Sequence record: OQ031493.1
Reading direction: 5' to 3' (one strand)
DNA length: 64,000 nucleotides
The stretch's first letter is position 1, and each line of letters begins with the position of its first letter. The notes below the pieces were generated by a model. The model was given only the letters and a program-made list of their open reading frames with translations. It ran no database searches and was not told the DNA's origin. Shown piece by piece: positions 1-64,000 of the stretch. The position numbers and the translations under genes are program-made.

Positions 1-356
1 TTTTTAGTTTGATGTACGGACCTTCCCTTAAAGGATTCACTCTTTTCCTTATTACTTGACTTCTGCCATTTATGCGGGTCACTCGAACAATATAACTTTT
101 CGGTGGCCCGCTTAAACTGTTTTTCTTGAGGGATCTCCTCAGTGTTTTTCTTGGCATAATCTGTAATAAAGTCCTCTAGCCCTTTGGGCATAAAGGCATC
201 CTGAACAGGATGGAATTCTTCAAAGAAAGTATTAATGTATTTATCATCATCTACGGTAGACATCTTATTATCTACCATGGTATTTTTTTCTATAAGAGAT
301 ACCCTCAGGGCATCCTGCCATCTTTCGATGACTTCTGGAAATAATTGAACGTTCAT
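1..356 (-). CDS. Hypothetical protein, partial (runs off left edge; phiKZ gp121 position)
   Basis: Hand translation from ATG at 356 (MNVQLFPEVIERWQDALRVSLIEKN...) stays open to position 1; AGGT RBS upstream; early promoter at 400-416. Confidence 0.7.
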   Translation of the reverse strand, partial: MNVQLFPEVIERWQDALRVSLIEKNTMVDNKMSTVDDDKYINTFFEEFHPVQDAFMPKGLEDFITDYAKKNTEEIPQEKQFKRATEKLYCSSDPHKWQKSSNKEKSESFKGRSVHQTK

Positions 357-399
357 TTGGATTAACCTATTTTTAAATTAGAAGATCATGATCATTACT

Positions 400-416
400 G
401 TAATATAGATCTTAAA
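400..416 (-). promoter_or_regulatory. phiKZ-type early promoter (virion RNAP)
   Basis: Minus strand reads TTTAAGATCTATATTAC, matching the known phiKZ early TATATTAC motif with upstream TTTAA. Confidence 0.75.
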
Positions 417-442
417 CTTTTTTTAATGTAATACAACATAAA

Positions 443-462
443 GCCCTCCCCGAAGGGAGGGC
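443..462. terminator. Hairpin terminator downstream of capsid gene
   Basis: GCCCTCCC-CGAA-GGGAGGGC, flanked by CATAAA and CTATG. Confidence 0.85.
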
Positions 463-552
463 CTATGTCTGTTACTATTCTAACTTCCGGGCATTACCGT
501 CTTCCAAATAACGGATAGTCCCATTTTCTAGATAACGGTAACCCTTTCCAGC

Positions 553-2796
553 TCACGGCTTAAGATCAGCAAGCTTACCGTTGAACTGAGTTTCACCCAT
601 GACTTTCTGGAAGCCAGTGATCTTGAACTCTAGCGCGAACGGAATGTTGTTGACGTGTAGGTTGAACGGAATGGCCGCGATTTCGCGAGTAACCTGGTGA
701 CCACCACGAGTGATCGGTAGGTCAGCGATAACAGTAGATACGTAGAAGAACTGACCCCAGGAGAGGATGTCGTTTTCTTGTTGTACTGCGCGGGTCGGAA
801 TTACAACTAGCTTACCATCAAATAGCTGGTTGTTGGTGGAAACGATATCGTACTTGAGATAAGCACCTAGAGTACGGTCGTCACCTTTAGTCATTAGATA
901 GTTAGCAATCTCTTTGTCGGAGCAGAAGAGATACATCGGAGTTTCATCCTGGTTACCGGAGATAACACGGAAGGCAGCTTCAATGTTGGAATCACGGTGA
1001 GCCGGGAATAGCTCAGCTTTAACACAGTTTAGGATCGCAGCGCAAACGTCGTCCCAACGATCTTTAGACTTGATGGTGTCGATGACTTTCTCAAGATCTA
1101 GTTCTTTGTAACGATAGGTCGGACGCATTACAGCGGATAGTGCACCTTCGATGATACCAAACTTCGGACGGTTGTAACCATTGTGTACAACTTCACGTAG
1201 TTGAGCAAGGTAGTTAAGCATGCGCTTAACAGCGTTGTTGCTGTTACGGATGTTGGTGTTAACAGTTAGAGCTTTAACAACCTCACCCGGACCTTCATCG
1301 GTCATGGTGTCCATCGGTAGAGTTACAGGAGCGTGCATCGGGATCGGATGACGGAACTGTAGCGCACGGGTCTGTAGTAGGTGACCACGCTGACGACGGT
1401 TAGTGTTGGTGAAGCGAGTGTCTAGTTCGAAACCGATAACCGCTAGGTCAGTTAGCTGATCTAGAATAGCTTTAACAGCCGGGTCAGCATTATCCATTAC
1501 CTGACCATCTTCGTTTAGAACTTTATCGACGTAAGTGTCGGTAGCACCAAACTTAGAATCGCCTTTGGATAGGCTGATTGTACCACCAAAACCAACGCTT
1601 AGACGTAGGCTTAGTTTAGCAGTCTTAAGGTCGTTAATAACGCCATCAGCTGAACCGTCGATGAAAGTGGTATCGCCACTAACAACAAGGTCATCGCTAT
1701 CGAAACGGATAACTGCGTTCCGGGTATCACCAACTAGATCGGGCTGGAACACAGCGCGAGGTAGACGGTCAACCTTGAACTTAACAACTTTACCGCCGAG
1801 TAGAACGAATAGGTTCTTTAGACGACCAGCCGGATCAATGGTGTCAGAAACTTCAAGCATGCCACGCTGAATGAGTAGGTTAGCATTGGAGTTACCCATT
1901 AGATCAAGACGTACGTTCGCTTTTAGCGGAGCAGTAGTGATAGTTAGGTTCTGCTCGTTCTTGATGGTGTACGGAGGAACAAGAGCCGGGTCTACGAAGA
2001 AGTCAGCATTGGAACCAGCCGGATCTAGGGCAGGAATTAGTGCAATGCTTTCGTCGTCGAGGATGGAAGGATCACGATAGGCTTCTACCATGTTCACTTC
2101 TTCGTTATCCATCTTAACGCCGGATACTTCGTGGTAAACGTCTTTCATTACAGCGATGTAAGGAAGAACCTGAACAACACCACCTTCAATCGGGTTGATA
2201 ACGGTGGTCGGATAGATACGCTCAGCGAATTCATCCTGACGGCTAGCAGCTAGGTTATAACCAATAGTTACAACACGGAAATCACGCTGTGACTTCTCGT
2301 TATAGTTCTCTAGGCCAACACCATTTTCGAATACTTGAATGCCACCAGCAGGGCCATTGAACTGATGCTGTACAACCTTAACATGATCTTCATTAGAAGC
2401 TTTAGCTTTGGTAATACCACGTAGTGCACGGATATATTTAGTTTCATCAGCACAGGCGATAGCAGCCATGGTAGCAGCAGTGATTTGGTTTTCACGGACA
2501 CGTTCTTCACGAGCACGTACTTGAGGATCACTGGAACTTACTCGTTCGAAACCATAGTCGTTAACGAGCATTTGCATTTTGTTATAAATTGCAGCGGCAT
2601 CTTGAATGTCGGTAGCTTGCACGGTACCGAAGTTTTCATGTGAAATACTGCTAATAAGGGAACGACCTTGACTAACAACGCTGTCATTTAGACCAATTTC
2701 ACTTTCTAGGCGGCCAATGAAATCTTCCATTGAGAAGACTTCGTAATTCTTTTCGCCTTTGTGTTTAAACAGTTCTCTTAGGGCATGTACGCTCAT
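553..2796 (-). CDS. Major capsid protein (phiKZ gp120 ortholog)
   Basis: 747 aa, same size and recognisable sequence as phiKZ gp120; protease site G-L-E at about residue 163 (NGVGLE/NYNE). Confidence 0.95.
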   Translation of the reverse strand: MSVHALRELFKHKGEKNYEVFSMEDFIGRLESEIGLNDSVVSQGRSLISSISHENFGTVQATDIQDAAAIYNKMQMLVNDYGFERVSSSDPQVRAREERVRENQITAATMAAIACADETKYIRALRGITKAKASNEDHVKVVQHQFNGPAGGIQVFENGVGLENYNEKSQRDFRVVTIGYNLAASRQDEFAERIYPTTVINPIEGGVVQVLPYIAVMKDVYHEVSGVKMDNEEVNMVEAYRDPSILDDESIALIPALDPAGSNADFFVDPALVPPYTIKNEQNLTITTAPLKANVRLDLMGNSNANLLIQRGMLEVSDTIDPAGRLKNLFVLLGGKVVKFKVDRLPRAVFQPDLVGDTRNAVIRFDSDDLVVSGDTTFIDGSADGVINDLKTAKLSLRLSVGFGGTISLSKGDSKFGATDTYVDKVLNEDGQVMDNADPAVKAILDQLTDLAVIGFELDTRFTNTNRRQRGHLLQTRALQFRHPIPMHAPVTLPMDTMTDEGPGEVVKALTVNTNIRNSNNAVKRMLNYLAQLREVVHNGYNRPKFGIIEGALSAVMRPTYRYKELDLEKVIDTIKSKDRWDDVCAAILNCVKAELFPAHRDSNIEAAFRVISGNQDETPMYLFCSDKEIANYLMTKGDDRTLGAYLKYDIVSTNNQLFDGKLVVIPTRAVQQENDILSWGQFFYVSTVIADLPITRGGHQVTREIAAIPFNLHVNNIPFALEFKITGFQKVMGETQFNGKLADLKP

Positions 2797-2868
2797 TTTT
2801 TATTCCTACGTAGGATGAGTTTTTGGTTTAAAAATTTGGGTCTACTAAGCATCTTTTCCGGAATCAAC

Positions 2869-3402
2869 CTAGCAGCTCTCCAAATAATAGGTAAAAATTT
2901 GTGTTGACGCCACGGATTCACGTGGGCGGGTGTTCAACATTTCATTTATCATACTATCAAAGAAAGTATGGTTAAGTTGAATTGAGACACGTCTAGGATC
3001 GCTACTTGCAATGTGCGCACTCTGCTGCACCGCAACCCACAGATTCTCATCTACAGGATATAGGTAATAATCGTACACTAAATTACGGTTACCTGCATCC
3101 CTAAGTTCATTAGTCGCTAGGCGGCTCTCTAAACGATTGTGTAAATCCTTCATCTTAAATTGTTCAGGACCGTCTATTTCACCTAACTCAGCAACTTTGA
3201 TTATCGGGCTTACTGCTAACTTAATATCTAGTTTTTCTGGTAATAGAAAGGGGAAAGCAGTTAAAGCCTGATGTATCTCCGCAAGATCATTTACGGAGGT
3301 TTCGGAAACTATATAGTTGGTGTCTAACAATTTGTTAAATTGTACACCTGCTGTTTTATATGATTCAAAAACAGCTTTTGGCATAACCAGAACTTGGGTC
3401 AT
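2869..3402 (-). CDS. Minor capsid/virion protein (gp119 ortholog)
   Basis: 177 aa ORF directly upstream of the capsid gene, same strand; synteny. Confidence 0.75.
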   Translation of the reverse strand: MTQVLVMPKAVFESYKTAGVQFNKLLDTNYIVSETSVNDLAEIHQALTAFPFLLPEKLDIKLAVSPIIKVAELGEIDGPEQFKMKDLHNRLESRLATNELRDAGNRNLVYDYYLYPVDENLWVAVQQSAHIASSDPRRVSIQLNHTFFDSMINEMLNTRPRESVASTQIFTYYLESC

Positions 3403-3448
3403 TGTGAAAGTACCTATATTGTAACTTTAGGCTTTTGGGAACTGTCTA

Positions 3449-3452
3449 CATA
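3449..3452 (-). promoter_or_regulatory. Candidate late promoter TATG (P119L-like)
   Basis: TATG on minus strand about 47 nt upstream of the gp119-like start; phiKZ late promoters have a TATG core. A 4-nt motif is weak evidence alone. Confidence 0.45.
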
Positions 3453-3541
3453 GCAATATAGCAAATACATTCACTAAAATTACTAGCTATCTAAATGATA
3501 CACTGTACATCTCTTAATTTCACAATTGGAAATCTATAAAA

Positions 3542-5089
3542 ATGTCAAGTCCAAAACAATTACTCGTTTCATGTATCACTCTATTATGTTTAGAAAATCG
3601 AGAAGATTCTCCAGTGGAACCATCCAATGAATTGGTTACTGAGATTCTTGATACTCTAAATGATAAGGGTGGTACATTAGATGTAGATCATGGTCGACAA
3701 ACATTTTTAGATCTTCGTAATCTACTAGTGGATCTAAATAAGAAACAGAAAGCATATTTCCCAGCTACCCAACAGGTATTACAATCACTACAAGTATGTT
3801 GTCGTGAAGAAAGTTATCTATACGATGCTGTTAAAAATGCAGTAGAAGAAGAATTTCCAAATGGCATGGCATTAGCCATGCGTGTAACTTCATATCGTCG
3901 TGATCTAAATAGCTACTTAGCTGATGAGAAGGTAAAAGCTATTGTAAAAGAATGTTCATCAAAAATTCTTTTCAATAGAGGCTCTGCTGATATTCCGGCA
4001 ATCATTAATGAAATGGCAACCAGAGCTGACCCATATATTCGCGCGCGTGCTGAAGAGAAACACCCAGCTGAAATGGGTGCACTTGATTTTGGTAATTTAG
4101 ATTCTATTGAAGGCTTCTTTGAGGAAGCTAAAACTATTCTTTCCCCAAATGGTGCTTTCCGTACTGGATGGAAAGGTTTTAACAGGATGCTTGGTGATCT
4201 GGGTGCATTAAAACGTGGTGAATTTATTATCGGTGGTGGCCTACAACATCAATATAAATCTGGCGTTTCTATGAGTCTATTTTGCCATGTGTGTCTATTT
4301 AATAAACCATACATGCGTGATATCAATAAGAAACCATTAGTAATGTTTATTACTCTTGAGAATGAGATTCCGGATAACCTTATTTTCATTTATGAGTATA
4401 TTTACGAAAATGAAACAGGTATCAAGGTAGATCGTAGTTCTATTAGTAAAGCTGAAGCAGCTGAATATGTATCAGCTCGTCTCCGTGAAAATGGTTTTGA
4501 ACCAGTAATGTATCGTTTTGACCCAACTGAATTTACGATTGCTGGTTTAGTTAACTACCTAGATACATATCAAGCACGTGGTTATGAACTACAATATCTC
4601 TGCGTAGATTATCTAAACATGTTGCCTAAAACTGGATTAGTGACCAGTGTAGCAGGTGATGACGTTCGTCTCCTATTTAGGCGAATGCGTAACTATACTG
4701 CACCACGTGGTATCACATTCTTTAGTCCGCATCAGTTAAGTTCTCAGGCATTAGAACTAATCAGGGATAATATCCCACCAGAAGACTTTGTTAAACAAGT
4801 TGCTAACAAAGGTTACTATGACGGTTGTCGCCGACTTGGACAAGAACCTGATCTGGAATTCTTCTTCCACATTGTTAAAGTAAGTGGTAAGTATTATCTA
4901 ACTGTACAACGTGGTAAACACCGTAACGTTGTAAGTGATAGTAAGCATCACTATTTTGTTATGCCGTTTGATCCAGACCGTATTGGTGGTATTAGATGGG
5001 ATATCGATAAAGAAGAAAACAATTACATGGACTTTGTACCAAGTCTTAGCAATATGCAAGCAACTGGTGGAGATGACTGGGGATATTAA
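3542..5089 (+). CDS. dnaB: DnaB-like replicative helicase (gp118 ortholog)
   Basis: 515 aa; GAFRTGWKGFNRMLG, Walker A-like GGLQHQYKS, MFITLEN, Walker B LCVDYL, SPHQLS, C-terminal QRGKHR. Confidence 0.9.
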   Translation: MSSPKQLLVSCITLLCLENREDSPVEPSNELVTEILDTLNDKGGTLDVDHGRQTFLDLRNLLVDLNKKQKAYFPATQQVLQSLQVCCREESYLYDAVKNAVEEEFPNGMALAMRVTSYRRDLNSYLADEKVKAIVKECSSKILFNRGSADIPAIINEMATRADPYIRARAEEKHPAEMGALDFGNLDSIEGFFEEAKTILSPNGAFRTGWKGFNRMLGDLGALKRGEFIIGGGLQHQYKSGVSMSLFCHVCLFNKPYMRDINKKPLVMFITLENEIPDNLIFIYEYIYENETGIKVDRSSISKAEAAEYVSARLRENGFEPVMYRFDPTEFTIAGLVNYLDTYQARGYELQYLCVDYLNMLPKTGLVTSVAGDDVRLLFRRMRNYTAPRGITFFSPHQLSSQALELIRDNIPPEDFVKQVANKGYYDGCRRLGQEPDLEFFFHIVKVSGKYYLTVQRGKHRNVVSDSKHHYFVMPFDPDRIGGIRWDIDKEENNYMDFVPSLSNMQATGGDDWGY

Positions 5090-5098
5090 CAACATAAA

Positions 5099-5118
5099 GC
5101 TCTCCCTTCGGGGAGAGC
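5099..5118. terminator. Hairpin terminator after dnaB
   Basis: GCTCTCCC-TTCG-GGGAGAGC preceded by CATAAA. Confidence 0.8.
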
Positions 5119-5143
5119 ACTATAATTTTAATAGGTAATCTAA

Positions 5144-5512
5144 ATGAGTGCAATTGATAATTTAGTAAATACTTTAAGAAAAAATATTAGTGAATGTAGA
5201 AAGTTTAATCGCCCTCTATTTGCACGTGTATATGCCGCATCACAAAATTACGATAAAATCCGTTATGCTGTAGCAGAAGAAGCCCATTATTTTAAATATG
5301 GGAAATATGCAGAGGGTAATAATTTAAACATTGATGAACTCATCAGTGATCTTTATTTATATTACACTATTTACGTTGATATTATCCGTAAACCATTACC
5401 CGATCCTAATGGGGATTTTATCAGTATCGTAAACCAAGATCACTATACACACATCTACTGGGATTTAGATCGGTGTGAATCTATTCCAGATGATGTAAAG
5501 GAGTTAATGTAA
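5144..5512 (+). CDS. Hypothetical protein
   Basis: 122 aa ORF with AGGT RBS. Confidence 0.75.
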   Translation: MSAIDNLVNTLRKNISECRKFNRPLFARVYAASQNYDKIRYAVAEEAHYFKYGKYAEGNNLNIDELISDLYLYYTIYVDIIRKPLPDPNGDFISIVNQDHYTHIYWDLDRCESIPDDVKELM

Positions 5513-5513
5513 T

Positions 5514-5750
5514 ATGTACTATGGTAATGTTTATATTATCTTTATTGGTGGTTTATTAATATTTATCCTAGGATTGGTATTTGGAGGAATACTGGGAGAA
5601 GAGAACAATAACGTATATAAACTCAAATCCCAACAATTTGAATACTGCGTTAAAAATAAACAATCAAAAAATAATGACAGTGAAAATATCCAAGTTATTA
5701 AAGTATGCGCAGAGTCTATTGTACTCCTATATCCAACTAATGAAAAATAA
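5514..5750 (+). CDS. Small protein with N-terminal transmembrane helix
   Basis: 78 aa; hydrophobic YIIFIGGLLIFILGLVFGGIL; GGAG RBS; starts right after previous stop. Confidence 0.7.
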   Translation: MYYGNVYIIFIGGLLIFILGLVFGGILGEENNNVYKLKSQQFEYCVKNKQSKNNDSENIQVIKVCAESIVLLYPTNEK

Positions 5751-5758
5751 AGCATTTT

Positions 5759-5776
5759 AGCCCTCTTAGGAGGGCT
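5759..5776 (+). terminator. Hairpin terminator
   Basis: AGCCCTC-TTAG-GAGGGCT followed by TTTATG. Confidence 0.8.
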
Positions 5777-5779
5777 TTT

Positions 5780-6360
5780 ATGTCGTATGGCTAATATGCT
5801 AGTGAATAATGAATAAAATCGATTATAGAGCAAATTAGAAGGTATTAAAGGCATAAAGAAAGTCTATCTCTAGACTTATTATTTTTAATTAAAAAAATAT
5901 AATCTATACTGTGTCTCCTTTTAGGGAGACAGTATGTTTTAGCTAACGCTATTAGAATAATGCTAATATTATTTATTATTAGAATAAGGATATACCTTCG
6001 GTATAGTTTATTATGAAATAAAAGCCCCTACGGGGCGATCCGATTCCTCAGTTCCACATTAGGTAATATTCATGAGTAATATTTAATTACCAGTATCATT
6101 GAGTAATACTGGTAATAATATACTAGATTATTAACAATATGTATTGATCATTCTGATTAAGTCAAATTAGCTAATAAACAAATCAATTATCAACGAGTGA
6201 TAACTGGTATTGATTACTAGCTAAAGAGATTAATTAGGATATCTACATGAGGAGTCGCTACCCCATGTATTCTGGAGTTTCTCTTTAGCGGGAGACTTAA
6301 CTCCACTTGGGAGCCGCTTTAGCGGGCGGCTCTCACTTAAACAAAAAAAAGAATTCAGAT
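5780..6360. other. Non-coding, hairpin-dense AT-rich island (candidate structured ncRNA or origin)
   Basis: No credible ORF; about 9 stem-loops between two terminators (see findings). Confidence 0.5.
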
Positions 6361-6364
6361 AAGT

Positions 6365-6384
6365 CCCTCTCCTTTAGGAGAGGG
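6365..6384. terminator. Hairpin terminator
   Basis: CCCTCTCC-TTTA-GGAGAGGG just after the stop of 6393..6698. Confidence 0.8.
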
Positions 6385-6392
6385 GTTGTTTA

Positions 6393-6698
6393 TCATAGGC
6401 TTCTCCTTTCGGTTACATAGAACTTCTTCTGATCCATGTCAGTGTATGTTACTATGAAATTGTCGAAGGGGTTGATGGATACGGCTAAACCTGCGTTGTT
6501 GACGTATCCTATTGTAGGGCCAGCCCAATAACCAATGAAGTTACCTCTACGATCTCGACATTGGATAACATTATCGGCTTGCGTTTTCGCAACCGACATG
6601 CTATGGGTTGATCCATCGGGTCTCTTGAAAAAGAAACCTACTTCCTGCATTCTGTGCAGGTCAGGGCTAACATTGTTAGCGGTAACTGGAATTAACAT
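6393..6698 (-). CDS. Hypothetical protein
   Basis: 101 aa ORF, AGAGG RBS. Confidence 0.75.
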   Translation of the reverse strand: MLIPVTANNVSPDLHRMQEVGFFFKRPDGSTHSMSVAKTQADNVIQCRDRRGNFIGYWAGPTIGYVNNAGLAVSINPFDNFIVTYTDMDQKKFYVTERRSL

Positions 6699-6828
6699 GA
6701 TTGTTCCTCTTGTTAATCCAAGCCCACTTGGGCGAAAATGTTGAGTATTTTTTACTCAACGGCATATAGCCCTACTGTTACAGCAGTAGGGCTAATTCTT
6801 TTATTCTTAAAAGTTTAACTGAATAAAT

Positions 6829-6850
6829 GCCCTCTCCCGAAGGAGAGGGC
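6829..6850. terminator. Hairpin terminator
   Basis: GCCCTCTCC-CGAA-GGAGAGGGC, TTATGTCG on the plus side. Confidence 0.8.
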
Positions 6851-6863
6851 TTATGTCGTTAAT

Positions 6864-7139
6864 TTATTTAACCAGCGATGTTTCCCTAACACGAGAGATG
6901 CATAAATAATTACTGTAATCGCTGGGGTCGTACTCATCATACCCTAGACAACTTGTATGAATATATTCAGTACTGATATTAATCATATCAAGAGTAATAC
7001 CATCACCCCATTTCTTAGTTGCCATCTCGATAATATCGGCGATAGTATTGGCTACATAACAATCACCCAAGATATAAAAGGTATCTTCGGTATCATCCGG
7101 ACGAAAATGACGAATACCATTCTGTGTATATTCACCCAT
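6864..7139 (-). CDS. Hypothetical protein
   Basis: 91 aa acidic ORF, GAGG RBS inside the upstream small ORF. Confidence 0.75.
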   Translation of the reverse strand: MGEYTQNGIRHFRPDDTEDTFYILGDCYVANTIADIIEMATKKWGDGITLDMINISTEYIHTSCLGYDEYDPSDYSNYLCISRVRETSLVK

Positions 7140-7140
7140 G

Positions 7141-7284
7141 TTAATTATCCTCTTTTCCTTCTTGAGTATGATGAGTGGGCTCTACCCAGTAAAAATCAAT
7201 AAACAGATCAACTGGTTTACAGCCAACCATCTCGCTGTCATCGGCCCATTTACTTTCATCTACGATAATTTCTTCATTAGTCAT
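7141..7284 (-). CDS. Small acidic protein (47 aa, below ORF-track cutoff)
   Basis: AAGGAG RBS; MTNEEIIVDESKWADDSEMVGCKPVDLFIDFYWVEPTHHTQEGKEDN; tiles the gap between neighbours. Confidence 0.7.
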   Translation of the reverse strand: MTNEEIIVDESKWADDSEMVGCKPVDLFIDFYWVEPTHHTQEGKEDN

Positions 7285-7323
7285 TTGTATTTCTCCTTAT
7301 TTACTATAGTAAATATTGTTTAG

Positions 7324-7536
7324 TTACATAGTCCAATTAGTGGCTTCATCAACCATATCAGCTGCTTCTTTATCAGAAGCATTCCAGAGTTTATCAGCCC
7401 ATTCTTTATCCATTTCATTTTGGATATTTTCAAGACGCATGTAATTATGCCATGCCTGACCCAGTCGAAGATTCTTATTATTTTTGTAATAAATTCCAAA
7501 CTCACCACGAACTGATGCAGGAATTGAAATAGTCAC
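7324..7536 (-). CDS. Hypothetical protein (GTG start)
   Basis: 70 aa, AAGGAG RBS, GTGA overlap with upstream ORF. Confidence 0.75.
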   Translation of the reverse strand: MTISIPASVRGEFGIYYKNNKNLRLGQAWHNYMRLENIQNEMDKEWADKLWNASDKEAADMVDEATNWTM

Positions 7537-7694
7537 TTTATAATCTCCTTAGTTACTATCTGACGTGCTTCTTTATAAGAAATATTCGGATTATCATTGA
7601 TGTATTTAAGAACTTTCTGATGTATAATGTTCTCTCGCTCAGTTAGTTCTTTTACTACTCTTTTAAAATAACCTGGTGATCGTTTCATAGTCAT
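7533..7694 (-). CDS. Small protein (53 aa, below ORF-track cutoff)
   Basis: MTMKRSPGYFKRVVKELTERENIIHQKVLKYINDNPNISYKEARQIVTKEIIK; ATGA overlap at start and GTGA overlap at stop indicate translational coupling. Confidence 0.7.
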   Translation of the reverse strand: MTMKRSPGYFKRVVKELTERENIIHQKVLKYINDNPNISYKEARQIVTKEIIK

Positions 7695-7918
7695 GGTTCT
7701 TCGATTAACAAGTTATTTGCCTCGAAAAAGAATGGGGCTGACCAGCTATAATCTGGTTCATTTACCAGTTTTACACTGTTCTTGGTTTTGATAATCTTGC
7801 GATCATACCGCCAGTTTTGTGGTCCATGTTTAGGAATAGTGTAGTATTCACCATCGGGTAGATTAGTGGCTTTTTCCCATCCGAGTTCTTTAATACTAAA
7901 CTTTTTATCAGTTGTCAT
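7691..7918 (-). CDS. Hypothetical protein, paralog of 8274..8537
   Basis: Start moved to MTTDKK (AAGGA RBS); motif NLPDGEYYTIPKHGP. Confidence 0.75.
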   Translation of the reverse strand: MTTDKKFSIKELGWEKATNLPDGEYYTIPKHGPQNWRYDRKIIKTKNSVKLVNEPDYSWSAPFFFEANNLLIEEP

Positions 7919-7981
7919 TTTCTTTATTTCCTTGCTGTCATGAAACCACCCGGTGGCCGTATCAAGCTGCGTCCCCATGGT

Positions 7982-8266
7982 TTATACTGCACGTGGGATC
8001 ACTGATATCTCAAGAGTCAGATCAGCCGCGTCCAGTAGGTTTACCAGGGCGTCCAGAGAGAACTTGTCAATCTTGCCTTTGAGAAGATCATTCAATCTCG
8101 GTTGCGTAACATGTAGGCGAGCAGCAGCGTCTTTTTGCGGAAGATCCCAGCCCTTTATAGTACGGGTGAGAGCCCGCATGAGTTGGGAACGGATACGTAG
8201 GTTTTCAGTTTCTTTTGTCGAGTCAACTAGTGTATCCCAGACACCGGGAGTGCATTCGTTTGCCAT
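7982..8266 (-). CDS. XRE/HigA-like helix-turn-helix protein (orphan antitoxin-like)
   Basis: 94 aa; VWDTL..., QKDAAARLHVTQPRLNDLLKGKIDKFSLDALVNLL typical of bacterial XRE-family antitoxins. Confidence 0.85.
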   Translation of the reverse strand: MANECTPGVWDTLVDSTKETENLRIRSQLMRALTRTIKGWDLPQKDAAARLHVTQPRLNDLLKGKIDKFSLDALVNLLDAADLTLEISVIPRAV

Positions 8267-8273
8267 TTATTTA

Positions 8274-8537
8274 TTACCTCTTGAGGTAAATGCTCGGATA
8301 ATAAACTACATTATATTTAAAGAAATCACTTACCTTGAATTTTATGTTCGGTGCAGTGATTAGATAACAATAATCACCATCAACCATAACGCGTCGATCA
8401 TGGCTATATACCCTAGGACCATGTAACGGAGAAGTTACATAAATCCCATTGGGAAGATTCCGTAAATCGTCTTTATTCAGAAACTTACCATTAGGATTTA
8501 TAGTTAATGGATAACAACCAGGATTAAGTTTATGCAT
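8274..8537 (-). CDS. Hypothetical protein, paralog of 7691..7918
   Basis: 87 aa, GAGGTG RBS; motif NLPNGIYVTSPLHGP. Confidence 0.75.
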   Translation of the reverse strand: MHKLNPGCYPLTINPNGKFLNKDDLRNLPNGIYVTSPLHGPRVYSHDRRVMVDGDYCYLITAPNIKFKVSDFFKYNVVYYPSIYLKR

Positions 8538-8553
8538 ATTTCACCTCTTTTAT

Positions 8554-8580
8554 AAACCACCCTTATATAGGGTGGTTTTT
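8554..8580. terminator. Hairpin terminator
   Basis: AAACCACCCT-TATAT-AGGGTGGTTT with T-run. Confidence 0.75.
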
Positions 8581-8584
8581 TTTT

Positions 8585-8860
8585 CTATTGACCAATATAC
8601 GTGCTGGTGTATAATTCAATGGTTGGTTTATGAATGGTCAGATTATATTTCTTAGCTAAATCATCAATATCCCTGGAACAATCAATGAATTTGCCAGTCT
8701 CTCGGTAGCGCATCACCCATGAACCCCGAAATGGTGCATCATCTAATGGATTAATACCATATTCACGACATACCACAATTGCTTCATGTCGTGGAGTAGC
8801 ACCAGTAGTGACAAAGTGATTTTCATAAACTGGGATCATTGATACATCTTTATTGCTCAT
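8585..8860 (-). CDS. Hypothetical protein, paralog of 9854..10105
   Basis: Start moved to MSNKDV (GAGG RBS); motif REYGINP..PFRGSWVMR..TGKFID. Confidence 0.75.
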   Translation of the reverse strand: MSNKDVSMIPVYENHFVTTGATPRHEAIVVCREYGINPLDDAPFRGSWVMRYRETGKFIDCSRDIDDLAKKYNLTIHKPTIELYTSTYIGQ

Positions 8861-8901
8861 AATAACCTCTCTAAAATTACCTGAAGGGATATGCATGATA
8901 T

Positions 8902-9399
8902 TTATTTTTGTTTTTGACTGATCATGGAGGCATTGGTGAAGTAATATAACGCATGTTTCCAATCTTGAGGGTCATATGTGCACTTATGAGCAACCACATA
9001 ATCACCATCAATTTTTTTGAACAAGTTTACCATGATCACCTCATCCATATCAGTCCCGTTATGCACAGTTTGATAATTCAGTCTCACCAACATGTCATCT
9101 ACATTGGTTTTCAACTGGAGACCATCTTTGAAGAAATCACGAACACCATCCATGATTTGTTCATTGCGAGACAGGATGTTTTCAGAGATCTGTTCGAACA
9201 TACCCCTTGCACCGATCAAACGTAATTGATCGTAATTGGGTTCACCCATGCAGATGGCCTCATCATCACGATTACACATCTTCTCCAGCAGAACGATAGG
9301 GTTATAATCCCAAGCAACCCCACCAGTTACAACAGAGGTCAAATAGCCATAGAGACTGAGTTCACTGTCACGCTCATTTGCAGGAATCATGCGGTTCAT
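8902..9399 (-). CDS. Hypothetical protein
   Basis: Start moved to MNRMIPA (GAGG RBS). Confidence 0.75.
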   Translation of the reverse strand: MNRMIPANERDSELSLYGYLTSVVTGGVAWDYNPIVLLEKMCNRDDEAICMGEPNYDQLRLIGARGMFEQISENILSRNEQIMDGVRDFFKDGLQLKTNVDDMLVRLNYQTVHNGTDMDEVIMVNLFKKIDGDYVVAHKCTYDPQDWKHALYYFTNASMISQKQK

Positions 9400-9434
9400 A
9401 ATTAACGATCCTCGTATTGGTGTTGCAGCATAGC

Positions 9435-9818
9435 TCAGCAAGTCTCTTGAGCTTTCTCAAAACTAGCCATCGAGCGGGTGCGCGCACGCTGTAGAATAGA
9501 CAAGCCGTATTTTTTGAACTTCTTCTTGTGGATGAAACCAAGGCGTTCGTAGATGAAGTCTTTACGGTCGGCGCGAGGTTTACCATCAGCTACGATACCA
9601 CGGTCGAAAAGAGCCCAGAACAGAGCGCTTTCATCATGCAGGTAGTTGGCCATTTCCTGAGGCCACTGAACTGCGCATAGAGCAACGATTTGTTCAAGTA
9701 AACCACTATCTGAGATGGCATAGTACTCACGACCCTGAACATAGTTCATTTTGTCGAAGTTGCACATAGCCAGTCTGCCAGTACCCTGGTTGATTTTCTT
9801 TTGAATGTGTTCGTTCAT
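9435..9818 (-). CDS. Hypothetical protein
   Basis: 127 aa, AGGT RBS; visibly more GC-rich than flanks. Confidence 0.75.
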   Translation of the reverse strand: MNEHIQKKINQGTGRLAMCNFDKMNYVQGREYYAISDSGLLEQIVALCAVQWPQEMANYLHDESALFWALFDRGIVADGKPRADRKDFIYERLGFIHKKKFKKYGLSILQRARTRSMASFEKAQETC

Positions 9819-9853
9819 GGTTTGACCTATTTTCAGATTTGGATTAATTATAG

Positions 9854-10105
9854 CTAGACGAAGGTATTGCGTTCGAATTGGATGGAATTACGTTCAACAA
9901 TATCGTTGAGGTATTTATCATTGTCGATAAATTCCCCAGTGAGCATGTTACGCAGAACCCAGTTCCCCCGAAGTGGTATACCGCTGTTAGGGTTGATCCC
10001 GTATTCACGCATCAAAATCCGACGATTGTGGTCAACACCTGGCTCCATGTAAGATTCACTGATAAAACATTCCACCATGTTGATAACTTCTTTAGATTCG
10101 CTCAT
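9854..10105 (-). CDS. Hypothetical protein, paralog of 8585..8860
   Basis: 83 aa, AAGGA RBS; motif REYGINP..PLRGNWVLR..TGEFID. Confidence 0.75.
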   Translation of the reverse strand: MSESKEVINMVECFISESYMEPGVDHNRRILMREYGINPNSGIPLRGNWVLRNMLTGEFIDNDKYLNDIVERNSIQFERNTFV

Positions 10106-10176
10106 TGACTTATTCCTTCTTTTGCAGGTATTATGTAATACGATAATGGATTATGGCTTTAACCATCAGATCCTTT

Positions 10177-10599
10177 TCACGCAGTTGGTTTGAATGGATT
10201 TGCACTACGACTACGTTTTTGATATGAAATTAGTGCACCCCATACATTATCGGCTGATACATATTCAGGCATAGCTTTTTCATCATTGTAACTGACACGG
10301 TATGCCTTAGCCACACCTGTGCTATCTACAATGTGAACTTTTTCAATGACAAATGCTTTTCCAGAAGGCCCAGGGATATGTAATCCTCTTTTAAAAAGTT
10401 CTTCAAGAATGCGTTCTAATGCAATTTTAGCATTAGAGTAATCATTATCAAGTGACTTAATACCACCTTTAATTTTATTATCTAGGTCACTGAGTGCCTT
10501 TTTAAAAACACTAACATCATGATCAAAACATTCGAGAGTGTGATCGAAGTTTTGCATGAGCGCTATTAGTAGACCATTAGGAAATACTACTTTTGACAT
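10177..10599 (-). CDS. Hypothetical protein
   Basis: 140 aa, AGGTG RBS. Confidence 0.75.
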   Translation of the reverse strand: MSKVVFPNGLLIALMQNFDHTLECFDHDVSVFKKALSDLDNKIKGGIKSLDNDYSNAKIALERILEELFKRGLHIPGPSGKAFVIEKVHIVDSTGVAKAYRVSYNDEKAMPEYVSADNVWGALISYQKRSRSANPFKPTA

Positions 10600-10609
10600 A
10601 TATCACCTA

Positions 10610-10966
10610 TTAGTAAACAGTTGGGAACGTTTGTAGGAACCAATCATTAATACGTGTATTAACACTAGCCCCGTGTTCAGGCGCTACTTTAAAACCAGCG
10701 ACGATGTCCTGTAACTCTTCAGTGAGTTTGTTGTGTACTTTACCTTCACAATCGATAAAGTCTTCTGCGGTTGGCATAACCTCAGCACGAATAACAGAGG
10801 CACGCTTAGAAAGCATTGTAAGAATTTCATTAGACACTGAAGCAGCATTACGCAACTTATTGATTTTTACATCAATAACAGTTTTATGATAGATTTTACC
10901 AACTGCACACATTGTAACTGAACCAACAAAAATACCAAGACAGAGTGATACTTTATCAATATTCAT
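10610..10966 (-). CDS. Hypothetical protein with N-terminal membrane anchor
   Basis: 118 aa; SLCLGIFVGSVTMCAVG. Confidence 0.75.
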   Translation of the reverse strand: MNIDKVSLCLGIFVGSVTMCAVGKIYHKTVIDVKINKLRNAASVSNEILTMLSKRASVIRAEVMPTAEDFIDCEGKVHNKLTEELQDIVAGFKVAPEHGASVNTRINDWFLQTFPTVY

Positions 10967-11027
10967 TTTGTATACCTATTTACGTTTATTGAAGTGATTA
11001 AAAAATAATACGATGTAGAAAATAAAA

Positions 11028-11045
11028 GGGAGTCCGAAGACTCCC
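11028..11045 (-). terminator. Intrinsic terminator
   Basis: GGGAGTC-CGAA-GACTCCC followed by T-tract on minus strand. Confidence 0.8.
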
Positions 11046-11053
11046 ATTATCAG

Positions 11054-11494
11054 TTACACATCTGACACATCATCGAACAGATCAAGTTGTTTCCGATTAC
11101 GTCGTTCTTCTTCTTCGATACGACGATTCTCTTCTTCAATCTCTTTCTGCCGTTTGACAAGCCTCCTGTGCAGACTCATTTGCCATGCAGTATCATAACG
11201 GCATCGCACTGATTCAATATATTTAAGCCCTACTTCATTAATGCTCTCAAGAAGATCCAGTGACACAAGTGTCTCCTTGGATGCATTAATGCTAGCCTTA
11301 AGATAATGGGCCATTGCTGTTGCTGGATGGAACGGTAGTTTATCGACATCCATGGTCTTTTGATAAGCTTTCAGTTTATGGATAATAATTCGTCCATAAT
11401 AGAATTCATAGAGTTTTTCTCTAGAATCCCAAGCAAGCTTACCGAGTACGGCTCCACTTACCATCCCTAATGTAAGAGATAGCTTAGAGTTCAT
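11054..11494 (-). CDS. Hypothetical protein with N-terminal hydrophobic helix and charged C-terminal coil
   Basis: Start moved to MNSKLSLTLGMVSGAVLG (AAGGA RBS; removes most of the overlap with the upstream gene). Confidence 0.7.
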   Translation of the reverse strand: MNSKLSLTLGMVSGAVLGKLAWDSREKLYEFYYGRIIIHKLKAYQKTMDVDKLPFHPATAMAHYLKASINASKETLVSLDLLESINEVGLKYIESVRCRYDTAWQMSLHRRLVKRQKEIEEENRRIEEEERRNRKQLDLFDDVSDV

Positions 11495-11801
11495 TGTTAA
11501 TTGCATCCTTAATCCAGTTACGGATTTTTGATTTAATTCGATGTTTATCACTGATGGTGTTAAACATATCCAATCCATCATTAATAACGTATATAAGCTC
11601 TACTTCAATAAAGTCCGTCATTACTTCCACGGTGGTATTATCTGAATTAGATTTGATATAATCGGAATAGTCCTTTACTTTTTCACGGATATTCTTTTCT
11701 AATTTAATCTCATTATAAACAGTCACACTGACTTCGAACACATAGATGGTACCAGCCAGCATGAGACCAGTTTTTACAACATTACCGATAATGGAAAGCA
11801 T
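11484..11801 (-). CDS. Hypothetical protein with N-terminal hydrophobic helix
   Basis: 105 aa; TGLMLAGTIYVF. Confidence 0.7.
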   Translation of the reverse strand: MLSIIGNVVKTGLMLAGTIYVFEVSVTVYNEIKLEKNIREKVKDYSDYIKSNSDNTTVEVMTDFIEVELIYVINDGLDMFNTISDKHRIKSKIRNWIKDAINNEL

Positions 11802-11846
11802 GATAATATCCTATTAGTTAATGAATGTAGATTTATTTTGATTATA

Positions 11847-12008
11847 TTAAAACTTGATATTTAGAACACGTTTAGCTATTATAATACCAACATATACTCC
11901 TAGTGCTATCTCCGCATATTTGGTGATGACGTTTTTAATCTTCTTATGTTTAGGTGCCTCGGGCACATCCGCGATAAGTTTTTGAAGTTTAACTTTATCA
12001 ATATTCAT
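11847..12008 (-). CDS. Small protein with C-terminal membrane anchor
   Basis: Start moved to MNIDKV (AAGGA RBS); IALGVYVGIIIA. Confidence 0.7.
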   Translation of the reverse strand: MNIDKVKLQKLIADVPEAPKHKKIKNVITKYAEIALGVYVGIIIAKRVLNIKF

Positions 12009-12090
12009 TTGTATTTTCCTTTTTACGATTAATTGAAGGTTTAACAAACTCATTCAAATATAATTTTATTATCGTAATTATATTTGAATG

Positions 12091-12107
12091 GGGCCTCAGT
12101 GAGGCCC
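12091..12107. terminator. Hairpin, probable terminator
   Basis: GGGCCTC-AGT-GAGGCCC after the stop of 12117..12455. Confidence 0.55.
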
Positions 12108-12116
12108 TATCCATTT

Positions 12117-12455
12117 TTACATCTTACGAACTGTATCGAATACTTGATTCGTATAGTCATCGCCATAAATGATCGACAGCTTATTACGAATTACATCCAG
12201 TCGATGTTTTTCAATATTGCTCTCAGCAACAGCACTATCCATTGTCTCAGTCATTGCAGCATTGACGAACATCATGAACTCATCTGATTCACCATACTCT
12301 TTTGAAATACTTTTAAACTGATCCCTGAAACCCATGAGTTTGTCAAAGTTGGCTTTAGTCTCTTTAGCCTTCTTGTAGATAACATACCCAGTTCCAGCCA
12401 GTGATGCAGTGGCCAGAAGAAAAGATACACCTTTTGCAATCGTATTGAATTTCAT
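12117..12455 (-). CDS. Hypothetical protein with N-terminal membrane anchor
   Basis: 112 aa; GVSFLLATASLAGTGYVIYKK. Confidence 0.75.
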   Translation of the reverse strand: MKFNTIAKGVSFLLATASLAGTGYVIYKKAKETKANFDKLMGFRDQFKSISKEYGESDEFMMFVNAAMTETMDSAVAESNIEKHRLDVIRNKLSIIYGDDYTNQVFDTVRKM

Positions 12456-12489
12456 AATAAATATTCCTATTTACTAATATTAAAACTAT

Positions 12490-12936
12490 TTAATAGTTTC
12501 TGAAATGTTCACAAGTCGTTACTTCTTTCAGTCGTTTGATGATGTAATCTCGACTTTTATTGAATTGAAGTTTCTTTGCGTCATCCAGTTCATCCCATTG
12601 TGTAATTCTGGCCAGTTCAGGAACATTGTCATATTTTGCTTTGTTAAGTTTTTTAATCATGTCCCATACATAGCAACCTTCGATAAACCACAAAAGACTC
12701 GTGTATGTATCCTTGTCAATTAAATTTACTCCATAAAGACTAAGGTCAACCTTGGCTTCTTCTGCCATTTTAATGGTTTTCTTATAATTATCAAATACAT
12801 TGTGGAGGTTATGCTCTTCGCCACTGCTATCACAGTTTTCAATAGCTTTCATCAACTCCGGAAATGTATCACTATAGAACTTGATCAATTTACGAGTAAT
12901 CGCCTCTTGCACTTTCTGCTTTTTAGTCTTTGCCAT
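12490..12936 (-). CDS. Hypothetical protein (first gene after an early promoter)
   Basis: 148 aa, AGGTGG RBS. Confidence 0.75.
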   Translation of the reverse strand: MAKTKKQKVQEAITRKLIKFYSDTFPELMKAIENCDSSGEEHNLHNVFDNYKKTIKMAEEAKVDLSLYGVNLIDKDTYTSLLWFIEGCYVWDMIKKLNKAKYDNVPELARITQWDELDDAKKLQFNKSRDYIIKRLKEVTTCEHFRNY

Positions 12937-12994
12937 TTTATTTCCACCTATTTACATTAAGTTGTATGATAATGTTTACAGTATTGTCACAAAT

Positions 12995-13011
12995 GTAATA
13001 TACTGTTTAAA
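12995..13011 (-). promoter_or_regulatory. phiKZ-type early promoter
   Basis: Minus strand TTTAAACAGTATATTAC. Confidence 0.8.
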
Positions 13012-13034
13012 ATGGTTTGAATATACGACATAAA

Positions 13035-13054
13035 GCCTTCCCCTGAGGGAAGGC
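13035..13054. terminator. Hairpin terminator
   Basis: GCCTTCCC-CTGA-GGGAAGGC, CATAAA flank. Confidence 0.8.
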
Positions 13055-13059
13055 CAATG

Positions 13060-13548
13060 TTAAACCGATGAATCTATCCACGGTGGATAAACAACCACAA
13101 TCTGGTTAGGCATGTGATTAGACCAATCTTCAATGATAGTTCTAACATCAGAGAAATCTAATCCACCATTAGCACACCCTAGAGGTGGTATGATAATTTT
13201 CCAATCTGGATGAATACAGTCTTCTTCATTTTCCGCAGAATCCGATACGTTCTCCATCATCCACTCTAGACCACGTTCAATGAAACTAATTTGAGATGGG
13301 TTCCGCCAGTTATCCTTAGTAGGAAACATCATGAAACGTTTACCATCGGATGCTTTGTAAATAACCGGATTACCAATAGTAATAATTCTCTTTTTGCAAT
13401 CGTGTTTGTATCTTTCAAAAAGTTCAGGATACTTTTCTTTAAACGATTTAGCTAAACCAGCGCCCATGACGCCAACAACATTAACAGTGATTAGATAAAG
13501 ATCACCAGGTACATTGAATATATCTTTACCTATAATAAATTCAGCCAT
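13060..13548 (-). CDS. Macrodomain protein, DarG/TARG1-like ADP-ribosyl hydrolase (gp104 position)
   Basis: 162 aa; TVNVVGVMGAGLA, MFPTKDNWR with the catalytic Lys position kept, PPLGCANGGLDF. Confidence 0.88.
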   Translation of the reverse strand: MAEFIIGKDIFNVPGDLYLITVNVVGVMGAGLAKSFKEKYPELFERYKHDCKKRIITIGNPVIYKASDGKRFMMFPTKDNWRNPSQISFIERGLEWMMENVSDSAENEEDCIHPDWKIIIPPLGCANGGLDFSDVRTIIEDWSNHMPNQIVVVYPPWIDSSV

Positions 13549-13628
13549 GATAATGGCTCCTTCTACAAGAGTACTAATGAGAAGATCAGAATATAGACCT
13601 TCTCATTAGATTGGGTGCATTTCCAGGC

Positions 13629-14021
13629 TTATTGGATTTCTGGATTAGCATTGTAGAAGCCAATATAAGCCTTATTAAATTTCAAGTAATAATTATACTC
13701 TGAAGGCTCACCAGTTATTTCCCTAAATACCTTAGCAGTTATAACTTCGAACTTAGAACGCCTTAGCATTGGGAATAATTTCTTACTGCGCGATAGCTCA
13801 CACAATCTAATCGAGATAGCTTGATCTTTAAATAAACCTGATTTAGTAAAGAAGGCACCTTCATGAAGCCATTGAATTACTTCATTAAAGTCTGCGCGCC
13901 ATTTCCTATGCTCATTTAAAGTTTTACCATTTATAAGATTCCATAAAGCTTTAACTTTAGATCCAATAGTAAAAATACCTATTACCATTACTGCTAGACA
14001 TATAGCAATTATAAATGACAT
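13629..14021 (-). CDS. Membrane-anchored hypothetical protein
   Basis: Start moved to MSFIIAICLAVMVIGIFTIG (AGGAGG RBS). Confidence 0.7.
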   Translation of the reverse strand: MSFIIAICLAVMVIGIFTIGSKVKALWNLINGKTLNEHRKWRADFNEVIQWLHEGAFFTKSGLFKDQAISIRLCELSRSKKLFPMLRRSKFEVITAKVFREITGEPSEYNYYLKFNKAYIGFYNANPEIQ

Positions 14022-14029
14022 ATGTCCTC

Positions 14030-14155
14030 CTAAATACCATTGAAGATTAAAGTTCCTATTAGTGAGAGAATGAATAATACGACTACATGATGAAGTTTTA
14101 TCCATGTTTCAGGTACTACCGGTTGTTTAGGTTTATTTAGAGGGATGTTTTTCAT
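14030..14155 (-). CDS. 41-aa single-pass membrane peptide (below ORF-track cutoff)
   Basis: GGAG RBS; MKNIPLNKPKQPVVPETWIKLHHVVVLFILSLIGTLIFNGI; its stop overlaps the RBS of the next gene. Confidence 0.65.
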   Translation of the reverse strand: MKNIPLNKPKQPVVPETWIKLHHVVVLFILSLIGTLIFNGI

Positions 14156-14182
14156 GTATATACTCCACATTAGTTCATATGC

Positions 14183-14198
14183 GTAATATACTGTTTAA
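14183..14198 (-). promoter_or_regulatory. phiKZ-type early promoter
   Basis: Minus strand TTAAACAGTATATTAC. Confidence 0.8.
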
Positions 14199-14617
14199 GA
14201 TCTTTCAAATACACCTTTCCAATTAGTAGGTCTTGGATATGACCTAGGTAGTGATTCAGAATGTATAATGAATCCCTCAATATCCCCTTCTTTTGTTTTA
14301 ACAGCAACTATATCTTTGATAATACCTTTTATTTGTAATAAGCTATTCATAATCTCACGATAGAGTTGATCAAATCTATTTGCAATGATATTAGGATTTA
14401 TTGGATAACCGCAAATTGATTTATAGAAACTACACATTACATCATTGTATCTATCTGGAACACATGTCCAAAAGAAATTATGTCGTTCTTTAATATAAAG
14501 AATAATCAGGTAGTTAAAATCATCTTCATCTTTTGCGGTATAATTAAAGTATTGTTTTAATTCAGAAAAGAATTGTTGTGACCACCTCACATCAACTCGT
14601 ATAAATAGTTGTTCCAT
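14195..14617 (-). CDS. Hypothetical protein (gp102 position)
   Basis: Start likely MEQLFIRV (AGGTG RBS). Confidence 0.7.
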   Translation of the reverse strand: MEQLFIRVDVRWSQQFFSELKQYFNYTAKDEDDFNYLIILYIKERHNFFWTCVPDRYNDVMCSFYKSICGYPINPNIIANRFDQLYREIMNSLLQIKGIIKDIVAVKTKEGDIEGFIIHSESLPRSYPRPTNWKGVFERS

Positions 14618-14633
14618 AATACACCTAAATAAA

Positions 14634-16607
<1,974 letters not shown>

Positions 16608-16611
16608 GGTA

Positions 16612-19667
<3,056 letters not shown>

Positions 19668-19702
19668 TTAAGATCATAAGATCATGGTCTAACAGCATAA
19701 AA

Positions 19703-19721
19703 GGGAGCCATGAAGGCTCCC
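19703..19721. terminator. Hairpin terminator
   Basis: GGGAGCC-ATGAA-GGCTCCC flanked by CATAAAA and GTTATG. Confidence 0.8.
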
Positions 19722-19732
19722 CGTTATGTTTG

Positions 19733-22183
19733 TTACTTAATGGCACGATTCACAGCAGTGTTAATTGCATTGGTAAGAGCTACAATGTAATCAACTAGAA
19801 TGGTGTGGTTTTCAGCCGATTGGCCAACAACTTCCCATACTGCGCCAGCTAGTTGCCGGACTTTCTTTTTACCGGCTTTACTATCCATGCTAGCCACTTT
19901 AGAGATATCACGGTTAGCTTGGTCAAGACGACGTACACCACGGTTACCGCTAACTTTTAGAGAGGCATTACCAAGACCAATTAGAACTTTAGAAAGTTTC
20001 ATTAGTTCAGTAACGTCTTTACGGCTAACTTTAGCAGTGCCAGTGCCGGTAGCACCCCATTCACCAGTTGGAAGTGCAATAGCTGCTAGTCGTTCAATAT
20101 CTTTACTGGTTCGACCAGTGACATCACGGCCAGAGCGCTCAAATACAAAGCTACCATCTAGTTTTCCACTAATGAATGCGCTTTCAGGATATTTCTTAAC
20201 AGGTACTTCTAATTTAGTTGCTTCTTCTAGAGCCTTATCAATAGCTTCTTCACTATCAGCTTCAATAGCAGTTGCTAGATGACCAACTAAACGTTCGATG
20301 TATTCACCATCGATTTTAAAGCATTTGTTAATAATATCGCTAATACGACGAACCTCTCCAGCAACACCACGCACTAGATTATCATCACCTTTTAGAATAC
20401 CATTAATTTTGATTTCTTTACTTTCAAAATTATCAGTGTCTTTAAGCTTAACTAGAAGTTGGTCAGCTTTAGTATTAGCTGCGGCGAGTTCTTTTTGGTT
20501 AGCTTTAACATGGATGGATGCATTTGCACCTTCAGCAATATTGTCGATAATATTTCGAACAAACTTACCAATAGTGCTATTAAATGATTCTAGTGAAGTA
20601 ACCATCGCCTTATAGTAATCTTCTAGATTACCATAACCATAATCTTCCATTGCTGGAATACCAGGTGAATAGACATCAAAGGCATTGTGTAGACGTTCTA
20701 AGCAGCTATTAGCATGAACGATGAACTGAGGGCTATACTGCTTATGTTCTAGTCCATAATGCAGAATCTCAAGCATTGATTCATTTGATGCCTGCTCTTC
20801 AAGTAATTGACCAATGGTCTTCTTACTGTCCTCAACTTCATCTTCAAGATCATCAGCTTCAGCAACTGCCTCATCAGCAGCTTCATCTGCTTCTTCAACA
20901 TCATCTTCAGTTACTTCTACATCGACATCTGGAATATCAATTTCACCTTCAGCTAGTTTCTCTTCGATGTCATCTTCAGAGACATCATCATCAGCTTCAG
21001 CGACAATTGTTTCACTATCATCTTCAACTGCACCTTCTTCAATTGTTGGTTCAGCAATAGTAGATGCTGTTTCAGTTTCAGCAACTGTTTCTTCAGTTTC
21101 AGCTTCATTAATTAGCACGTCTGTAGAATCATCGGCATCGTCAGCTAGTTCATCTTCAGTTTCATCACGCACTTCTTCCAATTCGCTTAAGCCCTCTTCA
21201 GCCACTTCTGCTGTTTCGGCGGCTTCTGCTTCAATTGGATCGGTTACAGCCACTTCCTCATCAACAACCACTGTATTATCAGGATCTGCTTCAGCAGGAA
21301 TACTTTCAGCTTCTGCTTCTACTACTTCAGCTACTTCACTATCAGTTGTATCCGGCGTATCTTCAACGGTTTCAACAACTTCAGTTTCAGCATCAGCCAC
21401 AGCTGGTTCAGTAATATCAGTTTCTTCAGTTTCAGTGATTTCTACATCAGATTCACTATTAGTGCTATCATCAGCAGTTGTCTGCTCAGCACCTGCTTCT
21501 TCCGGTGTCACATCATCATCGATACCAGGAACCGTTTCACTTACGACTTCGCCAGCATCTAGTACTTCATCTGGTAGTGTATCCATGGTCGATGACACGG
21601 GTTCATCGCCAGCCGGAAGTTCTTCAGATAGTGGTGCAGGCGGTGGAGTTTCATCACCAAGTGGAGTTTCATCAGTGGGAGTTAATTCCACTGCTGTTTC
21701 ACCAGGTGCTTCTGCAACAGGTACTAGCTCAGTATCATCAGCCGCATCTTGTGCAGCTTCAATAATCTTAGTAGTTGAATCTAGGACTTCTTTACCACTT
21801 TCAGAAATTGTACCGATTTCCTCAGCGATTTCAGCTTCAGCAGCTTTAACTGCTTCTTTGCCTTCTTCGGCACTAGTGGTGGCTAGCGGTTCAGGAATGC
21901 TTTCCTCAACAACAGTTTCTTCTGGTACAACTTCTTCAACAATTACAGCTGACTTATCAGCAGCATGTGCAGTTTCCTCATGTTCTTCAGCAGAGACAAT
22001 ATCGGAATCTGTTTTAACAGTTTCATTCTCAACAGTTGCAGATGCATCATTATCTTTCTTTAAATCTTGAACTAGTTCATGATCATCTTTAACAGATGTC
22101 TCGACTTTGGATACATCCTGTTCCACAGCCGTACCATCTTGGCTCTCAAGGCTGGCTACATATTTGTGAATATTTACCATCAT
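19733..22183 (-). CDS. Internal head/ejection protein with long acidic propeptide (gp97 ortholog)
   Basis: 816 aa; roughly 450-residue E/D/A/T/V-rich N-terminal part, multiple S/A/G-x-E sites; synteny. Confidence 0.8.
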   Translation of the reverse strand: MMVNIHKYVASLESQDGTAVEQDVSKVETSVKDDHELVQDLKKDNDASATVENETVKTDSDIVSAEEHEETAHAADKSAVIVEEVVPEETVVEESIPEPLATTSAEEGKEAVKAAEAEIAEEIGTISESGKEVLDSTTKIIEAAQDAADDTELVPVAEAPGETAVELTPTDETPLGDETPPPAPLSEELPAGDEPVSSTMDTLPDEVLDAGEVVSETVPGIDDDVTPEEAGAEQTTADDSTNSESDVEITETEETDITEPAVADAETEVVETVEDTPDTTDSEVAEVVEAEAESIPAEADPDNTVVVDEEVAVTDPIEAEAAETAEVAEEGLSELEEVRDETEDELADDADDSTDVLINEAETEETVAETETASTIAEPTIEEGAVEDDSETIVAEADDDVSEDDIEEKLAEGEIDIPDVDVEVTEDDVEEADEAADEAVAEADDLEDEVEDSKKTIGQLLEEQASNESMLEILHYGLEHKQYSPQFIVHANSCLERLHNAFDVYSPGIPAMEDYGYGNLEDYYKAMVTSLESFNSTIGKFVRNIIDNIAEGANASIHVKANQKELAAANTKADQLLVKLKDTDNFESKEIKINGILKGDDNLVRGVAGEVRRISDIINKCFKIDGEYIERLVGHLATAIEADSEEAIDKALEEATKLEVPVKKYPESAFISGKLDGSFVFERSGRDVTGRTSKDIERLAAIALPTGEWGATGTGTAKVSRKDVTELMKLSKVLIGLGNASLKVSGNRGVRRLDQANRDISKVASMDSKAGKKKVRQLAGAVWEVVGQSAENHTILVDYIVALTNAINTAVNRAIK

Positions 22184-22282
22184 GTTAATATACCTTCTGT
22201 ACAGAGTTTATGAGTTATGCTATTCGTCTTAGTCATAACTCCAAGCGACGAACGTTAACATTCAAAATATTGCGCTGGAATC

Positions 22283-23398
22283 TTACTTTAGATTTTCATC
22301 GCATACATTGAGTATGGCAGTCAAATTACGACATGTTAACTTAAATAGGTCATGATAAGGAATAGCCAACCAATCAACATATGTTTCTACCAATGAAACA
22401 AGTTCTTGTATTTCTCTATCAGGCCGCCCTTCATTACGAGCACGTGTTAGTTCATCTCTAAACCTGATTAACGCGCCTTTAAGAGTCCTTAACCGTTCAT
22501 TTCGACGTGTACGCATTGACGCAGCATTTGCACGATTGATCTTATCAACTACCTTAACAACTCGATCAATAATACTTTCAGTAACTTGATGGTTGAAATG
22601 TTCAAATTCTATTTCAACTGGTAGTGGTCTAGGGGTTTCTTCAGATGGAACTAACCGTGAAGAAATATCCCTACACTGATCATAAGCACTTGCATTCTTA
22701 TCAGGATTATAGTTAATTACAATCTGATGATTGCCTAGCAAATGCAACGATACAAATCGATTACCTTGATCACGATAAATAGATGGCGTGGTGATTTTAG
22801 TTGGAGCACTGTTTAATAGTAGTTCTGCTAATGCATCTGGACTAGCATTTGGAGTCATATACGAGGGTATGATACTAGCTGGTCTTAGGATGACATTGTC
22901 TAATCCATTAATATACCCATCAACTACTGTCTCTAACACACGTAAGTGAGATAGCAAATTAGCACTATTGGTAATGGGTTTATATCTAACACTTAAGTTC
23001 TGAATACGGGTTGTAATTAGGAATGTAGGATTCTTATTTTTACGAGTTCTAGCACGACTGTTAACTCGTAAGTTTTCTGCTCGAATTGCAACATATTCAG
23101 CTGTAGCTGCTAATACTACTCCACTATCCATTAGTTTCTCAATAGTGGTGACAAATAGTTTAATAACTCGATCAATGACATGTTTAATAGTATCACTAAT
23201 ATCTTCAGTAGATACCACATCCTCTAATTCTTTGATAACCCCTTGGATCTGATTATAATCTTCCATGCCACCTAATAGATCCATCACTCGCCTAGCTAAT
23301 GCTTCATCGCCTGATAATAAATCTGCAAGTCTTTTAGGTTCATCAAGATCAATAATCATTTCATCTGGTGTATCTTTATAAATATCAATTAATTCCAT
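22283..23398 (-). CDS. Internal head protein (gp96 ortholog)
   Basis: 371 aa; GMEDY and VSTEDIS processing-like motifs; synteny. Confidence 0.75.
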   Translation of the reverse strand: MELIDIYKDTPDEMIIDLDEPKRLADLLSGDEALARRVMDLLGGMEDYNQIQGVIKELEDVVSTEDISDTIKHVIDRVIKLFVTTIEKLMDSGVVLAATAEYVAIRAENLRVNSRARTRKNKNPTFLITTRIQNLSVRYKPITNSANLLSHLRVLETVVDGYINGLDNVILRPASIIPSYMTPNASPDALAELLLNSAPTKITTPSIYRDQGNRFVSLHLLGNHQIVINYNPDKNASAYDQCRDISSRLVPSEETPRPLPVEIEFEHFNHQVTESIIDRVVKVVDKINRANAASMRTRRNERLRTLKGALIRFRDELTRARNEGRPDREIQELVSLVETYVDWLAIPYHDLFKLTCRNLTAILNVCDENLK

Positions 23399-23416
23399 TG
23401 CTAACTCCTAACATAA

Positions 23417-23440
23417 GACGGGACTCTTCCGAGCCCCGTC
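23417..23440. terminator. Hairpin terminator
   Basis: GACGGGACTC-TTCC-GAGCCCCGTC flanked by CATAA and AATATG. Confidence 0.75.
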
Positions 23441-23459
23441 AATATGCCGTCACCTATCA

Positions 23460-25103
23460 TTATTCTGCTTGGAATTTAGTGTTAATTACACTATTATAAA
23501 GTCCAGTTGCAGTATTTGCGTAACGCATTGCTTCACGAATAATGGAGTCATGTTTAGGTGCACTATCTGTAATAATAGATGCTACCTTACGTGATACTTC
23601 TTCGATCTGTTCTTTAGAAACATCGTCGATTTTATCACTCTCTAATTTTCGTGAAAGTAGATCAACATCATCTTCAAGTTGCTTAATGGCTTTAACAATA
23701 TTCCGACCGCCAGTGATAACATTAGCTGCATCATCAACCAGATTACGTAAAGCTACTGCTTCTTTCTTAGCTTGACTCTTATCAAAGTTCTTTAAAGTCA
23801 CTTCAGTGCCAGGTTCTGCGGCTGTCTCGTCATCCGTTAGATATACTTGAGTAGCAGTCGTAGTTACAAGCTTATTACCCGGTAAAGTATTAGATGTACT
23901 AGCGTAGTGTTTGAGAGGTCCATCTTGAAGTTTGTCCATCTTCTCAACTAATTCACTAGCATCATTACGTTCTGGATCCCAAGCTTTAAGCACAGTGCCA
24001 ATATTCGTTAAGTAGGTAGCATAGTCTTTTGCATAAACGGATGCCATCCATTTAATGATCGGACCATATCCAACATTAGCTGAAGGCTGAATGAATTTAC
24101 CATTAGCAAATACGGGTCCACCATTTTTAACAGGAACCGTTAATTCACTGGGTATATTTTCAAACTTAGCATTTTGGATAGCTAAAATGAGTTCATCAAC
24201 TTTTACGCTAACACGCGGTACACTATTCTTAAGACTATTCCATACGTGGCTAATAATTTCACGTAGTTTAGCAATAGCTTTCTTGATATAAGCAAGTGCC
24301 TTACGACTTAACTCTTTAATATCTTCAGTTGAAATCTTAACTGGATATAAATGACTTTTACCACCAGTCGTATAGTTTTCTAATGAGCTAGTTAAAGTAT
24401 TATCACCAAGTACATGACGATGTGGTAAGAGTGCAGAATGAATAAATGCAGCTGTGCTCTGACTGATACCATTTACACCAGCTTGTCGAACAAGAGCTTT
24501 AATTGACTCTAGAGCATATGCGGTATTTAGACCTTGATTGATATCTTGCACTGCTGTAGTAACTACTTGTGCATTACCAATGTCCATGAAATCAGTAGGT
24601 TTATCCATATCCACTGCAACAGCGATCTGTGGCACCACGCCATTATGTGCTAGTGGAATAGAACTATCTTTGGCAGCCTGGTCAGCGATTTGCTGAGTTA
24701 CTGTTTCACCACCTTGTGGATCCTCTCCTTCGGCACCTGCTGGAATAACTGTTTCAACAGCAACATTAGGTTGTTCAGGAATAGGGGGTACTTCTGTTAC
24801 TACATCTGTTTCAACTACGGTAACTGGTACAGTAGATTGTTCAACGAGAGTAGCAGCTGGAGTCTCAACAATAACGCCATCATTAGGGGTATTAATAATA
24901 GTGGTATCTGCTTCCACCGGTGCAGTTGGTGTTACACCAATATTATTGTCAGCTACATCTTGAATAGTATTTTCAGGTACAGCGTCTTCAGAAGTGCAAT
25001 CGCCACTAGTCATGGCTGCTACTTTATCAACTGCTGTTTCAGGAATAGGTACCTCAGTATAGTCTTCTAGACTATCTAGATACTCATTGAGTTTAAATGT
25101 CAT
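23460..25103 (-). CDS. Inner-body/internal head protein (gp95 ortholog)
   Basis: 547 aa; acidic propeptide, GISQSTAAFIH, SLENY, ISTEDIKE. Confidence 0.8.
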   Translation of the reverse strand: MTFKLNEYLDSLEDYTEVPIPETAVDKVAAMTSGDCTSEDAVPENTIQDVADNNIGVTPTAPVEADTTIINTPNDGVIVETPAATLVEQSTVPVTVVETDVVTEVPPIPEQPNVAVETVIPAGAEGEDPQGGETVTQQIADQAAKDSSIPLAHNGVVPQIAVAVDMDKPTDFMDIGNAQVVTTAVQDINQGLNTAYALESIKALVRQAGVNGISQSTAAFIHSALLPHRHVLGDNTLTSSLENYTTGGKSHLYPVKISTEDIKELSRKALAYIKKAIAKLREIISHVWNSLKNSVPRVSVKVDELILAIQNAKFENIPSELTVPVKNGGPVFANGKFIQPSANVGYGPIIKWMASVYAKDYATYLTNIGTVLKAWDPERNDASELVEKMDKLQDGPLKHYASTSNTLPGNKLVTTTATQVYLTDDETAAEPGTEVTLKNFDKSQAKKEAVALRNLVDDAANVITGGRNIVKAIKQLEDDVDLLSRKLESDKIDDVSKEQIEEVSRKVASIITDSAPKHDSIIREAMRYANTATGLYNSVINTKFQAE

Positions 25104-25190
25104 GTTATTTCCTCAAGGAATTTCTTTGCGCGCGTTTAACAATAAACCATAGAATTAGGTACTTAGATAAAAATGAACACTTAGATATAT

Positions 25191-26708
25191 TTATTGGCCA
25201 TATCTTTCTAATTCCATATTACAAACAGCATTTCGTTGCTTTGCAATACGTAATAGGTAACTAATTAGTGTGGCGTATTCAGGAGACATATCTGTGATAA
25301 AGCCATTAACTAAAGATATAATCTCATTTGCATCATCACGAGCACCTTTCCAAATAGCTCTAGATCTACGTAGCTCCATGTCTTCAATACCCTGTGCAAC
25401 TTTCTTCAGTTGTTCAAGGATATCTTTTTCAGCTTTAAATAGATCACCTAAACGACGAATAGTTTCTTTATTAACTTCTAATGTTTTACGTACTTCAACA
25501 GGTGACCTTGGCTCGATCGTGATTGTATCTGGACCATCGCCATATTTATCTTCACCAAGTCGTGGAGCATATTTATCTTTCTGGAATATAAGTTTACTAT
25601 TACCAGGTAGAGAAGTATCTTTTACTTTATCTAACTGATTAGCTTCACCAATAAATTCAAAAGCCTCTTTAAACTTATCTAGCTCATTATCTTCTAAGTC
25701 GTAATCTTTAATTAATTTAACTACTTTATCAATGTTTGATCTAGCTATATTTGGCCATTCTTTAGCTAGAAATTGACTAACTTTTGTTTCATTAGTTAAA
25801 TCATCTAAAACAAATTCATCACCAATGAATAACATTTTAGGATTGTCAATCTTAATTGACACATCAAAATCAGGTGTTACCCTTTCATTTGATACGGTTG
25901 GTTTATTGATTAGGCTTTTAGCTTTTTCAATTAACTCATCAGTTTTATCTTCAACCGATTTGATCCCAATTAGTATACGCTGAGCAGCTAATTTCGCTTG
26001 TTCAATAACATGAAGTATTAAAGCTAATATCTTTTTACCTATACTTTCAATACGTTCTTTTATTTCTTCTTGAGAAATAGTTACAAAACGCATAGCACTG
26101 CTAGGCACGGCATTAAATTCTTTAGTATTATTATTTTCAAAACCAATTAGTTTATCAATTGATTCTAAAGTGACTTGCATAAAAGCAGCTGACTGCTTAG
26201 TAATACCTTTATCACCAGCGGTATCTAATAAATCTATAAAACATTCTAAACTACTACGCGTATGTAGTAGCTGATTTAGCTGATATGTCATGTTTTGAGA
26301 TGGAGGTGCATCATACGCAAAGATATTTAAATGGTCATCATCACTATCTAAATCTTTACCATCCACTGGAGTAGGTCTATTATCAGGACTTTCTCGGGTA
26401 TCATGGGGTGATACTGGATATTCTTCTGATGCAATGTATGTTTTACCAAATGAATCAACTTCAGTAACTAAACCACGATCACTAGACCAATGGATATTGG
26501 GTTTATGTGCTTCTTCAACATCTAACCCATTATTAGTTGCTTTTACATCATTTGGTAATTCATCAATTAACTTGGCAGCTTCTTCTGGTTCTTTAGATAT
26601 TTGTTTGTCATCTATAGCAGCGTGCTTTAGTTTGGCTTTCGCGACTTTTTCTTTTACTTCGACAACGCCATAACCTTCTAAACTATCAAGTAACTTATTT
26701 AAGTTCAT
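25191..26708 (-). CDS. Internal head protein (gp94 ortholog)
   Basis: 505 aa; GITKQSAAFMQVTLESID, ISQEEIKE. Confidence 0.8.
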   Translation of the reverse strand: MNLNKLLDSLEGYGVVEVKEKVAKAKLKHAAIDDKQISKEPEEAAKLIDELPNDVKATNNGLDVEEAHKPNIHWSSDRGLVTEVDSFGKTYIASEEYPVSPHDTRESPDNRPTPVDGKDLDSDDDHLNIFAYDAPPSQNMTYQLNQLLHTRSSLECFIDLLDTAGDKGITKQSAAFMQVTLESIDKLIGFENNNTKEFNAVPSSAMRFVTISQEEIKERIESIGKKILALILHVIEQAKLAAQRILIGIKSVEDKTDELIEKAKSLINKPTVSNERVTPDFDVSIKIDNPKMLFIGDEFVLDDLTNETKVSQFLAKEWPNIARSNIDKVVKLIKDYDLEDNELDKFKEAFEFIGEANQLDKVKDTSLPGNSKLIFQKDKYAPRLGEDKYGDGPDTITIEPRSPVEVRKTLEVNKETIRRLGDLFKAEKDILEQLKKVAQGIEDMELRRSRAIWKGARDDANEIISLVNGFITDMSPEYATLISYLLRIAKQRNAVCNMELERYGQ

Positions 26709-26745
26709 TTACAATTCCTCAAGAATACTTAATTACATAGCATAA

Positions 26746-26767
26746 GAGGAACCCCGAAGGGTTCCTC
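26746..26767. terminator. Hairpin terminator
   Basis: GAGGAACCC-CGAA-GGGTTCCTC flanked by CATAA and ATTATG. Confidence 0.8.
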
Positions 26768-26777
26768 ATTATGTTTG

Positions 26778-28085
26778 TTACTTCTCATCATTCTCAGGTG
26801 CTTTAGAAGTTTCTTTGCCGTACGCAGCTAATTCATGTTTAACAATGAATGTATACTGCGCAGCGATGCATTTAGCAATATAGTTAACTAGTGCACTATT
26901 ATCAATGCCACCAATATTCAGTGCATCACGCGCTGTTTCTTTTGACATGCCTGCTTCATCAGGATTCCAATCAGCTAGGGCCTTTTCAAGATTCTCTGCA
27001 ATCTTGTAATCGATCTTATTAAAGTCTTGTAGTTTGATAATAAGACCTTTAAGAATATTAAGATGTGCTAAGATCTTACTCGGTGCACGGACATCAACTT
27101 CAACTTCATGTAGATCAGTGTCCCCATCACCCTTAACAACTTCCCACTTATTTACACCTGACTTAGAAGAAGTAACTTCTAACTTTACATTACCAGGAGC
27201 TTTCTCAACGGCTTTATTAATATCTTCAGCCATCTTAGTTTGTAAATCACTGGTGACCTGATTAATGTCAATAGACTCGTCACCTTTTAGATAACGTACT
27301 CCAAGTTCACCATATTTCCTAAGAGCAGATACATACTGAGTTGAGAATACAGTCATGAAGTCTGCAATAGTCTTCGGATTATTTGCAATAAAGCCACCAC
27401 TAGATACCATATACTCAGAAGGAGTAAACTTAATCTCTTCTTCCTTTAGATCACCGGCTTTGAGTGATTTAATAGCATCAATAGTTTTAGTAATACGCAT
27501 ATCAAGTGCAATCAGCTTAGGATTAAAATCTTTAATCTTCTGCTTTATCATTGCAACAATCTTCTTGATAATCTCTAAAGCTTTCTTACCTGCTTCTTTT
27601 AGTTTCTCTTTGAGGTCTTCAAGAGAGATAACTGCTGCTTTCTGAATAGCACTGCGTGGGGAAGCATCGTAATTCTCAAGCGCGGCAGTGAGTCCAGATT
27701 TTTCAATACCTAGGATACGATCGATTGATTCCATACCAACATGCATGAAGGCAGCTGCTTGTCGAGAGATACCATCTTCACCAGCTTGAAGTAAAAGACC
27801 TTGGAACTTTTCAAGTGCTTCTTTAGCATCTTCAATTAGCCCTAGTTCATCTTCAGCTTGAACAATAGTCACTTCAGTATCTAACGCAGTGGGCTGAACA
27901 GCATCATCTGCATCAAGAACTTCTTCTACGGGATTATTTTCAATCTGATCTACTTCTGCTAAAACGGATGATACATCAGCAGAAGTTTTATTTTCAACGA
28001 CTAATTCAACATCACCATGAATCGTAGTGCCTTGATCTTCAATTGATTCAAGTGATAGTTTGTCTAGCATTTTAAGTAGAGACAT
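26778..28085 (-). CDS. Inner-body/internal head protein (gp93 ortholog)
   Basis: 435 aa; GISRQAAAFMHVGMESID, ALENY, ISLEDLKE. Confidence 0.82.
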   Translation of the reverse strand: MSLLKMLDKLSLESIEDQGTTIHGDVELVVENKTSADVSSVLAEVDQIENNPVEEVLDADDAVQPTALDTEVTIVQAEDELGLIEDAKEALEKFQGLLLQAGEDGISRQAAAFMHVGMESIDRILGIEKSGLTAALENYDASPRSAIQKAAVISLEDLKEKLKEAGKKALEIIKKIVAMIKQKIKDFNPKLIALDMRITKTIDAIKSLKAGDLKEEEIKFTPSEYMVSSGGFIANNPKTIADFMTVFSTQYVSALRKYGELGVRYLKGDESIDINQVTSDLQTKMAEDINKAVEKAPGNVKLEVTSSKSGVNKWEVVKGDGDTDLHEVEVDVRAPSKILAHLNILKGLIIKLQDFNKIDYKIAENLEKALADWNPDEAGMSKETARDALNIGGIDNSALVNYIAKCIAAQYTFIVKHELAAYGKETSKAPENDEK

Positions 28086-28090
28086 GTTAA

Positions 28091-29413
28091 TTACCTTACC
28101 TGGGAGGGATTATTTACTTGTTCTTGCGTAGGTCTTTGAATTGGACGCTGGTAAGCTTTTAATTCTAACTCGGTCACGAATACTAGTCGACCCATTACTC
28201 TGACTAAACCAGCAAGAGCATTACTAAAATCTGTTATAACGCGACTTACATTATTGATCATTAATGTAATTGAATTAATGATATTCGAGATAGCAGGGAT
28301 ACCATCGGGTGCATCAGGATCTTGAACTTTTGCTTGACGATTTCGCATATTAGATTGTTGTGCCCGAATCCTACCAGCTTGTTGACGATTAGTCTCAGCT
28401 AACTGCATTAACCTACCAAATTCAAAATCTAGTTTAGTGGCATAGTCTTTTCTAGCATCTATACGTTTAGCCATTTCGCTTAATAATACTAACCGTCTTC
28501 CAATTGAACTCGTATCATTAACCTTAAAGGTATTGTTACCTTCAGGTGCATCCTTCATAGTAGGAATAGTATAAAACTTAAAGGCAAAATCACGGACAGT
28601 GTTTACTAAAAAATCCCAATCCCTGATCTCTTCAGTCTGTGTTTCAGTTGGCCCTGCACCAAATAAAGTTTTATTACCTTGAACTGGCATACTACGATAA
28701 ACTGTAGAACTTACTCTAAATCTATCATCTTTCTTAATAGGTACTGCACCCTTCATCCAGTTCTTAACATTAAACTTACTAAAGTCTTGTGCAGCTCTAT
28801 CAGTCCATTTTTCATCAAATGATAATTTCCTAAGGATATCCGCTACAGATTGGATATACAAGAGTAGGGATTTATCATAGAAAGCTATCAAGTTGTTAAC
28901 TTGCATGAGTATCGGATCAACTGTAGTCGGTTCGAATTTACCATCAATACTAAATCGTTTAGTATTTTTAAATTTTAATTCTTGCTTAAATGGCTCATGC
29001 TTAATATTTTCAGCTCTTTCTAAAAGCATGTTTATTCGTTCAAGAGTACGTTGATTACCTTGTGTAATAACACGTGCATACTCTTTTAACTCATCTCGAT
29101 GCTTTGCTTGGGATTTTTTCATTTCATCCCAGGTATTTCGTGCTGTCTTAGATAGGTCTTCTAATGACACATTCTCAGTTTTTAGAATGTGTTCACTAAC
29201 AACATCTTGGTTATCTGTATATTTTTGAAATAAGCCATCGGTATAGGTTTTAACTAAAATGTCTTTTTCAGTGCATTCTAATCTACTTTGAATATCTTCA
29301 ATTGATGGCAATAATTCTTTTAGATATCCATCGCATGTAGCGATCATATCGACGGGGCTGTCCCCGTCGATTGATTCAAGTAAGACCGAATGACTAAGTG
29401 AATTATTAGTCAT
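28091..29413 (-). CDS. Internal head protein (gp92 ortholog)
   Basis: 440 aa; VSLEDLS motif; synteny. Confidence 0.75.
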   Translation of the reverse strand: MTNNSLSHSVLLESIDGDSPVDMIATCDGYLKELLPSIEDIQSRLECTEKDILVKTYTDGLFQKYTDNQDVVSEHILKTENVSLEDLSKTARNTWDEMKKSQAKHRDELKEYARVITQGNQRTLERINMLLERAENIKHEPFKQELKFKNTKRFSIDGKFEPTTVDPILMQVNNLIAFYDKSLLLYIQSVADILRKLSFDEKWTDRAAQDFSKFNVKNWMKGAVPIKKDDRFRVSSTVYRSMPVQGNKTLFGAGPTETQTEEIRDWDFLVNTVRDFAFKFYTIPTMKDAPEGNNTFKVNDTSSIGRRLVLLSEMAKRIDARKDYATKLDFEFGRLMQLAETNRQQAGRIRAQQSNMRNRQAKVQDPDAPDGIPAISNIINSITLMINNVSRVITDFSNALAGLVRVMGRLVFVTELELKAYQRPIQRPTQEQVNNPSQVR

Positions 29414-29422
29414 AGATAGTCC

Positions 29423-29968
29423 TCAGTCCTTATCTATTACTTCTACAGATCCAAATAGTAGATGTAGGGTATACATTAGATCATTCATACCGTTTTTGTG
29501 TTTAACCCAATTCTGGATCATTGAAACAGTATCTAGATCTAATTTTAACTCATTAAAGAGAGTAGCAATTTCAGCGCGCGGTTCAATGAGTTGTGCACCA
29601 GCATCTGGTTCAGTAGCTAGTAACATTGGCCATTGGGTAATTGAAATACGTCGATGACCCGTAGCAATGTATCGAACAGTATCTAATAGGAATTGATAAT
29701 TATAACTATCAATATTACTATTATTGTCCTGTAGAATAAACCAATTATAGTTTCCGCTAAAAAGACGAATAGCACAAGCTAGAACTTTCTTATGGAATTC
29801 CCAATATGCAGTTTGTGCAGGAAAGTTGGTAAAGATAAGATATAGTTCTTCAACTTGAGGATCACCGGGACGAGCAGTGAACCGTGAAATGGCCTGTTGT
29901 TGACCACCTGAGTAATTACGACCAAATGGGCGTACAGCATTAGTTGCTGGCATATCAATGCCCTCCAT
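29423..29968 (-). CDS. Minor capsid protein (gp91 ortholog)
   Basis: 181 aa; TAATG coupling; synteny. Confidence 0.7.
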   Translation of the reverse strand: MEGIDMPATNAVRPFGRNYSGGQQQAISRFTARPGDPQVEELYLIFTNFPAQTAYWEFHKKVLACAIRLFSGNYNWFILQDNNSNIDSYNYQFLLDTVRYIATGHRRISITQWPMLLATEPDAGAQLIEPRAEIATLFNELKLDLDTVSMIQNWVKHKNGMNDLMYTLHLLFGSVEVIDKD

Positions 29969-30900
29969 TAGTGACCAAGAGATAGTAGATCACGATGGTT
30001 AGCAAAGAACTCAGATGCGCGATCTTGGATCATACCTAGGCGATAGTTATAATCAGAGATACGAATTTCATACTCTTTAATAAGCTTCTGTAGGCGTGCA
30101 TCCACTTTACCATTACTTTGCATTTCCCGCATTTCTTGTAAACGTAGTTGAAGTGCAAGGAATTCTTGCTCAGCTTCTTTAAAACGTTCAACCTGATACT
30201 CAGCTAAGAACTTGCCAAATAGCACGAACGGGTTCTGACGAGGTGAGAAGCCATCCATGTTAAGTGGATCACGTTGAGCTATAGAGAGAGCACTCACAGC
30301 TACATCATAAGTACCTTCATTGACTTCAGCACTAGATGCACGACTTAAGCGTTGTTTCAGTTCATTAGTCTTAAGACTCATTGCTGGATACAGAGTAATG
30401 AATTGCGCCATATTAGTGTATAGCCATTCTTTCTCAGCACGAGATGATTTTAATTCTGTAGCCTTACCTAATTTCATTGCTTCTTGTGCAATTAGATTTA
30501 GTAGTAGTTTACGGCCATAACGAATATAGAAACTAAGACCATCAACAAAACGTAACATGTTTGCACGGTCAAAGGTTAGATTAGAGTTAGTAAACTGAAT
30601 AGCAAATAAACGCCGGATTTCGCTTTCGATCATATCAAAGCTACCACGAATATTTGAAAGAGTATCCAGTACTAGTTTAATCGGTTCAGTATTAAAACTA
30701 ATCGCTCGCCGTAGTTCAGTAGATAACCGCATACCTAAATCTGATTTAAGTTGCATATTACCAAATACTTCACCTACATCGTCAATAATTGGTGCGAGAG
30801 TTGCATCATATTCTTCACGTAATGAACGGATTTGATTTAATAGTTCACGACGTTCAGTAACTGGTGCGAGTTCACGTACATAATCAATAATTCTCATCAC
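29968..30900 (-). CDS. Abundant head/inner-body protein (gp90 ortholog)
   Basis: 310 aa helical protein; synteny. Confidence 0.78.
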   Translation of the reverse strand: MMRIIDYVRELAPVTERRELLNQIRSLREEYDATLAPIIDDVGEVFGNMQLKSDLGMRLSTELRRAISFNTEPIKLVLDTLSNIRGSFDMIESEIRRLFAIQFTNSNLTFDRANMLRFVDGLSFYIRYGRKLLLNLIAQEAMKLGKATELKSSRAEKEWLYTNMAQFITLYPAMSLKTNELKQRLSRASSAEVNEGTYDVAVSALSIAQRDPLNMDGFSPRQNPFVLFGKFLAEYQVERFKEAEQEFLALQLRLQEMREMQSNGKVDARLQKLIKEYEIRISDYNYRLGMIQDRASEFFANHRDLLSLGH

Positions 30901-30907
30901 TCAGTCC

Positions 30908-32071
30908 TTAAATATTGGTAGACATGGTTTTATTCATCATTTTAAAGATCTCAGTGATATCCGGACCTTTATTCTTTTCAGCCATTTTAATTTCATCAAG
31001 TCGGTGAGATGTAGATAGATCAACCCCACGATGATAAATAGTTACTCGCTCATAACGGTCATCAATAACAACAAGCATCATTAGATAGCTATTGTCAAAG
31101 ATCTTTTGCCGAGTGGCGAAATCATCAATACGACCATAAAGAGAATTAGAAGCAGCTTTAAGAGTTGAAGTTGATACAATCGCGATATTTGATGCATCTG
31201 CTAATGAAACCGTACCACTGCGAACTGATTGTTTCCAGTTGTTACGGCGACGATCGGTGATTTGTTTATAAACACCTGATTTATCATTCATTAGAATGCG
31301 ATAATGTTCATCGATCATATCTTGACCTAGAACGAAGTCACGCCAGAATTTAATTTGACCAGTTTTTACTAGAAATAGGCGATGTAGCCAAGTATCTCGT
31401 CCACCAGCACTAAAGATGTGCGCAATAATCTGAGGACTAACAGCGGCTGGAATTAAACGGATCATAACAGGAATTTTAGCTTTCTGCTTTCCTGATTTAA
31501 CATCAACGTTAACCAGCTTACCAACGGCAAGGTTTTCAACTTCATAAATCTTTTGTGTATCACCACTAGAAATACTTTGTGCACTTGTACTTTCGTCATT
31601 CGCTTCCATTGAAGCTACCCAACGCTCATGTGAGTGTTCAGCGACGATATTTGGTAAATGCACAGGCTTCTCAAAAGACTCTAATGAAGGAAGACCATCA
31701 GAATACTCTTCGGCAGAGAATACACTAGTGCGAGTTACACCTGTACGGTTAGGATTAATAGTATCGAATACTTTTAAAGTATCAATCTTATCCACACCTA
31801 GAAGCATATTAACAGCTTGTAGATAATAACCAGTAAAAGACGATGAAACAAATTTCATAACGTCTTTCATGTAAGGTTGATCAACTAAGGTTTGGTCTAC
31901 GATGACCAATGGTTCAACACGAGTTGGACGTGCTAGATCGGTTAGAGAAGAAATCTCTACACCATTTTTAGTGGCTTGTAGGACAGTCTGCATTAGACCA
32001 CGTACACCTTGATCAGCAGCAACAGTCATCAGAGCAGAACTTACTGCTCCGGCGATTACAGGTAATGGCAT
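30908..32071 (-). CDS. Abundant head/inner-body protein (gp89 ortholog)
   Basis: 387 aa starting MPLPVIAG; SMEAND processing-like site; synteny. Confidence 0.8.
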   Translation of the reverse strand: MPLPVIAGAVSSALMTVAADQGVRGLMQTVLQATKNGVEISSLTDLARPTRVEPLVIVDQTLVDQPYMKDVMKFVSSSFTGYYLQAVNMLLGVDKIDTLKVFDTINPNRTGVTRTSVFSAEEYSDGLPSLESFEKPVHLPNIVAEHSHERWVASMEANDESTSAQSISSGDTQKIYEVENLAVGKLVNVDVKSGKQKAKIPVMIRLIPAAVSPQIIAHIFSAGGRDTWLHRLFLVKTGQIKFWRDFVLGQDMIDEHYRILMNDKSGVYKQITDRRRNNWKQSVRSGTVSLADASNIAIVSTSTLKAASNSLYGRIDDFATRQKIFDNSYLMMLVVIDDRYERVTIYHRGVDLSTSHRLDEIKMAEKNKGPDITEIFKMMNKTMSTNI

Positions 32072-32107
32072 TTTTCTCTTCCTATATGGGTTTGCAGAGA
32101 GTTATAA

Positions 32108-36079
<3,972 letters not shown>

Positions 36080-36087
36080 GGTCATAA

Positions 36088-36107
36088 GCCCTCCCCTAGG
36101 GGAGGGC
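36088..36107. terminator. Bidirectional hairpin terminator between convergent genes
   Basis: GCCCTCCC-CTAG-GGGAGGGC flanked by CATAA and ATTATG. Confidence 0.85.
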
Positions 36108-36120
36108 ATTATGTTGTATT

Positions 36121-37410
36121 TTACATTGCATAACCACGTTTAAAGTCATCAATGACTTTATCAAATCGACGCTGCCATTCGCGAATAGCATCATTGAAGC
36201 CATGGATCTTATAATCTTCACTAACTACTTGTGCACACTTACCATAATAGTTAAGTACGCAACTAGCTGCTAGATATTGTGCTTGAGAATATTCAAACAT
36301 CGTATCAGTAATACGACGCATACCTTCAAGGGAGGTATTAATTAATTGAACAGACTCACCAATAGCATCAATAGTTTCTTGACTATAGTTACGTGATAGT
36401 TGCTTTAATTTACGTAAAGCATCACTACTATTGCGATATGCTTTTAACAAATCATCAAGTGGTGCGACAAAACGATCTTTTAATAGATGTGAGTTTTTCC
36501 AGAAATTCTTATCGGGGAAATCTGGAATGCTTGAACGATCAGGATATACTGTAGATAGTTCATTGCACCGGGTAGCTAGTTTACCAATCTCACGGATGTT
36601 GACAATAGGCATAAGTGCACGATAATCATCACCATTGTAATTAACATATTCAATGATAGTGCCAACTAGCTTTTCCATTGTACCTAGTTCAGTACGTGCT
36701 TCATTATTAATATTAATGATTTCTTTCTGGTAGTATACACTGCCAAATGCAGCAGCATATACACGACTAGCTAGGATTTTAGGATCATCAATGATTGATT
36801 GTGCAATTGCATCAAACTTTTCTAGTAATGCATCCTTTCGATTACCTAATCGATTTTTAACTAGTAACTCTTGAAAGAGAGTACGTGCTTGATCAACTGC
36901 CCGGACAATCTTTCCATAACGAGTTGCTACAACAACATCACGCTTCTTAAAATCACTAATCCAACGCATCAGCTTAGCAAATAGTTCCATTAGTTTCTCA
37001 AACCAAGTCTTAAGAGTATTAATGATGGTAGCCATCACTGCCTCTTGAGAAATAGTCACATTAAGAGTACTACGGGTTGGTGTAAACATAGAAGCATATT
37101 GCTCAAGTGAAGCTACTGCTTTCTTAGGAGCTTCAAACCCTTCAGTGCTCATGCGCTTAACTAATGCTCGAATACCATCAACATCTGGTTTTGATACGCC
37201 TTCAAGTTTAGTGATTGCATAAATATCAGATAGCTGATGAATCGCTTCGACAGCTACACACATCTTAGCTAAAATTTCAGGAGCCGAGGCACTTGAAACA
37301 GTCTCTTCTTCGCCTTCAACCATCTCTGGTTGGTTCTCATCAAAGAAAAGTTTTTCCTCTTCGACATCTACTTCTTTAACATGAGACATGGGTTTAACCT
37401 CACTCATCAA
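36121..37410 (-). CDS. Minor capsid/internal head protein (gp86 ortholog)
   Basis: 429 aa; SLEQY and ISQEAV motifs like the gp93 family. Confidence 0.75.
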   Translation of the reverse strand: MMSEVKPMSHVKEVDVEEEKLFFDENQPEMVEGEEETVSSASAPEILAKMCVAVEAIHQLSDIYAITKLEGVSKPDVDGIRALVKRMSTEGFEAPKKAVASLEQYASMFTPTRSTLNVTISQEAVMATIINTLKTWFEKLMELFAKLMRWISDFKKRDVVVATRYGKIVRAVDQARTLFQELLVKNRLGNRKDALLEKFDAIAQSIIDDPKILASRVYAAAFGSVYYQKEIININNEARTELGTMEKLVGTIIEYVNYNGDDYRALMPIVNIREIGKLATRCNELSTVYPDRSSIPDFPDKNFWKNSHLLKDRFVAPLDDLLKAYRNSSDALRKLKQLSRNYSQETIDAIGESVQLINTSLEGMRRITDTMFEYSQAQYLAASCVLNYYGKCAQVVSEDYKIHGFNDAIREWQRRFDKVIDDFKRGYAM

Positions 37411-37849
37411 TACTACCGATTAATTGATTTAATGCATTACCCATGTCTGCTTGGATACGGTTATAATCTGGGCCATTAACAACGGCAGAGACAATATTGA
37501 TATCATCGACAGTTAGATAATCATTAGCGGTATCAGATGTCAGTACAGCTTTGACAAGACATGGATCAGTAATACCGTTGATAAGACTTTGGCGAATGCG
37601 AAGAATATTGTTAAAATAGGTTACGGCTAGTTTAGTATCAACTGCAATATTCTCATTAACTTTACTTAAGATTTTCTTAAATTTAGCAACAGCTTTATCC
37701 TGTTGTTCATTGAAATCAAGTAAAATCTCAAATGGAATCTGTAATGCCACCGCATTAGCTAGGAGCATTGCGCGGGTTTTACGATCAGAACCACCTAAGT
37801 TAGGCAGTTGCTTTAGAATACGGGAAAGTTCAAAACCTAATTGTTGCAT
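37400..37849 (-). CDS. Minor capsid protein (gp85 ortholog)
   Basis: 149 aa; synteny. Confidence 0.7.
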   Translation of the reverse strand: MQQLGFELSRILKQLPNLGGSDRKTRAMLLANAVALQIPFEILLDFNEQQDKAVAKFKKILSKVNENIAVDTKLAVTYFNNILRIRQSLINGITDPCLVKAVLTSDTANDYLTVDDINIVSAVVNGPDYNRIQADMGNALNQLIGSIDE

Positions 37850-37860
37850 GATTTTTCTCT

Positions 37861-39102
37861 CTATTTAGTTAAGCGGTAGGCTCTTACAAATAAGTCATTA
37901 TTTAATAGACTTTCTAAAGTATCTTCTAATTCAGTAGCCCGTTTATCATTACGACGCTGGGGACTAAGGAAATCTAAAATTTTATCAAAAATGGTCCACT
38001 CATTAGCTAAATCATTTATCAATGAATCAATTACTTTAATGTCATCATCAATTCCTGGTTTTAGTGTTGAGTCCTTTACCCATTTAAGTTGTGCTACTAG
38101 ATCTTGTTTAATTTTCATTAAACGTTGTCGTTGATTGTCATAGCGTGAACTAATTGGATCATATCCAGCATGTAGATTACCGGCAATAATACCTAATGTA
38201 ACAGGTAAACCAATGATCATAAATAGACCTTTGAATACCTCAGCGGTGATATGGCTAGAAACTGATCTGTATTCACGATCATTATAATACCGACCTGATT
38301 TAGTTAATGCCGTTGCCAGCGGCCTTCCATAACCTAATCGAGTGGCGAATAAATCAGCTAATTGCTCATCGCGCTTACGTGATTGAACATCACCAGTTAA
38401 ATGTGGACGTTGTGCTTTCTTAAATGATGATAGAATTACTTTACGGATATTTCCTTCAGTCCTATCATTAACAAACTTCTCATAATCAGCTGGATCAACA
38501 TTCTTCTTTAACCATGTTTCATCCAATAATTGGATCTTATACTTATTAGCTTTCCTACCTTGTAAGATAAGTATACCTTCAGTAAGTGCATAGTTAAGAT
38601 AGACGTAGTCACCCATTGTAGCCAGTGTTTCCCAACAATGCCCAATTTCATGTAATGTAATAGCAGTAGCTTCTGCTATACTAACACGGTTAATAGCCGA
38701 TAATAGACCGATGGATAAACCGATCTTGTATTTAAAAGTTGCAACAGCTTCACCCGTAACTTTTAAATTTGTTAAATCAATATTAATGAATGTATTGACA
38801 CCTTGCTCAGTTGCTAAAGTAACTCGATTAATATTGTCAAATTTACTACCAGTATGTCCAACTGTAAAGGATGTGAATGCACCACCCATTATACCCTGAT
38901 CATCTAGATGCGTAAACTCGATATTCATATTGAGGATCTTAGAAACATCATCACTTAGTGACCTAAAGTCATTAATATCTATTCTCTGTTGATTATCTAA
39001 TTTATCACGAATCTTGGTTAGATGTTCTTCTATCAATGGACCTAAGTCACGCTTAACATTCACATCTAACACTTCATTAGAGATTTCTATCGTATGTAGC
39101 AT
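37861..39102 (-). CDS. Virion protein with M48-like zinc metalloprotease motifs (gp84 ortholog)
   Basis: LHEIGH (HExxH), EQLADLFATRLGYGRPLATALTK, hydrophobic segment LFMIIGLPVTLGIIAG. Confidence 0.75.
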   Translation of the reverse strand: MLHTIEISNEVLDVNVKRDLGPLIEEHLTKIRDKLDNQQRIDINDFRSLSDDVSKILNMNIEFTHLDDQGIMGGAFTSFTVGHTGSKFDNINRVTLATEQGVNTFINIDLTNLKVTGEAVATFKYKIGLSIGLLSAINRVSIAEATAITLHEIGHCWETLATMGDYVYLNYALTEGILILQGRKANKYKIQLLDETWLKKNVDPADYEKFVNDRTEGNIRKVILSSFKKAQRPHLTGDVQSRKRDEQLADLFATRLGYGRPLATALTKSGRYYNDREYRSVSSHITAEVFKGLFMIIGLPVTLGIIAGNLHAGYDPISSRYDNQRQRLMKIKQDLVAQLKWVKDSTLKPGIDDDIKVIDSLINDLANEWTIFDKILDFLSPQRRNDKRATELEDTLESLLNNDLFVRAYRLTK

Positions 39103-39203
39103 TTTATATCTCTACCAGTATTAATTTATAATCATAAAGATAAGGCTGCGTTGTATAGAATTCAATCCTATGCACTACGTATTATAAAAGAGGCGAACAC
39201 AAA

Positions 39204-40718
39204 ATGTTTGAGTTATTGTTGTCTTCTGGACTAACAAATACGCCTATATATTCCGATCCTTATCCAGGTCCTAAAACACTGATAGCTGGGACAAGGGAAT
39301 TAGGTTTGTATGGTGAAACAACATCTTCAGAATTATTCGGTTATGATGATGCGGCTAAATTAGTTAATATGACATTTGGAACAGTAATCAATGATGGACA
39401 ACCATGGTTAAAGTTCTCTAATAAAAATGTTACTTGTTACATACCGAAGAAACCAGCTCGTAAATCAATACAGAAATCACGGCTTAATAATGCCGGACTT
39501 CGTAATGGTGACTATGAAGTTAGATTTATGGGGAACATTTATAAATTTGGTTTATTAACAATGGCTGGTGCCACATCAGAATGGCAAAGGTTACTTTATA
39601 ATGTTCATGTGTCTAATTTAAATGGTGCTAACTGGCCTTATAAATTTACAGATAATGACTTAGGTATTAACCAAGCGGTCGCTGGTGGTATTAGTACTGA
39701 TGGCACCACTAACTGGGGAAGAGATCCAGGTAGTGATCCAGTTAATGACCAGCTCTATCGTGGCTACTATGCAATTGATATAACTAACTCGTCAAGTAGT
39801 GAGACTGGCGCCGCAACCCAAGGTTGGCGCCCAGTGGTTTATGCTAGTGGTACATATCCGTTCGTTAAAGATAATGTTATTAAACTTACTGATTTTGAAA
39901 CTGATAATGAAATGGCAGCAGGTGCCCAAATAGGTAACTTAGTCTATTATTATGGCGGTAAGAATAATGCTAATACTTCTCTACGTACACTGAATTTAGT
40001 CACGGGTAAGTTAACAACATTACAACCAACTGGTACACCTATAGCAGTTAAACAATGCTCGGCTGTTGCATTTAATGGTAAAGTATATTTCTATGGTGGT
40101 GAAAGCGCCACAGATGGTGTACTTACTAAAGATATGCAGTGTTATGATCCTGCAACTAACACATGGGAAATAAAATCACCAGGTGCGATAGCTTGCCGGT
40201 ATGCACGTGGAACTAGTCTTAATGGGTTAATCTACATATTAGGTGCAGCTGATACAACTGCAACAAATAATCGCGGATTTACATTAATGTACAATCCAAC
40301 TACAGATACATATACCAGTGGTGCAGCATTCAATGATACTGGTACGTATACCCAAGATTATACAGTGAGTGTTTATAATAATAGCGTATGTGTTATTGGC
40401 GGTACGGTTGGTGCTGGTGTTAATACTGGAATCATATCGTACAATCAAACCAACAATAATTGGTCTAAACCAATAACTACAGGTATACCTCTCGGTGCTG
40501 CTATTAATATACGTCCATCTGGTGAACTTTATGTAATCGCTGGTGAAAATCAAAATAATGCACCAATTAAGTATTATGAACCACGATTAGCACGATGGAT
40601 AAATTTAGGTAATTTAGAAACTGGTCTAGTAGATGCAGGTTTTGCTAATACGTTTAATAATGATGGCAAGATTTATGTTCTAAACGGTAATCAGAATTTA
40701 AAATACCAAATTAGTTAA
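39204..40718 (+). CDS. Virion protein with Kelch beta-propeller (gp83 position)
   Basis: 504 aa; N-terminal MFELLLS..PGPKTL domain of the phiKZ gp131-like family; Kelch repeats (VYFYGG..YDPATNTW, IYILG..YNPTTDTY, CVIGG..YNQTNNNW). Confidence 0.8.
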   Translation: MFELLLSSGLTNTPIYSDPYPGPKTLIAGTRELGLYGETTSSELFGYDDAAKLVNMTFGTVINDGQPWLKFSNKNVTCYIPKKPARKSIQKSRLNNAGLRNGDYEVRFMGNIYKFGLLTMAGATSEWQRLLYNVHVSNLNGANWPYKFTDNDLGINQAVAGGISTDGTTNWGRDPGSDPVNDQLYRGYYAIDITNSSSSETGAATQGWRPVVYASGTYPFVKDNVIKLTDFETDNEMAAGAQIGNLVYYYGGKNNANTSLRTLNLVTGKLTTLQPTGTPIAVKQCSAVAFNGKVYFYGGESATDGVLTKDMQCYDPATNTWEIKSPGAIACRYARGTSLNGLIYILGAADTTATNNRGFTLMYNPTTDTYTSGAAFNDTGTYTQDYTVSVYNNSVCVIGGTVGAGVNTGIISYNQTNNNWSKPITTGIPLGAAINIRPSGELYVIAGENQNNAPIKYYEPRLARWINLGNLETGLVDAGFANTFNNDGKIYVLNGNQNLKYQIS

Positions 40719-40724
40719 CGAAAT

Positions 40725-40749
40725 AAACCCTCCCATTACGGGAGGGTTT
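40725..40749. terminator. Bidirectional hairpin terminator
   Basis: AAACCCTCCC-ATTAC-GGGAGGGTTT then TATG. Confidence 0.8.
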
Positions 40750-40820
40750 TATGACGTGTAGAAGTTTATGTTAGCAGTAATAATCAATTGACAATATTTA
40801 ATTAGGAATACCTTCCATTT

Positions 40821-41189
40821 TTAATATCCTTCATTGAGTAGTTCCGCTAGAGCACGTGCCTGTGAAATATCAGTGGAAGCAAAAACATCAGAAAGATAAT
40901 TATCATGATCTTTCGCATTCTGACGCAATTCATCCATTAGATGTTTATTAGATACCGCCCATACTTTCCACAGATTTTTATAATCATCATATTTAGGATT
41001 ATATCCATCTAGTGGTGGTTTTCCTTTACCCGCTTTCCAGTGGTTGGAATATATGCGATATCCTTTACAATCTAACTGCCAAGCTTCCTCAATTGTTCTG
41101 CCATCAGGAAGCCTTGCGTAAAGAGCCGAGAATCTTTTGTCGCCAACAGATGAGCATTCATATCCTCCTCGGCGCCTCCACTGATATAT
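40821..41189 (-). CDS. Hidden 122-codon frame, NADAR-like; begins at ATA overlapping the polymerase stop or is reached by -1 frameshift
   Basis: IYQWRRRGGYECSSVGDKRFSALYARLPDGRTIEEAWQLDCKGY...LWKVWAVSNKHLMDELRQ...SQARALAELLNEGY; no stop in 122 codons, first ATG at codon 85. Confidence 0.75.
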   Translation of the reverse strand: MYQWRRRGGYECSSVGDKRFSALYARLPDGRTIEEAWQLDCKGYRIYSNHWKAGKGKPPLDGYNPKYDDYKNLWKVWAVSNKHLMDELRQNAKDHDNYLSDVFASTDISQARALAELLNEGY

Positions 41190-43105
41190 TACTTTGGGTT
41201 CTTATAGGTATTAATAAACTTCTCTAGCAGGGTGTCCATTTTAGGAGCACCCATGATCTTCTGTGTGATTTCAATAGCATTAACCCTACCACCTGTTAGG
41301 TTTACACCAACTTCACGGCGATGGTGTTCACTAATTCCTTCCATCATTGAGAATTCCATTACACATGTTTCACGTGCAATATTTAGAATCTGACTGACGT
41401 TAGGATATGTCGATACAATGTCAAGGTCGGCGATATGACAGAAGATTAAGGTTTTATAATTTGGTAGATCTTTAACGCACTGTAACCCATTTGGACCTGC
41501 CATGTAAGATGGCAATGTAACAATCCAGTCGTTATGTCCAATAACATACTGATCTAACTCGTGTACCATCTGATCAGAACTCGAACCAATAACACATGGC
41601 TCTGGTCTATTCAAATACCAGAAATGCATGTCATCACATAGTCGTTTTGGGTTAGAGCTAAAGTTCTTATAATCTGATGCTTTAGAGAATAGACTTATAG
41701 AACGACCAAGATCATTTACTTGTTCATCAAGTTGTTCTAGTCGAATGGAGTCGATGATGTTATAAAGACCATATTTGATTTTATGCTTGGTTTGCATCTC
41801 ACGGTGCCAATCGATACCTCCAAGATGCATCGTTTCCTCAAATGTTAACTTGCCAAACTCCATCATGTATCTAATGGAATCACCATACGTAAAGTTATCA
41901 TTTAATATAAAATCATTTACCCTGACCCATTCATTACTGCCTATATTTTTAATATATTTAGTAATAACACCGCCAGGACGATCCACTAATTGTTTATTAA
42001 AACCTTCAATAAACTCTTCTAGGTCCTTATCATTTTTAATGGTCGTGGATTTATCGATATTTAGTTCTTTTCTAAGAATAGACTCTAACCGATAGTTAGG
42101 ATCACGTCCTTTAGCTAATCGAGTAACTCGATAAGTTGACATAGAATCAATGCATTGAAAACTAGAGGGTGCTGTAATCCAATGCCACTGATCCTCCGGT
42201 CCTTTTGATTTAGTGACCCCAGATGCAGTGGTGGTCATAGGTTCATCAATCTTAAAATGGAAATACCTATAATTCTTAGGTACTGATGGATCAGAAAAAA
42301 CATCAGCTGGATTAACACCATAATGTTCTAATGTTTTTAAGATTCTGCCAATGTCGAAGCTAATATTCCAGAATGCGAAGAAATCTGGTTTCCAGATATG
42401 TAGTCGTTTAAAACATTCAATAATAATATCTACTGGTGTTTCAACAACCATTACTTCAATATCTAGACCACGTTCTTTAATTAGACGTGATAGTACTTCT
42501 TCTTTTTGTGCTTGTTCTAATGTCTCTTTTACTGGATCTTCAATATCACTAACCCATCGTTTTAAATAAGCTAGGAAAGCTTTGTTCTTATGTGTAACTG
42601 ACATACAGATAATCTGGCCATCGTTCTCAGCTTCATAAACGTTGGTTTCGATGTCACCGCCAGCAACAGTGTTTAGAGAGATTAGACCAGGATAACGTTC
42701 TTGATAATCATGCTTCAGATAACAGGTTGAACTAACATCACTGCCATATAGGTAAGGACTACGCGCTAGTTGACGAAGAGATCTAGCCGAATAGTCACCT
42801 AGGATTTTACTAATCTTACGTTTCATGTCAATTTGAGTTGACATGTATTTAACTAAGTTACGCTCATATTCGTAATCTTTCTTTTCTTTATGGTTACGCA
42901 TTCCTTTTGCGGTAATCCAAAAAGGACGCTGGTAGTTTTCCCACATCCTTAAATTATTTGCAGTTGTACCATCTTCAAAATGAATTCGTTCTTTAACGAA
43001 ATGTGCATCTGTAAACTTACCAAATTGATCAGTACAATAAGTAATATGTTTGGCTTCAATACCCTTAATCTTTTTCTTATTTGTAACCTGTTGTTCATTA
43101 GACAT
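41189..43105 (-). CDS. polB: Split family-B DNA polymerase, exonuclease-containing subunit (gp82 ortholog)
   Basis: 638 aa; ExoI GGDIET, ExoII FWNISFD, ExoIII YNIIDS, polymerase motif A DLDIVSTYP. Confidence 0.9.
   Translation of the reverse strand: MSNEQQVTNKKKIKGIEAKHITYCTDQFGKFTDAHFVKERIHFEDGTTANNLRMWENYQRPFWITAKGMRNHKEKKDYEYERNLVKYMSTQIDMKRKISKILGDYSARSLRQLARSPYLYGSDVSSTCYLKHDYQERYPGLISLNTVAGGDIETNVYEAENDGQIICMSVTHKNKAFLAYLKRWVSDIEDPVKETLEQAQKEEVLSRLIKERGLDIEVMVVETPVDIIIECFKRLHIWKPDFFAFWNISFDIGRILKTLEHYGVNPADVFSDPSVPKNYRYFHFKIDEPMTTTASGVTKSKGPEDQWHWITAPSSFQCIDSMSTYRVTRLAKGRDPNYRLESILRKELNIDKSTTIKNDKDLEEFIEGFNKQLVDRPGGVITKYIKNIGSNEWVRVNDFILNDNFTYGDSIRYMMEFGKLTFEETMHLGGIDWHREMQTKHKIKYGLYNIIDSIRLEQLDEQVNDLGRSISLFSKASDYKNFSSNPKRLCDDMHFWYLNRPEPCVIGSSSDQMVHELDQYVIGHNDWIVTLPSYMAGPNGLQCVKDLPNYKTLIFCHIADLDIVSTYPNVSQILNIARETCVMEFSMMEGISEHHRREVGVNLTGGRVNAIEITQKIMGAPKMDTLLEKFINTYKNPK
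41192..41198 (-). other. Candidate -1 ribosomal frameshift heptamer C CCA AAG
   Basis: X XXY YYZ heptamer in the zero frame directly before the TAA of the polymerase gene; -1 frame stays open for 123 codons after the heptamer. Confidence 0.5.
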
Positions 43106-43181
43106 TGCTATAACCTCAGCACATATTGATATTTATCTACGTACTATATTAGTGCCTAGTAAAAGTAATAATCGGCATAAA

Positions 43182-43199
43182 GCCTCCCCTAGGGGAGGC
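43182..43199. terminator. Hairpin terminator
   Basis: GCCTCCC-CTAG-GGGAGGC flanked by CATAAA and AATATG. Confidence 0.8.
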
Positions 43200-43206
43200 A
43201 ATATGT

Positions 43207-44628
43207 TTACATACCAGCTTTCTGCCGGAAGAAGTGTAGAACGAGTTGCCGCTTACCTTCAGGGATGAAACGTGCAAGATAGTTAATATCTACCTGATAA
43301 AGCGCATCTGATACATCACTAGTAAATAGGCAGAATAGAGTAAGAAGATTAATGTGTGCTTCTTGACGGTTATTCTGAGTAGGTAGAGTAGCAACAAAGC
43401 GAAGTGCGTTAGATTCACTAAATAGAGTATTACGATTTTTCTTAACGAAATCAAAGATAATATCCATGCCTGATTTAAAGCCTTCAATATCTTCGATTGT
43501 CATTACGTAGTTGAATACATCATCTAGTTTCTTTTGTGCATCGCCACCACGTTCGATAGTGATATAGTCACCAGGTTTAGCACCAGTGGCAAACTGCTCT
43601 AGACGAGATTCGATAAATACTTGGTTCATTTTGGTCATACCTTTACGAAGTACAGGTTCATTAGATGTTGATTCACTATTCAAGATTTTAACTTCCCCGG
43701 TTGGTTTAATATCATCTTTACCAGAGAATACTTTCCATTGCTCAACAATAGTTTCAATATCTTGACTAGTGGTAGGTAAGAATAAACGATCGCGTAACTC
43801 AATAGCAATTTTAAAATCTTTTATCAGATTACTATTTTTAATAAGTCCTTCAGCCCAGTCTTCAAGCTCTGCTGTCGTCCAATCGGTAGGTGGAGCATTA
43901 TCACGAATAACACTATTGACCCAACTACCACGTAGTGTTTTTGGTGGGGTAATACCTTGTTTAACAAAATCAACCACTTCTTGGGTAGACCAATCTAGTG
44001 GAATATTACTAGTGTGAATACGCAGTTGCTTGACTAATTCTTCAAGCTTGATACTGTCTTCAGTATTGCGAATATCTTGTTTCAGAGTATCTTCATTAAC
44101 TACCGGTACAATTACTTCCTCAGTAGTCTCATTCTCTTTAGCCCGTTTAGTTAAAATATCATCAGCAATATCTGCGATATCATTAACTACACCAGTTAGA
44201 CGATGGTTAGCAGCATCGATTAGTTCATCATCTGACCATTCATCATAAGGACGATATTTACGGGTTGGGTCAAATACAAAGCTACCGAGTTCAGTTTTAC
44301 CTTTAGCAATGCCATCATTGGTAAACCATTCAATGACGTTTTCATCTGTCCATGTTTCAGGAATATCATGGTCAGTACGCAGTGCATTTACATTAACTTT
44401 AGCTAATTCTGAGGTATCGTTAACTGTATTAACTGAAGAATTAATATCATCTGCTGTAGCATATACTTCCTCAGGAGATACTAATTCAATATTTGTTAAT
44501 CCTCGACCAATTTCAGAAGTTGGCTTATCTTCAGTTACTTCTGATAAAACTTCGTCTTTGACAATAGGTTTTTCAGGTAAACGATTGAGTTGAGGAAACT
44601 TTCCAAATCGTTGATTCTTTTTAGACAT
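43207..44628 (-). CDS. Conserved hypothetical protein with internal Trp repeats (gp81 position)
   Basis: 473 aa; four W-[ST]-x-x-E units in a duplicated module. Confidence 0.75.
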   Translation of the reverse strand: MSKKNQRFGKFPQLNRLPEKPIVKDEVLSEVTEDKPTSEIGRGLTNIELVSPEEVYATADDINSSVNTVNDTSELAKVNVNALRTDHDIPETWTDENVIEWFTNDGIAKGKTELGSFVFDPTRKYRPYDEWSDDELIDAANHRLTGVVNDIADIADDILTKRAKENETTEEVIVPVVNEDTLKQDIRNTEDSIKLEELVKQLRIHTSNIPLDWSTQEVVDFVKQGITPPKTLRGSWVNSVIRDNAPPTDWTTAELEDWAEGLIKNSNLIKDFKIAIELRDRLFLPTTSQDIETIVEQWKVFSGKDDIKPTGEVKILNSESTSNEPVLRKGMTKMNQVFIESRLEQFATGAKPGDYITIERGGDAQKKLDDVFNYVMTIEDIEGFKSGMDIIFDFVKKNRNTLFSESNALRFVATLPTQNNRQEAHINLLTLFCLFTSDVSDALYQVDINYLARFIPEGKRQLVLHFFRQKAGM

Positions 44629-44690
44629 TACTAGTTCCTTTCGGGTTATAATCTAAATAATGGAGAAGCTGAGTAACTTCTCCATCTATT

Positions 44691-46049
44691 TTAACTGATG
44701 CGATCGCGATAAGACCATTTAACAGTCTTAAGAACAGCACTGTGCATTTTAGACATGAAGATGGATAGGAATCGACCACCTACACCTGCTGCCGCTGCCG
44801 GTATGCCATTGGGGTTCTCTGACATTTGTTTACCCATACAGACAGCGCATACGTTCTTACCTCTACCTATTACACCATTAGCTGGATCACCACCGGCCTT
44901 ACATGTCATTGGACCACGTAGTTCAATCTCAGTGCCAACTAGTTCATCAATATTAGTTTCTTCAATAAGGATAGATTTCCCATTCTTAACATAAGACAAG
45001 CCAATGAAATCTTTCTTATTAAATTGATGAACAGTGGTTGGAATACCTATCCATGTGTTGCAGTCTTCCATAATAATCCTGACTGTACCAACCATTCGAT
45101 AAATCGTTTTAGTTGACTCACCGCCAAGGGCTGTTTGTGCACCACGGTTATATGAGCCATAACGTAATGAGTTATTCATTACTGGCATATGGTCAGTGTC
45201 AATGCCTTCTTCCAATGATTTACCGATATATTCAACCGATGTACCATCTTGGAATGGTGCTTCCCCACCAAACATACCAAATACTTTCTTACGCACGCCA
45301 CCAAATAATTTACTATGTTTAGTGTCATAGAACTCATAAGAAGGATCGTCTTTTAGATAGTCCTCATCTAGCTTGATTAACGCATTACCCATTTCTGCAA
45401 TAACAGCCGGATCATCTAACCGATCTTTATATTTCTCTTCTAGTTCTTTACGTAACTTATCTCTGTCTGGTGCAGAGGTCATTGATTTCTCAGTAATGGA
45501 TGTTACCAAGGTACTAGCATATGCTGGCAATGCTAAACAATGATCTGCAAACATCCGATATTGCCATACATATAGCTTACCATCAGTTGCACGCGGTGGA
45601 TTATCATCATCAATTGGATCATCGATCATGCGGTTAAGAATTTCTTTCTCAACTTTACCAATATCGAAATAACCAGATTGGAATGGGAACAGATCACCAA
45701 AAGGTAAACATAATACTAAATGGTTAACAAAAACGTTACCATAAGTTGTTCTTAATGCACCTGGTCCTTTATAGTTTTCAATTTCACCAGGTTGTAAAAT
45801 GAATTCATCTCGAAATGCTAATGGTTGTTTACCTTCAATATAATCGTCGATATAAACAACTTCATCATTAGAATCGCCTTCTTTATAGAAGAACATTTTA
45901 CCATCTTTGAAATATGGCTTGTATAGATATTCACCACCATCATTTGGGTTATAAACGATATTAAATAAAACGTTAACCCATGCTCGTTTCTTATCTAATC
46001 CAGCATTGATACCCATTAGAAAATAATCACGTAATTTCATTAGTATCAC
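44691..46049 (-). CDS. Virion RNA polymerase beta-prime C-terminal subunit (gp80 ortholog)
   Basis: 452 aa; YGSYNRGAQT bridge-helix-like segment, DCNT..C..VCAVC zinc ligands, trigger-loop-like AAAAGVGGRFLSIFMSKMH. Confidence 0.9.
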   Translation of the reverse strand: MILMKLRDYFLMGINAGLDKKRAWVNVLFNIVYNPNDGGEYLYKPYFKDGKMFFYKEGDSNDEVVYIDDYIEGKQPLAFRDEFILQPGEIENYKGPGALRTTYGNVFVNHLVLCLPFGDLFPFQSGYFDIGKVEKEILNRMIDDPIDDDNPPRATDGKLYVWQYRMFADHCLALPAYASTLVTSITEKSMTSAPDRDKLRKELEEKYKDRLDDPAVIAEMGNALIKLDEDYLKDDPSYEFYDTKHSKLFGGVRKKVFGMFGGEAPFQDGTSVEYIGKSLEEGIDTDHMPVMNNSLRYGSYNRGAQTALGGESTKTIYRMVGTVRIIMEDCNTWIGIPTTVHQFNKKDFIGLSYVKNGKSILIEETNIDELVGTEIELRGPMTCKAGGDPANGVIGRGKNVCAVCMGKQMSENPNGIPAAAAGVGGRFLSIFMSKMHSAVLKTVKWSYRDRIS

Positions 46050-46917
46050 CTATGCTATTTAAAATCTTTTTAGCTTCATTTTCCATAATAGATCGTTCAA
46101 TATTGTTAGATGTGAAATCATCTATAATACTCATTACGGTTCTACTAATTTCATTCTGTTCAGTATTTGAAATTAATACCAATCCGACAATTTCTTTAGC
46201 AACTTCAATAGGCGTCATAGCATCTAATGGGCCAAATGAAATTTGTAATAGGTCATCAATATTCCTTTTACCAACACGTAATCCTGCATTAACTAGTTCC
46301 ATAGCTAACTTAAATGATGCCCGCGTATGAATACGAATAAGGCGATTAATTAAATTAATCCGTTCGACATTACTTACATTGCCATATGCTTGACCACGGG
46401 TAGTAAGTACTGACTGAATAAATGATGTAATATTACTAATAAGTGTTGGTGATACACTTTCAATTAAGTCAATGATATTTAAGAAATCTACACTTGTATC
46501 GATAAGTTCTACCAGATGTGCTAACGTCTCTTCGGGTGAATATTCGGCTAACAGAATATCATTCACTTCATCTGGAATAATGTAATCTTCTAAACTAAGG
46601 AGTGTATTAACAACAGCTTGCCGTTCAGCCTGAGTTGCTTCATCACTAATTTTAATAAGATGTTCATTTAGAATTTCATCTTGTGCAATGCGAATGATAT
46701 CATCAATGCGAGAAAGAAGCATTGCATTATCTGAGATACCTGATTGAATCTGACATACTGTATTTAGTTCATCTAGAGCTGCAACATAATTGATCTTTTC
46801 AAAAGATGCTACACAGTCTAGGATAACTTCTTTACGCTCTTCATGTATAAGAGGCGTAAGATAACTATCAATGAAATCTTTCATGACGATATCCTTTTTA
46901 TACGGAATTATTAACAT
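46027..46917 (-). CDS. Conserved hypothetical, probably virion, protein (gp79 position)
   Basis: 296 aa helical ORF; synteny. Confidence 0.7.
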   Translation of the reverse strand: MLIIPYKKDIVMKDFIDSYLTPLIHEERKEVILDCVASFEKINYVAALDELNTVCQIQSGISDNAMLLSRIDDIIRIAQDEILNEHLIKISDEATQAERQAVVNTLLSLEDYIIPDEVNDILLAEYSPEETLAHLVELIDTSVDFLNIIDLIESVSPTLISNITSFIQSVLTTRGQAYGNVSNVERINLINRLIRIHTRASFKLAMELVNAGLRVGKRNIDDLLQISFGPLDAMTPIEVAKEIVGLVLISNTEQNEISRTVMSIIDDFTSNNIERSIMENEAKKILNSIGDTNEIT

Positions 46918-47055
46918 AGGGTTGGACAGATAGTTATTCTTTAATATAGTGTAAAATTACCAAATGTGTTAAATATATGTTGAACTAATCATTTTTTTCA
47001 TTTGTCAATTTATATTGGCAAATATTAAATTAAGCCTCTATCGGAGTATAACAAG

Positions 47056-47550
47056 ATGTCAAATAAAGCTAAAGAACCAACTCTAACTAAAGAACAGGAA
47101 AAGACTCTACGTCTATTTGAACGTGCAGTTGGAGCATCAGCTGCCGCAGCTGATCATATTCTTAACCGTGATGGTTGGGATGTTGTCAATGTACTAGCAG
47201 GTTCCGTAGGTAAACGTATTCTACAAACTGAAGTATTCATTAATCCAGTTATCAATAAGATCAATGAAATCATTCCGACGTTATCTGATCCTACTGGATT
47301 CCAAAAGAACCTACAAACAGTTATTGCTGACCTTAATCGACTAACTAAAATTATCAGTGTCCTATATGCACAACATCAAGGTAAGGCTGGTCCAGCAAAT
47401 AATGAAGATGAACTAAAACTCATCAGTGAACTTGTTACTAAATACACTGGTATTGAAGGTGCTATTGAACGCGGTATTGATGGTGTAATCCTAGCGATGA
47501 TCGGCACTCTTCGAGAAGCTGGTTGGGACGAAAAACTAATTCAACAATAA
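47056..47550 (+). CDS. Hypothetical protein (gp78 position)
   Basis: 164 aa, GGAG RBS. Confidence 0.75.
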   Translation: MSNKAKEPTLTKEQEKTLRLFERAVGASAAAADHILNRDGWDVVNVLAGSVGKRILQTEVFINPVINKINEIIPTLSDPTGFQKNLQTVIADLNRLTKIISVLYAQHQGKAGPANNEDELKLISELVTKYTGIEGAIERGIDGVILAMIGTLREAGWDEKLIQQ

Positions 47551-47561
47551 TGGAGTTTTAA

Positions 47562-49163
47562 ATGGCTACTGCTGACTTCGATAATGAGTACGATGATACT
47601 CCAGAAGAGAATCTACTAGATCAAATTGATGAGATCAATGCGCAACACGATCCTGACTCTAGTATTGAAAATAATGACGAGGTGGAAACTCCACCTTTCG
47701 TTCCTGATCAAAAAGAAATTAAACTACGTATTCCACGTAATGCTAAAACTGGAAATATTCGGGATGCTTCTGAACCGGCTATTAAAGACAGTGCTAGCAT
47801 TCTTACTTTGCTACGTGAGAACCCCCAGACTGTTTATGATTTCCTGGATCACAATAAAGAACTATTTAAAGCATTTGCTGATAATAAAGTAGATGACACT
47901 AGTGATGGTGTAAAGTGGACAGCTGCTATTCTGGAGGGCTTAGCTCACTCTATTGTTGAAGATGCACCAATCGGTGCAACTGCCCGAGAAGGCTCTGAAT
48001 GGTCTAGTGAAATTCCTTATGGTGAAAAGATCATTCGACCTGGACGACCTGTATTTAATACCAGTGGTCGTAAAATGACCGATGATGAAACTCTAGTTTT
48101 CCTAACACGTAAAGCTAACATCGGTACGCCATATGATACTTTCCTACCTCATTCAGGTATTTGGGTAAAACTACGTGCACCTACTGGTACTGAAGTAGCT
48201 GCCCTACAAGCACGTCTAGCACAATTAAAGATCCGGCTAGGCGCTGAATCAAAAGGTATGCTGTTCTCAAACATGGCAGCTGTGTTACTTAACATGGTTA
48301 GTAGTTTAGCACTTGCATGTGTTATTCAATCCAACTATAAGTTCAACACCCCAACTGATCTAGAGCATGTTATCTCAGTAGCTGATGAGCCGTTCTTGCA
48401 TCACGCACTAGCGGCGACTATGTATCCAGATGGATTTAATTATAGTTATCCATGCATTGCAGATGCCAATACATGTAACCATATTGAAACAGCGAAACTT
48501 AATATGTCAACGCTTGTTCAATATGATCTACTGGCATTCTCAGAAGAACAAAAGAAATATATTGCACGTAAGTTTAATGCATGTACTGAATCTGATCTTA
48601 AGACTTATAAAGAAGGATTCCGTATTGAAACTCAAGTAACTGAAATGTTTGGTGACGTTGGTGTTGTTCTTGAGATGTGTACAATTGCTGATCGCCGAGA
48701 GTCTGGTGATAGTTGGATTAACTCAATTATCGATATGACTCAAGGTAGTTTTAATGAACCAGTCGATGGTCCGCAACGTTCTCAGTATATTGCACGTTTA
48801 CAAAAGATCTCTATTGCCCGTCAGTTCTCACATTTTGTTAAAGAAATTAAAGTACGTGAAGATGACGATGGTGAAAGTTCTGAAGACAATATTCGTACTG
48901 CAACCACTAATCGTGAAACTATTGAAAAGTTCTTAACTAATATTCTATCCACACCGGAATATAATGACCGCTTTATTAATGCGGTGAGTAACTTCATTGA
49001 TTCACAACTAATTGGAATGATTGCAATTACAAGTTGGAATTGTCCAGTATGTGAGTCACCTGCCGCTACTAAATTTAAAGAACGTTTCCCACACTTAATC
49101 CCTATTGACATGCTGTCAACTTTTTTTACTTTGGCGGCCTCGAAGTCAAACCGGATGGTGTAG
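47562..49163 (+). CDS. Baseplate-hub/tail assembly chaperone-like protein, T4 gp26-like (gp77 ortholog)
   Basis: 533 aa; YPC-x6-CNH and WNCPVC zinc-ligand pairs; ends in a slippery T7 run. Confidence 0.6.
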   Translation: MATADFDNEYDDTPEENLLDQIDEINAQHDPDSSIENNDEVETPPFVPDQKEIKLRIPRNAKTGNIRDASEPAIKDSASILTLLRENPQTVYDFLDHNKELFKAFADNKVDDTSDGVKWTAAILEGLAHSIVEDAPIGATAREGSEWSSEIPYGEKIIRPGRPVFNTSGRKMTDDETLVFLTRKANIGTPYDTFLPHSGIWVKLRAPTGTEVAALQARLAQLKIRLGAESKGMLFSNMAAVLLNMVSSLALACVIQSNYKFNTPTDLEHVISVADEPFLHHALAATMYPDGFNYSYPCIADANTCNHIETAKLNMSTLVQYDLLAFSEEQKKYIARKFNACTESDLKTYKEGFRIETQVTEMFGDVGVVLEMCTIADRRESGDSWINSIIDMTQGSFNEPVDGPQRSQYIARLQKISIARQFSHFVKEIKVREDDDGESSEDNIRTATTNRETIEKFLTNILSTPEYNDRFINAVSNFIDSQLIGMIAITSWNCPVCESPAATKFKERFPHLIPIDMLSTFFTLAASKSNRMV

Positions 49164-49195
49164 TTAATGATCTGAGATATAGTCGTCTTGAGGCC
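49121..49195 (+). other. Candidate -1 frameshift element: U UUU UUU heptamer plus downstream stem
   Basis: T7 at 49121-49127 in the correct frame; 8-nt spacer; GGCCTCGA (49136-43) pairs with TTGAGGCC (49188-95). Confidence 0.7.
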
Positions 49196-49624
49196 ACTTT
49201 CAAGGAAGATAGTGGTCACATCCTACATCCAAACTTTGGTTATGATAAGTTAACTGAAGATGATACACACTTAGATAGACTATTATCGACAGTAGGGGCA
49301 GTAAGACCGTCTACAGCAGCACGTTTAACAAGAGAAGCATATCTACTTGATTACGATATCGGTTCACCAGAAAACGGACCCATGTGGTTAAATAAGGTAA
49401 ATCCTAAAGAGGACTTTATCGAAGGTGGGTTGAGAAGGAGACTGACTAGAGATTTCTTCAAGTATAAAGTAGGTAGCTTATCTAATATGTCATTAACTGA
49501 ATTCTTTGAATTAGCTTATTCTGAGGTAGAATACATAATTGAATTATGTAGAAATATTACCCATAATGAAGCTGTTAATAACAATAACCAGTTAAATGAA
49601 TTAAACAAGCCGTTAACTAAATAA
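49121..49624 (+). CDS. -1 frame extension of gp77-like gene (T4 gp51/gpT-like segment; includes ORF 49382..49624)
   Basis: Frame open from 49109 (after TGA 49106-08) to 49624 with first ATG only at 49382; C-terminal SLTEFFELAYSEVEYIIEL recalls gp51/tail-chaperone T domains. Confidence 0.7.
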   Translation, partial: FFYFGGLEVKPDGVVNDLRYSRLEATFKEDSGHILHPNFGYDKLTEDDTHLDRLLSTVGAVRPSTAARLTREAYLLDYDIGSPENGPMWLNKVNPKEDFIEGGLRRRLTRDFFKYKVGSLSNMSLTEFFELAYSEVEYIIELCRNITHNEAVNNNNQLNELNKPLTK

Positions 49625-49642
49625 AAAAAAAATAAAGACAGG

Positions 49643-49664
49643 CCCCTCTCCATGTGGAGAGGGG
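49643..49664. terminator. Bidirectional hairpin terminator
   Basis: CCCCTCTCCA-TG-TGGAGAGGGG then TTTATG, between convergent genes. Confidence 0.8.
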
Positions 49665-49675
49665 TTTATGTCGCC

Positions 49676-49819
49676 TTACTTACGTGCAAAGCTAGCTACA
49701 AGACCTTTGATAGCTAGAGCGACCATCCAGGCCGTTAACCCCTTCATTGGGCGGATATCAACCCGTTCTTCGATATCCAGATTGCCCTCACTATTGATTA
49801 CCTCAATTCGTACTTGCAT
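49676..49819 (-). CDS. 47-aa protein with hydrophobic C-terminal helix (below ORF-track cutoff)
   Basis: AAGGAG RBS; MQVRIEVINSEGNLDIEERVDIRPMKGLTAWMVALAIKGLVASFARK. Confidence 0.7.
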   Translation of the reverse strand: MQVRIEVINSEGNLDIEERVDIRPMKGLTAWMVALAIKGLVASFARK

Positions 49820-49914
49820 GGTCTACTCCTTATCAGGGTGGGATATGATATTCAAAAGTCTTTTGATATAAAGATGGCATATTACCCCACCAATAAAAGG
49901 CGGGGTAATATTTA

Positions 49915-50109
49915 TTAAACCATCAGATATCCTAATGGGAATAAAGCAAAGAAGCCATATAAAACAACAAGCAGTGTCTTTTGGCGAACATACCGGGATT
50001 TAATACTATCTTTATCTAAGTCAAACTTGACATAAAGATAAATCTGATAACTTTTATATCCCATACTAGCCACAAGGGCTATTACTATAAGTTGACACAA
50101 AAAGACCAT
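49915..50109 (-). CDS. Small two-TM membrane protein
   Basis: 64 aa, two hydrophobic segments. Confidence 0.65.
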   Translation of the reverse strand: MVFLCQLIVIALVASMGYKSYQIYLYVKFDLDKDSIKSRYVRQKTLLVVLYGFFALFPLGYLMV

Positions 50110-50164
50110 AGTGGGATGCTCTTATTATTAGAGAACAATGATCAATTGTTCTTACATAGCATGT

Positions 50165-50356
50165 CTATTTAATATGCATGATTATCATATTAAATAACCA
50201 CAACCCTAACATAAGGGTAAACATACTGCAAATCAAGCCACTTACAATCATTGCTTTTTGTTTGATTGTTTTAGCAGCAGCAAGAAATATAATTGAAGTT
50301 ATTAATCCACTAAATGCAATTAATAGTGGTACTAAAAATAACAATACCCGAGCCAT
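50165..50356 (-). CDS. Small two-TM membrane protein
   Basis: 63 aa, GAGGTG RBS, two hydrophobic segments separated by KTIKQK. Confidence 0.72.
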   Translation of the reverse strand: MARVLLFLVPLLIAFSGLITSIIFLAAAKTIKQKAMIVSGLICSMFTLMLGLWLFNMIIMHIK

Positions 50357-50368
50357 ATAGACACCTCA

Positions 50369-50641
50369 TCAAAATAGATAAGTTGTACATGTCAGTGAAT
50401 AGTTAGTCCAGCAACTAACAATAGTACTTACCCATATGGTAACTAATACAATGCTTACGGAGAGAAAAAGCATAGCGTACTGGCATGCACTTTTATTAAA
50501 GATATCTTTAAACTCAAGATATGTTTTAATAATAAATATCAGCATGCATGTTAGAAGAATATCAACTAAGATCAAAGTACTGACTAGAAGCCATGTTGCA
50601 CCAAAGATCTGATCAACTGTATACATTATTTCCACTCCCAT
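50369..50641 (-). CDS. Small two-TM membrane protein
   Basis: 90 aa (start may be MYTVDQ, GGAG RBS), two hydrophobic segments. Confidence 0.7.
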   Translation of the reverse strand: MGVEIMYTVDQIFGATWLLVSTLILVDILLTCMLIFIIKTYLEFKDIFNKSACQYAMLFLSVSIVLVTIWVSTIVSCWTNYSLTCTTYLF

Positions 50642-50720
50642 AGTTTATAAGCTATAACTACAATTGTAATCATAATCAATTTTTTCTTCATTGTAAATAC
50701 CCTATAGTTTTATCACATTT

Positions 50721-50738
50721 GTGATATACTGTTTAAAA
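50721..50738 (-). promoter_or_regulatory. Early promoter variant
   Basis: Minus strand TTTTAAACAGTATATCAC, one mismatch to TATATTAC, same AAACAG spacer as 12995 and 14183. Confidence 0.7.
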
Positions 50739-50771
50739 TGCTTTAAATACAAAAAATAAAAAAAAAGCATA

Positions 50772-50795
50772 ATCCCTCCCAACTAAGGGAGGGAT
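50772..50795. terminator. Hairpin terminator
   Basis: ATCCCTCCC-AACTAA-GGGAGGGAT flanked by GCATA and CATTTATG. Confidence 0.8.
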
Positions 50796-50810
50796 CATTT
50801 ATGCCATTTA

Positions 50811-52349
50811 CTATAAACGCATCATGCGCATACTTTTAGTTTTACCCATGAAATGATTTTCTTTATTTCTAGCGTATCTGCAATGATGAGGTATGTTATT
50901 ACAAACCATGAATGTTAACCTTGGTATTACATCAGGCCAGTTCTTCAATGGTCTTAGTCGTCCAAGAATTTGGATGCTGTCCTTTTTAGAGTCAGTTGCT
51001 TGTAATAGAATAACTTCCCTTAAATTCCTAATATCAACACCAGTACCAGATGATTTAATAGTTGATACAGTGATATCATTAGTCATTAATCTATCATACG
51101 GACTACCCGAAACATGTCTATTAATCTGAAGATCTGGATATTGTTTCTTAAGATAAGCTGTCAGTACATCGATAAAGTTTACAGTCGCGCATAATAGCAA
51201 ACATTTCTGACCTTCAATACGATCCTTTATATAAACGCCATCTACAATACGTTTAACCATCTTTAAATAGAAGTCTAGTCGCCTAGGATTCTTCATCATT
51301 ACTGTTTCATAACGAGCATGGTTATATGTATTTTTAAATGGAGTTAAATAGTCCTTAGGTTTAATAGTTGGTTCACTATATAACAAGCCAATAACATTGA
51401 TGTATGAGTCATATGCAGGTAACCTACACTTTGTAGTGGCAGGTAGCATGACATCAATCATTTTAGTAACAAACTGATTACCAGTGTATGGAGTAGCTGA
51501 TAAATAGATTTGTTTATTGACATTGGTATATAGATCAGTACGAAATACTAATCCTGGATCTTCTTGAATCTCATCATTGATCTGCCAACCTGCTCCAATA
51601 ACCTCATGGAATCTAGGTGGTGGTACATTAAATCCAACTACATCGATTTTTTCACCTAATCGTTCAAAAGTATCGATATATGCACGGTATGTTGTAGAAC
51701 TAATGAGAATAATTTCAACACCCTCTAAATCATTCTCTAGTCCGCGATTAATTAGATTCTGTAACTCAGCAGATCCAGATACTTTTAAATATTTTATACC
51801 TAGCTGATCTTCATAACCAACAAATGTTTCTTTTAATGCTTTCTCCCAAATACCGAAATATTTAGGTGGAATCATAACAACACCACGTTCTTTCATTACT
51901 GCAACTGAAGCTAAACTAGTTAAGGTTTTACCTTTACCAGTCTGTAAATCAACACGTGCTGAATGTAAATGTGGTCTTAGAATATCTTCGCGGATGGTTT
52001 CCTGATAATCCCTTAGAACATAATGTTCAAATAAAGTATAGTCTACTTTAACAGCTGTTGGTACAGGAATATCTACAATTTCAATTCTAGTAGATGGTAT
52101 ATTCTTATCGGCTAGATAATTAATAAGTTCTTGAAGACATTCACGATGGATGAATACAGATTTACCATCTTCTGTTTCACCATAATATTTTTTCTTTATT
52201 TCCATTATGGTGCGTTGACCAGGTATCTTCTTAGGTTCTTTTAAAACCAGTTTATTAAGATATCCAGTCATCTTTAAGTATGTTTCCCGATCGTAACCGG
52301 ATAAACGAACACCATGGGTGTATCGTTCTGCTGTAAGAATCGGTTTCAT
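50811..52349 (-). CDS. SF2 (UvsW-like) helicase (gp75 ortholog)
   Basis: Start moved to MKPILTAE; LRDYQ, QTGKGKT, DEIQ, LSATP, QILGRLR motifs. Confidence 0.88.
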   Translation of the reverse strand: MKPILTAERYTHGVRLSGYDRETYLKMTGYLNKLVLKEPKKIPGQRTIMEIKKKYYGETEDGKSVFIHRECLQELINYLADKNIPSTRIEIVDIPVPTAVKVDYTLFEHYVLRDYQETIREDILRPHLHSARVDLQTGKGKTLTSLASVAVMKERGVVMIPPKYFGIWEKALKETFVGYEDQLGIKYLKVSGSAELQNLINRGLENDLEGVEIILISSTTYRAYIDTFERLGEKIDVVGFNVPPPRFHEVIGAGWQINDEIQEDPGLVFRTDLYTNVNKQIYLSATPYTGNQFVTKMIDVMLPATTKCRLPAYDSYINVIGLLYSEPTIKPKDYLTPFKNTYNHARYETVMMKNPRRLDFYLKMVKRIVDGVYIKDRIEGQKCLLLCATVNFIDVLTAYLKKQYPDLQINRHVSGSPYDRLMTNDITVSTIKSSGTGVDIRNLREVILLQATDSKKDSIQILGRLRPLKNWPDVIPRLTFMVCNNIPHHCRYARNKENHFMGKTKSMRMMRL

Positions 52350-52370
52350 AAAAAAATCAACGATCGGTAA

Positions 52371-52387
52371 GGGGAGCAGTGCTCCCC
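52371..52387. terminator. Hairpin between gp74 and gp75
   Basis: GGGGAGC-AGT-GCTCCCC. Confidence 0.55.
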
Positions 52388-52407
52388 AAACCTCACGTCC
52401 TCCACGT

Positions 52408-54441
52408 CTATCGCAGTTTACCACCTTTAACTAGTAAGTCATATGGATGGTCATTCCTCATCTTGTTAAGGAAACTGCCTGGGTTATTTAGTGGCTCATG
52501 CTGCTTTTCGAAAGCCATCGCACCACCTAAACTACGACATTGCATTAGCCTATTATATTTTTCAAATTGGCCATTAATACCGGGTTTAGGTAAGCGATAG
52601 TCTCGATATTGAGCTGAACGGATCATCATAGCGTATATCAAGATCTCACAATGGGAAATATTAAGGCTAATCTTTTCATTAGCCATTGTTGCAAATACAG
52701 GTAGTGCTTCAATTGGTGACTTGTAGTTTTTAAGATACGTTTTAGACGTATATCCAACTTTCTCAGTGCTTAGTTTACCTGCCTCGGCTGAGTCACTACC
52801 GGAATGTAAGAAACTTTGGAATCGTTTCATTACTTCATACATGTTTACGTGCTTATTTGGTAGCGTTAAGAATGGTAGGTTAAAATCAAAACCACGAAGA
52901 CTAATGACGATATTGTCTCGCTGATCTAGTTCCCAACGGACCATCTTAATATGCTTTAGCATTTCAATAGATAGACTAGCCCTACGGTTATACAGCGACA
53001 CAGTCAGAACATCACCACATTCACCATTCACCTCATCATCATAGACTAGGGCCAGGCTGGTTAGTTCAGTAGCTGAAGTAGCTGGATATGCAGTAAGGTC
53101 ATCAATCATTAAAATGTCAGCAAGGTTTTCTGCCTCTGACCGTGCGATTACTAAACGATAATCCTTCTGAGTAAGTTCTTTCTTTAGATATAGTGTCTCT
53201 GGGATTTCACCTGTTCTTAAATAATTACTTTCAATTTTGCCAAGTTTATATTGTTCTACAGCAGAAGACGCATCGGTGTGTTTAGTAGACAATACTGCTG
53301 AAGTAATTTTGTCACCCATCGATACGGCAGCAACCTGACCGATATTAGTTCCTTTTGGAATATTGATACCTAGTCGGCCATAACAAGTCATACAGATACC
53401 CTGACTATCTGGATGATTACATCCAAATACAGACCTGAATTTCTGTTTAGTTCCAATTAGGTGTGTTTCATTTCCACGGATCCAGTCTAGTTTACCATCT
53501 TCTTTTTGATAATATTTTCCTTTGAATGCTTTTAAAGTTAACTTAGTTACAGGATACTCAGCTAAGATTGTGGTCTTACAATCACCAGGATGTAGCCTTT
53601 GGACATATTGTGCAATAAGCTGAGATTTCCGGTTAAAGTATTCAGTTACTCGCAGTAGTTCTTTGTTATATAGTAGCGCTTTAGTACCTGAACGAGATTC
53701 AATCATATTCTCATACAGATTCCAAATACCATCAATATAACCAGTTGTTACCGGATATTTAAAGATATCTGAGTTAATGTCAGTTGGAAAGCCCCGCCAA
53801 GCAAATGCTTGTAGAAGCTGTTCAGTTTTCTGAGTACCAGAACGAAGACCTTCAATGATGCTGTTACCAATGAATTGGGTAGGATCATTAAATACTTCTT
53901 TGACTTTACCATAACTAATTTTTTCGATACCATAAGTAGTTGGTTCGATATTATGGTTAGCCTCACGTACCTTGGGATGATTATATACTTCAGCAATATC
54001 AAACATCGACAAGGTTGCTAGATATTCAGATAGTTTCACAGTGGTCTGATTATACAGCCAGTTCTTACCTTCAATAGCCAGTTTAGATAGTACTTCAGGA
54101 TCTACTGTTTCACCTGACCAATCATAGATGTTCCAAATAGCCTTATTTAAATGCTTAACCATGGCCTTAGATGTTACTCGGCCACCTTCAACATTTAGAT
54201 AATCTTTAGGGTTATCAGTTAAGATGCGATTGAAATCGATATGGTGATCAGATGGAATTGGGCAATCTTTATAATGTTTAAGAGGATACCAACACAGAAC
54301 GGATAATTTGGTAATACGGTCAACTGACACAACCGTTTTACCATCATCAAATTCGATTAGATGCCATTCTGAAGGGAGTGACCATAAATCATCATAACTT
54401 AGATTTAGAAGATCACGCGCTTTATAACGATTAAGATTCAT
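52408..54441 (-). CDS. Non-virion RNA polymerase beta-prime C-terminal subunit (gp74 ortholog)
   Basis: 677 aa; ESRSGTKAL, DC..C..CMTCYG zinc site, NIGQVAAVSMGDKITSAVLSTKH. Confidence 0.92.
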   Translation of the reverse strand: MNLNRYKARDLLNLSYDDLWSLPSEWHLIEFDDGKTVVSVDRITKLSVLCWYPLKHYKDCPIPSDHHIDFNRILTDNPKDYLNVEGGRVTSKAMVKHLNKAIWNIYDWSGETVDPEVLSKLAIEGKNWLYNQTTVKLSEYLATLSMFDIAEVYNHPKVREANHNIEPTTYGIEKISYGKVKEVFNDPTQFIGNSIIEGLRSGTQKTEQLLQAFAWRGFPTDINSDIFKYPVTTGYIDGIWNLYENMIESRSGTKALLYNKELLRVTEYFNRKSQLIAQYVQRLHPGDCKTTILAEYPVTKLTLKAFKGKYYQKEDGKLDWIRGNETHLIGTKQKFRSVFGCNHPDSQGICMTCYGRLGINIPKGTNIGQVAAVSMGDKITSAVLSTKHTDASSAVEQYKLGKIESNYLRTGEIPETLYLKKELTQKDYRLVIARSEAENLADILMIDDLTAYPATSATELTSLALVYDDEVNGECGDVLTVSLYNRRASLSIEMLKHIKMVRWELDQRDNIVISLRGFDFNLPFLTLPNKHVNMYEVMKRFQSFLHSGSDSAEAGKLSTEKVGYTSKTYLKNYKSPIEALPVFATMANEKISLNISHCEILIYAMMIRSAQYRDYRLPKPGINGQFEKYNRLMQCRSLGGAMAFEKQHEPLNNPGSFLNKMRNDHPYDLLVKGGKLR

Positions 54442-54471
54442 TATTTACCTCTTGTATTATTAAACCCCTGA

Positions 54472-55395
54472 TCAATGATCAGGGGCATATTCTAATGCAA
54501 TACCACTACATTCAAGCAGGTGATCAAACATAGCTACTGGGCGAGATCCACCAAATGGAATCTTTTCACGATCAACTGCAACTGGTACAGATGAAGGTTT
54601 TTCTGCTGTTAGCCAAGACTCGATAACCGCAGCATGCGCCAATGGGTTATTAGTTTGGTCTAAGATTTCAGCAGTCGGACCTGGACCAACTGTACAGTTA
54701 TATGACCGAGTTTCAGATTCACCGAATGACCGGATAGCTGTTTCTCGACCAGGTGTGCTAGCCCTATCAGCATTGTTTAACTTAGAAGGTAGACCAAATG
54801 GTTGTGTTTTTACAGATGCTGCTGCTGACCAGTCTTCACCAATCTTTTCTAGTAGCATCATGTAAAGTGGACCCATTAAGACATTATCTTTAGTTGTTAC
54901 CCACTTACCAGCTTGATCTCGATAAGATACCTTCCCATAGTGTGGTCGATACTTATCGCTATTAATTAATTTGTTGACTGCTGCCATTAGATCCACTGGA
55001 TCATCAACTGGTGCGTAGATATATGGGAATCCATCCATTAGTACTGTTTTAACATGTTCTGCTGGATTTGGGTGTTCCATCATTTTACTATGCATTGTTG
55101 GAGCAATGATCTCATAGAAACCTAATAGTTCTTTAAATGCATAATCAACCCATTGCGTATTACCCATTACACTATTTAGTTGTTGCTGAGTTGGTTTGGC
55201 ATGTCGATCTAGTCCAGCTTCAACGCGTAGGCGTTGAGCTAGATCTCGTGCAGCTGCGCCAAAACCATGTTCATAAATTCGACCATAATTTGAACGACGC
55301 ATGGTTGAACCACCAAAGATAATTAGATCTGCCCTATTACCATTTTCGTCAATAGGCATATCTTCATCTTCCATTACCTTACAGATGACGCCCTT
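54472..55395 (-). CDS. nvRNAP beta C-terminal subunit, exon 2 (gp73 part of gp71-73)
   Basis: KGVICKVMEDEDMP...DLI, GPLYMMLLEK, RSFGESE, matching the RpoB C-terminal motifs. Confidence 0.92.
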   Translation of the reverse strand, partial: KGVICKVMEDEDMPIDENGNRADLIIFGGSTMRRSNYGRIYEHGFGAAARDLAQRLRVEAGLDRHAKPTQQQLNSVMGNTQWVDYAFKELLGFYEIIAPTMHSKMMEHPNPAEHVKTVLMDGFPYIYAPVDDPVDLMAAVNKLINSDKYRPHYGKVSYRDQAGKWVTTKDNVLMGPLYMMLLEKIGEDWSAAASVKTQPFGLPSKLNNADRASTPGRETAIRSFGESETRSYNCTVGPGPTAEILDQTNNPLAHAAVIESWLTAEKPSSVPVAVDREKIPFGGSRPVAMFDHLLECSGIALEYAPDH

Positions 55396-55702
55396 CGTTA
55401 TGTTCAGGTAAGTTCGCTACGCTTACCCCGCCTCTCGTATTGCAGGCAGCTGCATGTCACCATGCAGACCAGACTATATCTTAACCTTCACCCTAGGTGG
55501 TCAGGTCCCTCCCATTTCCACTCGCTTGAGTGTACTCCGCGTAACCGGATAGTCGTTGAACGTTCAATCCATTTCTGGAAAGCTTCGCTGCTGATTGTCT
55601 CATTGAGATGTCCCAGCAATTAGAGAGGATTTACTTGACTCTTTCGAGATCAAGCAGGCAATTTGACAATATCCATTCCTGAGAGATGGATGGATATTAA
55701 TT
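55396..55702 (-). ncRNA. Group I self-splicing intron (IA2-like, 307 nt, no homing endonuclease)
   Basis: 5-prime splice after U (GGTGGT/AAT), terminal G (TAACG/AAG); P AATTGCTGGGA, Q AATCAGCAG, R GTTCAACGACTAT (55549-61), S AAGATATAGTCT (55471-82); splicing restores TDFHGG-KGVICKV, homologous to RpoB GRHGNKGVISK. Confidence 0.93.
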
Positions 55703-56881
55703 ACCACCATGAAAATCAGTCATCTTGAAAGCACCAGCAGGCATCTTTTGGGCTTTGTAAGTTACCTCAACACGCCATTCATCTAGTGGGTCTAGTCGAT
55801 AGAATCGAGATAGTTTACGGACATTATCAGGTTGAGGTAGGAACATCTGTGCGGTTACAATAAGACGTTCAAATTCCTCAGTGATATGTAGATCATCTTT
55901 ACGACGTGCTAATAGACCACGATAGATCTTTAATAGTTCTCGATAATAACTGCTAAGATGAGTATGATATTTAACTAGTTGTGCATCCATTCCTGTTGGA
56001 GTAGGGGATGGATTTACACGCTCATCACGCCAAATATCAATATCAATAACCTTCGCACCAGGTGTGCCAATAACAGCTCTATCGAAAGTTCTATCTAGTG
56101 TACGAAGTGCCCTAGGAGTCATCTCGGCAGGAGCTAGATCATCATCATGGTCACGGATGGCGAAGATTACACCATCTGGTCGGATAACATCGCCAATGTC
56201 TGGGAATGGTTTATAGACCTTATCATCGCCATACATGTTTAAGAAGAAAGCTTTCCTACCAGCATTAGCTACAGCCGTGCTATAACTAGTTGGCATCATC
56301 CTTTTAAGGAAATTCTTATTAGCTACGAATCCATCTTCAATGGTACCAGCGGCAGATAGGAATACAACATTAGCATTAACACCCATCCCTAAAGTACCGT
56401 CTTTCTTAACTGCACCAGACTGTGCAATCACTGTGTCTTTAGAGAACATTTCATTTGGGGCAATGGTTTCCCACACTTCTCGATTCTTTACAAGTTCATA
56501 ACCAAAGTCTTGGTGATGACTCATGTACTCGGGAACATGTAAGACACCAATGGTTTTATATTTGTCAAAATAGTTTTCGTAGATAATGGTTGTTACCGGG
56601 TTAGATCTAATACTGTCTTTACCAATACCCGTTGGATATTTTCTAAGAACATGTAGTACACGACAATCCTCAGGAAAACGAATATCATGTGTATACTTGG
56701 CATACTCTAATTCAGCACCCGTTAGGAAATAACGCGATTCATTTCCATTTACTTCTGGTGCCTGGCCAATATGTGTTACAAACATAGCACCCCGTGCAGA
56801 TGAGGTAGTGCCATACCAAGGATCTAAACCAGTATGCCCTAATAGGGTTAGATCAATTTCACGTTTACCTAGTTCAGCCAT
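55703..56881 (-). CDS. nvRNAP beta C-terminal subunit, exon 1 (gp71 part of gp71-73)
   Basis: SSARGAMFVTHIGQA, EDGFV, ends KMTDFHGG; from MAELGK the spliced product is 700 aa. Confidence 0.92.
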
Positions 56882-57020
56882 TTTGTTTATCACCATTAAT
56901 TAGACAAGATGCAGTACTACTATATTTCTTATTTGCGCTGTTTTTAGATATAGCCTTTTGTAAGACTTCAATGTCTGGTATCACCAATCTCATACCTCCT
57001 GTTTACTAATTACAAATCAA

Positions 57021-57036
57021 TGATATAGATCTTAAA
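57021..57036 (-). promoter_or_regulatory. Early promoter variant upstream of nvRNAP beta gene
   Basis: Minus strand TTTAAGATCTATATCA, same AGATC spacer as 400-416. Confidence 0.55.
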
Positions 57037-57057
57037 TAAAATTTATTGGAATTTGTT

Positions 57058-57420
57058 ATGGCATTCACACTGTTAGCTAATCAGCCAGATTCAGGTGAAT
57101 CTGTTTATTATGAACCAGGGTTCAGATTAATTATTGAGACTCATTTGAATATCTTACGTAATGTCAGATCCACACGTATTCAAATTCCACCTGAACTGTA
57201 TTACCAGTTCGAAGGAAACTTTTATGGATACATGGCAGAACGCCGTGTCAATCCTGATATGTGGTGGATTCAAATGCGTGTTAATGGTTTAGTTAGCCCT
57301 TATGATTTTGGTAAAGTTCTAAGGGATCCTTCAGCTAATGATTACACCAGCTATTTAATCATACCGAATAACGACATGATTCAACACCTCGTTAGCCTAT
57401 ATCAAACTAAAAAGTTTTAA
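57058..57420 (+). CDS. T4 gp53-like LysM-type baseplate wedge protein
   Basis: NFYGYMAE..NPDMWWIQMRVNGLVSPYDF resembles the gp53/gpX pattern YG..lwW.i...N.i..P. Confidence 0.55.
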   Translation: MAFTLLANQPDSGESVYYEPGFRLIIETHLNILRNVRSTRIQIPPELYYQFEGNFYGYMAERRVNPDMWWIQMRVNGLVSPYDFGKVLRDPSANDYTSYLIIPNNDMIQHLVSLYQTKKF

Positions 57421-57426
57421 AGCAAG

Positions 57427-57450
57427 CCAGGGGACCCTTAGGCCCCCTGG
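57427..57450. terminator. Bidirectional hairpin terminator
   Basis: CCAGGGG..CTTA..CCCCTGG then TTTATG, between convergent genes. Confidence 0.75.
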
Positions 57451-57461
57451 TTTATGCCGTG

Positions 57462-58853
57462 TTACAGTAGACGCCCCATCATTTGGTTTCCACCTAGATT
57501 CATCATCGCGGTGTTACCATTACCAGCTAGAGCGGGGTTTAGTGCTTGTGCAAATCCACCACCCATCGGCATTTGATTGCCCATGAGTTGCATCATTTGC
57601 GGATGCATATTAGCCATCATTGGTTGCTGTGGCTGCATCATCCCAGGCATTGCAAAGTTATTGTTCATCATAACAGGTTGTTGCATCATTCCGGGTTGAG
57701 CAAATTGGTTTTTCTGCCCAGCGTTTAGAAGATCTTGGATAGATGCTTTATTGCTAGTTTGAACTTGTTGTGCGGGACGTTGAGGTGCCTGAGTCATTGC
57801 TACAGCTTGACTCATAGATGGATTAACATTCACAGTTGTGCCTACTGGTACACGTGTAGAAGTAGTTTGTTCTTTAGCAGTATTACCCACTTTAACTACA
57901 CTATCCTTTTTCTGGACAGGAATTTGGGCAACTGGGTTTACAGTTTCAGAAGCTTCTTCTTCTACTTCATTGCTGACTCCTTCATTACCATCAAGAGAGG
58001 GGATCTCACGTTGCATCTTTGCAAAATCAGCAATCACCTTCTCATCAACTTTTGAATAAGGTTGAATAGCATCATCGAAGATCAGGCGATACTTATCAAT
58101 AACACTATTTAGTTGAGTAGTGATTTTGTTAAATGCCTGGATAAGACATACAAAATAAGGTGCTACCCGCTCAACTGTTCCTGCTGAATATTCAGTTGGT
58201 GAATCACCAAATGGTACAACTAGTTTAAATAGTTCGATTAGAACTGGCCGCTGTTTCTTAGGTACATTTACTCCAAGGATATCATCTTTAGAATAAAGAT
58301 CCTCTACGATAGGGAACCGAATAACGCAGATACGGTTAACTGTCTTCCCATCAAATTTACCATTTGCTTTTAGATACACGCTTACAAAACGTGAACGTTT
58401 TTCAGCAGCTTTGACAACCTTATTAAACCACTCAATGGTATCTGGCTTAGCACCGGATAGTTTCTTTAGGAAGTCTGAACATTCTGGTGGAATGTCTTTA
58501 TGCAGAGTGGAGTCGGCAGCTACTTCTAAAATACGTGAAGTAAGATACTTCACAGTAAACATTAGATTAGCCTTAACTTGACGCTGCATATGCTGTAGTA
58601 CTTGAGAAGTACCTAGCCGAGAGATCTTTTCAGATAGCGGGTGGAAGGCGATGTAATCATCGCCTAGCCCTTTACGAAGCCAATCTTTAGTAGGTACCAC
58701 TAGTCGCTTACCATCTACCTTTGCAGGTGCAGGTCGACCAAGTGGATCGAGAATACTGATCATATCCTCTTCACCTACTTTGTATCGGAAAGCAGGTAAT
58801 ACTTGATCACTATAGAACTTGGAAAGAGAAATCGTAGGCATTGTTATCACCAA
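57462..58853 (-). CDS. Conserved nucleus-cluster protein with Q/M/G/N-rich tail (gp70 position)
   Basis: 463 aa; C-terminal low-complexity QPGMMQQPVMMNNNFAMPGMMQ... Confidence 0.75.
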   Translation of the reverse strand: MVITMPTISLSKFYSDQVLPAFRYKVGEEDMISILDPLGRPAPAKVDGKRLVVPTKDWLRKGLGDDYIAFHPLSEKISRLGTSQVLQHMQRQVKANLMFTVKYLTSRILEVAADSTLHKDIPPECSDFLKKLSGAKPDTIEWFNKVVKAAEKRSRFVSVYLKANGKFDGKTVNRICVIRFPIVEDLYSKDDILGVNVPKKQRPVLIELFKLVVPFGDSPTEYSAGTVERVAPYFVCLIQAFNKITTQLNSVIDKYRLIFDDAIQPYSKVDEKVIADFAKMQREIPSLDGNEGVSNEVEEEASETVNPVAQIPVQKKDSVVKVGNTAKEQTTSTRVPVGTTVNVNPSMSQAVAMTQAPQRPAQQVQTSNKASIQDLLNAGQKNQFAQPGMMQQPVMMNNNFAMPGMMQPQQPMMANMHPQMMQLMGNQMPMGGGFAQALNPALAGNGNTAMMNLGGNQMMGRLL

Positions 58854-60483
58854 ATTTAGGATTGATTTGAGCAGGTTGAGCTACAGGATGTTGATACGGT
58901 TGCATGTTAACCGGCTGACCACTACTGTTTAGAATGTTTTGTTGAGTCTTAGTTGGGATAACATTCTTAACAAGATAGGTAAGGTCATTAGAGATCATAG
59001 CCGGTGCAGATGCATCCCGAGTAATGACTGGACTAAACAGACTATCAATGAAGGTCGGTGCGATGAATCGTTCTACCGATTCATGATTTAGACTGATATC
59101 AATAACAGTATCACCAGCTAAGTCAGAGTGCATGGAAATTTTAAACGGAATCTGGTTACCATAAGAGATACTGTTAATCGCATCGGTAATAAGACGACGT
59201 TCAAAGTCATTAATCTGTGGAGTCATATCAATTCCATCCATGATACTCCTGGTACCATTTGGATGCATTTCGAATAGATAGTTATTCGCTCCATGTCCAT
59301 TTGTAATTGCAAAGGAGGTTACCCGGAAATAGTTATCCATCATGATTGCTGGAACTACTTGTGCAAGTAGAGATGCTGCAACAGTGTGATGATCTGCACC
59401 ACCCCAATGCATGGAATGCTCTGCTCGGTTAACGAAGCGTTGAGAATTACCATTATCCATACCAGCTTTAACTACACCATCAACCAGTAGTTCAGGGAAT
59501 ACTCGTTGTAGGTCAGCCAGTGTAACAAAGCCACGTTCCATGTAATTGCAGCGTTCTTTTAGAATGCGCATGAACATATTGGAATGGATATCTTGATTTC
59601 GAAGTACAGCAGATGCATCGCCTAGCATCACTTCATCAGAGACACCTCCAAAGATATTATCGTTATCATTATTAGCCATCTCAGCTTCTTTAACAGAATG
59701 CTGCCATGCATTAAGAGTACTAGATAGATAACGAGTAGGAGAAGTATCACGGCGATTTGAATATTGGAAAGTGCCTGCTTCACCAACACTGGAGCGTTGG
59801 TCAATGATCCGGTCAAATACGCCTTGATGTAGTCCAGTTGATTCAATGCGTTTAGCTACTTGCATCGTTTGCTGAATTTGGAAAACATCTTCTGGTCGTT
59901 GGAGATATGATGAAGTTCCAGTATACATGCTAAACCCGTTCTGAGGGATAGTAATATCACTCATGATATCGACGGGTGCAAGGATCTGGTTAGAACCTAG
60001 GATATGTGCTTGTTTGACTACACCGAACTCAGTTGGTCGTTGGCGCTCTACAATAACAGTTTCACTATTAAAATAGATACGCATGTTAGGATCTAGACTA
60101 TTGCTAAGCGGACTAATAGAGCAATGGTCAGAGCAACCAAATAGAATCCGGCAAGTACGGGTATTACCAAAGAAACGGTTATTCTCCCATACTTTCATCA
60201 TGAACCTAAACCGGCGCTCACCCCAACCATTGACGATAGGGACTTCACCTTGAGTTTGAGCACGTGGTGCAATCACATCAGCTGCAATTTGCTGCACAGC
60301 TGCAACACCTAGATTACGACCATCATTAGTTGCTTCTTTTAAACGTTCAATAGAGTTCTCAGTGACCTCTACCGTAAATGGTCGAACATGCTCAGGTTGA
60401 TAAGTACCAGTCTGTACTAGAATGAATGATTCAATCTGTACTTCAGTATTACCACCCATTGCTGAATTATTAAAACCTAACAT
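58810..60483 (-). CDS. picA: Phage nucleus import factor PicA/Imp1 (gp69 ortholog)
   Basis: 557 aa gene directly downstream of the gp68-like gene in the conserved nucleus block; assignment rests on synteny and size. Confidence 0.75.
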   Translation of the reverse strand: MLGFNNSAMGGNTEVQIESFILVQTGTYQPEHVRPFTVEVTENSIERLKEATNDGRNLGVAAVQQIAADVIAPRAQTQGEVPIVNGWGERRFRFMMKVWENNRFFGNTRTCRILFGCSDHCSISPLSNSLDPNMRIYFNSETVIVERQRPTEFGVVKQAHILGSNQILAPVDIMSDITIPQNGFSMYTGTSSYLQRPEDVFQIQQTMQVAKRIESTGLHQGVFDRIIDQRSSVGEAGTFQYSNRRDTSPTRYLSSTLNAWQHSVKEAEMANNDNDNIFGGVSDEVMLGDASAVLRNQDIHSNMFMRILKERCNYMERGFVTLADLQRVFPELLVDGVVKAGMDNGNSQRFVNRAEHSMHWGGADHHTVAASLLAQVVPAIMMDNYFRVTSFAITNGHGANNYLFEMHPNGTRSIMDGIDMTPQINDFERRLITDAINSISYGNQIPFKISMHSDLAGDTVIDISLNHESVERFIAPTFIDSLFSPVITRDASAPAMISNDLTYLVKNVIPTKTQQNILNSSGQPVNMQPYQHPVAQPAQINPKFGDNNAYDFSFQVL

Positions 60484-60499
60484 AGAACTACCTCAATTA

Positions 60500-62065
60500 T
60501 TACTGATTAAGTTTACCCAGATGAATTACCAGTTCGGTGATCACCGACTTAATTGTGGCCGGTACAACAAGGACTTTATTCTGAGTTACCTGTTCTGCTT
60601 CTTTGAATAAACGATCGGGTCCATGATAGATCCAGTTACTAGATCTAATGGATGCATGTGCAGATTGCACAGCAATGCCCGCAATATTTACAGGTGCTAC
60701 TGGAACACCGTTAATAGCTCGTTGTTGTCGCTGATGTGGATAAAGTTCATCCATCACATCCTTATATTTAATTTGAATACGTGTACTATTACGTGGTTGA
60801 ATGGACATTGCATGATCACCACTATAATACAATTCTACTTGCATAAATACAGCAACTTGTTGGAAACCCCAATGCCACATTAGTGACTGAGCTGCTGCCA
60901 ACAAATGGTTAACTGCATTCTTATTAATGTGGCTGAATGCTCTTGCAGGAAAAGCTTTGTGCATTACCCATTGCGCAAGTAATATCTGGTGTGGATAGAT
61001 ATCTTTAGTAGCTGTAACTGCAACGCAATCTAGACATTCCTGAATTAACTCTAGTGGGACAGTGTCATCGATTTTGTGAACAAGTTTAACTACATCAAGA
61101 GCATCTAAGTTATAAGCTACGATATCACCAGGAGTAACTCGCTGTTTAGTTTTATGCGATTCGATAAATGATGTTTTATCATCATCATCAATACCACCTT
61201 TATCTGGCCGTTTATCATTAACCCGGTCAGCAGTTGATCGTTCCGCAGGGTTTAGATTTGACTTAACATATCTAAACATATTTGAAACGATGGAATGTGA
61301 GGTGACATCGTTTAATGGTAGGATGGTTAATCGCCTAACCATAACTTTAGCCTGTAAGATATCCGGCACTTCAGCTGAACTCATACCCCTATAAAGGTTG
61401 GCTAAGGTGGGTGCTTCATCTTCTACACAAAACTTAACATATGCACTTAGCTTATCATAAGCTGTTTCTACTGGAGTTCCATCGATTGATATTTCATCAA
61501 CAGGCCAATGGTTAACCTCACAATCCGAGATGAGACTAATTACTTCACACTCTTTATGCATTTCCTGAGAAGTGCCCTGATCAATAAACTCGCCCCAAAT
61601 AGGTACTAAAGGACGAAGAGCTAGTGATACAGATGCAAGGTTAATATAGTCATGTTTCAGATATGTTTGATCTGGTCGATTATATCGTGAATCATCAGTG
61701 ATAACTTCTTCAATATCTACTGGAATATAAAGTTTACCAATAGTTAGTAGCCATCGCCGAAAACTGTTCATCGGCATGGCTTTATACATCTCTTTGATGT
61801 AATAGGATAGACTCATTGCAATCCTCATCGGATCCATAGCCATATCCATGATCTTACGAATTTCTACATAACAATTCCAGATATGTTGTTGTGTCTCAGC
61901 ACTTAGGCCACTCCAATAATCATTGATTTCTTGGAATACGCGTTGTTGATCTTGTACACGGATTTTACTATAAGCCGTAGTTGTCCAAGTTAAACGTTTA
62001 CCATTGTGTTCTGTAGCCACTTCAGTAAAACCAGTACCTTGAACTCCTGTAACGATGATTTGCAT
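60500..62065 (-). CDS. nvRNAP promoter-specificity (sigma-like) subunit (gp68 ortholog)
   Basis: Start moved to MQIIVTG (GAGG RBS) gives 521 aa; position in the nvRNAP cluster. Confidence 0.85.
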   Translation of the reverse strand: MQIIVTGVQGTGFTEVATEHNGKRLTWTTTAYSKIRVQDQQRVFQEINDYWSGLSAETQQHIWNCYVEIRKIMDMAMDPMRIAMSLSYYIKEMYKAMPMNSFRRWLLTIGKLYIPVDIEEVITDDSRYNRPDQTYLKHDYINLASVSLALRPLVPIWGEFIDQGTSQEMHKECEVISLISDCEVNHWPVDEISIDGTPVETAYDKLSAYVKFCVEDEAPTLANLYRGMSSAEVPDILQAKVMVRRLTILPLNDVTSHSIVSNMFRYVKSNLNPAERSTADRVNDKRPDKGGIDDDDKTSFIESHKTKQRVTPGDIVAYNLDALDVVKLVHKIDDTVPLELIQECLDCVAVTATKDIYPHQILLAQWVMHKAFPARAFSHINKNAVNHLLAAAQSLMWHWGFQQVAVFMQVELYYSGDHAMSIQPRNSTRIQIKYKDVMDELYPHQRQQRAINGVPVAPVNIAGIAVQSAHASIRSSNWIYHGPDRLFKEAEQVTQNKVLVVPATIKSVITELVIHLGKLNQ

Positions 62066-62098
62066 TTTAACCTCTTTTACCAATGTAGATACATGTTA

Positions 62099-62115
62099 GT
62101 AATATAGATCTCAAA
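62099..62115 (-). promoter_or_regulatory. phiKZ-type early promoter
   Basis: Minus strand TTTGAGATCTATATTAC. Confidence 0.75.
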
Positions 62116-62190
62116 TTTTTTTTAGTATAACGGTATTTAGTGCTGAGGGCATATCGGTGCCTACTTCGAGAGTAAGCACCGAAATATGTT

Positions 62191-62931
62191 TTAGAAGGAA
62201 GGCATATCCTCATCAAAAGCTGAGTCATTATAACTATTATTAGCCGGCTTAGCATAACTATTATTGCCACCGTTGTTATAGTTATTGCGCTGACCACCGT
62301 TATTGTAACCACCGCTATTACCATTACCCTGATTGAAATTAGCAGGGTTAGATACACCTTTAGCATCTGGATCGAATTCAGTTACTAGAAGATGCATTAC
62401 TAGTTTATATGCGGGGTCTAGGAAACCGTATGCATAAGCATCAGACATTTCCTTAGGTGATAGCTGACTACCATCTGCTTTGCGGATATCATGGAATTGG
62501 GACGGGCCAAAGAAGAATTTGATCTTTGGACGATCAGGTTGAGTGCTCAGCACTGCGATGTAAATTCGACCATCTTGTGCACGGCCAACATGTAGCTTAG
62601 AAAGCTCAATAAAATTATCACGCTTTTTACCAGCTACGAAGTTATTGCGGTAAACAAAGACGCGTTCAGTATCTTCAGTTTTACCTTCAATTAAGTCCAT
62701 TGCAAACTTAATGAAACATGCAAAGGTTGCTAGGTCAGTATTGAACTCAATTTTACCATGGTCTTTATCACCAGGTACATTAGTACGAACAGTAACCCGT
62801 GGTTGGTTTTTAAACAGACCAAATCGTAGCGTCGGTCGTTTTTGAGAACCCTCACATGGTTTGGCATGTAGCCAAGTATTCATTACGTTAAAAGGGTTAA
62901 CTACGGGTGCATTAGGCTGCTGTTGTGACAT
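62191..62931 (-). CDS. chmC: ChmC/Imp6-like nucleus-associated nucleic-acid-binding protein (gp67 ortholog)
   Basis: 246 aa; folded N-terminal domain, G/N-rich disordered tail, SSB-like acidic end FDEDMPSF; directly upstream of gp68-like gene. Confidence 0.65.
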   Translation of the reverse strand: MSQQQPNAPVVNPFNVMNTWLHAKPCEGSQKRPTLRFGLFKNQPRVTVRTNVPGDKDHGKIEFNTDLATFACFIKFAMDLIEGKTEDTERVFVYRNNFVAGKKRDNFIELSKLHVGRAQDGRIYIAVLSTQPDRPKIKFFFGPSQFHDIRKADGSQLSPKEMSDAYAYGFLDPAYKLVMHLLVTEFDPDAKGVSNPANFNQGNGNSGGYNNGGQRNNYNNGGNNSYAKPANNSYNDSAFDEDMPSF

Positions 62932-63017
62932 GATGTGATAACTCCAAATTAAAACTAGATTCTTTTAACTAGATGGGAAATGATTTCTACGTAATATTAT
63001 CGCAACAAGTATTTCTT

Positions 63018-63848
63018 CTATTTGAATTTCTTGTATGCTTCTTTTAACTCTTTAGAACCATAAGCAGTAATGTCATGATGAACTTTATCTGGTGTTGTTA
63101 ATCCTGTCCATTTTCTAGATTGTGCCAATTGTTTTAATTGCGCACGAATAGCTTTGTCTTGTGGTTCAAGTAATTGTTTATCGCCAAATATCTGTATAGC
63201 AAATGATGTAAAAGGAAATGGAGTATCTTCTTTTAAACCATTTAGTTTAGTATACCACATGTTGTATGTCTTTATTTTACCCGTATGGGATTCCAATAAA
63301 AGAAGTCTATTAAAATGGGGTTTCCATAATAGTTCATGTGGGAAATGGGTTAATAGTAAAACAGTACCTTCAACCTTTGGAGGTTTATTAGATATTTCCA
63401 TTGTAGTTAAATCTGTATCTTTTAACTTCTGGTATAGTTCAATTGATACAAATCGTTCATAAACATCATAAGCTAATTGTTGCGGTGTTCGTGATACTTT
63501 AAATGTAGCTTTAGGGAATAACCACTTCACTGCATCTCGACCAGTAATGTAATATTTTACAGTTGCTTTTATCCCCGATTGCCGTAAAGCAACCGGGATT
63601 GTTTGTGCTTCTTGAAATAAAACATCGACTGCTGCAACCAAGTTAATATTAGTTTGTTGTTCAGACTTCATAGCCTGCCACATATTTCTTGCAAGAGTAC
63701 GGACATTAATCCATATTTCTTTAATAGACTTAACATCAGTTGGTTGTCTAGGCTTTTGTGGATGTGTTCCTATAAGCCCTTCGAGAGCAAAAGAAGTTCC
63801 AATGCTAATCGGAATATTAGCACCTACATCTCTCTCGATAATATCCAT
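63018..63848 (-). CDS. Conserved protein with degenerate 5-prime nuclease (FEN/PIN) features (gp66 position)
   Basis: EIWINVRTLARN, LLLTHFPHEL and IFGDK align by eye with FEN motifs. Confidence 0.45.
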   Translation of the reverse strand: MDIIERDVGANIPISIGTSFALEGLIGTHPQKPRQPTDVKSIKEIWINVRTLARNMWQAMKSEQQTNINLVAAVDVLFQEAQTIPVALRQSGIKATVKYYITGRDAVKWLFPKATFKVSRTPQQLAYDVYERFVSIELYQKLKDTDLTTMEISNKPPKVEGTVLLLTHFPHELLWKPHFNRLLLLESHTGKIKTYNMWYTKLNGLKEDTPFPFTSFAIQIFGDKQLLEPQDKAIRAQLKQLAQSRKWTGLTTPDKVHHDITAYGSKELKEAYKKFK

Positions 63849-63860
63849 TATTATTGCCTT

Positions 63861-64000
63861 TTATTTGAACTCTGTCAATAATCCCAATACCCGCTGGATC
63901 TGAGCAGCGTCCGCTGTAAATTTTTCAATATCTGGAATAATTAAATCAGAAATACTTTCTGGAGTTATATCCAAAAATTCTGATAAATCAAAATTCTTTA
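63861..64000 (-). CDS. 3-prime end of upstream gene, partial (gp65 position, recalled as SbcD-like)
   Basis: Open frame ...KNFDLSEFLDITPESISDLIIPDIEKFTADAAQIQRVLGLLTEFK* to TAA at 63861; function from synteny only. Confidence 0.55.
   Translation of the reverse strand, partial: KNFDLSEFLDITPESISDLIIPDIEKFTADAAQIQRVLGLLTEFK

Follow-up and report, generated by a model that had tools for sequence, protein, structure and literature searches.

The hairpin-rich, non-coding stretch at positions 5780-6360 of the window, by which we mean the whole 64,000-nt piece of sequence record OQ031493.1 that was analysed, is likely to serve as the promoter and leader region of a plus-strand transcription unit, not as a DNA-replication element. 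Published transcript maps re-mapped onto the window, together with RNA-seq contigs, show that the phiKZ polymerase starts at G6141 and makes a folded 197-nt RNA, and that part of the transcription reads on to 6829-6857. The phiKZ literature has listed a structured non-coding RNA for this gap since 2021, and it is no new kind of element. With regard to its role, a folded leader governing an antisense transcript appears to be the best reading of the 197-nt RNA; we consider this picture likely as a whole and its antisense step somewhat less so. The left part of the stretch is a spacer, insulated on both sides, that carries one short, strongly conserved element. The features and their coordinates are collected in Table 1.

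Table 1. Features of the hairpin-rich stretch and its flanks (positions in the window).
Feature	Position	Strand	Evidence
PHIKZ117.3	5514-5750	+	phiKZ annotation, re-mapped
Terminator of the DnaB/117.4/117.3 operon, hairpin followed by TTTATGTCGT	5759-5784	+	terminator scan, published phiKZ motif, RNA 3′ end
Spacer between facing terminators	5785-6015		hairpins 5860-77 and 5906-35; AT-rich imperfect palindrome 5871-5906; three ATTAGAR
Direct repeat TATTAGAATAA, two copies 27 nt apart (family D3)	5950-5992		no other exact copy in the 64-kb window or the phiKZ genome
57-nt element, including hairpin 5991-6005	5972-6028		89.5% identity to PS119XW and 7 relatives
Terminator-like hairpin GCCCCGTAGGGGC followed by TTTTATTT	6016-6036	-	terminator scan; hairpin and same U-rich tail kept in PS119XW
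Middle promoter P060 (TACT 6121-24, TATG 6138-41, start G6141)	6118-6141	+	published start re-mapped
197-nt ncRNA (TU089, '5'UTR_p40')	6141-~6338	+	Northern probe site; published start and end; fold z = -6.24
715-nt read-through RNA TU088, ending at T051 (hairpin 6829-50 followed by TTATGTCGT)	6141-6857	+	published TU088; adapter, run X1
Hairpin with TTAT on both sides	6362-6387		terminator scan; loop 6374-75 differs between strains
ORF101, 101 codons, GAGGAA ribosome-binding site 6 nt before ATG	6393-6698	-	ORF scan; annotations
PHIKZ117.2 (PHIKZ_p40), 31 aa	6436-6531	+	phiKZ annotation (RefSeq)
PHIKZ117.1, 69 aa	6535-6744	+	phiKZ annotation (RefSeq)

On sequence grounds, the source is a phiKZ-type Pseudomonas phage and a sister strain of phiKZ. 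The 1.4 kb around the stretch matches Pseudomonas phages PA02, Brmt, and KEN49 at 100% identity and phiKZ (NC_004629, 114264-115664, reverse strand) at 98.5%, with equal gene order: DnaB, 117.4, 117.3, the gap, 117.2, and 117.1 are kept, and gp116 lies downstream on the minus strand. The hairpin-rich stretch is the interval between PHIKZ117.3 and PHIKZ117.2 of the phiKZ annotation (97.7% identity to phiKZ). Whole-genome counts (motif, repeat, skew, AT, and terminator) were made on the 280-kb phiKZ record, and the RNA data used are those of phiKZ itself, not of this exact phage.

An earlier note, made from the sequence alone, had described the stretch as a non-coding island packed with hairpins, and both parts of that description hold. 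No credible ORF is present in 5785-6392. The segment 5855-6392 is free of ORFs of at least 70 aa, which makes it the second longest such stretch in the window, and only two ORFs of at least 20 aa occur inside it, GTG/TTG frames of 29 and 37 aa. All of the stems that the note had listed were found, exactly where it placed them or 1-3 nt away: 5860-77, 5906-35, 5991-6005, 6024-36, 6086-6116 (perfect 11 bp), 6181-6215, 6244-69, 6273-6305, and 6308-35, of which 6181-6215 forms the apical end of a longer, imperfect hairpin of 98 nt (6146-6243). Compared with dinucleotide shuffles, 5777-6395 folds far better on both strands (z = -6.80 on the plus strand and -8.11 on the minus strand); the right part (6141-6345) reaches z = -6.24 and the left part (5782-6145) only -3.0. 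In a sliding fold scan over 3-10 kb, z stays low throughout 5801-6400 on the two strands, and it drops further in the neighbouring 6601-6900. An Rfam search of 5000-7200 at E up to 10 returned best scores of 13-24 bits, far under the gathering thresholds and at chance level, and ARAGORN detected neither tRNA nor tmRNA in the window.

The right part of the stretch coincides with an RNA that has been described in phiKZ. By gradient sequencing and Northern blot, Gerovac et al. 2021 (mBio, PMC8545117) identified an RNA of ~180 nt corresponding to the first 180 nt of the p40 5′ UTR; a longer form of ~880 nt was also seen, and a small ORF preceded by a strong ribosome-binding site was not found. The complement of their Northern probe JVO-18831 lies at 6179-6207 on the plus strand with 1 mismatch, where 0 chance matches are expected. 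In the tables of Putzeys et al. (microLife 2024, PMC10914365; bioRxiv 10.1101/2023.10.13.562163), the start P060, classed as a "middle promoter" and also seen by Wicke 2021, is placed at 114922 on the minus strand of the phiKZ record, and the ends T053 and T051 are placed at 114725 and 114207, which define TU089 (197 nt) and TU088 (715 nt). These three positions re-map to G6141, ~6338, and 6857, respectively. The published P060 flank aligns with 6092-6141 and the T053 flank with 6278-6377, bar a flipped loop and a few letters absent from the PDF text. TATG is known as a start-site motif (Yakunina 2015). The earlier note had suggested that a structured RNA might begin at the TATG at 5779; no start is given there in the available part of the published tables, and the actual start belongs to the TATG of P060. 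Its proposal of a structured ncRNA is thus borne out for the right third of the stretch (6141-6338), where such an RNA was already published, and not for the rest, which is spacer.

RNA-seq contigs of three studies cover 6146-6857, and their ends agree with the published ones. The runs were used as contigs, which give mean depth only and carry no strand. In run X10, a contig spanning 6146-6865 has a depth of 110 versus 17-28 in the flanks; run X1 shows continuous coverage, and run X4 has a contig at 5891-6857. The contigs carry phiKZ's own letters and therefore demonstrate the RNA for phiKZ, not for this strain. A raw-read run (X24, RIP-seq, 2026) contained zero phage reads and gave neither strand nor end data. 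The phiKZ nucleus forms from ~20 min, and 10-min samples already contain the 197-nt RNA. The gene-level tables of the phiKZ transposon and antisense-oligomer papers hold nothing on the gap or on the 197-nt RNA, and a 2026 review notes non-coding RNAs among the phiKZ transcripts and describes their role as unknown.

The 197-nt RNA is composed of the 98-nt imperfect hairpin, the short hairpin 6244-69, and the two tandem hairpins 6273-6305 and 6308-35. The identical loops that the earlier note had seen in the last two hairpins were confirmed: the twin tips have the same C-G, U.G, and U.G pairs around a UAGC loop, on stems whose sequences differ. The motif, CTTTAGCGGG, has two copies in the window versus 0.03 expected and none elsewhere in the 280-kb phiKZ genome, and the twin-loop 10-mer is invariant among 10 genomes. 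Over its whole length the RNA is 98% conserved in 10 genomes, with seven variable columns, one of them wobble-compatible, three unpaired, and three mildly disruptive. C6171U still pairs with G6220, through a G.U wobble that is possible only in the plus-strand RNA. At 96.5% identity or more, the relatives leave a covariation test without statistical power. With respect to phiKZ, 2 of 198 positions differ (6171 and 6205).

Upstream of the RNA, the palindrome 6086-6116 (inverted repeat I1) occupies -55 to -25 of P060, and its 9-nt loop is present as the exact reverse complement in phiKZ and in five of the eight other aligned relatives (AttikonH10, KTN4, 124.01, Bobae, and Churi). The region 6040-6340 is missing from the Pawinskivirus PS119XW, and the palindrome, P060, and the 197-nt RNA are therefore specific to Phikzvirus. 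A conserved sRNA of phage 201phi2-1 was considered as a counterpart and set aside, as it belongs to a different locus, upstream of gp182.

Two alternatives concern the 197-nt species itself. It could be the stable 5′ remnant that 3′-to-5′ exonuclease trimming of the 715-nt RNA leaves at hairpin 6308-35, a route that is conceivable and, on balance, doubtful. The 3′ end lies 2-3 nt past this 12-bp GC-rich hairpin without a U-tract and is not classed as intrinsic in the available part of the published table, and the canonical terminator-type hairpin 6362-87 just downstream is not an end, all of which would fit trimming. However, many phiKZ terminators, used with the phage's own unusual polymerases, have no U-tract either, and trimming would alter the origin of the RNA, not its existence. 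It has also to be considered that the RNA may act in trans, either as a decoy or scaffold, with its twin tips bound to a dimeric protein of the phage or the host, or by pairing with RNAs, with read-through as a by-product. The short RNA is a discrete and abundant species whose sedimentation differs from that of mRNAs and places it in fractions containing RNA polymerase and 30S subunits (PMC8545117), and its twin apical motif, present nowhere else in the genome, does not vary even though the stems differ. On the other hand, no partner is known, no Rfam match was obtained (6S RNA included), and the RNA is absent from Pawinskivirus; we regard an action in trans as rather unlikely, and it would be compatible with the cis reading, in which the RNA is a leader.

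With regard to the RNA beyond this leader, the plus-strand TU088 overlaps all of the minus-strand ORF101, including its ribosome-binding site. It was also reported by Putzeys et al. (PMC10914365) that a late start, P059, near 6606-6608 yields a 249-nt RNA that likewise ends at 6857. The 715-nt RNA is probably antisense to ORF101 and not the mRNA of PHIKZ117.1 and PHIKZ117.2, a reading that is proposed here and not in earlier papers, and the annotated PHIKZ117.1 and PHIKZ117.2 are probably not genes. Most other annotators call ORF101 on the minus strand in place of these two. ORF101 is open in 47 of 47 phiKZ-type records and in all nine aligned relatives, and PHIKZ117.1 is interrupted by a stop in three of the nine (Bobae and Churi, codon 3; phage 124.01, codon 16). 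Neither PHIKZ117.2 nor PHIKZ117.1 has a ribosome-binding site at its start.

The minus-strand leader of ORF101 comprises hairpin 6794-6767, TATATGCCGT, the hairpin GCCCAAGTGGGC, and the ribosome-binding site. A homologous leader precedes an unrelated minus-strand gene at the corresponding position in PS119XW, which suggests that ORF101 sits in a conserved minus-strand expression slot; in the first leader hairpin, one pair is changed on both sides in this comparison, from A-T to C-G. Kinship between ORF101 and the PS119XW gene in that slot was sought and rejected, and gp116 is likewise unrelated. ORF101 has no Pfam match and no Atlas look-alike, its PHROG holds its own kin only, and no relatives outside the phiKZ group were found among 5.8 billion proteins. 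This restriction to the phiKZ group speaks against the antisense reading, as do the atypical codon usage of ORF101 (score 0.04) and the fact that its synonymous changes are about as frequent as non-synonymous ones. The rhythm of substitutions cannot tell the two strands apart, because ORF101 and PHIKZ117.1/117.2 have their third codon positions at the same nucleotides. It also counts against the antisense reading that there is no sense RNA of ORF101 in the available part of the published long-read data, where the longest minus-strand read ends at ~6762.

The antisense reading has to be weighed against the one followed in the annotation, in which the 715-nt RNA is the mRNA of PHIKZ117.2 and PHIKZ117.1 and the 197-nt RNA is their 5′ leader, shortened by an attenuator hairpin. 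The phiKZ RefSeq record annotates both ORFs on the same strand as the RNA, the long form was seen to sediment as mRNAs do, close to the 30S fractions (PMC8545117), and the Putzeys tables put both genes in TU088. Against this stand the lack of ribosome-binding sites at both starts, the stops in PHIKZ117.1, the choice of the minus-strand ORF by most other annotators, and codon-usage scores of -0.05 and -0.07 for the two plus-strand ORFs (0.04 for ORF101, and 0.30 +/- 0.09 for sure genes). We therefore regard the mRNA reading as unlikely, and the antisense reading is retained below.

The published phiKZ terminator motif consists of a GC-rich hairpin with an A/T-rich loop, HWWD in IUPAC code, followed by TTATKYYGT. 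In the phiKZ genome, TTAT follows 105 of 276 GC-rich hairpins (background 4.7%) and TATG follows 80 of 276 (background 3.5%), and 5000-7200 holds 12 terminator-like sites where 1.1 are expected. Sequencing adapter appears immediately after 5784 in the run X4 contig and immediately after 6857 in run X1. These positions are plus-strand 3′ ends, 7-8 nt past hairpins 5759-76 and 6829-50, and hairpins 5759-84 and 6829-57, which fit the motif, thus behave as working phiKZ-type terminators would. Hairpins 6362-87, 5906-35, and 6036-24 resemble the motif of this family, whereas the twin hairpins 6273-6305 and 6308-35 differ from it by an extra CG in the loop and by the lack of a TTAT tail. The TTTAG-like loops at 5919 and 6373, which the earlier note had singled out, are ordinary loops of the terminator family, and that at 6374-75 varies between strains.

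Hairpin 6362-87 is probably the terminator of the minus-strand ORF101. It is crossed by the 715-nt TU088, and no plus-strand RNA end is assigned to it in the available part of the published tables. The minus-strand hairpin 6036-6016 likewise has no RNA end in that part of the tables. The insulation by terminators that the earlier note had proposed is real, with different boundaries from those it gave (5759 and 6365): the facing pair consists of 5759-5784 on the plus strand and hairpin 6036-24 with its UUUUAUUU tail (6036-6016 in all) on the minus strand. The stretch is not a closed island either, as a transcript that starts inside it passes hairpin 6362-87 and continues to 6857.

Within the facing pair, the spacer appears to be silent. 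RNA contigs of run X10 leave 5764-6145 uncovered, and in the published ONT tables, as far as available, the intervals P060-P061 and T053-T054, a span that includes 5785-6140, are free of further starts and ends, respectively, on both strands. The same layout of facing terminators is found in PS119XW, over ~245 bp; at the spacer position, the gap measures only 54 bp in Psa21 and is missing in Viktualia. ATTAGAR occurs three times on one strand (5834, 5951, and 5978) and also three times on one strand of the matching PS119XW segment. This triple is the sole such cluster in phiKZ, for a motif chosen after looking and with ~1.2 clusters per genome expected by chance.

The 57-nt element is the only part of the gap that aligns between the two genera, and it is the best-conserved DNA in a 12-kb comparison with PS119XW, in which the gp119-DnaB region reaches 65.6% identity at the DNA level and DnaB and 117.4 reach 63% and 26% at the protein level, respectively. 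Its hairpin, 5991-6005, shows one compensatory change (T-A to A-T) relative to PS119XW. The element is single-copy in both phiKZ and PS119XW, and no further match was found in IMG/VR, GTDB genomes, or metagenomes. Loci of intermediate divergence were sought through relatives of the 117.4 protein, and none was found in IMG/VR or metagenomes. An early promoter was considered for this element and rejected: by eye, neither strand fits the three published early promoters in the part of the source available. The phiKZ early-promoter consensus given there (...TTTAAACAGTATATTACA..., ~8 nt before the start) has only AAAC and GTATAT in common with the element, where they are 10 nt too far apart.

The earlier note had also named a replication origin as a candidate. 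That the ~230-bp segment 5785-6015 is a DNA-level element, either a phiKZ-type replication origin or a binding platform for a phage DNA-binding protein, appears improbable. The same low standing is given to an origin comprising the left part (5785-6140), with or without P060, that would work through repeats and an AT-rich palindrome or through transcript priming of the T4 oriF/oriG type. In such a case, P060 and the folded RNA beside the segment might be coupled to it, in the manner of T4 oriF. What speaks for such an origin is that the segment adjoins the DnaB operon, is shielded from transcription on both sides, is uncovered in the X10 contigs, shares the ATTAGAR triple with PS119XW, and contains the best-conserved DNA of the comparison; in addition, a 2026 review describes no origin for these phages. 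However, the cumulative GC and AT skews of phiKZ run straight through 115 kb, with extremes at ~18 kb and ~264 kb. The local GC content is 0.30 versus 0.37 for the genome, and the locus, in which the note had seen a very AT-rich tract, does not rank with the 15 most AT-rich 300-nt windows in phiKZ. ATTAGAR was picked post hoc, at about one cluster per genome by chance, and the nearer relatives Psa21 and Viktualia are without such a gap. It was also reported for phiKZ (bioRxiv 10.1101/2025.11.23.690004) that 117.1, 117.2, 117.3, and 117.4 tolerate transposon insertions and DnaB does not, so that the right flank, where the small genes tolerate insertions, seems dispensable in the laboratory. An origin is accordingly unsupported, since the locus has neither a skew turning point nor an AT extreme, and it keeps a small probability for the silent segment 5785-6015.

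The last candidate of the earlier note, a packaging (pac) or genome-anchoring site, gained no evidence and is considered highly improbable. Being non-coding and structured is all that would suggest it; none of the ~60 listed phiKZ-type and Pawinskivirus records starts at the locus, and the element is not repeated elsewhere in the genome.

Returning to the promoter and leader reading, the following scheme may be proposed. The phage's own RNA polymerase starts at G6141 of the TATG of the middle-class promoter P060, and the short RNA ends 2-3 nt beyond the GC-rich hairpin 6308-6335. Some of the transcription passes hairpin 6362-87 and continues to the terminator at 6829-6857, giving the 715-nt RNA. 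This RNA and the nested late 249-nt RNA (start ~6606) would be antisense over ORF101 and its ribosome-binding site. The folded 5′ domain may set the share of polymerases that enter the antisense part and may also stabilise the RNA, and the tandem hairpins with their apical motif CUU-UAGC-GGG would be the likely site of action of a protein or another RNA. The left part (5785-6140) would be a spacer rich in terminator-type hairpins that parts the DnaB operon from converging minus-strand transcription and also carries the upstream region of P060.

Among known systems, the phiKZ TU089 or '5'UTR_p40' RNA agrees in locus, strand, start, and end, and the RNA described here is that element as it occurs in a sister strain. 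In the published work the RNA is treated as the leader of PHIKZ_p40/p39, whereas the long form is here read as antisense. Leaders of the attenuator or riboswitch type share with it a short, abundant, folded 5′ species and a read-through form from one start site. They differ in that no ligand-binding fold, Rfam match, or clear pair of alternative structures is present here and in that the RNA downstream may not be an mRNA. According to a 2026 review, phiKZ separates transcription from translation after nucleus formation, which makes ribosome-coupled attenuation implausible once the nucleus has formed. Cis-antisense RNAs such as lambda OOP and P22 sar have in common with the 715-nt RNA full complementarity to a converging gene and its ribosome-binding site, but the RNA here is much longer, has a non-overlapping folded 5′ domain of 250 nt, and faces a target gene that is putative. 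T4 oriF and oriG resemble the locus in having a middle-class promoter, an AT-rich palindromic stretch, and replication genes beside it; the transcript here is, however, a free and abundant RNA, and the likeness is one of sequence layout only.

The recovery of the 197-nt RNA from raw sequence is a confirmation of a known ncRNA. The silent, doubly terminated spacer and its 57-nt element are worth a look by marker frequency and protein binding, because no origin has been described for nucleus-forming phages. The twin-hairpin motif, being unique in the genome, is an obvious target for mutation or pull-down. If PHIKZ117.1 and PHIKZ117.2 are indeed not genes, one of the few known ncRNAs of phiKZ would head an antisense transcript over a lineage-specific ORF.

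In Bobae, Churi and phage 124.01, the RefSeq gene PHIKZ117.1 (6535-6744, plus strand) is cut short by an early stop codon, whereas the overlapping minus-strand ORF101 (101 codons, 6393-6698) is uninterrupted in all 47 records. At 6393-6744, the genes annotated in phiKZ are probably placed on the wrong strand. Upstream, phage SL2 lacks 196 bp matching window positions 5529-5724, and with them most of PHIKZ117.3; this gene is therefore dispensable. The same deletion indicates that the 107-codon antisense ORF (5531-5854), which is called by some annotators, is not conserved.

Further stretches lacking an ORF of at least 70 aa, the longest of which exceeds the length of the hairpin-rich gap 5785-6392, are listed in the table together with a second hairpin cluster. 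Judged against only 10 shuffles, this cluster folds even more strongly than the gap itself, with z near -15 and -9 over windows of 200 nt. It is partially conserved in PS119XW, a phage of the sister genus Pawinskivirus. PS119XW also contains a near copy of the phiKZ middle promoter P005 (AACAAAAGATTACTGGAGTTAGA; L003 3692-3720), located within a minus-strand gene that is described in the PA1C annotation as similar to phiKZ ORF024.

Features located in the window
Feature	Position	Strand	Remark
Stretch without ORF of at least 70 aa (290-740 nt each)	49625-50368		744 nt
Same	11802-12116
Same	40719-41011
Same	55375-55696
13-codon ORF	6247-6288	+	AGGA 7 nt upstream; within 197-nt RNA
Perfect palindrome, loop the exact reverse complement in phiKZ	6086-6116
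Same	6767-6794
Same	40725-40749
Terminator tail, possible late promoter	5777-5784
Same	6851-6859
Second hairpin cluster	6699-6863		between ORF101 and gp116; two back-to-back terminators inside

According to Gerovac et al. (PMC8545117), the published 197-nt non-coding RNA contains no convincing small ORF. The stop of the 13-codon ORF is the TAG in the loop of the first twin hairpin. In addition, the long hairpin contains in its 3′ arm the segment GCTAAAGAGA (6220-6229), a perfect complement of TCTCTTTAGC (6280-6289), which spans the first twin hairpin from its 5′ half through its loop; GCUAAAG could pair with the second twin loop as well. The RNA might adopt a different fold or form a loop contact.

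Among the 128 palindromes comparable between the window phage and phiKZ, three have an inverted loop. Across 10 close strains, the distributions of loop states at 6096-6106 and 6776-6785 conflict with each other and are also discordant with neighbouring SNPs, and therefore loop inversion in the palindromes 6086-6116 and 6767-6794 seems to be a recurring event.

TATG, the core of the late promoter, is part of TTATG, the tail that is conserved among phiKZ terminators. TATG occurs no more than 9 nt after a GC-rich hairpin in 80 of 276 cases in the phiKZ genome, against 3.5% expected. This enrichment suggests that many phiKZ terminators may also serve as late promoters of the next unit.
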